A stretch of DNA of 43,158 nucleotides from an uncultured Candidatus Bathyarchaeia archaeon. Its GTDB lineage: Archaea; Thermoproteota; Bathyarchaeia; TCS64. Position 1 is the first letter of the stretch. Every line of letters starts with the position of its first letter. Below are positions 1 to 43,158 of the stretch, piece after piece. Under the pieces are notes generated by a model. That model ran no database searches, had not been told where the DNA came from, and saw only the letters and a program-made list of their open reading frames with translations. The DNA is taken from positions 1 through 43,158 of the forward strand of contig CAZTZC010000003.1 in NCBI GenBank assembly GCA_964618045.1. Reading direction: 5' to 3'. The translations under genes and the position numbers were made by a program.

Positions 1-903
1 GGATGGGCCGGGTGCAGCACTCGTTGTGCCCCGGCAGCACGAGCACCCTGATGATTAGCTCCCCGTGCTCGTGAGCCATCATGTGGTTCCGCGTGCAAGC
101 CTCCCAGTAGCCGGGGGCGTCGCTGATGGCCGCGGCGCACTCGTCGTTGCCGTACTTGAAGTCCAGGAGGTAGACGTCTATGAAGCCGGCGAGGAGCCTG
201 GAGACCTCCTCCGAGTAGTAGCTGTTGCTGTTCCAGACGGTGGCGATGCTGTTGTCCACGTGCCTGAACGCCTCCAGCCACTGCCAAGTCACAGGCGTCG
301 GATCGCCGCCTACCATGTTCAGGTTCCTGCAGCCTTTGTCTGCGAGGTCTTTTACCTGGACAGCCATGAGCTCGGGGGTGACGCTGGCGCCGCTGCTCAT
401 CCACTGGCTGATGTCCCAGTTCTGGCAGTGGATGCACCTCATGCTGCAGCCCCCCGTGAAGACGGTGCCGCTGGGCACCAGCTCGGGCTCCTCCCCCATG
501 TGGGGGAAAGCCGAGTAGAGGCTGAAGTTTCTGCCGGCGCCGCAGTAGCCTTTGTCGCCTCGGAGCCGGTTCACGCCGCAGCTGCGCTCGCAGAACCTGC
601 ACTCTCTCATGAGGCGGTGCCCCAGCAGCACCTTGAGATCGTACCAAGACCGATCCACAGGCTTGGGCTTCCTCCGCGAGGCATCAACGGATTCTTGGAC
701 GAGCCTATACCCGGCGAGCAGGCCGTCGTGGGTCTCCCAGAGCTCCTCGACAGGGTCCCTTCTGCCGTACTCGGCCTCGATGGACTTGGCTACCAGGTGC
801 TTCGCCTGCCTCTTCGCCCTAACGACGTCTATGTACCGCGGGAGGGCACGTTGAACACCGGGATCGTCGAGGATGCCCCTTGCGTCGGGACGCGTTACCC
901 ACA
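1..903 (-). CDS. radical SAM protein, PflX/COG1313-like (partial, C-terminus beyond window edge)
   Basis: Absent from the ORF track because it runs off the edge. My minus-strand translation from ATG (complement of 903-901) reads MWVTRPDARGILDDPGVQRALPRYIDVV...RFCERSCGVNRLRGDKGYCGAG...TGGCSMRCIHCQNWDISQ...NMVGGDPTP, with no stop down to base 1. It has the CX3CX2C radical SAM motif. The listed + ORF 65..931 is its antisense shadow. Confidence 0.75.
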
Positions 904-1015
904 TCAAGAAACCAGTGGGTGCCCCAGTTAAAGGAGTTTCACTGTGGCAGCCGATAATATTCGGATGGGCCAGACGCCTTGACGGTCAATAAAAAGGATT
1001 GCGTGATGATGGTTT

Positions 1016-1333
1016 CTAGTTGATCCGCTCCAGCATGAAGGAGACGGGGCGGACTCCGTCGGTGCAGCAGGCGACCGTCTTCCCCTCCTCGGCCCACGGG
1101 AAGTTGCCGCCGAAATAGAGGACGGACAGACTCTTGAATAGGTCGTTCCAGGCCCAGACGCAGAACCCCTCGGGCTTCACGCCGTTCTCGACGATGAACT
1201 CCTGTCCCTCCTCGAAGGCGGGGCAGATCTCGAACTTCCTGTCCGTCCCGGGCACGTTGGGGACGTCTCCGTCGAAGATGATGGACGGGTCGACTTTTTT
1301 CAGGACGGTGATCTTCACTTTGGGTCTTGGCAT
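1016..1333 (-). CDS. small Cys-rich protein resembling the TIGR04076 family
   Basis: 105-aa ORF with EICPAFEEGQEF, PEGFCVWAW and VACCTDGVRPVSF segments. From memory this pattern matches the about 90-100 aa TIGR04076 family. It lies upstream of, and on the same strand as, the radical SAM gene at 1..903. Confidence 0.55.
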   Translation of the reverse strand: MPRPKVKITVLKKVDPSIIFDGDVPNVPGTDRKFEICPAFEEGQEFIVENGVKPEGFCVWAWNDLFKSLSVLYFGGNFPWAEEGKTVACCTDGVRPVSFMLERIN

Positions 1334-1357
1334 ACGTTTGTTTCCTCCTGGTATGTA

Positions 1358-1401
1358 TACCGCATACGGTACATAATTTAAGGTTTACGGTATATACCGT
1401 A
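1358..1401. promoter_or_regulatory. two TACCG/CGGTA palindromic boxes in a divergent promoter region
   Basis: TACCGCATACGGTA (1358-1371) has 6 of 7 arm pairs complementary. TACGGTATATACCGTA (1386-1401) is a perfect 16-bp palindrome. Both lie in the 83-bp gap between divergent genes, and an AT-rich TATA-like stretch follows at 1391-1410. Confidence 0.4.
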
Positions 1402-1416
1402 TAGTATAATTAGGGG

Positions 1417-1617
1417 ATGTTTAAAAGGTCACACGACCATATAATGCCTGAAATGGCCAAGAAGAAGACCTCGATCTACATAGACGAAGAACTCTGGAAC
1501 GAGTGGATGCACTTCGTTCTCGACGACTCTAGCTACGGATCATCGCGTAAGGCTAGCGAGGCTCTCGAGGACGCCATGCGATGTTACCTGAGCCAAAAAA
1601 AGGGGAAGACTATCTAG
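1417..1617 (+). CDS. ribbon-helix-helix (CopG/Arc-like) DNA-binding protein
   Basis: KKKTSIYIDEELWNEWMHF fits a basic N-terminal beta-strand followed by helices, as in RHH proteins. The real start may be an internal Met at 1444 or 1453, given the TATA-like element at about 1391-1410. Confidence 0.5.
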   Translation: MFKRSHDHIMPEMAKKKTSIYIDEELWNEWMHFVLDDSSYGSSRKASEALEDAMRCYLSQKKGKTI

Positions 1618-1664
1618 CACATCTAAACCAGCAACCGTTATTACACTCAGATGAGCCAGACATC

Positions 1665-2711
1665 ATGAGAGACATGGAGTCCAGGTTCGTGGAGAGGCTC
1701 ACCGAGGACACGGTGCGGTGCACCATCTGCCCCAGGATGTGCATCGTGAAGCCGGGCCAGAAGGGGTTCTGCGGCACAAAGGAGAACGTGGACGGAAAGC
1801 TCATCAGCCTCACCTATGGTCAGCTCTCGGCTTTCGCCGTGGACCCCATAGAGAAGAAGCCCCTCGCACACTTCTACCCCGGAAGCATGAGCCTCAGCGT
1901 CAGCAGCGTGGGCTGCAGCTTCACCTGTCCGTGGTGCCAGAACTGGCACATAAGCATGAGCAACTTGGAGCAGAGCCACACCCGGTTCATGCATCCGGAG
2001 GAGGTGGTGGAGGCCGCCATGGTTCAGGAGTGTACAAGTATCAGCTACACCTACAACGAGCCCCTCATCAACCTCAACTACGTGGAGGACACCGCCCGCT
2101 TCGCCCACGAGTCAGAGATAAAGAACGTCCTCGTCACAAACGGCTACGTCAGCATACCGGCTCTGGATAGAGTTGTGGACGTCATCGACGCCGCGAACGT
2201 GGACTGGAAGGCGTTCAACCACGAGTTTTACAGAAAATACTGCAGCGGCGAGCTACAGAGCGTCCTCGACGCCACGGAGCACATGAAGAAGAACGGCGTC
2301 CACGTCGAGGTGACGTTCCTCGTGATACCCGAGACCAACGACAGCCCTGACGAGACCAGGGATATGGCTCGCTACATGGTCGAGCACTTGGGCCCCGAGA
2401 CGCCGCTTCACCTTAGCAGGTTCTTCCCCATGTACAAGTTCCAGCACGTCCCACCGACGCCGGTGGAGACCTTGGTTAGGGCTAGGGAGATAGCCATGGG
2501 GGAGGGGGTCCGATACGTGTTCGTGGGCAACGTCAGGGGCGGCGGCTACGAGGACACGGTATGCCACGTGTGCGGCAAAACAGTCATCAGCCGGTCAGGA
2601 TACACGATAACGGGCTGGTACCTGGACGAGGACAAGAGGTGCGTCTACTGCGGCACCGAGATACCCATCGTAGGCCACAGGGAGTTCCACCGGCAGAACT
2701 ACGTCCTATAA
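1665..2711 (+). CDS. AmmeMemoRadiSam system radical SAM enzyme (PflA-like activase family)
   Basis: It has CTICPRMCIVKPGQKGFCG followed by SVGCSFTCPWCQNWHIS (CX3CX2C) and a C-terminal Cys cluster CHVCG...CVYCG. The ORF opens at 1581, but that start overlaps the RHH gene. The ATG at 1665 gives a typical length of about 348 aa. Confidence 0.8.
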   Translation: MRDMESRFVERLTEDTVRCTICPRMCIVKPGQKGFCGTKENVDGKLISLTYGQLSAFAVDPIEKKPLAHFYPGSMSLSVSSVGCSFTCPWCQNWHISMSNLEQSHTRFMHPEEVVEAAMVQECTSISYTYNEPLINLNYVEDTARFAHESEIKNVLVTNGYVSIPALDRVVDVIDAANVDWKAFNHEFYRKYCSGELQSVLDATEHMKKNGVHVEVTFLVIPETNDSPDETRDMARYMVEHLGPETPLHLSRFFPMYKFQHVPPTPVETLVRAREIAMGEGVRYVFVGNVRGGGYEDTVCHVCGKTVISRSGYTITGWYLDEDKRCVYCGTEIPIVGHREFHRQNYVL

Positions 2712-2766
2712 CATGTTTATTAACCCGCCGTAATGCAATCAATCATACAATCCAGAGTTGAAAACG

Positions 2767-3381
2767 ATGAGCGTAGAACGAAATGTAGTATACTTCGAGA
2801 AGCCGGGAAAGGAGCACACAGAGGCGACGCTGAGGATCGCGGTGGAGGCCGCCAAGGAACGAGGCATCGACACAGTCCTCGTATCAAGCACAACGGGCTA
2901 CACCGCCGAGAAGGCGGCTGAGATTTTCAAGGGGAGCGGGCTGAAGCTCGTGATCGTGACCCACCAGACGGGGTACAGGGACCCCGGAGTCCAGCTATTC
3001 CCAGACGAGCTCAGGAAGAAGCTGGTGAAACAGGGGGTCGAAGTGGTCACGTGCACCGATGTGCTCACGGGCACCGTGGACGTAGGCATGAGCCGCCAGA
3101 GGCCCCCCAAGACCGAGTCTCTGGACGCGCGGCTGCCCTACATAATGCCGCCGACCAACGTGGTGATCGCAAACACTCTGCGGCTCTTCAGCCAGGGCGT
3201 GAAGGTCTGCGCCGAGATAGCCATGATGGCGGTGGACAGCAACGCCGTGCCTTCGGGGAAGATGGTGGCGTGCGTAGCCGGGAGCCACGATGGCGTAGAC
3301 ACTGCCATGGTGTTGACCGCCGCCGAGTCGGGCAGGATCAGGGACATGAAGCTCCACGAGATTCTGTGCAAACCCTTCTAA
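2767..3381 (+). CDS. pyruvate kinase alpha/beta (C-terminal) domain-like protein
   Basis: VVYFEKPGKEHTEATLRIAVEAAKERGIDTVLVSSTTG...LRLFSQGVKVCAEIAMMA...HEILCKP matches the standalone archaeal PK C-terminal-domain family as I recall it. The ATG at 2767 follows a TTG at 2758. Confidence 0.7.
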   Translation: MSVERNVVYFEKPGKEHTEATLRIAVEAAKERGIDTVLVSSTTGYTAEKAAEIFKGSGLKLVIVTHQTGYRDPGVQLFPDELRKKLVKQGVEVVTCTDVLTGTVDVGMSRQRPPKTESLDARLPYIMPPTNVVIANTLRLFSQGVKVCAEIAMMAVDSNAVPSGKMVACVAGSHDGVDTAMVLTAAESGRIRDMKLHEILCKPF

Positions 3382-3429
3382 CCTTTTCAATCACTTATTA
3401 TCAGCCGATCCCGTGTCATATTTGATGTG

Positions 3430-4332
3430 ATGATAGACTACGGCGTACAGATCGAGCCCCAGTATGGGTACACCTGGGAAATGATAAGAGAGACAGCCCT
3501 CGCCGCCGAATCGGCTGGATTCGAGAGCCTCTGGGCGTCGGACCACTTCCTCATCCGCCCAGGGGCTGTTGACGTCAACTGCTTGGAGGCCTGGACGGTG
3601 CTCACGGCGGTCGCCGTCGCAACCGAGAGACTCAGGGTGGGCGCCATGGTGGCGTCTCAGAGCTACAGGAACCCCGTGCTACACGCAAAGATGGCGGCGA
3701 GCCTCGACCACGTCAGCGGAGGCCGGGTCTACTTCGGCATCGGCGCTGGATGGAAGGAAGTGGAGTATAATGCATACAATATCCCTTTCCCGCGCCCAGG
3801 GAAACGTGTGAGGCAGCTTGAGGAGGCCATCATCATAGCCAAGAAGCTGTGGACGGAGCTCCAGGCTGACTACCAGGGCAGGTATTACAGCGTCAACGAC
3901 TGTGTCTTCATGCCCAAGCCGGTGCAGGACCCGTTGCCAGTTCTCGTGGGGGGCATGGGGGCTAAGCTTCTCAAGGTCTCGGCGAGGTATGCGGATGTCG
4001 TGAACTTCGCGTGGAACACGCCTCTGGACACCTATGAGGAGAGGCTAGGCGTCCTGGCTAAGCATTGCGAAAAGATTGGACGAGACTATGGCTCCATCAG
4101 GAAGTCGGCTGGGCTTCACCTGGCGCTTGAAGGCGTCGAGCCCGGCATTGTAGCACCCTACATGAAGTACTCCGGTGAGAGGAAGTGGGAGTATAAGACG
4201 CCGGAGGAGGCCGCCGAGTTCATCAATGGATACGTCGACCTCGGCGTCGACCACTTCGTCATAGTGTTCCCCTACGGCTCGGAGCCTGAGAGCGTCGGGT
4301 TCTTCATGGAGCACGTGGCGCCCCTCGTATAA
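3430..4332 (+). CDS. LLM-class (luciferase-like) flavin/F420-dependent oxidoreductase
   Basis: The N-terminus AAESAGFESLWASDHF and the segment GRVYFGIGAGW are typical of LLM family proteins. Confidence 0.8.
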   Translation: MIDYGVQIEPQYGYTWEMIRETALAAESAGFESLWASDHFLIRPGAVDVNCLEAWTVLTAVAVATERLRVGAMVASQSYRNPVLHAKMAASLDHVSGGRVYFGIGAGWKEVEYNAYNIPFPRPGKRVRQLEEAIIIAKKLWTELQADYQGRYYSVNDCVFMPKPVQDPLPVLVGGMGAKLLKVSARYADVVNFAWNTPLDTYEERLGVLAKHCEKIGRDYGSIRKSAGLHLALEGVEPGIVAPYMKYSGERKWEYKTPEEAAEFINGYVDLGVDHFVIVFPYGSEPESVGFFMEHVAPLV

Positions 4333-4379
4333 CCCCTTTTATCGTTGGTCCGCTTTCATCTACGTTGACGGGTGAGGCG

Positions 4380-5045
4380 ATGAACAGACGCGGCTGGGTG
4401 AGCATACTAGGCGTAGTCGTCGTCGCACTGATCTCCGGGGCGCTCCTGTGGAGGCTAATGGTGCAGGGTGAGGCCCTGGGCAGGCTCGGGCTCATAGGTG
4501 TCTTCGTGGCGTCGATGCTGAGCCACCTCACCGTCGTCGCCCGGGACATGTTCATACCCCTCTACCTGCCGCTGGCGTCGGTCTACCACCCAGTCGTGTT
4601 GGGCTCGGCGGCAGGCACCGGTGCAGCCATCGGCGAGGTGACCACCTACTTCCTTGGCTGGGGAGTCGCCGAGTCCATGGAGAAAATGAGCGGTACAGAG
4701 GACAAGATAGCTAAATGGATAAAAAAGTACGGGCTGTGGGCCGTCCTCCTCGTGGCGTTGACGCCGCTGCCTGACACGCCCATAGTGATACTGGCGGGGT
4801 CGAGGAAGCTTCCCTTCAGGAGGCTCCTCGCCGTCGAGGTGGCGGGCAAGTCCGCGCTCTACAGCGTGGGTGCCGTGGTGGGCGGCGCCGTGTACGGCGG
4901 CCTCGAGAGCAGCCTCGGAACGGTTGCTGCGTCCGGGCTCATGGTCGTCGGCAGCCTGGTCTTCTGCGTTGCTGTCACATGGAAGCCCAGCAGGGACTGG
5001 ATATTCGGCTTGATGGAGAAGCTAGTCCCCGGTCTCGGTGGATGA
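4380..5045 (+). CDS. DedA/VTT-domain membrane protein
   Basis: Multi-pass hydrophobic protein with YFLGWG...KYGLWAVLLVALTPLPDTPIVILAGSRKLP. The ATG at 4380 is preceded by a GGTGAGG Shine-Dalgarno-like sequence. The ORF formally opens at a TTG at 4365. Confidence 0.65.
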   Translation: MNRRGWVSILGVVVVALISGALLWRLMVQGEALGRLGLIGVFVASMLSHLTVVARDMFIPLYLPLASVYHPVVLGSAAGTGAAIGEVTTYFLGWGVAESMEKMSGTEDKIAKWIKKYGLWAVLLVALTPLPDTPIVILAGSRKLPFRRLLAVEVAGKSALYSVGAVVGGAVYGGLESSLGTVAASGLMVVGSLVFCVAVTWKPSRDWIFGLMEKLVPGLGG

Positions 5046-5138
5046 ACATGTTCGTCCATTGTCGACCAGCGTAACGCTGTTTGTCGAAGTGCTTAAATAC
5101 GCTGTTCGTAACCACCGATGGACTGCGGAGGATTAGTG

Positions 5139-6116
5139 ATGTTTACGGCAGGGATCAAGGGCATAGGCAGCTATGTTCCGTCTAAGGTGATGACAAACGA
5201 CGACTGGGCCCAGATAGTTGAGACCAGTGACGAGTGGATAACCACGAAGACCGGGATCAGTGAGCGGAGGATCGCGGATGAGGGCGTCTGCACCAGCGAC
5301 CTAGCGGTGAAGGCGGCGACCCCGGCGCTGAGGGAGGCGGGCGTGGAGCCCGAGGACCTGGACCTCGTGGTGCTCGCGACGAGCAGCCCCGACGTGCCCA
5401 TGAGCAGCACCGCGGCGATAGTACAGCACAAGCTGGGCGCCGTCAACGCGGGCGCCTTCGACGTATTGGCGGTGTGCAGCGGCTTCGTCCACGCCCTCGA
5501 CGTGGGCGCCCGTTACGCGGTGGACCCCCACATCGACAACGTGCTGGTGGCCGCCTCCGAGGTGTACAGCAAGATACTCAACTGGAAGGACAGGACCACA
5601 TGCGTCTTCTTCGGTGACGGCGCCGGAGCGACGGTGCTCCAGAAGGCAGAGGAAGGCGGCGTAATAGGCAGCTGGCTAAGGGCCGACGGCGGAGGCTCGA
5701 AGGTCATCGAGATACCAGCCGGGGGAACCAGGAACCCCATAAGCCACGAGCTCATCGACGATGGGAAGCAGTACTTCCACATGGACGGCAGGGCCGTCTG
5801 GGACTTCGCCATAGAGGCGTTCCCACAGGCAGTCAGGGGCGTCCTGGACAGGTACGGCTACGCGCTGGACGACGTGGACATGATCATACCCCACCAGGCC
5901 AACATCAACATAATAAAGGTGGGCATGGAGAAGCTGGGCCTCCCCATGGAGCGCGCCCACACGAACCTCCACAAGTACGGCAACATGGCTGGGGCCAGCA
6001 TACCAGTGGCCCTCCACGAGGCGATACAGGTGGGCAAGATAAGTAGAGGCGACCTGGTGGTCACCGTCGGGTTCGGCGGCGGCCTCACCTGGGGCGCGAA
6101 CCTGATCCAGCTCTAA
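5139..6116 (+). CDS. beta-ketoacyl synthase III (FabH-like) condensing enzyme
   Basis: The sequence includes SDEWITTKTGISERR. The Cys/His/Asn triad context is AVCSGF, HQANINII and YGNMAGASIP. A GGAGG lies 8 nt before the ATG at 5139. Confidence 0.8.
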   Translation: MFTAGIKGIGSYVPSKVMTNDDWAQIVETSDEWITTKTGISERRIADEGVCTSDLAVKAATPALREAGVEPEDLDLVVLATSSPDVPMSSTAAIVQHKLGAVNAGAFDVLAVCSGFVHALDVGARYAVDPHIDNVLVAASEVYSKILNWKDRTTCVFFGDGAGATVLQKAEEGGVIGSWLRADGGGSKVIEIPAGGTRNPISHELIDDGKQYFHMDGRAVWDFAIEAFPQAVRGVLDRYGYALDDVDMIIPHQANINIIKVGMEKLGLPMERAHTNLHKYGNMAGASIPVALHEAIQVGKISRGDLVVTVGFGGGLTWGANLIQL

Positions 6117-7828
6117 CCTTTTTTATGCTTGAGAAGCTCCTCGACGGTTAACGTGTTCGCGACGTCGGCGGCCTCGAGCCAGCCGCGTCTGGCCACGGAC
6201 ACCCCCAGAGGCAGAAACTCCAGCTCAGACGGCGAGTGGGCGTCGGTCCCCAGCGTCATCTTGACTCCGTGCTCCCTGGCTCGTCTGCTGTTGACGTCGC
6301 TCAGGTCCAGCCTGTCGGGGTAGCAGTTGATCTCCATCATGACGCCCCGCTCTGCGGCGGCCTCGAAGACCGCGTCCAGATCCAGCGCGTAGGGGCTGCG
6401 GCGCTGTATCAGCCGCCCCGTGGGGTGGGCCACGGTGTCGACGTGCTCGTTCTGCATAGCCTCGACTACTCGGCTGGTCATGGCCTGCTCCTCCATCTTG
6501 AAGCCGCTGTGGACGGCGGCCACCACCCAGTCAAGCTCCGCCAGCACCTCGTCGGAGATGTCCAGCCGCCCGTCTCTGCGGATGTCGCACTCCGTGCCCG
6601 CCAGCACCCGTATCTCCGGATGTTCCTCGTCCACCCGCCTCACCTCCTCCATCTGCTTCATGAGCCGTTCCTCGTCGAGGCCTTTGGCTATGCCCAGAGC
6701 CTTGGTGTGGTCGGTGACGGTGATGTACTCGAGGCCCATCTGGGTAGCTTTCTCCGCCATATCGGCGATGGAGGCGTGGCCGTCGCTCCAATCCGTGTGC
6801 ACGTGGAGATCACCCCGTACTTCTTCGAGAGTCACAAGCTCCGGGAGCCTGTCCTCCATGGCGGCCTCTATCTCGCCGGTGTTCTCCCGGAGCTCAGGCG
6901 GCATCCACCGCATGCCCAGAGCCTCGTAGATCCTGGCCTCGTCCTCGGCCTCAACGAGCTCGTCGTTGTGCCTCCTGAAGAGGCCGTACTCGTTGAGCTT
7001 GAAGCCGGCCTTGACGCCTATGGTGCGTAACTTTACGTTGTGCTCCTTGCTGCCCGTGAAGTACTGGAGGGCGGCGCCGTAGCTCTCCGGCGGGATCACC
7101 CTGATGTCTACCTGAAGCATGTTCTTCAGCACCACGGTGCTCTTGGTTGGCCCCTTCGCCAGCACCCGCTCGATGGGTGGCATAGAGACGAAGTGGTCGG
7201 TCGCCTTCTCAGGCTCCGTGGACGAAACCAGCACGTCCAGGTCGCCGACGGTCTCCTTGCGTCTGCGTGCCGAGCCGGCCATCTCGACGCGCCTCACCGC
7301 CTCGCAGTCACTCATGTAGGTGAGCATCCCCTGTATCACTGGGAGCACCTCCCCGAGGAGGAAACGTGTGCTGCGGCTCCGGTGCTCCTCTATGGCCTTG
7401 AGAATGTTCTCCTCCTTCTTGGGCCCGAAGCCCTTGAGCTCCCTGATCCTGTGCTGCCTAGCCGCCTCCTCGAGGGTCTTGATGCCTACGACGCCCAGCT
7501 CCTGATACAGCCTCATGGCGATCTTGGGGCCTATGCCCTCCAGCGTGATCATCTCCGGGACGCCCTGGGGGAGGCTCTCACGGAGCTCCTGGAGCACCGT
7601 GGACTCGCCCGAGTCCAGGAACTCCTCGATGGTCATGGCTATGCTCTTGCCTACGCCCGGGATCTGATCGAGTTCACCTCGCTCGGCTACGTCCCTGATG
7701 TCCTCGGTGAGGGCCGTGACCCGTTGGGACGCCATGCTGTAGGCGCGGCTCCTGAACCTGTCCCCCTTGATGGTGAGTATCTCGCTGATCTCGTAGAGTA
7801 TTGTGGCCACCTGGGCGTTGAGGCTCAT
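6113..7828 (-). CDS. polX: family X DNA polymerase with C-terminal PHP domain (PolX)
   Basis: It has HhH motifs ([26 protein letters not shown]), a nucleotidyltransferase core [17 protein letters not shown] and a PHP motif [14 protein letters not shown] prefer the start at Met15 (7828); the ORF opens at 7870. Confidence 0.85.
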
Positions 7829-7886
7829 ACATAGATCAAGTGATAGCCTAGAGATAAGAACTCCTTTCATTCACCACTAGTGGAGA

Positions 7887-8675
7887 TCACTTGACGTCTG
7901 TCCCCTGCTCCCAGTAATAGAGGAAGACGTCTCTGCACCACGCCAAGGCGTCAGCGTCTGTCGACGTGAAGCCCCTATAGTCGAACCTCCCATCGGCGTC
8001 GGGGAAGCAGAGTAGGGCGAGTTCCTTCTCGGACATGTAAATGATGGGCCCGGCCTCGAGGAGCCGTTCCTTGTACACTCCCTTGGTTTTTAGGCTTCTG
8101 ATTTGTTGATCGCTGAACACCCTGTTCCTCTCGTCCCTCATCTCGTCGGGCACGTGTAGAGTCTCGCCGTGGAGGAACCGACCCTCAACTCCTCTCTCGA
8201 AGCTCTCTCTTATGTACGGGAAGGCGCTTGAGATGTAAGGGAGTTTGAGGTCCCACACATACTCCTCGGCCTCCTGCAGTATCTTCTGGACTCTGTGTAT
8301 GGACACCATGACGTCGAGGTTGAGCGTGCATCCTCTGAGCTCCCCCATCCTAGACACGAACTTATCAGGTAGGCCATCCAATACGTGGCTCACGAAGTAT
8401 TCGCGGTGCTTCGACGTGAACTCCACGGCGTTGAGCTGCCTCAGCACGAGCTCCCCGTAGGGCGTGAGCTCGAGGAGGCCGTCAGTCCTCCTCGTCGTCA
8501 AGCCGTTCTCTGTGAGCCTCGAGAGGTGGCGGCTCACCTCTTGGGTTGTTATGTCCAGCTTCCGTGACAGGTCGCTGTACGTGGAGCGCTCCTTCCTCAG
8601 CTCCCTGAGGATGCTGACCCTGTCTTCGTTGCTCACCTCGAACATGAGGTCGTGGAACCGCTCCAAGTCGCTCAC
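7887..8675 (-). CDS. ArsR-type wHTH regulator with FilR1/DUF1724-like C-terminal domain
   Basis: The N-terminus NEDRVSILRELRKERSTYSDLSRKLDITTQEVSRHLSRLTENGL is a wHTH. The protein is about 260 aa, as in archaeal FilR1-like regulators. Confidence 0.65.
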   Translation of the reverse strand: MSDLERFHDLMFEVSNEDRVSILRELRKERSTYSDLSRKLDITTQEVSRHLSRLTENGLTTRRTDGLLELTPYGELVLRQLNAVEFTSKHREYFVSHVLDGLPDKFVSRMGELRGCTLNLDVMVSIHRVQKILQEAEEYVWDLKLPYISSAFPYIRESFERGVEGRFLHGETLHVPDEMRDERNRVFSDQQIRSLKTKGVYKERLLEAGPIIYMSEKELALLCFPDADGRFDYRGFTSTDADALAWCRDVFLYYWEQGTDVK

Positions 8676-8753
8676 GTGAACCGAGACAGGTATCGTTCGA
8701 GGTCTCTTTAAGCCTAACTATTCGCTGCTTCCCGGATACGCCTGTTCTGAGGG

Positions 8754-9899
8754 TTACCGTCGTCTCCCTTGCAAGAGCACAGTAGCTAATGTCCCGATGA
8801 TCAATGCAGTCAACGCGAACCCCGGTATCGCCGAGCCAGTCTCCTGGCTCTGAGGCTCCTCTTCCACCGTCTCTACCTGTGTCCAAGTAGACTGCGCCAC
8901 GTCCAGAACCCATAGGTCGTTGAGAGGGTCCTCACCCCACCCGCGGAAACCTCCGAACAATATTATTCTCCCTGTGACCGGGTCGTAGACCATGTCCGAG
9001 TTCTCTCTCCCGGAAGGATGCACTTCTGCGTTGACTCTCTCCCACGTGTTTATCGAGTAGTCGTAGAGCCATGTGTCGTCGAGGCAATCCGTTGCTCCCC
9101 CGGAGCCTCCGAAGACGACCACTTTTCCCCTGTCGGAGTCGTACGCCAGGCTGTGCCAATACCTTGACGGAAGAGCAATCGCGTCGTCTACCTTGGTCCA
9201 CGTATCGGTCGGGTAGTCGTACGTCCAGACGCCGTCGCTGTAGCCGTGGTCGCCTCCGCCGTAGGACCAGTGGCCGCCGTACATTATGGTTTTCTGGTTC
9301 ACCGCGTCGAAAACCATGTAGTGGCCGTACTGGGGCTTGGGGCTGGCTTGGGGGCTCATCCTAGTCCAGAGAAGAGAGGTGATGTTGAACACCCACGTGT
9401 CGTTGGGGTGGTCGTCGTTGAGCCCGTAGCCGTCGAAGAGGATCGCCACGCCGTACCTTGGGTCGTAGCAGAACGCGGCGTCGCTACGCGGCGAGGGAGC
9501 TTCAACTGTGTCCACCTTGGTCCAGGTGTTTCCGTCGATGTCGTAAATCCATGTATCGCCAATTCTGTCTTGGCTGGTGAAGCCCCCGAACAGGAGTATC
9601 TGATGGGTCTCACTGATATACGCCATCATGTGGTTGAACCTTCCAGGCGGCTTTGAGCCCGTCTCGATCTCCGTCCAGGTGCCTTCCTCGACGTCGTAGG
9701 ACCATAGGTCGTTGTAGAAGGTGTACCTGCTGACGCCCTGGTTCCAGATGGAGCCTCCGAATAGCAGGACACGCTTGTTGACGGGGTCGTATATCATTCG
9801 GTGCCCTATGCGCGGCGATGGCGCCGTCGAAGCGTCAGCCGTCTCGACGTTGAGGAACATCACTAGGATCAACGCCACATAGAACCGTTTTTTCCACAT
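8754..9899 (-). CDS. secreted Kelch-repeat beta-propeller protein with PGF-CTERM anchor
   Basis: It has a signal-like N-terminus MWKKRFYVALILVMFLNVETADA. Repeated units of the form GG...ND.W.YD....W occur about six times. An acidic linker is followed by C-terminal IPGFALTALIIGTLATVLLQGRRR, which is PGF, a TM segment and a basic tail. Confidence 0.75.
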   Translation of the reverse strand: MWKKRFYVALILVMFLNVETADASTAPSPRIGHRMIYDPVNKRVLLFGGSIWNQGVSRYTFYNDLWSYDVEEGTWTEIETGSKPPGRFNHMMAYISETHQILLFGGFTSQDRIGDTWIYDIDGNTWTKVDTVEAPSPRSDAAFCYDPRYGVAILFDGYGLNDDHPNDTWVFNITSLLWTRMSPQASPKPQYGHYMVFDAVNQKTIMYGGHWSYGGGDHGYSDGVWTYDYPTDTWTKVDDAIALPSRYWHSLAYDSDRGKVVVFGGSGGATDCLDDTWLYDYSINTWERVNAEVHPSGRENSDMVYDPVTGRIILFGGFRGWGEDPLNDLWVLDVAQSTWTQVETVEEEPQSQETGSAIPGFALTALIIGTLATVLLQGRRR

Positions 9900-10064
9900 A
9901 ACGGGCTCAGGCTGATTGGAGCCATTATTAGTATAAAGCCTTTCAACGCTGCATCCCATCGCTCAAGGCTCGTTCATGACACACCATGTTGATGGTCATC
10001 ATCTTGGGATTCCCAGACTGTTACCATACCATTATATCTCTTCGAAGGCTCTCCTTGGTCCAAG

Positions 10065-11282
10065 ATGAACGTGCTCGACCACCTGAAGAGGGACGAGATC
10101 GTTGGCCTCGCCTGCGACCTCATCCGTCAGCCCAGCCTCACCAACAAGGAGGGCCCCGCCGTGGACTACATGATCGACTGGTATGAGGACCAGGGCTTCG
10201 ACGAGGTCATGGTACAGGAGGTTCAGCCGGGCCGCCGTCAGGTCATAGGCGTCCTGAAGGGCGACGGCACCGGCAAGAGCATGATGTTCAACGGCCACCT
10301 GGACATAGACCCCATCACCGCTGACTGGGAGTGGGACCCCTACGAGCCTAGGGTTGAGGGAAACAGGTTGTGGGGCGCCGGCGTCCACAACATGAAGAGC
10401 GGCGACGCCGCTTTCCTCATGGCCGCTCTCGCCATCAAGAGGTCAGGCGCAAAGCTCAGGGGAGACCTAGTCTGCGCAACCGTGGTGGGCGAGCTCCAGG
10501 GAGGCGTCGGCACAGTCCACATGTTAAAAGAGGGGGTGTGGACGGACTACGCGATAGTCCCGGAGCCCTACGGCGTCGAGAACATACTCACCAAGTGCGT
10601 GGGCGTCCACGACTTCGCCATCAACGTCATCGGTAAATCCGAGCACATAAGCCGCATGGAGGAGTCAATAGACGCCGTCAAGAAGATGAGGAAGGTGCTG
10701 GACCGCATGGACGGTATGGAGTTCGAGGCGCGGGATCCCGACCTCCCAGGGGCGCCCCGCTGGGTCGCTGGTAGCATCATCGGCGGCAGGAACCGAGACC
10801 ACGACCTCGCCGGCCCCTACAACATCCCCGACTTCTGTACGGTGATCGTGGACTTCCGTTACCCGCCGGGCTACACCATCGACGAGATCAACGGAAGGTT
10901 CGGTGAGATGCTTGAGGAGATAGCCGCCGAGGACCCCGAGTTCAAGTACGAGCTGGAGTACCCGGTGAACCCAAAGTTCAGGGTCGGCGGCACCGTCATG
11001 CCCCCGATGGGCGTGGACCCTGACGCCGAGGTGGTGCAGATACTCAAGGAGAGCCACAGGGCGGTGACGGGGGAGTACCCCAAGAGGATCGGCGCTGTCA
11101 TCCCGAGGAGCTACTGCGGCAACGACACCGCCCACCTAGCCCAGGCGGGCGTCGAGTGCTGCCTCTACGGACCAAGGGGATACCCTGACGACGTTGAGAA
11201 GCATGTACGTATAGACGAGATGGTGACATGCAGCAAGGCCATGGCCCTGAGCGGCTACAAGGTCGTCACCAGGGGCACATAA
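10065..11282 (+). CDS. M20 family metallopeptidase (ArgE/DapE-like deacylase)
   Basis: Motifs MMFNGHLDIDP and NRLWGAGVHNMKSGDAA are present, and the length is typical for an M20 peptidase. Confidence 0.8.
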   Translation: MNVLDHLKRDEIVGLACDLIRQPSLTNKEGPAVDYMIDWYEDQGFDEVMVQEVQPGRRQVIGVLKGDGTGKSMMFNGHLDIDPITADWEWDPYEPRVEGNRLWGAGVHNMKSGDAAFLMAALAIKRSGAKLRGDLVCATVVGELQGGVGTVHMLKEGVWTDYAIVPEPYGVENILTKCVGVHDFAINVIGKSEHISRMEESIDAVKKMRKVLDRMDGMEFEARDPDLPGAPRWVAGSIIGGRNRDHDLAGPYNIPDFCTVIVDFRYPPGYTIDEINGRFGEMLEEIAAEDPEFKYELEYPVNPKFRVGGTVMPPMGVDPDAEVVQILKESHRAVTGEYPKRIGAVIPRSYCGNDTAHLAQAGVECCLYGPRGYPDDVEKHVRIDEMVTCSKAMALSGYKVVTRGT

Positions 11283-11283
11283 T

Positions 11284-12411
11284 CTAGACTGTCGAGACCT
11301 TTTCTCTTATCTCGAAGCCGGTAAACTCTTTCATTCTCTTGATCTCGTTGTCAAGCATGTCTATGTGCTCCTCGTCGAGTTCTTTGAAGAGTTCTACGGC
11401 GAGGCTCCATGCGTCTCCGTCTTTCTTCATCACCCAGACTCCCTCCACTCTGCCGTCTACGAGCACCGTCGCGGCCACCTCGGCGGCTGGTAGGAAGACA
11501 CGCTTTCTAGCGGCCTCGTCCATGAACCGGGTCTTATCCTTGTGCCCCATGATGAGTGCATCGAACTTGGGGAGTAGCCGGACTAACGGAATCGCTTCTA
11601 TTTTATCCAAGTCTGGAAGAGCGTCACGGAGGACGTACAGCTTCCCTTTCTGTCCGGAGGCCTCCACCACCGTCAGCCCGGGTTCCATTCCCTTCAATAC
11701 TTCTCTCGCGGCGGAGATCTTCATCCCAGTCCAGTAGGCATAGTCCTGTACCGTGGCCGGCCCATATACTAGTAGATAACCCGTCATCAGAATTTTTTGA
11801 GCTTGGGATTTTTCGGTTTCGGTCATGCTTGGCACCCATCGCTTCAAATCAGCGTAGGTCTGCTCCGTGTCATGGTACCACGGTCCCTTAGACTCGGCGT
11901 TGCATATGAGGCCCTTTAGACTCATCTCCCTCACCGTCCTGCTGAGGATCCGCCTAGGGTTGTCGGACACGGGGCTATATCTATCCAGAAGCACACTCAT
12001 CGACAGAGGACTTTCAGCCAGCGCAGCGAGTACCTCGTCGTAGTGGATCATCCATGCGTCTGGGCTCTCCTTGGAGCCCGTCTTGACCGTCCACCTGTTC
12101 CACTCCTCCACGAGGCTTTCCCGCAGCGCGGGGCGGGCGACGAAGGCCTGTCTCGTCGTCATGATGTGGACCGTGTTCCTCATGAACCAAGACCTGAGCA
12201 GGGTCTTGTCCCGTAACGCGTCCCTGATGAACTGGTTGCTCAGCCCCTCCACTCTGGCCCATAGGCTCAGGTTGTAGTTGAGGGCACCTTGGGCGTTGAG
12301 GCCGCAGACGTCCTCGATGACCCTGATCTCGTCTCCCGCAGAGACTCGGTCGAGGAGGCTGTGCATCTTAAGATTATGGTACGCCAGCTGCTCGGAGGTG
12401 ACCCCGGACAT
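11284..12411 (-). CDS. winged-helix DNA-binding protein, YcaQ/AlkZ-like (HTH_42)
   Basis: VCGLNAQGALNYNLSLWARVEG and the overall length of about 375 aa resemble the YcaQ/AlkZ crosslink-glycosylase family. This is assigned by recall only. Confidence 0.6.
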   Translation of the reverse strand: MSGVTSEQLAYHNLKMHSLLDRVSAGDEIRVIEDVCGLNAQGALNYNLSLWARVEGLSNQFIRDALRDKTLLRSWFMRNTVHIMTTRQAFVARPALRESLVEEWNRWTVKTGSKESPDAWMIHYDEVLAALAESPLSMSVLLDRYSPVSDNPRRILSRTVREMSLKGLICNAESKGPWYHDTEQTYADLKRWVPSMTETEKSQAQKILMTGYLLVYGPATVQDYAYWTGMKISAAREVLKGMEPGLTVVEASGQKGKLYVLRDALPDLDKIEAIPLVRLLPKFDALIMGHKDKTRFMDEAARKRVFLPAAEVAATVLVDGRVEGVWVMKKDGDAWSLAVELFKELDEEHIDMLDNEIKRMKEFTGFEIREKVSTV

Positions 12412-12474
12412 CTTGGAACTTCATATCAATGTACGAGTATATCAGTGGACTGGGTCTGGTTCAATGAAAAGGGG

Positions 12475-13731
12475 TTACGAGAATAGGTCTGTAGGGTACA
12501 GGGCTTTCTCGCCCAGCCACTCCTCGATGCGGAGAAGCTGGTTGTACTTGGCTGTCCGTTCGCCCCTCGCCGGTGCCCCCGTCTTTATCTGGCCGCACCC
12601 TATCCCGACGCTGAGGTCGGCGACGAAGGGATCCTCGGTCTCGCCGCTGCGGTGGCTAGCCATCACCGTGTAGCCGCTGTCCATCGCAAGCCTAGCCGCG
12701 TCCATGGCCTCGGTGAGGCTGCCTATCTGGTTCACCTTCCAGAGGAGGCTGTTGCAGGCACCCATCTCTATGCCTTTCATGAGTCGCTTCACGTTGGTGA
12801 CGAAGAGGTCGTCCCCCACGATCTGTATGGGCAGCGCGCGGGTGATCTCGGCGAAGCCCTCGTAGTCCTCCTCCTCCAGGGGGTCCTCGATGCTGGATAT
12901 CGGGTACTTGGAGACCAGCTCCATGTAGACGTCGATGAGTTCGCCCCTGGACAGGGTCTTCCCCATGAAGCTGTATCCTCCGTCCTTGTAGAAGCTGCTC
13001 GCCGCCACATCCATCGCCAGCCTGGTTACGCCGCCGTAACCCATCTCCTCCGCCGAGGCCGTTATGGCTTCCAACGCCTCCTCGGGGCTCTCCATGGGCG
13101 GACTGAACCCGCCCTCGTCACCCACGTTGATCGCGTTCTTACCGTAGCCTTTGAGGAGCCGTGACTTGAGAGTCTGATATATCTCCGAGCCCATCATGAG
13201 GGCCTCTCTGAAGGTCTTGGCCCCTGTAGGCGCCACCATGAACTCCTGAAAGTCGAGTTGATTACCAGCGTGCTTGCCGCCGTTGATGACGTTGAAGAAG
13301 GGCACAGGAAGCACGGAGGCCTCCGTGTCTATGTACTCGTACAGCTTCAGCTCCAAGGACTCCGCTGCGGCCTTGGCGCACGCCACAGAGACGCCAAGGA
13401 TGGCGTTTCCTCCGAGCCTGCTCTTGTTCTCGGTACCGTCCAGTCGGATCATCTCTTCGTCGATCCTCTTCTGCTCAGCCACCGGGAACCCGATCAGCAT
13501 GCCCGCTATCTCTCCCTCTACGGCCGCGACGGCTTGGGTCACTCCTTTTCCGTGGAACCGTGTGCCACCGTCTCTGAGTTCCACTGCTTCGTAAATGCCC
13601 GTCGAGACGCCGCTGGGAACCGCCGCCCTGCCGAAGTAACCCTCCTCTGTGGTGACCTCGACCTCGATGGTGGGGTTGCCCCGGCTATCAAGTATCTCCC
13701 TGGCGTGGATGTCCCTGATTCTGTCACCCAT
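12475..13731 (-). CDS. eno: enolase (phosphopyruvate hydratase)
   Basis: IRDIHAREILDSRGNPTIEVEV, SHRSGETED and IKTGAPARGERTAKYNQLLRIEE are canonical enolase segments. I prefer the start at the Met before GDRIRD (13731); the ORF opens at 13761. Confidence 0.95.
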   Translation of the reverse strand: MGDRIRDIHAREILDSRGNPTIEVEVTTEEGYFGRAAVPSGVSTGIYEAVELRDGGTRFHGKGVTQAVAAVEGEIAGMLIGFPVAEQKRIDEEMIRLDGTENKSRLGGNAILGVSVACAKAAAESLELKLYEYIDTEASVLPVPFFNVINGGKHAGNQLDFQEFMVAPTGAKTFREALMMGSEIYQTLKSRLLKGYGKNAINVGDEGGFSPPMESPEEALEAITASAEEMGYGGVTRLAMDVAASSFYKDGGYSFMGKTLSRGELIDVYMELVSKYPISSIEDPLEEEDYEGFAEITRALPIQIVGDDLFVTNVKRLMKGIEMGACNSLLWKVNQIGSLTEAMDAARLAMDSGYTVMASHRSGETEDPFVADLSVGIGCGQIKTGAPARGERTAKYNQLLRIEEWLGEKALYPTDLFS

Positions 13732-13773
13732 CTTCTGTCTGGTCGGAATGCGTCTGTGCACCCAAAAATGTAT

Positions 13774-14029
13774 CTACAAGCTGGACTCGATGAGGCTGAC
13801 TAGGTCCTTCTCCTCGAAGGGCCAGCCCACGAACTTTATCTCGTCGTCCACAGCCACCGTGGGCACCGCCATGACCCGCATACTCATCCCCCCTCGATAC
13901 CCTCCTCGGTGTATGTGTTCACCTCGACGAACTCGACGTAGGGTACCTCTCAGCCACCGCCGAGACCAGCTTACGGGCTCTGAGGCAGTTGGGGCATACA
14001 GGCGAACAGAAGAACTCTACCCGGACCAC
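13774..14029 (-). pseudogene. thioredoxin/glutaredoxin-like small redox protein, disrupted by two frameshifts
   Basis: The minus strand was translated by hand in three frames. Frame 1, from the GTG at 14029, gives VVRVEFFCSPVCPNCLRARKLVSAVAERYP and then a stop. Frame 2 gives YVEFVEVNTYTEEGIEGG and then a stop. Frame 3 gives MSMRVMAVPTVAVDDEIKFVGWPFEEKDLVSLIESSL and then a stop. A CPNC active site is present. The shifts fall at a CCC run and a GGGGGG run. Confidence 0.6.
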
Positions 14030-14033
14030 ATTC

Positions 14034-14951
14034 TTACCCCAGAGATTTCACGTGCCTCATCGCCGATAGGGCTGCCTTGGCGCCCATCCCTGCCGCGGTG
14101 ACTATCTGCATCCCCTCGCATGTACAGTCCCCCGCCGCGAACACGCCCTTGATGTTGGTCTCCATGTCGCCGTCCACGACTATGCAGCTGCTGGCGTCTG
14201 TGCTGACACCAGCATCTCCTAGGATACCGGCTGTGGGGACATTTTCCAGTATAATGAACACGCCGTCTAGGTTTAGCCGCTTCGGGCCCGTGCCGTCCAG
14301 CGCTACGTATTCGACGAAGTCCGAGCCGCCTATCTCCTTGACGTCGGCTCCCATTATGAACTCGACCTTAGGGTTCATCCTTATTCGTGTCAACTCAGGG
14401 AATTCCTCGCTGTACCCCTTCTTGCCGGGGATGGCGTATATCTTGGCGGCGGCCTCGGAGAGCACCTCTATGTCGTGGACGGCGTCGTGACCTCCACCCA
14501 CGATGGCGACAGTCTTGTCCCTGAAGAAGGGGCCATCGCAGACGCCGCAGTAGCTGACGCCGCGGCCCTTGTACTCGTTCTCGCCGGGGACGCTCAGGCT
14601 CTTCCTGCTTACCCCCGTGGCAATTACCACAGACTTCGCCTGGTAGAAGCCCATCCTCGTGGTGATCATCTTGAGGCTACCGAAGTCGCTGAGCCCTACC
14701 ACCGTCTCGTTCCTGATCTCGGCGCCGAACCTCAGGGCTTGCTTGATCATGTTCTCCATGAGGTCTTGGCCGCTGATGCCGTCGGGGAAACCGGGGTAGT
14801 TGTCCACCCAGTGGGCTTGGAGCGCCTTGCCACCAGTCTTCCTGCCCTCTAGTACCAGAGTCTTATGGTTGTGGCGAGCCGTGTAGAGGGCGGCTGTTAG
14901 CCCCGCCGGGCCTCCGCCCACTACTATGACGTCGTAGACATCCTCTGTCAT
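14034..14951 (-). CDS. trxB: thioredoxin-disulfide reductase
   Basis: It has the FAD motif DVIVVGGGPAGLTAALY, the redox-active CGVCDG, and the second dinucleotide-fold motif AIVGGGHDAV. Confidence 0.9.
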   Translation of the reverse strand: MTEDVYDVIVVGGGPAGLTAALYTARHNHKTLVLEGRKTGGKALQAHWVDNYPGFPDGISGQDLMENMIKQALRFGAEIRNETVVGLSDFGSLKMITTRMGFYQAKSVVIATGVSRKSLSVPGENEYKGRGVSYCGVCDGPFFRDKTVAIVGGGHDAVHDIEVLSEAAAKIYAIPGKKGYSEEFPELTRIRMNPKVEFIMGADVKEIGGSDFVEYVALDGTGPKRLNLDGVFIILENVPTAGILGDAGVSTDASSCIVVDGDMETNIKGVFAAGDCTCEGMQIVTAAGMGAKAALSAMRHVKSLG

Positions 14952-14996
14952 CGGGCTGATCTTGAAGAAAAGTGGATAGCTTTGTAAAAAGGTTAG

Positions 14997-17390
14997 CTAC
15001 CGGATGTACTCCTTGGAGATCTCGGCCAGCTCGTCGAGCTTCCTCTGAGCAAGATGGTTGATCGTGTCCGCTGAATAGGTGCCATCCTCCCTGAGCTCCC
15101 CGGCGGGTACTCCTGTGAGCACCTCGATGCCCTCGTCGATGGTCTTCACCGGGTAGACGTGGAACTTGCCCTCCTTGATGGCCTCCACGACCTCCTCCTT
15201 GAGCATGAGGTTCTTGACGTTGCTCTCCGGGATCACGACGCCGTGGCTGCCGTCAAGTCCGTGGTACTTACAGAGATCGTAGAAGCCCTCGATCTTCTGG
15301 TTGACCCCACCGATGGCCTGGACCTCGCCCTTCTGGTTCACTGAACCGGTGACGGCGAGGCTCTGCTTTATGGGGACGCCGCTGAGGGCGCTCATCATGG
15401 TGTAGGTCTCCGTGCTTGAGGCGCTGTCCCCGTCGACGCCGCTATAGTTCTGCTCAAAGGTGAGCCTAGCCGTGACGCTTAGGGGGTGCTTCCTGGCGTA
15501 GCGATTCGTCAGGAACCCTGTGAGTATGTAGACTCCCTTGGTGTGGGTGGGGCCGCCCATCTCGGCCTGCCTCTCGATGTCTATTATGCCATCCTTGCCC
15601 ACGCCGACGCTGGCGGTGATCCTGCTAGGCTTCCCGAACATGTAGTCGCCTATACCCATGACCGCGAGGCCGTTGACCTGTCCCACCTTCTCACCGCTGG
15701 TATCCACGAGGATGGTGCCCCTCTCGATCATCTCCTCCAGCTTCTCCTCGATGAGGTTGCTCCTATACACTTTTGCCTCCACGGCCTGCCTCACGTGGTT
15801 CTCTGAGACAACGTCACTACCGTCTTTCTGGGCGTAGAAGTTGGACTCTCTGATTATATCGCTGACCTCGGCGAACTGGGTGCTCAGCTTCTTCTGGTCT
15901 GACGCGAGTCTGCTGCTGTACTCAACTACGGCAGCGATGCCTGTAGGGTCAAGATGCTTGAGGCCTTCCTTGTTGCAGAGGGTGCACATGAACTTGGCGT
16001 ACTGCTGGACGTTATCTTCGTCTCGGTCCATGGTTGTGTCAAACTCGGCCTTCACCTTGAAGATCTTCTTGAACTCGGGGTCCAGCTGGTACAGCATGTA
16101 GTAGATCTGGGAGTCCCCGACGAGGATCACCTTGGCGTCGAAGGGAATGGGCTCGGGCCGCAGGCTCCTCGTGGTCACGTACCCCATCCTCTCGGCCAGC
16201 TCCTCTATCTCCAGCTTCTTGTTGACGATGGTCCTCTTCAGCGACTCGTAGCTCCCCGGGTTGCGGGCCAGCTCCTCCACGGGGATGACGAGATACCCTC
16301 CGTTGGCCTCGTGGGCGCTCCCCGACCGGATCATGGTGTAGTTGGTGACGAGGGTCCCGAACATGGCCTCCTTCTCCGTGGTACCGAAGACGCGGTTGTG
16401 GCTTGGGTTCATCTCGATGATGACTGGTGCCCCCTCCAGCTTGCTATTATCCACTATGAGGTTGACCTTGTACCTCTCGGTGGGGTCAGGGGCCTGACGC
16501 GTCAGGAACGGGAAAGGTGACTCAGGCTCCTTCTGCGACCCGGTTATCTGGTCCAGGTTCGCGAGGATGTCGTCCCTGACGGAGCCGAGATACTTGTCAC
16601 AGTCCTCGATGCCGCCGTACTTGTCTTTTAGGGCCTGCAGAAGGTGCTCCATGGCGTAGTTTGCCACATCCTTGTTGAATGAGTCTATGGCGGCCTCGGC
16701 CTCCCTGTCTATATCTCTGAACTGCCTGAACGCGCTCCTCAGATCCTCCTGAAGCAGTTTCCTATTCGCCTCAATCTCGTCCTTGATCTTCTGTGGCAGG
16801 ATGGAGAACTGCTGCTCGTTTATGAGCTGCCCGTTGATGACGGGGACGATGAGAGTTCCTATCTGGCTCCTCTGGAGCGCGAACCCGGCCTCCATGGCCT
16901 TCTGGTTGAGCCCCTTCATGAGCTCCGACTTCTGGTCCTCGAACTTCTTCAAGGTCTCCTCCCGCCGGTTGGCGTAGTCCTCGCTCTCGAAGGCTGCGAC
17001 CAGTGCCTTCTTCATCTCCTCGACGAACTTGGTCATGTCGTCCCTGAACTGGGAGCCCATGCCAGGGGGGAGACTCAACGCTTCAGGCTTCTCGTCGTCC
17101 TCGAAGTTCCAGACGTAGCACCAGTCGGGGGGGACGGGCATCTTCTTAGCCCTCTGTTCAAGGAAGGTGGCTATCGCGGTCTTCTTGCCCGTTCCGGGCA
17201 TCCCAGCCACGAATATGTTGAAGCCCTCCTCCTTTATGTCCAGTCCAAAGCGCAGGGCCTGCACGGCCCGGTCTTGGCCGATGATCTCGATCAGCGGCTC
17301 AAGGTCCATCGTGCTCTCGCAGGCTATGAAGCCCGGGGGGCACTTCCTCCTAGCTTGAGTGTAATCTAGCTCCCGCACCATAGCTATCAC
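14997..17390 (-). CDS. Lon-family protease, soluble LonC-like (COG1067 type)
   Basis: It has a P-loop-like GMPGTGKK and a long helical insertion. The C-terminal Lon protease domain carries GDSASS and GGVNQKIEGF, the Ser-Lys dyad context. No TM segment of the LonB type is evident. Confidence 0.85.
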   Translation of the reverse strand: MIAMVRELDYTQARRKCPPGFIACESTMDLEPLIEIIGQDRAVQALRFGLDIKEEGFNIFVAGMPGTGKKTAIATFLEQRAKKMPVPPDWCYVWNFEDDEKPEALSLPPGMGSQFRDDMTKFVEEMKKALVAAFESEDYANRREETLKKFEDQKSELMKGLNQKAMEAGFALQRSQIGTLIVPVINGQLINEQQFSILPQKIKDEIEANRKLLQEDLRSAFRQFRDIDREAEAAIDSFNKDVANYAMEHLLQALKDKYGGIEDCDKYLGSVRDDILANLDQITGSQKEPESPFPFLTRQAPDPTERYKVNLIVDNSKLEGAPVIIEMNPSHNRVFGTTEKEAMFGTLVTNYTMIRSGSAHEANGGYLVIPVEELARNPGSYESLKRTIVNKKLEIEELAERMGYVTTRSLRPEPIPFDAKVILVGDSQIYYMLYQLDPEFKKIFKVKAEFDTTMDRDEDNVQQYAKFMCTLCNKEGLKHLDPTGIAAVVEYSSRLASDQKKLSTQFAEVSDIIRESNFYAQKDGSDVVSENHVRQAVEAKVYRSNLIEEKLEEMIERGTILVDTSGEKVGQVNGLAVMGIGDYMFGKPSRITASVGVGKDGIIDIERQAEMGGPTHTKGVYILTGFLTNRYARKHPLSVTARLTFEQNYSGVDGDSASSTETYTMMSALSGVPIKQSLAVTGSVNQKGEVQAIGGVNQKIEGFYDLCKYHGLDGSHGVVIPESNVKNLMLKEEVVEAIKEGKFHVYPVKTIDEGIEVLTGVPAGELREDGTYSADTINHLAQRKLDELAEISKEYIR

Positions 17391-17427
17391 TTGGAATATT
17401 CTGTGGATTGATGAGGAGGGATGTTAT

Positions 17428-17907
17428 TTAAACAGTGGGCATGGGCTTCGAGATCTTGGCTAACAGCTCGTTCCAGGTAAGCCCTTGGTCGATCTTGAGC
17501 GTGTAGTCGTCCAGCTTCTCGGCGACGTCGAACCACCACCCCTTGTACTTGAACTTGGCTGCGATCACGGGGTACCGGCGGGGGTACAGCCTGTGCATGT
17601 GGAGGAACTCGAAGAGCTTCTGCACCTGGTCCCGCTTGTAGTAGGCGTACCGGACCTGTGCCTTCACCTCCACCGCCAGAATTGCGTCGCCCTTAACGGC
17701 AAAGACGTCCGGCAGAGGCTCCTTGCTGGGGGCGCTGACGGGAACCCTGATGGCGTCGTATCCCTCGTCCCGGAGCATGTGTACCAGCTCCCGCTCCGCG
17801 TCATAGCCACGCTTCTTCATGGCGCGCACCTCCTTCGCGGTGAGCTGCCTCGTGTACCGTGATCTAGGTTTCTTCTTTGGCTCGGCGATGTCGCGGAGGC
17901 TCATCAC
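17428..17907 (-). CDS. hjc: Holliday junction resolvase Hjc with basic N-terminal extension
   Basis: GYDAERELVHMLRDEGYDAIRV...PLPDVFAVKGDAILAVEVKA carries the E / D / ExK residues of the archaeal Hjc nuclease fold. About 35 extra basic residues sit at the N-terminus. Confidence 0.8.
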   Translation of the reverse strand: MMSLRDIAEPKKKPRSRYTRQLTAKEVRAMKKRGYDAERELVHMLRDEGYDAIRVPVSAPSKEPLPDVFAVKGDAILAVEVKAQVRYAYYKRDQVQKLFEFLHMHRLYPRRYPVIAAKFKYKGWWFDVAEKLDDYTLKIDQGLTWNELLAKISKPMPTV

Positions 17908-18233
17908 TCTTCCTCTTCTTGTTCCTCGGGTAGCTGCAGAGCGCCGGTCTCTAGGGGTTCTAAAGCGAACCTCATGAGGTCCTTCATCCAGTCGCTGAAC
18001 CTGTTGGCGTTGGCGTACTTCTGGTACATGCGCTTATGGGGCACCTTGGTGATGAGCCGCAGGTCCACCAGCTTGTTGACGTAGAACTTGGCGCTGCTCC
18101 TGCTGATGTCGCAGACCCTGGCGAGGTCGCCGCTGGTGAAGTCTCGCTCCAGCTTGTTATAGCCGACGATGATCCTCGGTGGGAATGGAAGCGCCTTTTC
18201 AAGCACCTCTAACAGTGACTCTTCTCGTGACAA
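17904..18233 (-). CDS. winged-helix DNA-binding protein
   Basis: FTSGDLARVCDISRSSAKFYVNKLVDLRLI fits an HTH, and the tail is acidic. Its stop overlaps the hjc start by 4 nt (ATGA). Confidence 0.5.
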   Translation of the reverse strand: MSREESLLEVLEKALPFPPRIIVGYNKLERDFTSGDLARVCDISRSSAKFYVNKLVDLRLITKVPHKRMYQKYANANRFSDWMKDLMRFALEPLETGALQLPEEQEEEE

Positions 18234-18301
18234 GGTGTTCCCTCGGGCTACCTACTAGATGGATAACGGTAATGAAATAAAAATCCAAGGGGAGAAAGTG
18301 T

Positions 18302-19561
18302 CTACGAGTCGCCCGTGGGGACGGGGACCACCTTCTTCCCCATCTCCTTTATGCCTTCCTCAGTCACCTTTCTCTTCAGGTTCCACGCGGAGACGCTGGG
18401 GAGCCCCCACAGGTTTATGAAGCCCACGGCGTCGCCCTGGTCGTAGTAGGTGTTGATGTCGAAGCTCGCCAGGTTGTAGTCGTAGAGGCTCAGCGGGCTC
18501 TCGCGGCTGACAGGCTTCGCCGATCCCTTGAAGAGCTTCATGGTCACGGTGCCCGTCACGTTCTCCTGGGTGCTATCGATGAAGGCGTCCAGGTTCTGCT
18601 TGAAGGGGTCGATCCAGAGCCCCTGGTACACCACCGTGGCCCACATCTGGTCCACCTGGTACTTGAACATCTTCTGGTGCCGCGTCAACACCATCTTCTC
18701 CAGGTCTTGGTGGGCGTTGAGGAGTATCTCGGCGGCCGGCACCTCGTAAGTCTCACGGGTCTTAAGCCCCACCACACGATCCTCCATGTGCTCTATCCTG
18801 CCTATGCCATGTTTCCCACCCAACTGCTTGAGCTTCTGGATGATCTCCACTGGCTTGTAGCCCATACCCTCCAAGCTCACGGGAACCCCCTTATGGAAAC
18901 CTATCTTGACGTAGTCCGGCTCATCGGGCGCGTCCTCGACGTCCACGGTCCAGTCCCAGATGTCGCCGGGAACCATCTTGTCTGGGTGCTCCAGCATTCC
19001 GCCCTCGATGCTCCTGCCCCAGAGGTTCTCGTCTATGCTGTAGGGGCTGTCCGCAGTGACAGGCACCGGGACATCGTGGTCCTTGGCCCACTGTATCTGG
19101 CTGTGGCGGTCGAACTTCCACTCCCTTACGGGCGCGATGATCTTTAGCTTGGGATTCAGTGCCTTGAAGGTGAGGTCGAACCTGACCTGGTCGTTACCCT
19201 TACCGGTGCACCCGTGGGCCACCGCCTGAGCGTCCTCCATCTCAGCCACCTCCACCACCTTGCTGGCGATGAGGTGCCTGCTCAGGCTGCTGCTCACAGG
19301 GTAAGTACCCATGTAGAGAGCGTTCGCCTTTATCGCCGGGAAGATGTACCCGTTGGCGAACTCCTCCTTGGCGTCGAAGGTGTAGTGGTTGATGACCCCG
19401 AGCTTCCAGGCCTTCTCCTCTATGCCCTTCCGCTCCTTGCCCTGCCCTACGTCGAGGTTGCAGGTGATGACGTCCATCTTGTACTCCATCTGGAGCCACT
19501 TCACCATCATGGACGTGTCCAGTCCACCCGAGTAGGCTAGAACGACCTTGTCTTTAGGCAT
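18302..19561 (-). CDS. argG: argininosuccinate synthase
   Basis: KVVLAYSGGLDTS is the N-type ATP pyrophosphatase motif. HGCTGKGNDQVRF is also present, and the length is typical. I prefer the start at MPKDK (19561). Confidence 0.95.
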   Translation of the reverse strand: MPKDKVVLAYSGGLDTSMMVKWLQMEYKMDVITCNLDVGQGKERKGIEEKAWKLGVINHYTFDAKEEFANGYIFPAIKANALYMGTYPVSSSLSRHLIASKVVEVAEMEDAQAVAHGCTGKGNDQVRFDLTFKALNPKLKIIAPVREWKFDRHSQIQWAKDHDVPVPVTADSPYSIDENLWGRSIEGGMLEHPDKMVPGDIWDWTVDVEDAPDEPDYVKIGFHKGVPVSLEGMGYKPVEIIQKLKQLGGKHGIGRIEHMEDRVVGLKTRETYEVPAAEILLNAHQDLEKMVLTRHQKMFKYQVDQMWATVVYQGLWIDPFKQNLDAFIDSTQENVTGTVTMKLFKGSAKPVSRESPLSLYDYNLASFDINTYYDQGDAVGFINLWGLPSVSAWNLKRKVTEEGIKEMGKKVVPVPTGDS

Positions 19562-19639
19562 TGCATCTATACTCCTTTTAGGATGAGGCATTCAAGCACG
19601 AGGCAAGCTTTTATACCTTGCGACATAAGTGTTACAAAT

Positions 19640-20245
19640 ATGGCATTAGAAGGTACAGATAGGACAAAGAGCGTGGCCCAGCTGGTCCGGGAGACCATCC
19701 AGATGCGCCCCAGCCTCCTAGACGCCCTAAACATGAAGATCGTCAACTACAGCGCCCTCGCCCGCATACTCCAGGAGGAGCTAGGCGAGGGGAGTATCGA
19801 GGCGGTGAAAGCGGCCGTGATAAGGGTATCGGACGAGATAGCTTCAGACAGGAAGCTCCGGGAGGAGGCCGTGCAGAGCATACTCAAGGAGTCCAAGGTA
19901 AGGCTTCAGGACAAAATCGCAGTGGTGATATCCCCGCTGACACTGGACATCCCACACATAGTCACGGCCCACCTCACAGACCAGTACGTCTACGTCGTGG
20001 ACCAGACAACGATGAAGGGAAAGCTAAAGGATCCGGCTAAGGTCCAGAGCAACCTTGTCGCCCTGATACTCCTCAGCCCGCCCCGCGTAGAGGAGACACC
20101 AGGCTTCGTGGCGTTCATCACCCAGCTCCTGGCGAGCAGAAACATAAACATCGTCGAGTTCATCAGCTGCAGCACCAACACCATCATCATACTGGACGGC
20201 CAGGACGCCCTGAAGGCGTTCAGCCTCCTCCAGAACTACACGTAG
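19640..20245 (+). CDS. ACT-domain-containing protein with N-terminal helical/HTH-like region
   Basis: The C-terminus PGFVAFITQLLASRNINIVEFISCSTNTIIILDGQDALKAFSLL looks like an ACT fold. The start was chosen at the ATG at 19640 to avoid overlap with argG. Confidence 0.45.
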   Translation: MALEGTDRTKSVAQLVRETIQMRPSLLDALNMKIVNYSALARILQEELGEGSIEAVKAAVIRVSDEIASDRKLREEAVQSILKESKVRLQDKIAVVISPLTLDIPHIVTAHLTDQYVYVVDQTTMKGKLKDPAKVQSNLVALILLSPPRVEETPGFVAFITQLLASRNINIVEFISCSTNTIIILDGQDALKAFSLLQNYT

Positions 20246-20311
20246 AATGCAAGAGAAAGAGGCCGCCAGTGCAAAGGTTTTTACATTGAGCGAGTCGATA
20301 AAGTGTTGATA

Positions 20312-20620
20312 ATGGCGGAGATTTGTCCCGTCTGCGGACTCCCGAAGGACCTCTGCGTATGCGAGGAGATGAGCAAGGAGCAGCAGCGGATAAGAATTCG
20401 TTTAGAGACACGCAAATGGGGAAAGAAGTGGACCGTCATCGACGGCATAGATTCTGGGAGCGTGTCACTGAGCAAACTAGCCTCTGAGCTGAAGGCCAAG
20501 TGCGCCTGCGGCGGAACAGCGAAAAACGAACAAGTCCTACTCATGGGGGACCACAGAGACGTTGTGCACAGCACTCTCGTCGGAATGGGATTCCCCGACG
20601 AGAACATCGAGGTCCAGTAG
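20312..20620 (+). CDS. translation initiation factor aIF1 / SUI1
   Basis: An N-terminal zinc knuckle CPVCGLPKDLCVC is followed by IRIRLETRKWGKKWTVIDGI...LKAKCACGGTAK...VLLMGDHRD. Confidence 0.9.
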   Translation: MAEICPVCGLPKDLCVCEEMSKEQQRIRIRLETRKWGKKWTVIDGIDSGSVSLSKLASELKAKCACGGTAKNEQVLLMGDHRDVVHSTLVGMGFPDENIEVQ

Positions 20621-20622
20621 TT

Positions 20623-20814
20623 TTGCCTGGGCTCAAGGGCCTATCCGACAAGCTCTTCAAGGTCAGGCACAGGACCCCGAGTCCAGTCTTCTGCCCCAAA
20701 TGCGGTAGCCACAAGATAAAGCTGAAGGAGAGTTATGGTATACTCCCGCGCATGTATAGGTGCAGCGAGTGCGGCTACGAGGGACCCCTCGTCCTCGAGC
20801 TAGAGGAGGAATGA
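20623..20814 (+). CDS. small zinc-ribbon protein (start uncertain)
   Basis: CPKCGSHK...CSECGYEG form two CxxC pairs. The listed ORF 20500..20814 overlaps aIF1. The first plausible start after the aIF1 stop (20618-20620) is the TTG at 20623. Confidence 0.45.
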   Translation: MPGLKGLSDKLFKVRHRTPSPVFCPKCGSHKIKLKESYGILPRMYRCSECGYEGPLVLELEEE

Positions 20815-20875
20815 CAACTCGCTTAGTTTTTAATCTCCCTCAGAGATTACTATGTGAAACTTAGGCGGTGAGGCG

Positions 20876-21850
20876 ATGTCCGAGGACCTGGAGTACTATA
20901 AGGCTAAGTATCAGACCTTAGAGGATCTGCCAGGCATCGGGCCGGCGACCGTCGCCAAGCTGAAGGAGATAGGGTTCAAGACCGTGGAGTCTCTGGGCAC
21001 GGCGGCTGTGGCCGAACTGGTGACCGCCGGGATAGGTGAGCCCATGGCCGAGAAGGTCATCGAAGCCGCCAGGAAGAGCATGGCCATCACCTTCGTCAGG
21101 GGAGACGAGCTCGTCGAGATCAGGAAGAACGTGAGGAAGCTCACCACCGGCTGCTCAAGCCTGGACAGGCTGCTGAACGGCGGCATCGAGACCCAGAGCC
21201 TCACAGAGTTCTACGGCGAGTTCGGGTCGGGTAAGAGCCAGCTGTGCCACCAGCTGTGCGTCACGGTGCAGCTGGGAGAAGCCCAAGGCGGGCTGAACGG
21301 CAGCGTCCTCTACATAGACACCGAGGCCACCTTCAGGCCGGAGCGGGTGATGCAGATAGCGCCCCGGTTCGGCGTCAAGCCGGAGGACGTGCTCAAGGGC
21401 ATCATCTACGCCGAGGCCTACACCTCGAACCACCAGACGGTGCTCCTGGAGAACGCCGACGAGGTAATCAAGGAGAACGACGTCAGGCTCATCATCGTCG
21501 ACAGCGTCATGAGCCACTTCAGAAGCGAGTACCTGGGCCGGGAGATGCTGGCGCCACGGCAGCAGCAGCTAAACAAACATCTGCACAAGCTGATGCGGCT
21601 GAGCAGGGCTTTCAACGCCGCCGCGGTGATAACCAACCAGGTGATGGCGAGCCCAGACGCCTTCTTCAGCAAGGCCGTCTCGCCCGTGGGTGGCCACATC
21701 CTGGGGCACATGAGCCATAGCAGAATCTTCCTTCGCAAGGGAAGGAGCAACGTACGGATAGCTAAGCTAACCGCCAGCCCCTCGCTCCCGGAGGGCGAGG
21801 TACCCATGAGTATAACCGAGAGAGGGATAGAGAGTGACGAAGACTTCTAG
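20876..21850 (+). CDS. radA: DNA repair and recombination protein RadA
   Basis: It has the N-terminal HhH LEDLPGIGPATVAKLKEIGF, Walker A GEFGSGKSQ and Walker B LIIVDS. A GGTGAGG lies before the ATG. Confidence 0.95.
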   Translation: MSEDLEYYKAKYQTLEDLPGIGPATVAKLKEIGFKTVESLGTAAVAELVTAGIGEPMAEKVIEAARKSMAITFVRGDELVEIRKNVRKLTTGCSSLDRLLNGGIETQSLTEFYGEFGSGKSQLCHQLCVTVQLGEAQGGLNGSVLYIDTEATFRPERVMQIAPRFGVKPEDVLKGIIYAEAYTSNHQTVLLENADEVIKENDVRLIIVDSVMSHFRSEYLGREMLAPRQQQLNKHLHKLMRLSRAFNAAAVITNQVMASPDAFFSKAVSPVGGHILGHMSHSRIFLRKGRSNVRIAKLTASPSLPEGEVPMSITERGIESDEDF

Positions 21851-22214
21851 CAACACAAGGGGGCTGTCGGTCCAGGGCAAGACCCGTAAGGCCGTGACCG
21901 AGTTCATCGATAACCTGCTCGACAGGAAGTTCACTGACGCCGAGAGGTCGCTTGAGGGCGTCAAGGGCTGCAGCTTCGGCGACGAAGAGTACAAGGCGGG
22001 CTACGTGAACGCCCTAGAGGGGCTGCTATTCACGGTGAGGTCTGGGGACGAGAGGGACTTCTTAAACAGGAACAAGTTCACGCCCGAGAAACTAAAGGAC
22101 TACAGGGCAGAGTTCAAGGACTTCGCCTCCTCACCCATAAGGACCAGCTGGGACAGCGGCTACTTCGACGCCTGGTCTGACCTTATGCAGTACAAGTACA
22201 ACACGGAGAAGTAG
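21834..22214 (+). CDS. hypothetical protein
   Basis: 126-aa ORF with a GTG start overlapping the radA 3' end by 17 nt. Its codon style matches the neighbours. I recognise no family. Confidence 0.45.
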   Translation: MTKTSSNTRGLSVQGKTRKAVTEFIDNLLDRKFTDAERSLEGVKGCSFGDEEYKAGYVNALEGLLFTVRSGDERDFLNRNKFTPEKLKDYRAEFKDFASSPIRTSWDSGYFDAWSDLMQYKYNTEK

Positions 22215-22219
22215 GTCAG

Positions 22220-22426
22220 CTAACCCAGTACGTAGAGGGTGTTCAGAAGGGTCCAGGCGAGCATCCACAAGAAAATGAAGGCGCCAATGCCTATTTTGAG
22301 GGTTCTGTCGCGCTCGATCTCGGTGATGACTGCGAGCCCCTCGGAGAGTGCAATGTACAGCGTCAGCCCCGCCATCAGGGCGATGTGCTCCTGGAGACCC
22401 AGATACCTGTTGAGGTAGAAGCACAA
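22220..22426 (-). CDS. small hydrophobic (about 2-TM) protein, uncertain
   Basis: 68-aa ORF with a TTG start and two hydrophobic stretches (IALMAGLTLYIAL and IGIGAFIFLWMLAWTLL). It has no ATG start. Confidence 0.3.
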   Translation of the reverse strand: MCFYLNRYLGLQEHIALMAGLTLYIALSEGLAVITEIERDRTLKIGIGAFIFLWMLAWTLLNTLYVLG

Positions 22427-22536
22427 GCCTCCGTTGATTATCGCCGCTGCAGCCTTTATCCAGTATACCTGCTCTGATTTCCTCAGCGTGGCTCTCCCCG
22501 TTGATGACTCATATTGCCGCCAGCCTCTATATAGGG

Positions 22537-23337
22537 TTAGCTGATGTATCCCAGCTTCTTCTCCTCCGGGAGCACGGCCTCGTCCTCCTCCTCGTAGATG
22601 TCGAGGCGCCGCTTGATGGAGGCGTCGATCTTCTTCGCCCTTACGCTGAGCTGCTCGGTGTCGATATCCAAGTCCAGCAGCCTCGAGAGCTTCTCCAACA
22701 CGGCCTTAGACGATAGATGCTGGGGGACGTTGGCGTACGTGATGTCCCCCATGAGGCACACTCCGTCTATGCCTTTGAGCTTGGCCACCCCTATCATGAC
22801 ACCGTTGAGGCCGTTCACGGCTCCCTCGGACTCGATGAGCTTCACACCCGCCTTCTCAAGGACAGGCTTCAGGGAGTCGTCTGTGTATATGCCGTAGACC
22901 TGGGGCTCGTCGTACATGTCGTTGGGGTAGGCAGCCATGGTGTATATCATCTCCACCCCGAGCTCCTTGGCGATGTCCGCGATCTTCTCGGCGAGCCTGA
23001 TGGACTCCTCAGGTATAGACGGCTGGGCGTCCCCTACACAGATGACGAGGTCCTTCTCTGGGCAGGCGTATAGCTTATGCCTTAAGGGAGCCAGCTCCGC
23101 CTTCCCTTCGTTGTATATGAGCACGTTGTGGTAGTAGGTGATCTCGGCGAAGAGCGTAGCTTTGAGCCTGCGTCTGAGGTAGTCCGCAGATATCTTGGCG
23201 AGGTATCCCATCCCGGGCCAAGCCGCTATCATGGTGGGTTTGCTGAGGTTCGGCTTCTCTATGTAGTGGACTTCCATGAGGTTCAGCATATCGTCAATGG
23301 GATTTGCATTAAACCTTTCGTTTTCTGCTTGGGCCAT
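22537..23337 (-). CDS. PAC2-family proteasome assembly chaperone-like protein
   Basis: PTMIAAWPGMGYLAKISADYL and an acidic C-terminal region resemble archaeal PAC2/PbaB-type proteins. Confidence 0.65.
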   Translation of the reverse strand: MAQAENERFNANPIDDMLNLMEVHYIEKPNLSKPTMIAAWPGMGYLAKISADYLRRRLKATLFAEITYYHNVLIYNEGKAELAPLRHKLYACPEKDLVICVGDAQPSIPEESIRLAEKIADIAKELGVEMIYTMAAYPNDMYDEPQVYGIYTDDSLKPVLEKAGVKLIESEGAVNGLNGVMIGVAKLKGIDGVCLMGDITYANVPQHLSSKAVLEKLSRLLDLDIDTEQLSVRAKKIDASIKRRLDIYEEEDEAVLPEEKKLGYIS

Positions 23338-23573
23338 GCCTCTTCACCTAATTTCGGTGAATCATGATGACTTTTGGGTTTCGTGTTAAGGGTTTTAAAG
23401 GGTGTCTGCCTCTTTTTTCTACGCGTGAATAAATTCATGGTTGTCGCAATGGGCTGCAACGTTCTTAACATATTCGAGTCAAAAACATATTAAGGGTGGC
23501 GCGGAGAAACAGTCACTCATAAACATTCCGTGCAACAGAACCATATTATAATCTACGCAGCCAAATTGATGCT

Positions 23574-23762
23574 GTAGCGGGGGTTCACCCGAGGGGATGG
23601 GTCTGACCCACTGCCCAACCCACTAGCGGCTCAGGGTTTATGACCCAGTGTTCGGGTTTGCCTAAACACGCCCAGACGCATGCGGTCACCGCGCCAAAGG
23701 ACCAGGTCGAAACGATGAGGTCCGGCACGGAAAAGGGCTTCCCTCGAATTCATCCCCGCTAC
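23574..23762 (+). ncRNA. candidate structured RNA or structured 5' leader (unclassified)
   Basis: Two nested helices close a GC-rich segment of about 190 nt: GTAGCGGGG (23574-23582) with CCCCGCTAC (23754-23762), and CGAGGG (23590-23595) with CCCTCG (23741-23746). An ATATTATAAT TATA-like element at 23543-23552 sits about 25 nt upstream. Confidence 0.2.
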
Positions 23763-23789
23763 GCCCTCAGACTTCAGAGGCATTTGGTA

Positions 23790-24137
23790 ATGGCGAGAGC
23801 GCGGGAGTGGACGGACGATGAGGTCGATAAGCTTAGGCAAATATACTCCTCCATGATGTCGTTCGACGAGATCACGTTGGAGTTCCCATGGAGGACGTCG
23901 AACGCGATAAGGCTTAAGGCGTCGAGGCTTGGGCTGCACAGACCAACTCTGGAGACTCACCTCATAAAGGCGCAGAAGGTAACTATCCAAAGGAACGGCG
24001 ACGACGGCGTCAAGGGCTACCTCCTGAAATGCAAGGAGTGCGGCGCCTGGATACACGCCGACAACATGATGAGCGGCATCTGCCAGACCATCAGCTGCGA
24101 TGTGTGTGGAGCGCTCTACGAGATCCTGACTGAGTGA
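23790..24137 (+). CDS. Myb/SANT-like DNA-binding protein with C-terminal zinc ribbon
   Basis: REWTDDEVDKLRQIY...SFDEITLEFPWRTSNAIRLKASRLGL fits the Myb/SANT helix pattern. CKECG...CDVCG form a zinc ribbon. The ORF opens at 23640, but the first 50 codons coincide with the structured GC-rich segment. Confidence 0.5.
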   Translation: MARAREWTDDEVDKLRQIYSSMMSFDEITLEFPWRTSNAIRLKASRLGLHRPTLETHLIKAQKVTIQRNGDDGVKGYLLKCKECGAWIHADNMMSGICQTISCDVCGALYEILTE

Positions 24138-24210
24138 ATTAGACGAACCCTATACCCTAGGTTCATGATGTTTTTATATCCTTCAAGGCTAGTTCAAGTG
24201 AGTGGACCAG

Positions 24211-24762
24211 ATGAGTCTAGAGATAACTTCTAAGATGCTGGTAAGGGAGGCTATGTCGAGTCCCGTCATCTCGGTCAGCGAAAATACGGACGTCACGAAG
24301 CTAGCCAAGGTGATGAAGGAACAGAACGTGGGCGCAGTCATAATCACCAACAAGGAAGAGCAGCCTGTGGGGATCGTGACGGAGAGGGACATAGTCACTA
24401 GGGTCGTCGCCCAAGGCAGAGACCAAAGCAAGGTTGTCGCCAAGTCGGTCATGTCTTCGCCTCTCCACGTTGTGAAGCCGGACATGAGCCTCATGGAAGC
24501 CATGCGCCTCATGGACAGGCTCAACATCAGGCGCCTAGGCGTCATGTACAAGAACCAGCTAGTCGGCGTCATCTCGGATAGAAACATCATCAGGATCGTG
24601 CCCACCATCGTGGAGATATTGAAGGAGCAGCAGGAGATCAACAACGTCTCCTCTGTGAGCGGGCCCTCCATCACCGGGTACTGCGACCGCTGCGAGAGTT
24701 ACAGCAACAACCTCAGGGTCGTGGACGGCGAGTTCCTCTGCGAGGACTGCCGTATGGAGTGA
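24211..24762 (+). CDS. CBS-pair domain protein with C-terminal zinc ribbon
   Basis: It has two CBS motifs (VREAMSSPVISV...GAVIITN and VAKSVMSSPLHVV...RRLGVM). CDRCES...CEDC lies at the C-terminus. Confidence 0.8.
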   Translation: MSLEITSKMLVREAMSSPVISVSENTDVTKLAKVMKEQNVGAVIITNKEEQPVGIVTERDIVTRVVAQGRDQSKVVAKSVMSSPLHVVKPDMSLMEAMRLMDRLNIRRLGVMYKNQLVGVISDRNIIRIVPTIVEILKEQQEINNVSSVSGPSITGYCDRCESYSNNLRVVDGEFLCEDCRME

Positions 24763-24793
24763 CAAAACCCAATACCATCCAATCGTCTATATT

Positions 24794-25291
24794 ATGTGGA
24801 TGAAGCACCGGTTCCTAGTTGATAGCATGCTCGGCTCCCTAGCTCGATGGCTGAGGATCGGCGGATACGACGCGGAGTACAGGAGGGACGCCGAAGACGA
24901 CTCCCTCATGGAGGAGGCGTCCAGCACAGGCAGGATACTGTTGACGCGAGACAGGGTGCTGGTCCAGAGGGCCAAGAAGAGAGGCGTCGAGACCATCTTA
25001 GTGGAAGGGGAGGGCGACGTGGAGCAGCTGGGCTCCCTTACGGCGGCTCTCGGGCTGGAGCTGAACCCCTCCAACTCCCGTTGCCCGAAGTGTAACGGCT
25101 CCCTGACGCAGGTAGAAAAGGACCGGGTGCGGGACCGGGTGCCCGAGGCGTCCCTTGAGGCCTTCGACGTATTCTGGGAGTGCAACTCCTGCGGCTGCGT
25201 CTACTGGAGGGGAAGCCACTGGGACCAGATCGCCTCGACTATAGAGGAAGCCGACAATCTATCCGGGGGAGACGACTCCAAGCGTTTATAA
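24794..25291 (+). CDS. Mut7-C (DUF82) RNase-domain protein
   Basis: It has FLVDSMLGSLARWLRIGGYD and LLTRD, plus the zinc ribbon CPKCNG...CNSCGCVYWRGSHW characteristic of Mut7-C/PIN-like proteins. Confidence 0.8.
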   Translation: MWMKHRFLVDSMLGSLARWLRIGGYDAEYRRDAEDDSLMEEASSTGRILLTRDRVLVQRAKKRGVETILVEGEGDVEQLGSLTAALGLELNPSNSRCPKCNGSLTQVEKDRVRDRVPEASLEAFDVFWECNSCGCVYWRGSHWDQIASTIEEADNLSGGDDSKRL

Positions 25292-25347
25292 GAAGTTATT
25301 TTCGTTTCTAATAGAAAGGTGCATCAAACATATTCGACCTGACTCAG

Positions 25348-25944
25348 ATGGAGGGAGAGTACCTCGTACGCCTCGCGAGGACGATGATAGAGGCGCGTCT
25401 AGGCTTAACCAGTGAGCCGGATACAGGCGACGCGCCCAAGGTGACCGAGACCATGTGCGGCGTCTTCGTCACCCTCAACAAGCTGGAGGGATCGGGACAC
25501 AGGCTCAGGGGATGCATCGGCTACCCCTACCCAGTGAAGGATCTGCTGACGGCCGTGCGGGAGTCGGCTCTGAACGCGGCCTTCGATGACCCCAGGTTTC
25601 CCTCGGTCTCAAAGAACGAGATGGACAGCATCTTGGTGGAGGTGAGTGTCCTGACGCCGCCTGAAACAATAAAAGTAGAAAATCCCAAGGATATCCCGGG
25701 TGAGGTCGTGGTGGGGCGCGACGGCCTGATCATGGGCAGAGGCTACAGGAGGGGGCTCCTGCTGCCCCAGGTTGCAGTGGAGTGGGGATGGGACAGCGAG
25801 GAGTTCCTAGCCCAGTGCTGCTACAAGGCAGGGTTGCCCCCAGACTCCTGGCTCTTGGAAGACACAGAGGTACAGAGGTTCCAGGCCATCATATACTCCG
25901 AGAACTCCCCTAGAGGAAGAGTGTCGAGACACAAGTTAAGCTGA
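25348..25944 (+). CDS. AMMECR1-domain protein
   Basis: CGVFVTL...LRGCIGYPYP and GLLLPQVA are AMMECR1 signatures. Confidence 0.85.
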   Translation: MEGEYLVRLARTMIEARLGLTSEPDTGDAPKVTETMCGVFVTLNKLEGSGHRLRGCIGYPYPVKDLLTAVRESALNAAFDDPRFPSVSKNEMDSILVEVSVLTPPETIKVENPKDIPGEVVVGRDGLIMGRGYRRGLLLPQVAVEWGWDSEEFLAQCCYKAGLPPDSWLLEDTEVQRFQAIIYSENSPRGRVSRHKLS

Positions 25945-25957
25945 AGGACGGTCACAG

Positions 25958-27148
25958 TTGGACAGCTTAGACGGTTCCCGAATATACTTCAGCCCATGTG
26001 GTATAGGGTTCGGTCACGCCAGCAGGAGCGTCTCCATCGCCGAGGAGGTTGTCCGGAGGGGGGGAGAGGTTGTCTTCTCCACGTACCTCGAGGGCGTGGA
26101 CTACGTGAGCAAGTTCGGGTTCCCCGTGTTGTCTGCCCCTCCCATCCAGATGGAGAACGACCCCACCGGAAGCATAGATCTCAAGTCATCCACCATAGGG
26201 CAGGGCATCACGGCCTTCCCGACGCTTCTGGATCAGGTCAGGTTCGAGATCCAGAGCATGAAAGTGTTCGACGCCGACATAGTGTTCAGCGACTCGAGGG
26301 TGTCCAGCATCATAGCGGCTAGGCTGCTCAAGATACCCGTGGTCCTCCTGCTAAACCAATTCCTGCCCAGGGCGCCGAGGGTGAAGGATACCAACCTCTA
26401 CAGGATCTTCGACGGGACCGTGCTCACCGTACTCGGGCGGACGTGGGCTCTCAGCGACATAATAGTGATCCCAGACTTCCCCGAGCCCTACACCATCAGC
26501 CTCGACAGCCTTAGGATGCCGAGGAGAGTGGGGGCGAGGGTTAAGCTGGTCGGCTCCATACTTCAGGAGAAGCCCGAGGAGAACACCAACTCGTATGAGA
26601 TCAGGGAGAGGCTGGGCGTGAGAGAGGACCAGCGCCTGATATACGGGGGGATAAGCGGGCCCCGCGCAGAGAGGGAGCCCCTCATCAGGTTGCTTGAGCC
26701 CATATTCGCCAGTTTCCCGGACAGGTATCGGGTCCTCATGTCCATGGGGGTCCCTAACGGCGGCTCGGAGCCGATGGAAAGAGGGGCGTTGACCATGATC
26801 CCGTGGCTTGAGAACAGGTTCGAGTATCTGAATGCGTGTGACCTCGTCATCAGCCGCGGCGGACACGAGACCATAATGCAGAGCATCTGCTACGGCAAGC
26901 CCTCCATCATCATCCCGGTCCCCCGGCACCCGGAGCAGTACGGTAACGCGAGGAGGGCGATGGAGCTGGGCGTAGCCATGGCGATGCACCAGAGGAACAT
27001 AGACCGAGATAGACTAGTGGCCATGGTGGACAACATGGTGGGAAGTAACAGATACAAGCGGGTCCTGAATGATATAAACTCCGAGAAGCATCTCGGTGAT
27101 GGACTGGAGAACACCCTCGACGTGATAATAGAGACGCTTCGACGTTAG
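25958..27148 (+). CDS. glycosyltransferase (GT1/GT28, MurG-like C-terminal domain)
   Basis: The N-terminus is GIGFGHASRS. The C-terminus LVISRGGHETIMQSICYGKPSIIIP...EQYGNA is typical of UDP-sugar GT-B enzymes. The start is a TTG. Confidence 0.75.
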   Translation: MDSLDGSRIYFSPCGIGFGHASRSVSIAEEVVRRGGEVVFSTYLEGVDYVSKFGFPVLSAPPIQMENDPTGSIDLKSSTIGQGITAFPTLLDQVRFEIQSMKVFDADIVFSDSRVSSIIAARLLKIPVVLLLNQFLPRAPRVKDTNLYRIFDGTVLTVLGRTWALSDIIVIPDFPEPYTISLDSLRMPRRVGARVKLVGSILQEKPEENTNSYEIRERLGVREDQRLIYGGISGPRAEREPLIRLLEPIFASFPDRYRVLMSMGVPNGGSEPMERGALTMIPWLENRFEYLNACDLVISRGGHETIMQSICYGKPSIIIPVPRHPEQYGNARRAMELGVAMAMHQRNIDRDRLVAMVDNMVGSNRYKRVLNDINSEKHLGDGLENTLDVIIETLRR

Positions 27149-27190
27149 TCCTCGAACGCGTTATATCGATGGTCGGTGCTTCCTTAGGGT

Positions 27191-27499
27191 ATGGACTACC
27201 ACTACTCAAAGGAACGTGACCCCAAGGTCATGGAGTACTTCGACGAGGATGCCATGAAGGCCTTCAGGGACTGGAACGGCAGGGTGATGGCTCCCGGCGA
27301 GCTGGACAGGAAGACCAAGGAGCTCGTCGCCGTGGCCTGCGCCTACATGACCCGTTGCCCCTACTGCATCGAGGGCCACGCCAAGGCCGCCGTCGAGGCG
27401 GGGGCGTCTAAGGAGGAGCTCGCCGAGGTGATTCAGATATCCATGGCGTTGGCCGCAGGCGCGAGGATAGCCCACAGGAACTTCGCGTTAGACGTCTAA
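27191..27499 (+). CDS. carboxymuconolactone decarboxylase / AhpD-like family protein
   Basis: It has the CPYCIEGH (CxxCxxxH) motif in a helical protein of about 100 aa. Confidence 0.8.
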   Translation: MDYHYSKERDPKVMEYFDEDAMKAFRDWNGRVMAPGELDRKTKELVAVACAYMTRCPYCIEGHAKAAVEAGASKEELAEVIQISMALAAGARIAHRNFALDV

Positions 27500-27538
27500 C
27501 TGTCGCTGCGATAGGCTCAACTGCACAAATTTTTACGG

Positions 27539-30388
27539 CTACTTGTCGTCCCAGTACTGCCTTGTCTTCATGTACTGTATCTTGGCTCTGAGGAGGTCCT
27601 TGTAGAACTCCTCGTCGCTGCGGTGCATCCGGCTGAGCACCTGATACGAGGTGACGGGGCCTACGCCGTGGACCATGAGAGCCTCCACCGCCTTCCTGCC
27701 GTAGCTGAGCACCATGTCCGCGGTCTTCCTGCCGTGGACCAACTGATCCATGTCGTCGCCGAACAGCTCCTCCCCCTCCTTCCAGCGCCTGAGGAGGCCC
27801 TGGAAGTGCTCCGGGCTCTGGTGGCGCCGCATCATGGCTAGGAGACCGCTTCCACAGTTACCGCACCTGGGGTGGTCGTCCATCTCTCTGATCCGGATCC
27901 GGGTGTGCCACTCGCCGCAGTCGACGCAGGCCAGGTTTACGCTCCGTGCCTCGATGCTCTCCTTCATGTACTGGAGCTGATCCGCTATGGTGGCGTCCGT
28001 GGCCATGAGCTCCTCCACGTCGGCGTACTTCTCAAGTATGTGCCGGGCGAGCACGCTGGGCTCGGACATCATCTTAACCTCAACCGAGACCCTCCCATCA
28101 GCGATCCCTTGGATCGTCTCCTTGACCCCCGGGAGGTCCAGCTTCTCCTGGTACGCCTCGCGGAGCGTCTCCCTGTAGATAGGCGTGTCCTTGAACCTGT
28201 AGTAGAGGTTCTCGACTCGGTCGGGCCCCATGATCTTACCGCGTGGGAGGACGCCGAACCGCTCGGCGACGAACTTCATTTTGTAGCCGAACGGGAACCT
28301 GGCCTCCATGAACTCCATGAGGAGCCTGTCAGCATCTGCTTCCGTCAGACCCGTGATGAGCTTCTCGACGCGCTCCACCTCCTCCTTGTTGAGCTTGTTC
28401 GGGGCCTCGACGAGTATCCTGTAGGCGTCGTTCCACCACGCGTATATGAGCTCCATCTCGCTGAGCGCGGCGTCGAGTATCGCGCCTAGGGCCCTGTTGA
28501 GGTTCTCGCCGCGGACGCTGTGGATGACCAGGTACCTGTCGTAGACCTCGAGGACGAGGTTGTCGGGGTTTGGCAGGGGGACCCCCGACTTCATGTGAGC
28601 CTCGGTCTCTTTAGCGACCTCGGCTAGGCTGTTCAAGTCTGTGTCCAGCGACTCCGCCAGCTCATCGAGCCTGTCGCTACGCGTAGCCTCGAGTATCTCC
28701 AGGCGTAGCCTCCCGCTCTCCTCGGCCACCTCCCTCGAGACGGGGATGAGCTCGCCGTCCCAGCCGGGGAGAGCGCCGAGGGGGTCCGTGCTGGGGAGGG
28801 CGTGGAGCACGCCTCGCTCCTCGTCTATCTGGAGTATACGCCAGACGCGGCCGCGGAGTATGACGTTGAGGCCGACGCGGGCCCGCAGGCTCCAGAACTC
28901 GTCGCCCACGGTGCCCACCATCTCGTCCGTCACGGCGTTGATGAACGGGTACCTACGCTCGTCGTTTATCATGCCCAAGTTCTCGTAGTAGTATCTTCTT
29001 GCCTTACCGCGGCCCTTCAAGGTTTCCCCCTCCTTCACGATCAACCCTATCTTGTATAGAAACTTCGTCAGCTCCTCCAGCGCCTCAAGGCTGAAGCCCC
29101 TGAATGGGTACGCCCTCGTGATCAGCTCATGGAGCTCCCCCATACCGATGCCTTCCGGGTGGCTCAGCGTGAGCCCCGCTATCTGGTGGGTGAGCACGTC
29201 GAGGGGCTCCACGTGGACCACGGTGGGCTCAAGCCGCTTCCGTCTCGCCATCTCGCTGGTCACCACGCATTCCAGCGCGTCCTCGCCGTACGCCGGGATG
29301 GTGACGCCTCTGCTCAGACGGCTTATCCTGTGGCCCGCCCGCCCCACCCTCTGCATGAGGGTCGAGACCTGCCGAGGGCTGAGGTACTGTATGCATAGGT
29401 CCACCTCCCCAACGTCGATGCCGAGTTGCAGCGTGCTGGTGCAGACGATGGCCTTGAGCTCCCCAGCCTTGAACTCGTCCTCCACCCTGTGCCTCTGCTC
29501 CCGGCTCAGGCTCCCGTGGTGTACCTCTATACCCTCGTCCATGGTCTTCAGCTTGTAGCCCAGGGCCTCGGCCTGGCCCCTGCCCTGCACGAAGACGAGG
29601 GTGCCGTTATGGTCCCTGACTAGCCGTCTTATCCGGTTGAGCCTCGAAGCCGCCTTGGGGGACATGTCGATCTCGTCGGCTAGGTCATAGTCCTCGTCGC
29701 GGGGCTCAGGGAACTCGACGTTGTAGACGTAGCTCTTGTCCACCTCGACCTCGACGGTGGTTACGCGGTGGACGCCGCCGAGGAACATGGCGACGGTCTC
29801 CGGGTTGCCGACCGTGGCGCTGAGCCCGATCCTCTGGACCTTATGTCCGGCGGCTTGTTCGAGCCTCTCCAAGCCGACGGTGAGTTGAGCCCCTCGCTTG
29901 CTCGCCGCCAGGTCGTGTATCTCGTCGACGATGATCCACCTGACGGTCTTCAGGTGTCCCCGCATGGACTTGGTGGGCAGTATCGCCTGCAGGGTCTCGG
30001 GGGTGGTTATGAGCATCTGCGGCGGCTTGGTGGATTGCCTGCGCCTCTGCTTCTGGCTGGTGTCGCCGTGCCTCACCTGTACGTCGATTCCCAGGTGGTC
30101 CGCCCAGAACATCATCCGCCTCTCGATGTCCCTGTTCAGCGCCCGCAGCGGAGTGATGTAGATGATGCCTATGCCCCGCCCGGGCTCCGACCTTAGATAC
30201 ATGTCGAACACCGGTAGGAGCGCCGCCTCCGTCTTACCGCTGGCGGTGGGGGCGATGAGGAGCACGTTCTCCCCGTCAAGTAATGGTTTAAATACGCTCT
30301 CCTGGGGCGGCGTCGGCTCCGATATGCCCAGCATCTCAAGCCCCGACCTTATCCTCGGGTGGAGCATGTCGAAGACGCTGGGCTGCAT
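27539..30388 (-). CDS. lhr: Lhr-family ATP-dependent DEAD/DEAH-box helicase
   Basis: It has PTPPQ, Walker A APTASGKT and the DEIH box VDEIHD. It also has helicase C motifs (VCTSTLQLGIDVG, QRVGRAGH), a long C-terminal region and the zinc ribbon CVDCG...CGNCG. Confidence 0.85.
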   Translation of the reverse strand: MQPSVFDMLHPRIRSGLEMLGISEPTPPQESVFKPLLDGENVLLIAPTASGKTEAALLPVFDMYLRSEPGRGIGIIYITPLRALNRDIERRMMFWADHLGIDVQVRHGDTSQKQRRRQSTKPPQMLITTPETLQAILPTKSMRGHLKTVRWIIVDEIHDLAASKRGAQLTVGLERLEQAAGHKVQRIGLSATVGNPETVAMFLGGVHRVTTVEVEVDKSYVYNVEFPEPRDEDYDLADEIDMSPKAASRLNRIRRLVRDHNGTLVFVQGRGQAEALGYKLKTMDEGIEVHHGSLSREQRHRVEDEFKAGELKAIVCTSTLQLGIDVGEVDLCIQYLSPRQVSTLMQRVGRAGHRISRLSRGVTIPAYGEDALECVVTSEMARRKRLEPTVVHVEPLDVLTHQIAGLTLSHPEGIGMGELHELITRAYPFRGFSLEALEELTKFLYKIGLIVKEGETLKGRGKARRYYYENLGMINDERRYPFINAVTDEMVGTVGDEFWSLRARVGLNVILRGRVWRILQIDEERGVLHALPSTDPLGALPGWDGELIPVSREVAEESGRLRLEILEATRSDRLDELAESLDTDLNSLAEVAKETEAHMKSGVPLPNPDNLVLEVYDRYLVIHSVRGENLNRALGAILDAALSEMELIYAWWNDAYRILVEAPNKLNKEEVERVEKLITGLTEADADRLLMEFMEARFPFGYKMKFVAERFGVLPRGKIMGPDRVENLYYRFKDTPIYRETLREAYQEKLDLPGVKETIQGIADGRVSVEVKMMSEPSVLARHILEKYADVEELMATDATIADQLQYMKESIEARSVNLACVDCGEWHTRIRIREMDDHPRCGNCGSGLLAMMRRHQSPEHFQGLLRRWKEGEELFGDDMDQLVHGRKTADMVLSYGRKAVEALMVHGVGPVTSYQVLSRMHRSDEEFYKDLLRAKIQYMKTRQYWDDK

Positions 30389-30532
30389 GGGATTGATGAT
30401 GGAAAGGCGGAATTAAATTCTATCCACTGATGCACCAATACACGTAATCATATGGTTTATATTCTTGTACACATCCAAAAGTGAGATGCCTCGTGCAGAC
30501 AAGATTCAAGGCATCGAAAGGTGAAGATAGGA

Positions 30533-30715
30533 ATGCCAGATTGTGAAATATGTGGGGCACAGCGCGTTAAAACCTACAAGTGCAAGGAGTGTGGAGTGAA
30601 CTTCTGTGTGAGGTGCGGCAAGTCCCACAAGAATCTATGCAACAAATGTCTGTCCAAGGACGTTAAGAGCTCACCCCTAAGCATAATAACCGGTCTTTTC
30701 GGCGGCAAAAAGTAA
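30533..30715 (+). CDS. small multi-Cys zinc-finger protein
   Basis: It has the Cys pairs CEICG, CKECG, CVRCG and CNKC, with a short hydrophobic tail. The ATG at 30533 lies within an ORF that opens at a GTG at 30521. Confidence 0.45.
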   Translation: MPDCEICGAQRVKTYKCKECGVNFCVRCGKSHKNLCNKCLSKDVKSSPLSIITGLFGGKK

Positions 30716-30778
30716 CCTAGTTTCAATTGCTTTCCGGGTACTCCCTTTTTAGATAAAATAAAATGGGAAACTTTTCTT

Positions 30779-31288
30779 TTATTCTAGTAACTTTTGGAGC
30801 TTCTCTGCGGTCACCTTAGCCGCGATGGCACAGGTCTTTGGGCACCCATCGTCGTCGTGGCCACCCGCCTCTAGGAACAGCGGGTAGTCCTCGGGGTTGT
30901 TCAGGTCGAAGCTCCTTCCGTAGATGTGTTCCTGGATGTCGCGGCAGATGGTTGAGCCCAGCGGCTCGTCGAACCCGAACTCCTCCATGAGCTTATTCTT
31001 GAACTCGTCTACGATCTCGTTGGCGGGCTTCATAGCGTCCCTGTAGGCCTGGGTGTCGCGGATGTCGTCCCGTCCATAGACCAGCCCAAGGGCCATGAGG
31101 CCGCCCAGCAGGGCGCCGCATGTCTCGCCCCTCCGGGCTACGCCTCCGCTGAGGACGGTGGCGGCCCGGAAGCTCTCCTGATCCCCTATGTCGAAGGCTT
31201 CCTGCAGGGCGAGGAGAACGCTCTGGCTGCAGCCACTGTACTTGTCGTATTCCAGCGCCTTGGCGCCTATCGCTTCGATGTCTACCAT
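30779..31288 (-). CDS. C_GCAxxG_C_C family protein
   Basis: It has the CSQSVLLAL...GETCGALLGG...CPKTCAIAA pattern of the family. Confidence 0.8.
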   Translation of the reverse strand: MVDIEAIGAKALEYDKYSGCSQSVLLALQEAFDIGDQESFRAATVLSGGVARRGETCGALLGGLMALGLVYGRDDIRDTQAYRDAMKPANEIVDEFKNKLMEEFGFDEPLGSTICRDIQEHIYGRSFDLNNPEDYPLFLEAGGHDDDGCPKTCAIAAKVTAEKLQKLLE

Positions 31289-31289
31289 A

Positions 31290-32597
31290 TCAGCTCACCA
31301 GGTGCAGCTTCTTCTGGCGGCCAGCCAGGAACACGAGTCTGTCGCCGGTCCACCACGCGTCCTGCTCCAGGCTCATCCGGGCCTCCTGGCCGCCCCACTC
31401 CGGCACCTCCTTTTTGGCGTTGAGCTCTATGGCGTAGCAGGTATCAGGGTATAGTGGATGGTCTCCTCTACCCGGCACACCATCCTGCTGGTCCCAGAGG
31501 CCTATGGTGGGGCCCGCGGCGTGCCCGTGGACGCCTATGGGGTGCGTGTATATGCTGGGGTTGATGCCCGCCTTCCTGGCGTTGTTCAACACCGTCTTCA
31601 GTATCTCGTTGCCGGTGCGCCCCGTCTTCATGGCGTCGGCGTGGAAGTCCTGCAGCCTGTTGGCGTCCGCGAGGGCGTCGTTGAGGCCCTGGGGGGCGTC
31701 TGTCTCGCCGTGCCTGAGCACGTAGGCGTTCTGCTGTACGTCTGTGGCGAGGCCCAGGTAGTAGAACCCTACGTCGCAGTGGAGGAGGTCGCCGCGCATG
31801 ATCGTTTTGCGTTTCTCTTTGTCGTCGTATTTGACGCCGTGGCCCTGGAGGTCCACGGTGGCGGGGAACCACATCTCGACGCCCAGGTCCAGCATCTTCT
31901 GCCTTATCCACCACTGGACGTCCTCGTTGGTGGTGACCCCAGGCGTTATCACCTTGCTGCTGAACGCCTCCTGTATTATGGCGTGGGTGAGCTCCACGAG
32001 CGTGGGGTACGCCTCCAGCTCGTCCGGGATGCGGGTCTCCAGCCATCGGATGCATAGCTTCTCGGCCGAGACAAGGCGTTCACTATCGTCGCCGAGGGCG
32101 TCCACGAGCAGGGTGTACTCTCCGTGGGTTAGGCCGTCGCCGAAGGCCCAGGTGCTGCCGACGTCGATGCCTATGTTCTCGGGGTCCCTCTCTCTTATGA
32201 TGCGGGCTAGGCATTGGTGCTGATCCTCCTTCTCGGGGTCCCAGACTCCCTCGTAGAAGTCTCCGAACCCGTAACGGTAGACGGCGAGCCTGTCCACCCC
32301 GTCGGGTTTCCTGTGGAGAAGCAGGATGGTGCGGCGCCTGGCGTAGAGGTTGGGCTCCGGGAGGAGGCTCATGATGACGGGGTCCTCGTTGTATTCCCGG
32401 GCTATGATGAGCCACATCTCGATGCCGCACTCGTCCATTAGGCGGGGAAGCAGCGTCTCCAGCCTTTTCCTGAGCCAGCCGTTGTACACGTCCATCCGCT
32501 GCCTGAGGGGCAGTATCCTCTGCCTGTAGCTCTCTGAGCCGGGGTTAGTGTAATGAGGAAAAAGATGATCACTCATGACACATACATTTGGCATCAA
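31290..32597 (-). CDS. M24-family metallopeptidase (Xaa-Pro aminopeptidase-like)
   Basis: The pita-bread fold metal-ligand context is HCDVGFYYLGLATDVQQ, HPIGVHGHAAGP and YAIELNA. Confidence 0.8.
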   Translation of the reverse strand: MMPNVCVMSDHLFPHYTNPGSESYRQRILPLRQRMDVYNGWLRKRLETLLPRLMDECGIEMWLIIAREYNEDPVIMSLLPEPNLYARRRTILLLHRKPDGVDRLAVYRYGFGDFYEGVWDPEKEDQHQCLARIIRERDPENIGIDVGSTWAFGDGLTHGEYTLLVDALGDDSERLVSAEKLCIRWLETRIPDELEAYPTLVELTHAIIQEAFSSKVITPGVTTNEDVQWWIRQKMLDLGVEMWFPATVDLQGHGVKYDDKEKRKTIMRGDLLHCDVGFYYLGLATDVQQNAYVLRHGETDAPQGLNDALADANRLQDFHADAMKTGRTGNEILKTVLNNARKAGINPSIYTHPIGVHGHAAGPTIGLWDQQDGVPGRGDHPLYPDTCYAIELNAKKEVPEWGGQEARMSLEQDAWWTGDRLVFLAGRQKKLHLVS

Positions 32598-32655
32598 AGG
32601 TTAAATTTATTCACGAAAACAGGCGGAATAGACTTAAACATTTACATATCACCTG

Positions 32656-33477
32656 ATGGCTGTGGGAACCTGGAAACTTAAACTCGTGTATTTCTCGCCC
32701 ACAGGTACATCAAAGAGGACGGCGGAGGCAGTCGCCAAGGGCCTGGGCCCAGAGTTCGACTGCGTCGATTTGACTTTACCTGATGCCGAAACCAAGAAAC
32801 ACAGCTTCAAACTAGATGAATTGGCGGTCATCGCGGTCCCTGTGTACAGTGGACGCGTTCCCGTGACGGCTGTGAGACGATTAAAAAAAGTTAGGGGGAG
32901 GCAGTGCCCCGCTGTCCTCATCGTGGTGTACGGTAACAGAGCCTTCGAGGACGCCTTGCTTGAACTCAAGGACATCGCGCTGGAGCAGGGCTTCCTGCCA
33001 ATCGCCGGTGCGGCGTTTATAGGAGAACACAGCTTCGACGCGCCTGAGACGCCGATAGCCACGGGCCGCCCGGATAAGGCAGATTTGGATAAGGCGGAGG
33101 CGTTCGGTGGGCAGGTCAAAGAAATACTTGTACAGGGCTCGGTGCATGAGCTAGAGGTTCCCGGGCACAGACCCTACAGGGAAAATAGTGGCTGGAATAA
33201 GCCTTACGAGGAAAGAGAAAAAGCTGACCTATGGTCACCTGAGACCAATACCGAAGTCTGCATACTGTGCGGTTTGTGCGCAAGTGTTTGTCCGACAGCC
33301 GCCGTGAACGTCGCTGGTTCGGTGAAGACGGATAAAGCGGACTGTATCGCTTGCACCGCGTGCGTAAAGAGCTGCCCGACGGGTGCAAGAATCTGGACGC
33401 ATGAGCGGGTGAAGAAGGCCGCCGCTTGGCTCTACGCCAATTGTAGTGAAAGAAGAGAGCCTGAGACTTTCCTTTAA
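32656..33477 (+). CDS. flavodoxin-like domain fused to a 2x[4Fe-4S] ferredoxin domain
   Basis: The N-terminus LVYFSPTGTSKRTAEAV is followed by CILCGLCASVCP and CIACTACVKSCP. Confidence 0.75.
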   Translation: MAVGTWKLKLVYFSPTGTSKRTAEAVAKGLGPEFDCVDLTLPDAETKKHSFKLDELAVIAVPVYSGRVPVTAVRRLKKVRGRQCPAVLIVVYGNRAFEDALLELKDIALEQGFLPIAGAAFIGEHSFDAPETPIATGRPDKADLDKAEAFGGQVKEILVQGSVHELEVPGHRPYRENSGWNKPYEEREKADLWSPETNTEVCILCGLCASVCPTAAVNVAGSVKTDKADCIACTACVKSCPTGARIWTHERVKKAAAWLYANCSERREPETFL

Positions 33478-33495
33478 TCGATTTTCAAGTCAACT

Positions 33496-33610
33496 TGTAG
33501 TCAATACTATACCTTCAACCTGTAGTCAATACTACATGTTTAATCCATAGTCAATACTATTTGATCTACTTGTAGTCAATACTACAGGTTGAACCTGTAG
33601 TGAATACTAT
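33496..33610. repeat. five direct copies of a 15-bp quasi-palindrome at an exact 25-bp period
   Basis: The copies are TGTAGTCAATACTAT (33496), TGTAGTCAATACTAC (33521), CATAGTCAATACTAT (33546), TGTAGTCAATACTAC (33571) and TGTAGTGAATACTAT (33596). The 10-bp intervening segments are accttcaacc, atgtttaatc, ttgatctact and aggttgaacc. The core is GTAGT-N4-ACTAC. Confidence 0.9.
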
Positions 33611-33876
33611 ATGTTGGTCTCGACGCATCTAAACATCCTCGATTCTCCTCCGTAGTGGTTTACTAGTCTCCGTACCGCCTGGGCTTCACTGTGGCTTTCT
33701 GTCCTGTAGACGCTGTACTGTATTAGGCCGCCTCCGCGTAAGTCGCTTATCCTTTTCAGGTTCACCCAGAAGTTGGGGTTGGGCTTGTGTTCGATGAAGT
33801 CGTAGACTATTATCCAGCTGCCAGCCTCGTCCTTGTGCTCGTCGAGTAGCTGGTGGGCGATTGAGCGGTTAGCCAT
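33607..33876 (-). CDS. 89-aa orphan protein with a Cas2/VapD-like beta-alpha-beta sequence pattern
   Basis: SWIIVYDF...FWVNLKRISDL...GLIQYSVYRTESHSEAQAVRRLVNHYGG...RMFRCVE recalls the Cas2 pattern xIVYDI..(helix)..VQYSVFE..(helix)..beta. Codon style is like the host. Its stop codon lies inside repeat copy 5. Confidence 0.5.
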   Translation of the reverse strand: MANRSIAHQLLDEHKDEAGSWIIVYDFIEHKPNPNFWVNLKRISDLRGGGLIQYSVYRTESHSEAQAVRRLVNHYGGESRMFRCVETNI

Positions 33877-33882
33877 TTAACC

Positions 33883-33897
33883 TATAGTTAATACTAC
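33883..33897. promoter_or_regulatory. sixth copy of the 15-bp motif, 7 nt upstream of the small gene's start codon
   Basis: TATAGTTAATACTAC is followed by aggttga. The same 7 nt follow array copy 4. Confidence 0.5.
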
Positions 33898-33969
33898 AGG
33901 TTGATTTCTAGAGTGTGCACTGCCCCTGTAAAACCTCGTGACCACCAACTACGTCATAATAATGGGAGT

Positions 33970-35115
33970 TTAGCCTCTCCACACCTTCTTGAAGAGCCTG
34001 AGGAAGTTGCCGCCCAGGATGCCATTGACCTCTTGGTCCGAGTAGCCCCGGGCCACGAGGCCCTTCGTGAGGTTGGGCATGTGCTCGAGCCAGCCGTAGC
34101 CCCACGACGCGTCCATGGGGGTGAAGTAGTCGACGTCGATCCTGTCGGGGTGCTTCCAGATGTGGGCCGCCCTCGTGACGCTGTTCCTGAAGTCTAGGTC
34201 GGAGCCGAAGCCGACGTGGCTGGCCCCCACGAGGTCGACGGTGGCGTCCACCTGGTCCATGAGGTCGTCGGTGAGGGTTGAGTCCCCCGTCTTCTTCGCG
34301 AAGTATGGCGTCACGCCGATGACCCCGCCCTTCTCGGCGCAGGCCTGGAGGGCGTCGTCGGTCTTTCCCCTCTGCTGCGAGTACCTGAGGAACTCGCCGT
34401 AGGGGCCGCTGCTCATCCAGGCGGCGTAGCCTCCCATCTCCCTGGGGGTTGAGGAGCGGGGGATGACGTGGGTGAAGCTAACTGGGTCCCTGCTCGTCTC
34501 GATGGCCTCCATGACGCTGGTGTCCCCGGTGTGGCTCAGGTCTATGAGGATGCCCTGCCTGTTCATCTCCTCCACGAGCTTGACGCCGTAGTTGCTGAGC
34601 CCGGCATCGCAGCGCTCAGTGCAGCCGTCCCCCGCCTCGTTCCTGCTGTTGTAGGTGAGCTGGATGATGCGTATGCCCCAGTCATGGGCCACCTCTAGGA
34701 AGCGGAGGTTCCCCTCGAGGAAGCTGCTGTCCTGGGGGCCTAGGATGATTGCGTGTCTCCCCTCCTTCTTGGCCTTCTCGATGTCCGAGGCCTTGAAGGC
34801 GATGAGCGCTTTTTCCTTCTTCTTCTCGGCCCACTCGTGGTACTCCCCGAGCTCGGTGAGGGCGTCGTTGAAGGCGCGTCCCATGCAGACGGTGGCGTTG
34901 GTCGCCGTTAGCCCCCCCTTGAGGACGTCGTCGATCCATATGTCCTCCCCGACGTAGTTGATGAACGCGACGATGCTCGCGTCGATGACGACGCTCTCAC
35001 GGTGGAGCGCCAGGGCGTGGTCCCTCTCGTCGTTGCTCAGTTCGATGTAGCTTCTAGACAAGTGTATCGAGATTAAGAATGTCTCGGGGTTTAAATCACC
35101 TACCTGTCCCAACAT
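33970..35115 (-). CDS. M19-family membrane dipeptidase
   Basis: ESVVIDA, IRIIQLTYNSRNEAGDGC, GLSNYGVKLVEEMNRQGILIDLSHTGD and GFGSDLDF are renal-dipeptidase family segments. Confidence 0.85.
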   Translation of the reverse strand: MLGQVGDLNPETFLISIHLSRSYIELSNDERDHALALHRESVVIDASIVAFINYVGEDIWIDDVLKGGLTATNATVCMGRAFNDALTELGEYHEWAEKKKEKALIAFKASDIEKAKKEGRHAIILGPQDSSFLEGNLRFLEVAHDWGIRIIQLTYNSRNEAGDGCTERCDAGLSNYGVKLVEEMNRQGILIDLSHTGDTSVMEAIETSRDPVSFTHVIPRSSTPREMGGYAAWMSSGPYGEFLRYSQQRGKTDDALQACAEKGGVIGVTPYFAKKTGDSTLTDDLMDQVDATVDLVGASHVGFGSDLDFRNSVTRAAHIWKHPDRIDVDYFTPMDASWGYGWLEHMPNLTKGLVARGYSDQEVNGILGGNFLRLFKKVWRG

Positions 35116-35232
35116 TTTAAGATGGTTCTGAGTGTTGACCCGTTTTTTATGGTATCTGGGACGTTTTTGCTTAGGATTGCTGGTGTTTTGATCCGATATA
35201 TTTAATAGGGATATGCTGATGATTTGCTGGAA

Positions 35233-35517
35233 ATGGTTCGGTACCTCGTGTTCTGTGAGATGACGCCTGAGTTCCTTCAGATGTCGCTGGAGGAGCGTAA
35301 GGAGCTGCCGCTGAGTTGGAGTCAGGTCGCCTCACAGTTTGGGGTCAAGATGCTTTTTTGGGGTATGCCTCTGGGCGTGCATGAGCACGTGGTTTGTGTG
35401 TTCGAGGCCAACGGGAGTAACGAGAAGTACTTCAAGTTCCAGAGGGAGTGGCTCGCACTGGGGACGCCGGAGGCGGGCAGGTACGTCAAGAACACCAGGA
35501 CGATAACCGTCTACTGA
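35233..35517 (+). CDS. hypothetical small protein
   Basis: 94-aa ORF from the ATG at 35233 (a TTG at 35224 is also possible). I recognise no family with confidence. Confidence 0.45.
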   Translation: MVRYLVFCEMTPEFLQMSLEERKELPLSWSQVASQFGVKMLFWGMPLGVHEHVVCVFEANGSNEKYFKFQREWLALGTPEAGRYVKNTRTITVY

Positions 35518-35732
35518 CCCTTTTCGTTAGGCCGGTCCGGGTTTTTCTTGGGTTTCTCTTCCTTGCAGTAGGGAAACCTTTCGCCTCTGCACGGCTCGGT
35601 TCTCCAGCAGATGACACACCTGGGCATGGGGTTCGGTGGGTGGCGGCGGCTCTTAAACCGTGTTGATCGCAGCACCTAAATACGCGGTGTGTTACCGTTC
35701 ACTGATATCGTAATACTGTTGGCGGTGTCTAC

Positions 35733-36170
35733 GTGAAATTTTTGGAAGAGCCTAAGCAGCGGGTCCTAGACGAGGAGCTGGAGCGGAGGGCCGTGGAGTT
35801 CCACGGCCACGGCGGCCCCTTCATGACGGTTGGCCTCAGGATGGGCCTTTACGCCCTCGAGCGCCTGGATTGTAGGGGGTGGTTCGACTTGAGCTGCAGG
35901 GTCGCGTTGAGGTGGAGGCCCCCTGATTCCTGTGTAGTCGACGGCATCCAGAGCAGCACGGGCTGCACCATGGGGAAACATAACATCGAGGTGGTTGAGG
36001 GCGACGGGGTGTCGGCTGTGTTCACCTCCAAGGAGGGTTCTGTGGCGCTGAGGCTGAAGGAGAGAGTGCTCGAAAAGTTGAGGGGCGGTCTGGACGACGT
36101 GGAGAACACCCTAGAATTGATGGGGTGGCTGGGAGAGGCGGCGGCGGAGGAGCTTTTCGAGGTTAGTTAG
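35733..36170 (+). CDS. FmdE-domain protein
   Basis: It has the FHGHGGPFMTVGLRMG and CVVDGIQSSTGCTMGK signatures. The start is a GTG. Confidence 0.8.
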   Translation: MKFLEEPKQRVLDEELERRAVEFHGHGGPFMTVGLRMGLYALERLDCRGWFDLSCRVALRWRPPDSCVVDGIQSSTGCTMGKHNIEVVEGDGVSAVFTSKEGSVALRLKERVLEKLRGGLDDVENTLELMGWLGEAAAEELFEVS

Positions 36171-37350
36171 CCTGTCTCTCCAGCCACGCCTCATGCTCTT
36201 CTTTGGCTTTCTGTAGCAGCTCGGGTCTGGTGATGAGGTCTAGGGCTGTGTAGGCGAGGGCCTTGGCGGCTTTCAGCGTAGCTTCGTGTGCCTTGGGGGT
36301 GGCGGTCATTTGTGCTCCGTCTGGGCTGTGGAGGACGACGTCGCCGATGTTTACGTAGGCGCTTAGGGCTGGGATTAGCTGGCTGACGTTGCCGAAGTCT
36401 GTGCTGGCTCCGCTTCTGGTGGGCTCTGTCTCCTCGGGGTACTCTATGCCTTCGATGGCTATGTTTTGTCTGTAGAGGTCGCTGAGGGTCTTGTTGGGTA
36501 GCTTGTTGGCGTAGGTGTTGGCCACCTGGGTTATGCTGCTCTTGGCTCCTGTGGCTAGCTCGGCTCCCTTGACTATGTTCTTGACTTTGGCGTAGTTTTC
36601 TTCTAGCCTGGGCGTGGTGGGGGCTCTGACGTAGAGGTGGGCGCTGGCGTAGTCTGGTATGGTGTTGGGGCTGTCGCCTCCACTTTTGATTATGCCGTGG
36701 ATGCGTACGTCGCTGTCGAGGTGTTGGCGGAGGGCGTTGATGCCCTGGAAGGTGAGTAGGACGCCTTCGAGGGCGTTCACGGCTTTCTCGGGTGCCGCGC
36801 CTGCGTGGCTGCTTCTGCCGTGGAACTCGACGAGGAAGCTCTCCCGGGCGTTTGTGGTGCCGTAGCTGCCCCACGCCGAGCCTGGGTGGATCATGAGGGC
36901 GGCGTCGGCTTTGGCTATCTCGTCCAGCATGACTACTTTGCCGCCGGCGTTCTGGACGACGCCTTCCTCGGCGGGGGTGCCGTAGACGGTGACTGTGCCG
37001 TCGAGTTCACCCATGACAGCGGTGAGGCCGACGGCGGCTCCCAGGGCGGCGGTGGCGATGAGGTTGTGGCCGCAGGCGTGGCCTATGGCGGGGAGGGCGT
37101 CGTACTCGGCCAGTATGCCTATGTTGGGGCCTGGGCCGCGTCCCTTGATGGTGGCGGTGAACGCGGTGTCCATTCCGGAGACGCCGAGCCGGGTCTCGTA
37201 GCCGTGCTTTTTGAGCTTCTCGGTGAGGAGTTTGCTGGCTTTGTGTTCTTGGTGGCCCAGCTCTGGCTCCTGGTGGATGCTTGTGCTGACGTCGATCAGT
37301 TCGTCTCTGTGCTGGTCGATGCGTCTGCTTATGGCTTGTTTGTGGTTCAT
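36163..37350 (-). CDS. M20-family amidohydrolase (AbgB-like)
   Basis: It has GILAEYDALPAIGHACGHNLI, and its length and organisation match M20D/AbgB-type enzymes. Confidence 0.85.
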   Translation of the reverse strand: MNHKQAISRRIDQHRDELIDVSTSIHQEPELGHQEHKASKLLTEKLKKHGYETRLGVSGMDTAFTATIKGRGPGPNIGILAEYDALPAIGHACGHNLIATAALGAAVGLTAVMGELDGTVTVYGTPAEEGVVQNAGGKVVMLDEIAKADAALMIHPGSAWGSYGTTNARESFLVEFHGRSSHAGAAPEKAVNALEGVLLTFQGINALRQHLDSDVRIHGIIKSGGDSPNTIPDYASAHLYVRAPTTPRLEENYAKVKNIVKGAELATGAKSSITQVANTYANKLPNKTLSDLYRQNIAIEGIEYPEETEPTRSGASTDFGNVSQLIPALSAYVNIGDVVLHSPDGAQMTATPKAHEATLKAAKALAYTALDLITRPELLQKAKEEHEAWLERQAN

Positions 37351-37462
37351 GGATCAGTCTTGGTGGCTGTCAAGATAAATCCATGGGGCGTCGGATGGAT
37401 GCTGGAGAATATGTAGTGGGCCGTGTAAACCGATATGTATGCCTTGTGGCATTTGTTGGTGC

Positions 37463-38005
37463 ATGAAGGCTGTGGTGCTGCACGGGAGCCCCAGGCGGGG
37501 TAGGAACTCTGATACCCTCGTCGAGCACTTCCTGCGGGGGCTGACGGAGTCGGGGGTCCACGAGGTGGCCCACTTCTACCTGAACGATATGGAGATACGT
37601 CCGTGCCAGGGCTGTCTGGGCTGCAATGAGCCGCCGTATGAATGCGTCATACTGGACGACATGACGGAGGTATACGGGGCTTACAGGGAGGCTGACCTGG
37701 TGGTGTGGGCGACTCCCATGTACTGGGGGTACCTGACGGCGCAGATGAAGACGGCGCAGGACAGGATGGAGGCGTTGGCGGTGAAGGGGTTCGGGGGCAA
37801 GGTCTTCGCCGTGATAGTCACGTATAACCATCACTTTGAGTCTGCTGTTGGTATGTTTGAGAGGATTTGTCCTTTCTTCGATGTGGAGCTTCATACGCTG
37901 GTGTGTAGGACGTATGACCCGGAGACTCGTAGGGATATAGCCGTGGAGGAGTTGCCTGACAAGTTGGAGGAGGCGTATAGGCTCGGGAGGAAGCTGTCTA
38001 GGTAG
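37463..38005 (+). CDS. flavodoxin-like NAD(P)H-dependent FMN reductase / iron-sulfur flavoprotein-like
   Basis: It has MKAVVLHGSPRRGRNS, CQGCLGC and VWATPMYWGYLTAQMK. I prefer the start at the ATG at 37463; the ORF opens at 37439. Confidence 0.75.
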   Translation: MKAVVLHGSPRRGRNSDTLVEHFLRGLTESGVHEVAHFYLNDMEIRPCQGCLGCNEPPYECVILDDMTEVYGAYREADLVVWATPMYWGYLTAQMKTAQDRMEALAVKGFGGKVFAVIVTYNHHFESAVGMFERICPFFDVELHTLVCRTYDPETRRDIAVEELPDKLEEAYRLGRKLSR

Positions 38006-38022
38006 GTTAGTGTATGTGTGGT

Positions 38023-38277
38023 GGGGATTAAGCGTTTTTTGGGTTGGTCTTGTGTCATGTTACTTGTAATGTGAGGAAAAAATTTTCTGGGGCTCGGCTT
38101 GTTCCTGGTTACCGGGAATAAGCGTTTTTGGGGCGTTTTTTTTGTTTTCGGTGGATGACACTTTTGTATATGTTTGGATCATAAAGGGGTGTTTCTGGGG
38201 CTGCTTTTGGTGTGAGGGGCGTTGGTTCGCCTTTTTTCGTCTACCCCCCCTCCCCCCGGGATAAGGGTGTTTTAAGG
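38023..38277 (+). repeat. dispersed copies of a GGGAWTAAGSGT-oligoT motif in a G/T-skewed spacer
   Basis: The copies are GGGGATTAAGCGTTTTTTGGG (38023-38043), CGGGAATAAGCGTTTTTGGGG (38113-38133) and a degenerate CGGGATAAGGGTGTTTTAAGG (38257-38277). TTTCTGGGGCT occurs twice (38084-38094 and 38192-38202). A C7-T-C6 tract lies at 38244-38257. Confidence 0.6.
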
Positions 38278-38314
38278 AGAGTTGGCTGATCGAATTTTTC
38301 TTAGTTACATGGTA

Positions 38315-38324
38315 TGCGCGCGCA
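38315..38324. repeat. 10-bp (GC)n palindrome TGCGCGCGCA
   Basis: It is a perfect palindrome in an otherwise AT-rich stretch, 165 bp upstream of the 38490 gene. Confidence 0.7.
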
Positions 38325-38489
38325 CAGAACTTTCCAAAGTTATCGATCGAAGAGAAAGCGGGATAACCGTCCTGAATTTCGACCAGTAAATGTTTATACT
38401 ATAGTTAACATGAAGTAACTTTTATTAGTATATTGATATAAAAAAAATAAATAGTAGATTCGTCAATTTTATTGATTGCGTGACGGAAA

Positions 38490-39056
38490 ATGAAACGTGA
38501 ATTATTACTAGTAATGTCCGCGATTCTTTTGATTACAATTGTATCTGGTATTGCAATATCTGCGCAAGGAAATGGCTGGGAATACTATGCATGCGGCACC
38601 GTTGATGGGTACGAGGATGCACCCAGTGCATCGATAGATACACCCGGCTTCTGGAACCTCAAAGTACAGGGGGACAAGATATGGTTGGACGTGAGATACC
38701 TTGAAACAAACGTTATGTCTGGAATGGAAGGTTCCCCTGAGGGTTCAGTGGATATTCTGGAATCCTCTATGACAGGGAAACCGATGGTGTTCATTGAAAG
38801 TGAGGATAAGCTTGAGATATTCGCCGTAATGAGGATAACAAAGACCTGGGCACAGTTCGATGGCACATATAAGCCACAATCATGGAAGACTTGGATATGG
38901 TTCACCTTCGATTTCGATGCAATGACAGTTCACATGGACGGCTATCCAGGAGAAGCAATTGAACCCCCGGGTCCAGCTGATCCAAATGACATTGATACAT
39001 ATGACTGGGACAGATACGGGACAATCACTGCATATAGTTATCCAGGACCATCTTAA
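38490..39056 (+). CDS. secreted hypothetical protein
   Basis: It has the signal peptide-like N-terminus MKRELLLVMSAILLITIVSGIAISAQG. The mature part is Trp/Asp-rich. I recognise no family. G+C is lower than in the core genes. Confidence 0.6.
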   Translation: MKRELLLVMSAILLITIVSGIAISAQGNGWEYYACGTVDGYEDAPSASIDTPGFWNLKVQGDKIWLDVRYLETNVMSGMEGSPEGSVDILESSMTGKPMVFIESEDKLEIFAVMRITKTWAQFDGTYKPQSWKTWIWFTFDFDAMTVHMDGYPGEAIEPPGPADPNDIDTYDWDRYGTITAYSYPGPS

Positions 39057-39061
39057 CTCCA

Positions 39062-39071
39062 CCCTTTTTTT
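39062..39071 (+). terminator. oligo-T tract after the secreted-protein gene
   Basis: CCCTTTTTTT begins 6 nt after the stop. Archaeal termination commonly uses T-runs. Confidence 0.4.
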
Positions 39072-39100
39072 ATTAATCTGTTATCTTGATAGATCCGTTT

Positions 39101-39140
39101 CGCGCGCAGGCTGATTAAATAATTAGTTTTGATGCGCGCG
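39101..39140. repeat. inverted repeat CGCGCGCA-N24-TGCGCGCG
   Basis: The arms are 8 bp and perfectly complementary (39101-39108 and 39133-39140), around an AT-rich 24-nt loop. They share the (GC)n core with the palindrome at 38315. Confidence 0.65.
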
Positions 39141-39395
39141 CTCCCCGTTGACTCTTGTGTTTAAAGAGGTATAATTGGGTTATTAGATTTCAATTGTAGG
39201 ATAAGTTTCGTTTATCTATTCCATTAGCTAATCAATAAGAATTGATGACAATTGATCGTTATTGGAAGATTGTAAAGGATTGACCACAATCAATCACAGG
39301 TAAAAATGATAATGAACTATGGATAAAATTATGGTTAAGTCAAGAAAGTTATCTAGATTTAGTAAAACCCCATAAAATTAGTTTTTCATGTGAGG

Positions 39396-40556
39396 TTATT
39401 CTTCAACTAGTAGAAAAATGATGATCCCGGCGAATAGTCCGAAAACTCCAGTTATCAGTCCCATTACTGCCCATCCATACCCTGCTAATAAGACGCCACC
39501 GAGGCCTAAGATCACCACTGTGCCGACACTTCCCAGTGCCGACGTCAGAGACATCATTGAACCTCGAAGAGATGGCATCTGCTCTAGGTTTAAACCCTGA
39601 TTAGCGGTACTGAAGCAACCAGCGAACAAACTGGTCAGAAACCCCAAAAATACTGTAAAAATGATGTTCGGGATGGCAAACCGTACCATTGTAGAAACAC
39701 CCAATAAGGTTACCGTGAACAATGTGGTCTTCTTAGAACCAATCCTTGAAACCATCTTACTCACCAATAATGCGCCAGCTATGTAGGCAAAAGCCATTGC
39801 CACTGTCAAATAAGCTACATTGGTTCTTGACATTGATAGCGCTGTCCTGTAGAATGAGGCAGCCATTGTGAGAGAGATCGTGAAAACCCCTAGACCCAAG
39901 CCGTATCCAACCAGACATGCTACTGCCGACCTGTTAGTGAAGATCTCCCTATACCCACGAAGCACATCGCTATCTGGACTCCTTGACTCTGTATCCGGTA
40001 TGCTTAAAATGGTCAGGATCAATGCGATTAGGACGACTGGAAACGCGAAGAAGATGTACGCTTTCTTCCAGTCGCCGATAATGTTGCCGATTGGGTAGCC
40101 CAATATGTATATGGCTGCTGGTCCTGAAATCAGCCAGCCCATTGCCTGCGTTCTCTTGTCTTGTAGAATATGTTCTCCTATTAACGCAGTTGTCATTGGT
40201 ACTATCATGTTTTGCGCGAATCCGCCTAGCGAATATACGACGAGTAGTGTGAGGAATGTTGGAGCGTAGCAGCAGCCCAAGATAGATACGATGCTTAGTG
40301 ATAGCCCGGCGATTAGTAGGGTTCTATAGCTGTATCTTATGCTTATTATTCCCACGATGAGTGCCGCAATGATTGCCATAACTGAGTTTATAGTGTTAAT
40401 CTGATTTGTGACGCCGATGGATGTACCAAAGGTTTCCCCAATCTCTATCAGCAACAATGACGTTAAGAGTGTTCGAGCCTGCGGCGAGGTTCGGGAGAGT
40501 GTTAACGCAGGCAAAACCATTAAACTAGATTTACCATTTTTTATAGGGTTTTTCAT
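39396..40556 (-). CDS. MFS transporter
   Basis: 386 aa with about 12 hydrophobic segments. A central loop separates two six-helix halves. Confidence 0.8.
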   Translation of the reverse strand: MKNPIKNGKSSLMVLPALTLSRTSPQARTLLTSLLLIEIGETFGTSIGVTNQINTINSVMAIIAALIVGIISIRYSYRTLLIAGLSLSIVSILGCCYAPTFLTLLVVYSLGGFAQNMIVPMTTALIGEHILQDKRTQAMGWLISGPAAIYILGYPIGNIIGDWKKAYIFFAFPVVLIALILTILSIPDTESRSPDSDVLRGYREIFTNRSAVACLVGYGLGLGVFTISLTMAASFYRTALSMSRTNVAYLTVAMAFAYIAGALLVSKMVSRIGSKKTTLFTVTLLGVSTMVRFAIPNIIFTVFLGFLTSLFAGCFSTANQGLNLEQMPSLRGSMMSLTSALGSVGTVVILGLGGVLLAGYGWAVMGLITGVFGLFAGIIIFLLVEE

Positions 40557-40782
40557 GAAAGAATCATGCCTTTTTCATATAAAAGATTTACAACGTTTTT
40601 ATGGAAGTAGGGAGTGCCTCTAAGAATCGACGAGTTCCGTAAATACTAGCTTCATACTTCTTTGAAGATAATATTATCCTTCATGTTCAAGTAAGAAATA
40701 CTAATTTCTCCATGAAAAACGCGGCTTACGTGTTAGAAAACAGTAAAGATAAGAACCCTACCCATATATTATTGGTGACAAT

Positions 40783-41124
40783 ATGTCCGATTCGTGGAAA
40801 GAAATCAACGCAGTTTATGAGATTCTTACCTCACTCAATGACTGGGATGGGCTCCCCGAGGAACCTATCCAAGTAGAGATTACCCGAGAAAATTATCCTT
40901 CTGTGCATCCCTTAAGAAGATCAAAAGAGGAGAAAGGAAAATTGGATCTTGAACAAATCAGATGGGCTTTCACCAACAGGAAGTGGTGGTTTAATGGTCC
41001 AATTGAATCGTTAAAGATTGATGTGCCACGTAAGAAGGTATGGAATAATTATGGTAAGGATGTTAAGACGCTTAAGAAAATTGCCCGAGACGCAGGTTTC
41101 AAACTGTGTATACATAAAACATAG
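40783..41124 (+). CDS. hypothetical protein
   Basis: 113-aa Lys/Trp-rich ORF in the AT-rich island. I recognise no family. Confidence 0.45.
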   Translation: MSDSWKEINAVYEILTSLNDWDGLPEEPIQVEITRENYPSVHPLRRSKEEKGKLDLEQIRWAFTNRKWWFNGPIESLKIDVPRKKVWNNYGKDVKTLKKIARDAGFKLCIHKT

Positions 41125-41231
41125 TTTATTATTCAAACAACTGGAATCGAAATAGTATAGAAAAAATCTTACTTGGTTTTCGAAGGTTTTATTATCCTTC
41201 CTGTTAAGGTGAAGGAGAACTCGAACTCCAT

Positions 41232-41245
41232 GTTCCACGTGGAAC
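41232..41245. promoter_or_regulatory. perfect 14-bp palindrome GTTCCACGTGGAAC
   Basis: It lies 58 bp upstream of the exonuclease start codon, in an AT-rich intergenic region. Confidence 0.4.
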
Positions 41246-41302
41246 AAATCTTGGTAAACATTTAGGAATAGGTATAAAAATGAATAGAATTATCAACTGA
41301 TT

Positions 41303-41890
41303 ATGAAAATATTAGTGGTCGATCTTGAAACCACGTCTCACGATCCAATGATCGATGATATGCGCAATCTTGAAAATAGCATTATTTCTGAGATCGGAGT
41401 CGTGAGACTTGATCTTGAGACAGGAAAAATTGAACCTGTTTTTGATAGCATATGTAGAGAAGATAAGACATGCAGCGCACAGTCATGGATATTCGGCAAC
41501 AGCAGCTTAACTTATGATGACGTTCTTTCAGCCGAACATTTACAAGCATATAAAGATGAACTACAGGAATTATTCGATCACTATCACGCTACATCTTGGT
41601 GGCATGAATACGATTTTAGCAGACTTGAACATCCTTCACGTGGAATAAGAATTCAACACAAGTTTTGGGACCCGGCTCTCGCTCTCAGGACTTACTTGAA
41701 AATACCATTCCCAGATGGTACCGATTATAAACGACCAGGGGTGAGTGAAGCGTATCAGTATTTTAACCCGGGTAGAATTCTTGATCATCCTCATCGAGCA
41801 TTGAAAGACGCTGAGATTGAGGCTCGAATCATATTTTCAGCTGTCCAGAAATGGCCTGAATTAAAAAACAATTGGCAGCATTATGTTTAA
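41303..41890 (+). CDS. DEDDh 3'-5' exonuclease (DnaQ/RNase T-like fold)
   Basis: ExoI is ILVVDLETTS, ExoII-like is WWHEYDFSRLE, and ExoIII is HRALKDAEIEARI (H-x4-D). Confidence 0.75.
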   Translation: MKILVVDLETTSHDPMIDDMRNLENSIISEIGVVRLDLETGKIEPVFDSICREDKTCSAQSWIFGNSSLTYDDVLSAEHLQAYKDELQELFDHYHATSWWHEYDFSRLEHPSRGIRIQHKFWDPALALRTYLKIPFPDGTDYKRPGVSEAYQYFNPGRILDHPHRALKDAEIEARIIFSAVQKWPELKNNWQHYV

Positions 41891-42041
41891 AAAATTATTT
41901 TTCTAGGATATTTGAATATTTATAATTACTATAATTCTAGTTTATTATAAGTTTGTAAGATTAAAAGATGAAAGAAAAGGGAGCCATGATCGCGTGCCGT
42001 ACCGACGGCCTGCGGCCCGTGGTGTTAGAGTTTGAGAGGGT

Positions 42042-42971
42042 TTAACCCGTGTCACTTGTGAGTTGGCTGATGTCCAGTATCAGACTCTGTCCGTCACCCG
42101 AGTAGACGACAGGTAGCTGTCCATCCCATTGCTGTAGCCACAGGTACTGGCTGTACTCGGCGGTCATCTGCTCGGTGATGAGCTTGATTGATTTAGCCGT
42201 CGCGTTTGCCTGAATTATCTGGGCGAAAGCGTCTCCCTCCGCGCGGGCGATGGTGGCGTTCTTAGCTGCCTCGGCTTGGATGATCTGTTGCTGTGCCTCA
42301 TATCTGATCTGTTCAAGGGTGTTCTTTGCTTGCAGCGCCTCCTGCTCTGCGATGACCTTTGCCTCGATGGCCGCTGCGAAGCTTGTACTGAACTGGAAGT
42401 CGGTGAGGCTTACGCTTATCACATCGATGTTAAACACACTTAGGCGTTCGACGAGAATATCGTCAAACGTAGATTTTACTACAGCACGCTTCGTCACAAG
42501 CTCCTCTGCCCTGTACTCAGCAGTGGTTGCTTTGAGTGACTCCTCGATGTTAGGTTTGATGACCCTGGAGACGTAGTCTTCTCTGAGGTCCTTGTAGATC
42601 TCGTTGACGCGTCCTGGGTTCAGCCTGTAGTTGACGGCAACCGTCGTAGAGACCTCTTGGAGGTCCTGTGTAGCGGTTGACTCAGTGGACTCTGCCTTCT
42701 GTATCTGGACGTTCATCAAAACCACAGTCTGGCTGAACGGCACCTTGTAGTTCAAGCCCTCCTGGAGCACCGTGTCCTCTACCTTACCGAAGGTCATCAG
42801 GACGCCTCTGTACCCTGACGGGACTCGTACAAACACGGATGACGCCACGACAAGCCCGATGACGGCGATCACCGCAATGACGGTTATAACGCCTGTGAAC
42901 CGTCTTGCGGTATTCGTGACTGAGGGGATATTGTATCTTCTTCCCCCGAATTCGTAGTTAAATACACTCAT
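42042..42971 (-). CDS. SPFH/Band-7 (prohibitin/HflC-like) membrane protein
   Basis: It has an N-terminal TM segment VITVIAVIAVIGLVVASSVF and an SPFH core (GYRGVLMTFGKV...LNYKVPF...). The C-terminus is an Ala/Gln-rich coiled coil. Confidence 0.85.
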   Translation of the reverse strand: MSVFNYEFGGRRYNIPSVTNTARRFTGVITVIAVIAVIGLVVASSVFVRVPSGYRGVLMTFGKVEDTVLQEGLNYKVPFSQTVVLMNVQIQKAESTESTATQDLQEVSTTVAVNYRLNPGRVNEIYKDLREDYVSRVIKPNIEESLKATTAEYRAEELVTKRAVVKSTFDDILVERLSVFNIDVISVSLTDFQFSTSFAAAIEAKVIAEQEALQAKNTLEQIRYEAQQQIIQAEAAKNATIARAEGDAFAQIIQANATAKSIKLITEQMTAEYSQYLWLQQWDGQLPVVYSGDGQSLILDISQLTSDTG

Positions 42972-43158
42972 TTCTTCGTTTCTCCATGATGTTTGTTCAG
43001 TTGAGTGTATCGAGCTTATTTATAGTTACTTCAGAATCACTTCAGAATTGAATTACTACTTGTAACAATGAAATTCATGGTCTGGTGGATTACTCTGGTT
43101 TGCTAACCAGAAAATCCTGAGGCCAAGGTCTTCTCAACACTGTTCTACTTCTTAAAGC

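Follow-up and report, generated by a model that had tools for sequence, protein, structure and literature searches.

The locus lies in a 43,158-nt stretch of DNA from an uncultured Bathyarchaeia archaeon (the window) and is built around an 89-residue ORF on the minus strand (33607..33876). The ORF encodes a divergent, CRISPR-independent protein of the Cas2 superfamily, as judged from homologues, dN/dS, AF2 models, Foldseek and PADLOC. An M19 dipeptidase gene (33970..35115, minus strand) lies directly upstream on the same strand, and a flavodoxin-like/4Fe-4S ferredoxin gene (32656..33477, plus strand) converges on the ORF from the other side; both were assigned by Pfam and synteny. The gap between the convergent 3′ ends is occupied by an array of five units that run head to tail at 25 bp with no spacers (33491..33616; from repeat positions, a pattern search and TRF), and the flavodoxin/4Fe-4S stop codon is 13 nt from this array. 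A single further copy of the array's palindrome (33878..33903; from repeat positions and comparison with orthologues) sits 2 nt upstream of the ATG. Between that copy and the M19 dipeptidase stop codon is an element of the form GTCAC-N4-TTTTACAGGGGCAGTGCACAC-N5-GAAAT (33904..33942, minus strand), conserved in the window and in L001, L044, L068, L075, L084, L098 and L104, and kept also in the gene-less alleles L027 and L097. It is a candidate promoter judging by its sequence: a TATA-like octamer occupies 33927–33934, some 27 nt ahead of the palindrome's edge, and the predicted transcription start would therefore fall at the palindrome.

We found the six repeat copies exactly where they had been predicted, with plus-strand starts at 33496, 33521, 33546, 33571, 33596 and 33883, and with a period of exactly 25 bp within the array (TRF: 33490–33615, 5.0 copies, score 140), which is the sole strong tandem array of the window. 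The copies had been described as identical 15-mers, and this is true of three of the six, which read TGTAGTCAATACTAY exactly; the others carry one mismatch (copy 5) or two (copy 3 and the 5′ copy). With up to three mismatches permitted, a pattern search returned 8 matches against 0.79 expected, a number reached by 0 of 100 shuffles, and the two matches away from the locus have three mismatches each. The 10-bp segments between the 15-mers had been taken as variable. They are not spacers: they form the outer arms, together with the junction (GGTT-S-AACC), of a palindrome of about 24 bp, so that the true unit is 25 bp and the array is spacer-less; the 13 bp between cores are the palindrome's own outer arms, and the units are contiguous at exactly 25 bp. 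The gene-strand consensus is AAC-N-TRTAGT-ATTS-ACTAYA-N-GTT. The duplication of a 50-bp unit that had been suggested is not borne out, as self-identity at shifts of 25, 50 and 75 bp comes to 78%, 76% and 86%, respectively.

The palindromes bracket the gene closely. The TAG stop codon (33607–33609) falls within copy 5, as originally noted, and the first gene-strand unit of the array holds the last codons of the ORF together with its stop. At the other end the 15-mer is 6 nt, not 7, from the ATG, and in every orthologue that we checked the start codon is 14–15 nt from the center of the 5′ palindrome. The module is indeed AT-rich, with a GC content of 0.40–0.51 over 33400–33999 versus 0.52–0.68 in the flanks. 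Canonical CRISPR had been ruled out, and we likewise found no CRISPR-like spaced repeats anywhere in the window. No Rfam family was matched at its gathering score; a sub-threshold group I intron match (22 bits vs 50) is ascribed to the repeat's self-complementarity.

The 89-residue ORF is a real gene under purifying selection: we found 34 homologues of 62–108 residues (33 of them 86–108) at 56–99% identity, among which dN/dS is 0.15–0.32. The wider family comprises 137 clusters at 50% identity. The protein has an N-terminal arm of about 17 residues followed by a β1-α1-β2-β3-α2-β4 core, and the motifs WxxVxDF, KPNPNFW, IQYSVY and HYGG are invariant. The most conserved stretch is helix α1 with its preceding loop, which favors a role in binding double-stranded DNA, whereas the median pI of the close family is 6.3, that is, not basic, which counts against such a role. 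Residue D26 of the WIIVYDF segment lies at the end of predicted strand β1 (residues 18–26); it is invariant in the close family, and Asp is found there in 86% of the wide family. By its position, D26 is probably the equivalent of the metal-binding Asp of Cas2. Pfam, NCBIfam and profile searches detected no HTH, RHH or other known DNA-binding domain, and we found no description of the family in the literature on CRISPR-independent Cas2 or on archaeal Cas2-like proteins with palindromes. One JGI record names a homologue Cas2.

The original prediction of a Cas2/VapD-like fold stands as regards topology but comes with weak statistics. Two AF2 models (pLDDT 81 and 85) share the β1-α1-β2-β3-α2-β4 topology, with a ferredoxin-like core of about 80–90 residues and an acidic residue at the C-terminal end of β1, as expected of the Cas2 superfamily. 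Cas2 chains dominate the top Foldseek matches in the PDB at TM of about 0.5, with VapD lower, and the best E-value is 5.8e-3. A Foldseek search of viral structures gave nothing informative, and neither E2 nor EBNA1 was among its matches. The weak E-values to Cas2, together with the absence of E2/EBNA1-type domains from the listed matches, argue against a binder of double-stranded DNA. At the sequence level, Pfam and NCBIfam gave no usable match for the window protein (DUF1572 at E 0.13 was disregarded), and the only models that match it are the Cas2 HMMs of PADLOC, weakly (E 0.008 and 0.03); on relatives these models reach E-values down to 2e-7. The Pfam Cas2 family PF09827 is matched at E ≤0.1 by 15 of the 64 homologues found with the family profile, and three relatives pass its gathering score (25.1–27.0 bits vs 23.8). 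The protein is thus a divergent member of the Cas2 superfamily whose membership is transitive, through relatives that pass where the window protein itself has no Pfam match. Profiles from three family alignments and one relative gave only chance-level matches in PDB sequences (Ska1, gluconate dehydrogenase and thioredoxins, all rejected), and solved Cas2 structures are therefore not reached at the sequence level.

The genomic setting is that of a housekeeping locus. In Bathyarchaeia the gene belongs to a conserved chromosomal cluster of M20, FmdE, M19, Cas2-like, flavodoxin, M24 and C_GCAxxG genes, and this peptidase-cluster setting is common to homologues of 54–99% identity. The gene is an orphan, as had been proposed: no cas genes lie beside the homologous loci examined, and neither the syntenic loci nor the neighborhoods of distant homologues contain Cas1 or other Cas Pfam domains. 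Every orthologue, down to 56% protein identity, has the array and the 5′ copy beside it, which favors a protein that binds them as duplex DNA. Synonymous sites have diverged by up to about 50% among these orthologues, yet the core TAGTATTSACTA is nearly invariant. The number of units in the array is more labile, with 2–7 copies at orthologous loci and 5 versus 3 in strains with identical proteins. In two lineages (L027 and L097) the gene has been lost cleanly between two repeats while the array is retained, and this persistence counts against a protein whose role is to bind the array.

The original prediction paired the protein with its repeats, and the distant homologues bear this out, since they are flanked by different palindromes of the same geometry. 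P0176 (39% identity) has GGTGGT-TAAT-ACAACC, with two copies 5′ and one 9 nt past the stop; P0171 (39%) has two copies of GGGTAGTCAATACGATC abutting the ATG; P0123 (26%) has GTCCCA-AGGT-ATGGAC, with six clear and further weaker copies 5′ and two to three 3′; and P0183 (25%) has GTGTAA-ATCC-TTGCAC, with several copies 5′ and two 3′, the first of which overlaps the stop codon. All four palindromes have a 6-4-6 geometry and a period of 25–28 bp. Because homologues at 25–44% identity have clade-specific palindromes, protein and repeat co-vary, and they do so across clades with unrelated neighboring genes. A site abuts the ATG in five of the six clades examined. In four clades a site overlaps or abuts the stop codon, which goes beyond what ordinary autoregulation needs and so argues against a simple DNA-binding regulator. 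In the Thermoprotei clade (P0099, P0180) a candidate motif in L089 is not shared by L091, and we assign no bracketing repeat to this clade. These results point to the protein and the palindromes being a putative cognate pair, not a CRISPR remnant or a dead plasmid.

The motif is not confined to this locus. In related genomes we found arrays at about nine other intergenic loci, although they are not distributed as ordinary promoter operators would be. The genomes were scanned with an 18-mer with three 2-fold positions over 596 Gb, for which about 140 chance matches are expected. As the roughly 60 single matches in unrelated bacteria are at chance level, only multi-hit Bathyarchaeia contigs were used. 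The presence of these arrays agrees in part with the outcome that the original prediction had named as evidence against itself, namely the motif as an ordinary regulon operator upstream of many unrelated genes. Some arrays lie 3–240 nt upstream of M24, asparaginase_2, MacB and OsmC genes. For most, the first unit is no more than 25 nt from a stop codon; three occupy gaps between convergent genes, and gaps between divergent genes contain none. This gene-end distribution resembles REP/BIME elements more than operators and counts against a binder of double-stranded DNA. Many of the other arrays adjoin genes of peptide and amino-acid catabolism, and their neighbors include M24 prolidase, asparaginase_2, glutaminyl cyclase, gamma-glutamyl cyclotransferase, an aminotransferase, a 2-hydroxyacid dehydrogenase and a transglutaminase-like protein. 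The home locus is likewise an M19/M20/M24 peptidase cluster, and this shared theme favors a DNA-binding protein, as does the persistence of the MacB and OsmC arrays across species whose flanking proteins are 79–85% identical. A 420-residue gene in L101 was rejected as a MacB orthologue, and the window contains no orthologues of the other array-bearing loci. The other clusters are composite: they combine units of the long type with short-type GGTAGT-ATTG-ACTACC units, and also contain conserved linkers and a GGGGAGGGGGGG tract. A 464-kb contig contained only one tandem array with exact cores, and the best-sampled MAG about five clusters; the MAG CAYUTB01 has five motif-bearing contigs, none of which carries the gene.

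The explanation we favor, tentatively and as somewhat short of probable, is that the 89-residue protein is a putative dimeric, sequence-specific binder of double-stranded DNA whose phased arrays serve autoregulation and possibly gene-end insulation or the control of a regulon. Cas2 is dimeric, and within Cas1–Cas2 complexes it binds duplex DNA; we count this property, together with the Cas2 fold, in favor of the proposal. A Cas2-fold protein unlinked to CRISPR would recognize the 24-bp palindrome sequence-specifically, with each dimer reading two 6-bp arms (TRTAGT and ACTAYA) round a 4-bp spacer. The arms are centered 10 bp apart, which is one helical turn. Base contacts would come from helix α1 (KPNPNFWxNLxRxS) and the conserved N-terminal arm. 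Binding at the single site abutting the ATG would give negative autoregulation, and the spacer-less 25-bp array at the stop codon could load a cooperative, phased nucleoprotein filament that either closes a loop over the gene or serves as an insulator or roadblock separating the two convergent transcription units. Gene ends or promoters at the other loci, roughly nine in number, would come under the same protein. Two features of the system sit awkwardly with a DNA-binding protein. A near-perfect palindrome of 24 bp is long for a dimer of 89-residue subunits, and a conserved Cas2-type Asp is needless in a pure DNA binder.

Many of the same observations could be read, in our view with low probability, as a REPtron-like system, in which a domesticated Cas2-like nuclease recognizes and cleaves its cognate palindromes when these are folded as hairpins or cruciforms and so maintains or spreads them, as RAYT does with REP/REPIN. 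The arrays would then be BIME-like clusters, and any cellular role at gene ends would be secondary. Consistent with this, the gene is single-copy and vertically inherited, with its own palindromes on both sides in at least four clades, and each clade has repeats of its own that vary in step with the protein. The other clusters are intergenic and composite; most of them adjoin stop codons, and none is placed between divergent genes. An internal mismatch recurs in the imperfect palindromes, and both the difference of 5 versus 3 units between strains with identical proteins and the clean loss of the gene between two repeats fit the same picture. The Cas2-type Asp is conserved, and metal-dependent nucleases are known among Cas2 and VapD proteins. 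Against this, the chemistry of an HUH or catalytic-Tyr transposase is absent, and ligation is not an activity known for Cas2. The repeats are low in copy number, with one exact-core array in a 464-kb contig and about five clusters in the best-sampled MAG. The arrays occur at orthologous positions across species, which suggests selection on location and not recent spread, and slippage and homologous recombination account for the changes in copy number and the gene loss without any enzyme. The bolder proposition, that a Cas2-family protein without Cas1 natively recognizes spacer-less palindromic direct repeats of its own and may also cut and propagate them (REPtron-like or 'proto-CRISPR-repeat'), we regard as quite unlikely.

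It is also distinctly unlikely that the repeats act as RNA. The original prediction had drawn them as transcribed hairpins; here hairpins with stems of 6–10 bp and 4-nt loops would lie in the 5′ leader and 3′ UTR, where the Cas2/VapD-like protein would bind or cleave them and so affect translation, mRNA stability or 3′-end formation of its own and other mRNAs. The 5′ hairpin would sequester an AGGU 5–8 nt ahead of the AUG. The placement suits this reading, as hairpins bracket the ORF with the 5′ stem 2 nt from the AUG and the stop codon in the first 3′ unit, and most arrays begin near stop codons. Some Cas2 and VapD proteins are endoribonucleases. Furthermore, the array strand folds as RNA at −48.4 kcal/mol (z = −5.1), which counts against the duplex-DNA proposal, and the 5′ copy is predicted to form a 10-bp hairpin. 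However, the variation within units gives the hairpins no backing from compensatory changes. Pairings at the R/Y positions are G-C 29, G-T 27, A-C 20 and A-T 8; of 90 unique units, 52 have position 5/22 unpaired. The variable stem positions carry no compensatory signal, and A·C mismatches occur in 22–30% of units on either strand. Paired cells amount to 83.8% overall versus 78.9% in shuffles, which favors the RNA reading; the excess covariation is a difference between two site classes and not within-class change, which counts against it. The asymmetric 4-bp center flips orientation within and between arrays (AUUS versus SAAU as a loop), and the orientation of arrays relative to the adjacent gene is about 50:50. 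In addition, the P0183-clade motif is barely self-complementary, several arrays lie 165–240 nt upstream of start codons, and no Rfam family matches. Half-sites that vary independently around a center that flips are what a symmetric dimer on double-stranded DNA predicts, not what a selected hairpin predicts, and the putative ligand of the protein would accordingly be DNA, not RNA.

A different factor, such as a transcription factor, a terminator or a chromatin element, might serve the repeats, with the small gene being merely their most frequent neighbor or a regulated target. We consider this very unlikely. It would explain why arrays outlast the gene in L027 and L097 and why CAYUTB01 has motif contigs and no gene, although MAGs are incomplete, so that the absence of a gene from one is weak evidence. 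It does not sit well with the co-variation of protein and repeat at 25–44% identity amid unrelated neighbors, and no alternative DNA-binding gene is conserved beside the arrays. The origins first suggested for the module, namely a degenerate or minimal CRISPR-like locus, a plasmid or viral iteron or centromere remnant of a decayed replicon, or a VapD-type toxin–antitoxin gene, are extremely improbable: they would account for the Cas2-family fold, the palindromic 25-nt repeats with their 4-nt center, the AT-rich locus and the Cas2 label on the JGI homologue record, but the locus has no spacers or leader and its syntenic counterparts no cas1 or other cas genes, its place in the same chromosomal peptidase cluster is conserved over deep divergence, no tRNA lies at the locus and no integrase, Rep or ParA/ParM/TubZ partner at orthologous loci, searches of plasmid, phage and IMG/VR collections found no relatives and PHROGs gave no match, and in place of a small adjacent antitoxin ORF the gene has the M19 dipeptidase gene and the repeat array as its neighbors.

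To our knowledge, Cas2 is universal in CRISPR systems, while its own biochemical role and origin are still debated and its fold outside CRISPR is known mainly from VapD-type toxins. The family described here is a vertically inherited archaeal branch of the Cas2 family with no CRISPR link and with matching palindrome arrays in each lineage. If the protein binds the repeats, as we favor, it would represent a new class of sequence-specific nucleic-acid binder on the Cas2 fold and would provide a tractable cis/trans pair in uncultured Bathyarchaeia, perhaps connected with gene-end insulation or with the peptide catabolism that is a hallmark of these archaea. If it instead cuts or spreads them, the REP/RAYT lifestyle would have a second solution that does not use HUH chemistry, and the family would be an extant case of Cas2–repeat association without Cas1. 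Were the 'proto-CRISPR-repeat' reading true, the link between the Cas2 fold and palindromic arrays would exist outside CRISPR adaptation and possibly predate it.

Among known systems, Cas2 itself (PF09827) is similar in size and fold, at about 90 residues with a ferredoxin-like β1-α1-β2-β3-α2-β4 arrangement, and shares the YD(F/I) at the end of β1 and the (V/I)Q-x-SV(F/Y) motif of β2; the archaeal gene is, moreover, physically beside palindromic direct repeats with a 4-nt center. Unlike Cas2, it lies in a locus without cas1, spacers or other cas genes, in a housekeeping peptidase cluster, and is vertically inherited, and its product has a conserved N-terminal arm of about 17 residues and a hyper-conserved helix α1. 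In VapD-type toxin–antitoxin systems the toxin gene shares an operon with a small neighboring antitoxin gene, frequently carried on mobile DNA. CRISPR-independent Cas2/VapD nucleases exist, for example BPSL1038 (PMC10491678). Our protein resembles these as a stand-alone Cas2 fold outside CRISPR loci, and VapD is among its Foldseek matches, but its gene has no antitoxin partner or mobile-element context, and we found no description in the literature of cognate repeat arrays for VapD. The central Cas2-like domain of PaaX (PF20803) shows that the fold occurs in a transcription regulator, and two relatives match it weakly and below threshold (E 0.014 and 0.15); PaaX, however, binds DNA via a separate winged-helix domain, and the archaeal protein has no other domain.

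As in REPtron, BIME and REPIN systems, a single-copy, vertically inherited gene is flanked by cognate imperfect palindromes, and the clusters are composite, intergenic, biased to gene 3′ ends and variable in copy number, with clade-specific repeats. Of the REPtron arrangement, a gene flanked by cognate palindromes was found in the window family and in the P0176, P0123 and P0183 clades, and dispersed intergenic arrays of the motif present in the window were found in related genomes. The protein differs from RAYT in being Cas2-like and not an HUH/Tyr transposase, with no Y1_Tnp or RAYT Pfam match and no HUH motif in the alignment. REP elements number tens to hundreds per genome as against a few archaeal clusters (counted in MAGs and contigs), and the archaeal units, unlike REP elements, are strictly head to tail at 25 bp. 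The centromere- and iteron-binding proteins ParR/parC, omega and TubR/tubC, and SegB and AspA of archaea, likewise combine a small dimeric binder with phased tandem repeats and couple cooperative coating to autoregulation, as we propose for the Bathyarchaeia protein. Those proteins are RHH or wHTH, a different fold, and the Bathyarchaeia locus has no partner NTPase or plasmid context, its arrays being placed at several chromosomal gene ends. The DNA-binding domains of papillomavirus E2 and of EBNA1 offer a further parallel, at the level of analogy; neither is among the listed Foldseek matches. Their ferredoxin-like monomers dimerize via their sheets and read a palindrome with helix α1, and the E2 site, ACCG-N4-CGGT, has a 4-bp central spacer, a geometry that matches TAGT-N4-ACTA.

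The Cas2-like gene (33607–33876, minus strand, 89 aa) is bracketed by copies of one palindrome. On direct reading of 33000–34400, five head-to-tail copies start at 33496, 33521, 33546, 33571 and 33596 and a sixth at 33883, as originally predicted, and the TAG stop codon falls inside the first unit of the 3' array (33491–33616). The original prediction described six copies of one 15-mer; three of the six are exact, and the others carry 1, 2 and 2 mismatches. With up to three mismatches allowed, the 15-mer pattern matches eight times in the window against 0.79 expected, a count reached in 0 of 100 shuffles; two of the eight lie elsewhere in the window, have three mismatches each and are put down to chance. 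TRF reports 33490–33615 (period 25, 5.0 copies, score 140) as the sole strong tandem repeat in 43 kb, and no spaced, CRISPR-like repeats occur anywhere in the window. The module is indeed AT-rich, with a GC content of 0.40–0.51 versus 0.52–0.68 in the flanks. The proposed layout of 15 conserved plus 10 variable bp has to be abandoned: the 10-mers belong to a longer palindrome, as its outer arms, and the array is therefore without spacers. On the gene strand AAC-N-TRTAGT-ATTS-ACTAYA-N-GTT and one junction base make up the unit; adjoining units have a second dyad, GTT-S-AAC, between them. The full 5' palindrome (33878–33903) has its edge 2 nt before the ATG, and alignment of the loci reveals a conserved upstream element with a TATA-like octamer ~27 nt before this palindrome. 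The sequence of the 3' array between the Cas2-like and flavodoxin genes has no oligo-T terminator on either strand.

Every orthologous locus that we read has one palindrome abutting the ATG, its centre 14–15 nt upstream, and an array beginning within the last codons of the gene. Among the contigs from related genomes, array copy number ranges from 2 (L004) through 3 (L002, L005, L044) and 5 (the window, L001, L104) up to 7 (L068), and L001 and L002 encode an identical protein with 5 versus 3 units. In two lineages, L027 and L097, the flavodoxin and M19 genes have repeats alone between them. These gene-less alleles (L027:1780–2075 and L097:5965–6190, orthologous to window 33440–33990) contain 3–7 units and retain the conserved upstream promoter-like element, and in the alignment a clean 262-nt gap between two adjacent units corresponds to the body of the Cas2-like gene. 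Recombination between flanking repeats appears to have removed the gene at least twice, and such clean loss between two units means that the gene occupies the place of a 'spacer'.

A search of 5.8 billion proteins returned 34 homologues of 62–108 aa (33 of them 86–108 aa) with 56–99% identity, all from metagenomes or MAGs and mostly labelled Bathyarchaeia or Bathyarchaeota. Two carry bacterial labels, most likely through mis-binning; Bathyarchaeia-type locus contigs are deposited under Candidatus Krumholzibacteriaceae and Anaerolineae bins (DATKWN01, NIN69930 and others), for which the same cause is the most likely. Pairwise dN/dS is 0.15–0.32 at synonymous divergence up to ~0.5, and the ORF is a real gene. 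Its product is not recognised by Pfam or NCBIfam, and in public records the family appears as 'hypothetical protein', apart from a single automatic JGI annotation as 'Cas2'. AlphaFold2 models built from 26 and 82 aligned sequences (pLDDT 81 and 85) have the same order of elements: β1 (18–26), α1 (34–47), β2 (50–53), β3 (56–61), α2 (62–74) and β4 (78–84). Cas2 structures (8d3l_E, 2ivy/SSO1404, 1zpw, 4es1-3, 5zyf, 3exc, 7f84 and others) made up most of the top matches in each of two Foldseek searches of the PDB, with weak statistics (best E 5.8e-3, TM ~0.5), and VapD ranked lower. A profile search of 1.84 billion cluster representatives gave 137 clusters at E < 1e-3, most of ~90–105 aa. Pfam CRISPR_Cas2 was matched by 15 of the 64 representatives scanned (E up to 0.1), three relatives exceeded the Pfam gathering score for Cas2, and PADLOC Cas2 models matched relatives down to 2e-7; these models were the only ones to match the window protein (E 0.008 and 0.03). 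In profile searches of PDB sequences, the family profiles failed to reach Cas2. The modelled topology, the Foldseek matches and the relatives' profile matches bear out the Cas2/VapD-like fold first suggested, and at the level of fold and transitive profiles they place the protein in the Cas2 superfamily. The family keeps the Cas2-type Asp at the end of β1, shares an N-terminal arm that is extra relative to Cas2, and has an unusually conserved helix α1 (KPNPNFWxNLxRxS). Some relatives (P0043, P0067, P0072, P0163 and P0170; 228–268 aa) have an N-terminal Cas2-like domain and a C-terminal extension with no Pfam match; they may be domain fusions, and as such could give a clue to function.

When one genome per species was scanned for the exact pattern, bacteria gave single chance-level matches and Bathyarchaeia MAGs gave multiple contigs. 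Arrays of 2–6 units without the gene occur at about nine distinct loci, next to genes for an aminotransferase, OsmC and a MoCF-type protein, DUF763 and a transglutaminase-like protein (convergent), asparaginase_2 and glutaminyl cyclase, gamma-glutamyl cyclotransferase and a MacB-FtsX permease, a 2-hydroxyacid dehydrogenase (convergent), M24 prolidase and a neighbour of the CCA-adding enzyme. The MacB and OsmC arrays are retained in different species, although the proteins flanking them share 85% and 79% identity. Many of these neighbours fit peptide and amino-acid catabolism, like the home cluster, a candidate theme. Of these arrays, three are placed between convergent genes and none between divergent ones, and the majority begin no more than 25 nt from a stop codon, a distribution unlike that of ordinary operators. 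Several loci are composite, with long-type units, the short-type palindrome GGTAGT-ATTG-ACTACC, conserved linkers and a GGGGAGGGGGGG tract. Copy number is low, with one exact tandem array in a 464-kb contig. Repeats that bracket the gene, arrays distributed at gene ends, composite clusters and a conserved Asp would also suit a REP/RAYT-like nuclease-repeat system, which we consider possible but unlikely.

The short-type sites have the core TAGT-ATTG-ACTA and G/C-rich outer arms (GGTAGT...ACTACC); they lie beside arrays in L025, L028, L030, L045, L046, L069 and L072, usually as a single copy 30–230 nt from the long-type array, and L025 also has the perfect palindrome GGGGTTAGTACTAACCCC. At loci without the gene, a G-rich tract, GGGG(G)AGGGGGG(G) or its complement, occurs ~10–40 nt from arrays or short-type palindromes (L069:~1085–1110; L072:~1520–1545; L030/L101, ~90 nt on the upstream side of OsmC; L045:~160–185 and ~290–305; L073:~3160–3180). 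In L045 two short-type palindromes have a C-run on one side and a G-run on the other, which look as though they close a long stem. The whole may be a non-coding composite, either a BIME-like element or a structured RNA.

Whether the unit is read as duplex DNA or as a folded strand was addressed by counting mirror positions in 90 unique 26-nt units. The inner 4 bp (TAGT/ACTA) are nearly invariant and therefore uninformative on pairing. The R/Y pair counts (G-C 29, G-T 27, A-C 20, A-T 8) are those of two half-sites varying independently, and position 5/22 is unpaired in 52 of the 90 units. 'Covariation' is 0.185 versus 0.118 in shuffles, an excess that stems from the long-type and short-type site classes. 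A·C mismatches appear in 22–30% of units whichever strand is taken, so that G·U pairs favour neither strand. Within arrays the asymmetric centre flips between ATTS and SAAT, and the arrays themselves face either way with respect to the adjacent gene, at roughly 50:50. The array strand folds with z = −5.1, and a 10-bp hairpin is predicted for the 5' copy, which would sequester AGGU just upstream of the AUG; both would suit a protein that binds or processes RNA hairpins. The variation at mirror positions and the mixed orientations agree better with a symmetric dimer on duplex DNA (arm centres 10 bp apart) than with selection for a hairpin, and we regard the RNA reading as improbable. REP-type elements likewise decay without compensation. 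No Rfam family matches the repeats.

Our tentatively preferred reading is that a dimer of the protein recognises the 24-bp palindrome sequence-specifically in double-stranded DNA. If the TATA-like octamer is a promoter, transcription would start at the edge of the 5' palindrome, and occupancy of that palindrome would therefore repress the gene. The protein would coat the spacer-less 25-bp array at the stop codon cooperatively; the coated array might loop to the 5' site, or might stop RNA polymerases that enter from the convergent flavodoxin gene or read out of the Cas2-like gene. Arrays at other gene ends and upstream regions may come under control of the same protein. Coating, looping or roadblock and this wider control are suggested by the anatomy of the sites.

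Distant homologues in unrelated neighbourhoods each have their own palindromes. P0176 (39% identical to the window protein) has GGTGGT-TAAT-ACAACC, with two 5' copies (period 27) and one 9 nt past the stop; P0171 (39%) has two copies of GGGTAGTCAATACGATC abutting the ATG. P0123 (26%) has GTCCCA-AGGT-ATGGAC, with six clear and some weaker 5' copies paired 27–28 bp apart and two to three 3' copies, and P0183 (25%) has GTGTAA-ATCC-TTGCAC, several 5' and two 3', the first overlapping the stop codon. Across these four the geometry is constant (6-bp arms, 4-bp centre, 25–28 bp phase) as the sequence changes, and the more alike the proteins, the more alike their motifs. No shared motif could be established for the Thermoprotei clade (P0099, P0180). 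This co-variation indicates that protein and repeats belong together, as first proposed, and provides the strongest argument that the one recognises the other; service of the repeats by another factor seems a poor prospect.

Upstream of the Thermoprotei homologues, a 22–25 nt inverted repeat (AGACCCCTTCAGTTCCACTGGA and its complement) that is conserved between two contigs (L089:2552–2901 and L091:2557–2905) encloses ~300 nt of non-coding DNA. tRNA-like sequences follow the homologue, two in L089 and at least one in L091, and together these features may mark an ncRNA or a mobile-element boundary. Other distant homologues (L109:3050–3301 and 1543–1731; L111:1–1841) adjoin peptidase genes (M28; S9/Tricorn-like), and the L109 homologue also adjoins genes for a stand-alone AsnC-type ligand-binding (RAM) domain and a small HTH protein, which hints at a link to amino-acid sensing.

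In the window the order is C_GCAxxG, M24 peptidase, flavodoxin/4Fe-4S (convergent), the Cas2-like gene, M19 dipeptidase (upstream, same strand), a 97-aa ORF, FmdE and M20 peptidase, and the same order surrounds homologues at 54–76% identity, including on contigs of 80 and 464 kb. The 97-aa ORF (35224–35517, plus strand) has no Pfam match, and L001–L003 carry a 94-aa counterpart in the equivalent syntenic position; it is a conserved small gene of the peptidase cluster. M19 is a single 381-aa ORF in the window (33970–35115) and two ORFs of 109 and 253 aa in the 464-kb contig (L001:2808–3905), possibly through a frameshift, a pseudogene or a sequencing error of that assembly. Two copies of GGGATTAAGCGTTTTTTGGG with 90% identity occur 90 nt apart, at 38024–38043 and 38114–38133.

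The 4-kb flanks examined around these homologues, and the shorter contigs, contain no cas gene, integrase, Rep, ParA or antitoxin-like partner. The window contains no tRNA, searches of plasmid, phage and IMG/VR collections found no relatives, and there were no PHROG matches. The gene is thus an orphan as described, with no cas genes in the flanks examined of syntenic homologues and no spaced repeats in the window. It does not encode a functional CRISPR Cas2, because tests for cas1, spacers and a CRISPR array were all negative. Taken together, the CRISPR-remnant, replicon-remnant and toxin readings are very improbable, given these negative tests, the conserved chromosomal synteny without Rep, ParA, integrase or plasmid and phage relatives, and the lack of an antitoxin-like partner in the flanks examined.

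What survives of the original prediction is an orphan, Cas2-like protein with its sites; its CRISPR-like, decayed-replicon and toxin interpretations do not. In full-text searches of the literature we found no account of archaeal Cas2-like proteins that stand alone with palindrome arrays of their own; the closest papers deal with VapD-like nucleases, with homologues of Cas2 carried by mobile elements, and with a Cas2 encoded by viruses of Bathyarchaeia. We rate the novelty as that of a putative repeat-binding small protein on an unexpected fold, with a modest chance of something more unusual. The window protein lacks the features that define the proteins of centromere- and iteron-type systems and of REPtrons, but in its working it would be most like the centromere- or iteron-type array binders, with the REPtron as the alternative likeness.
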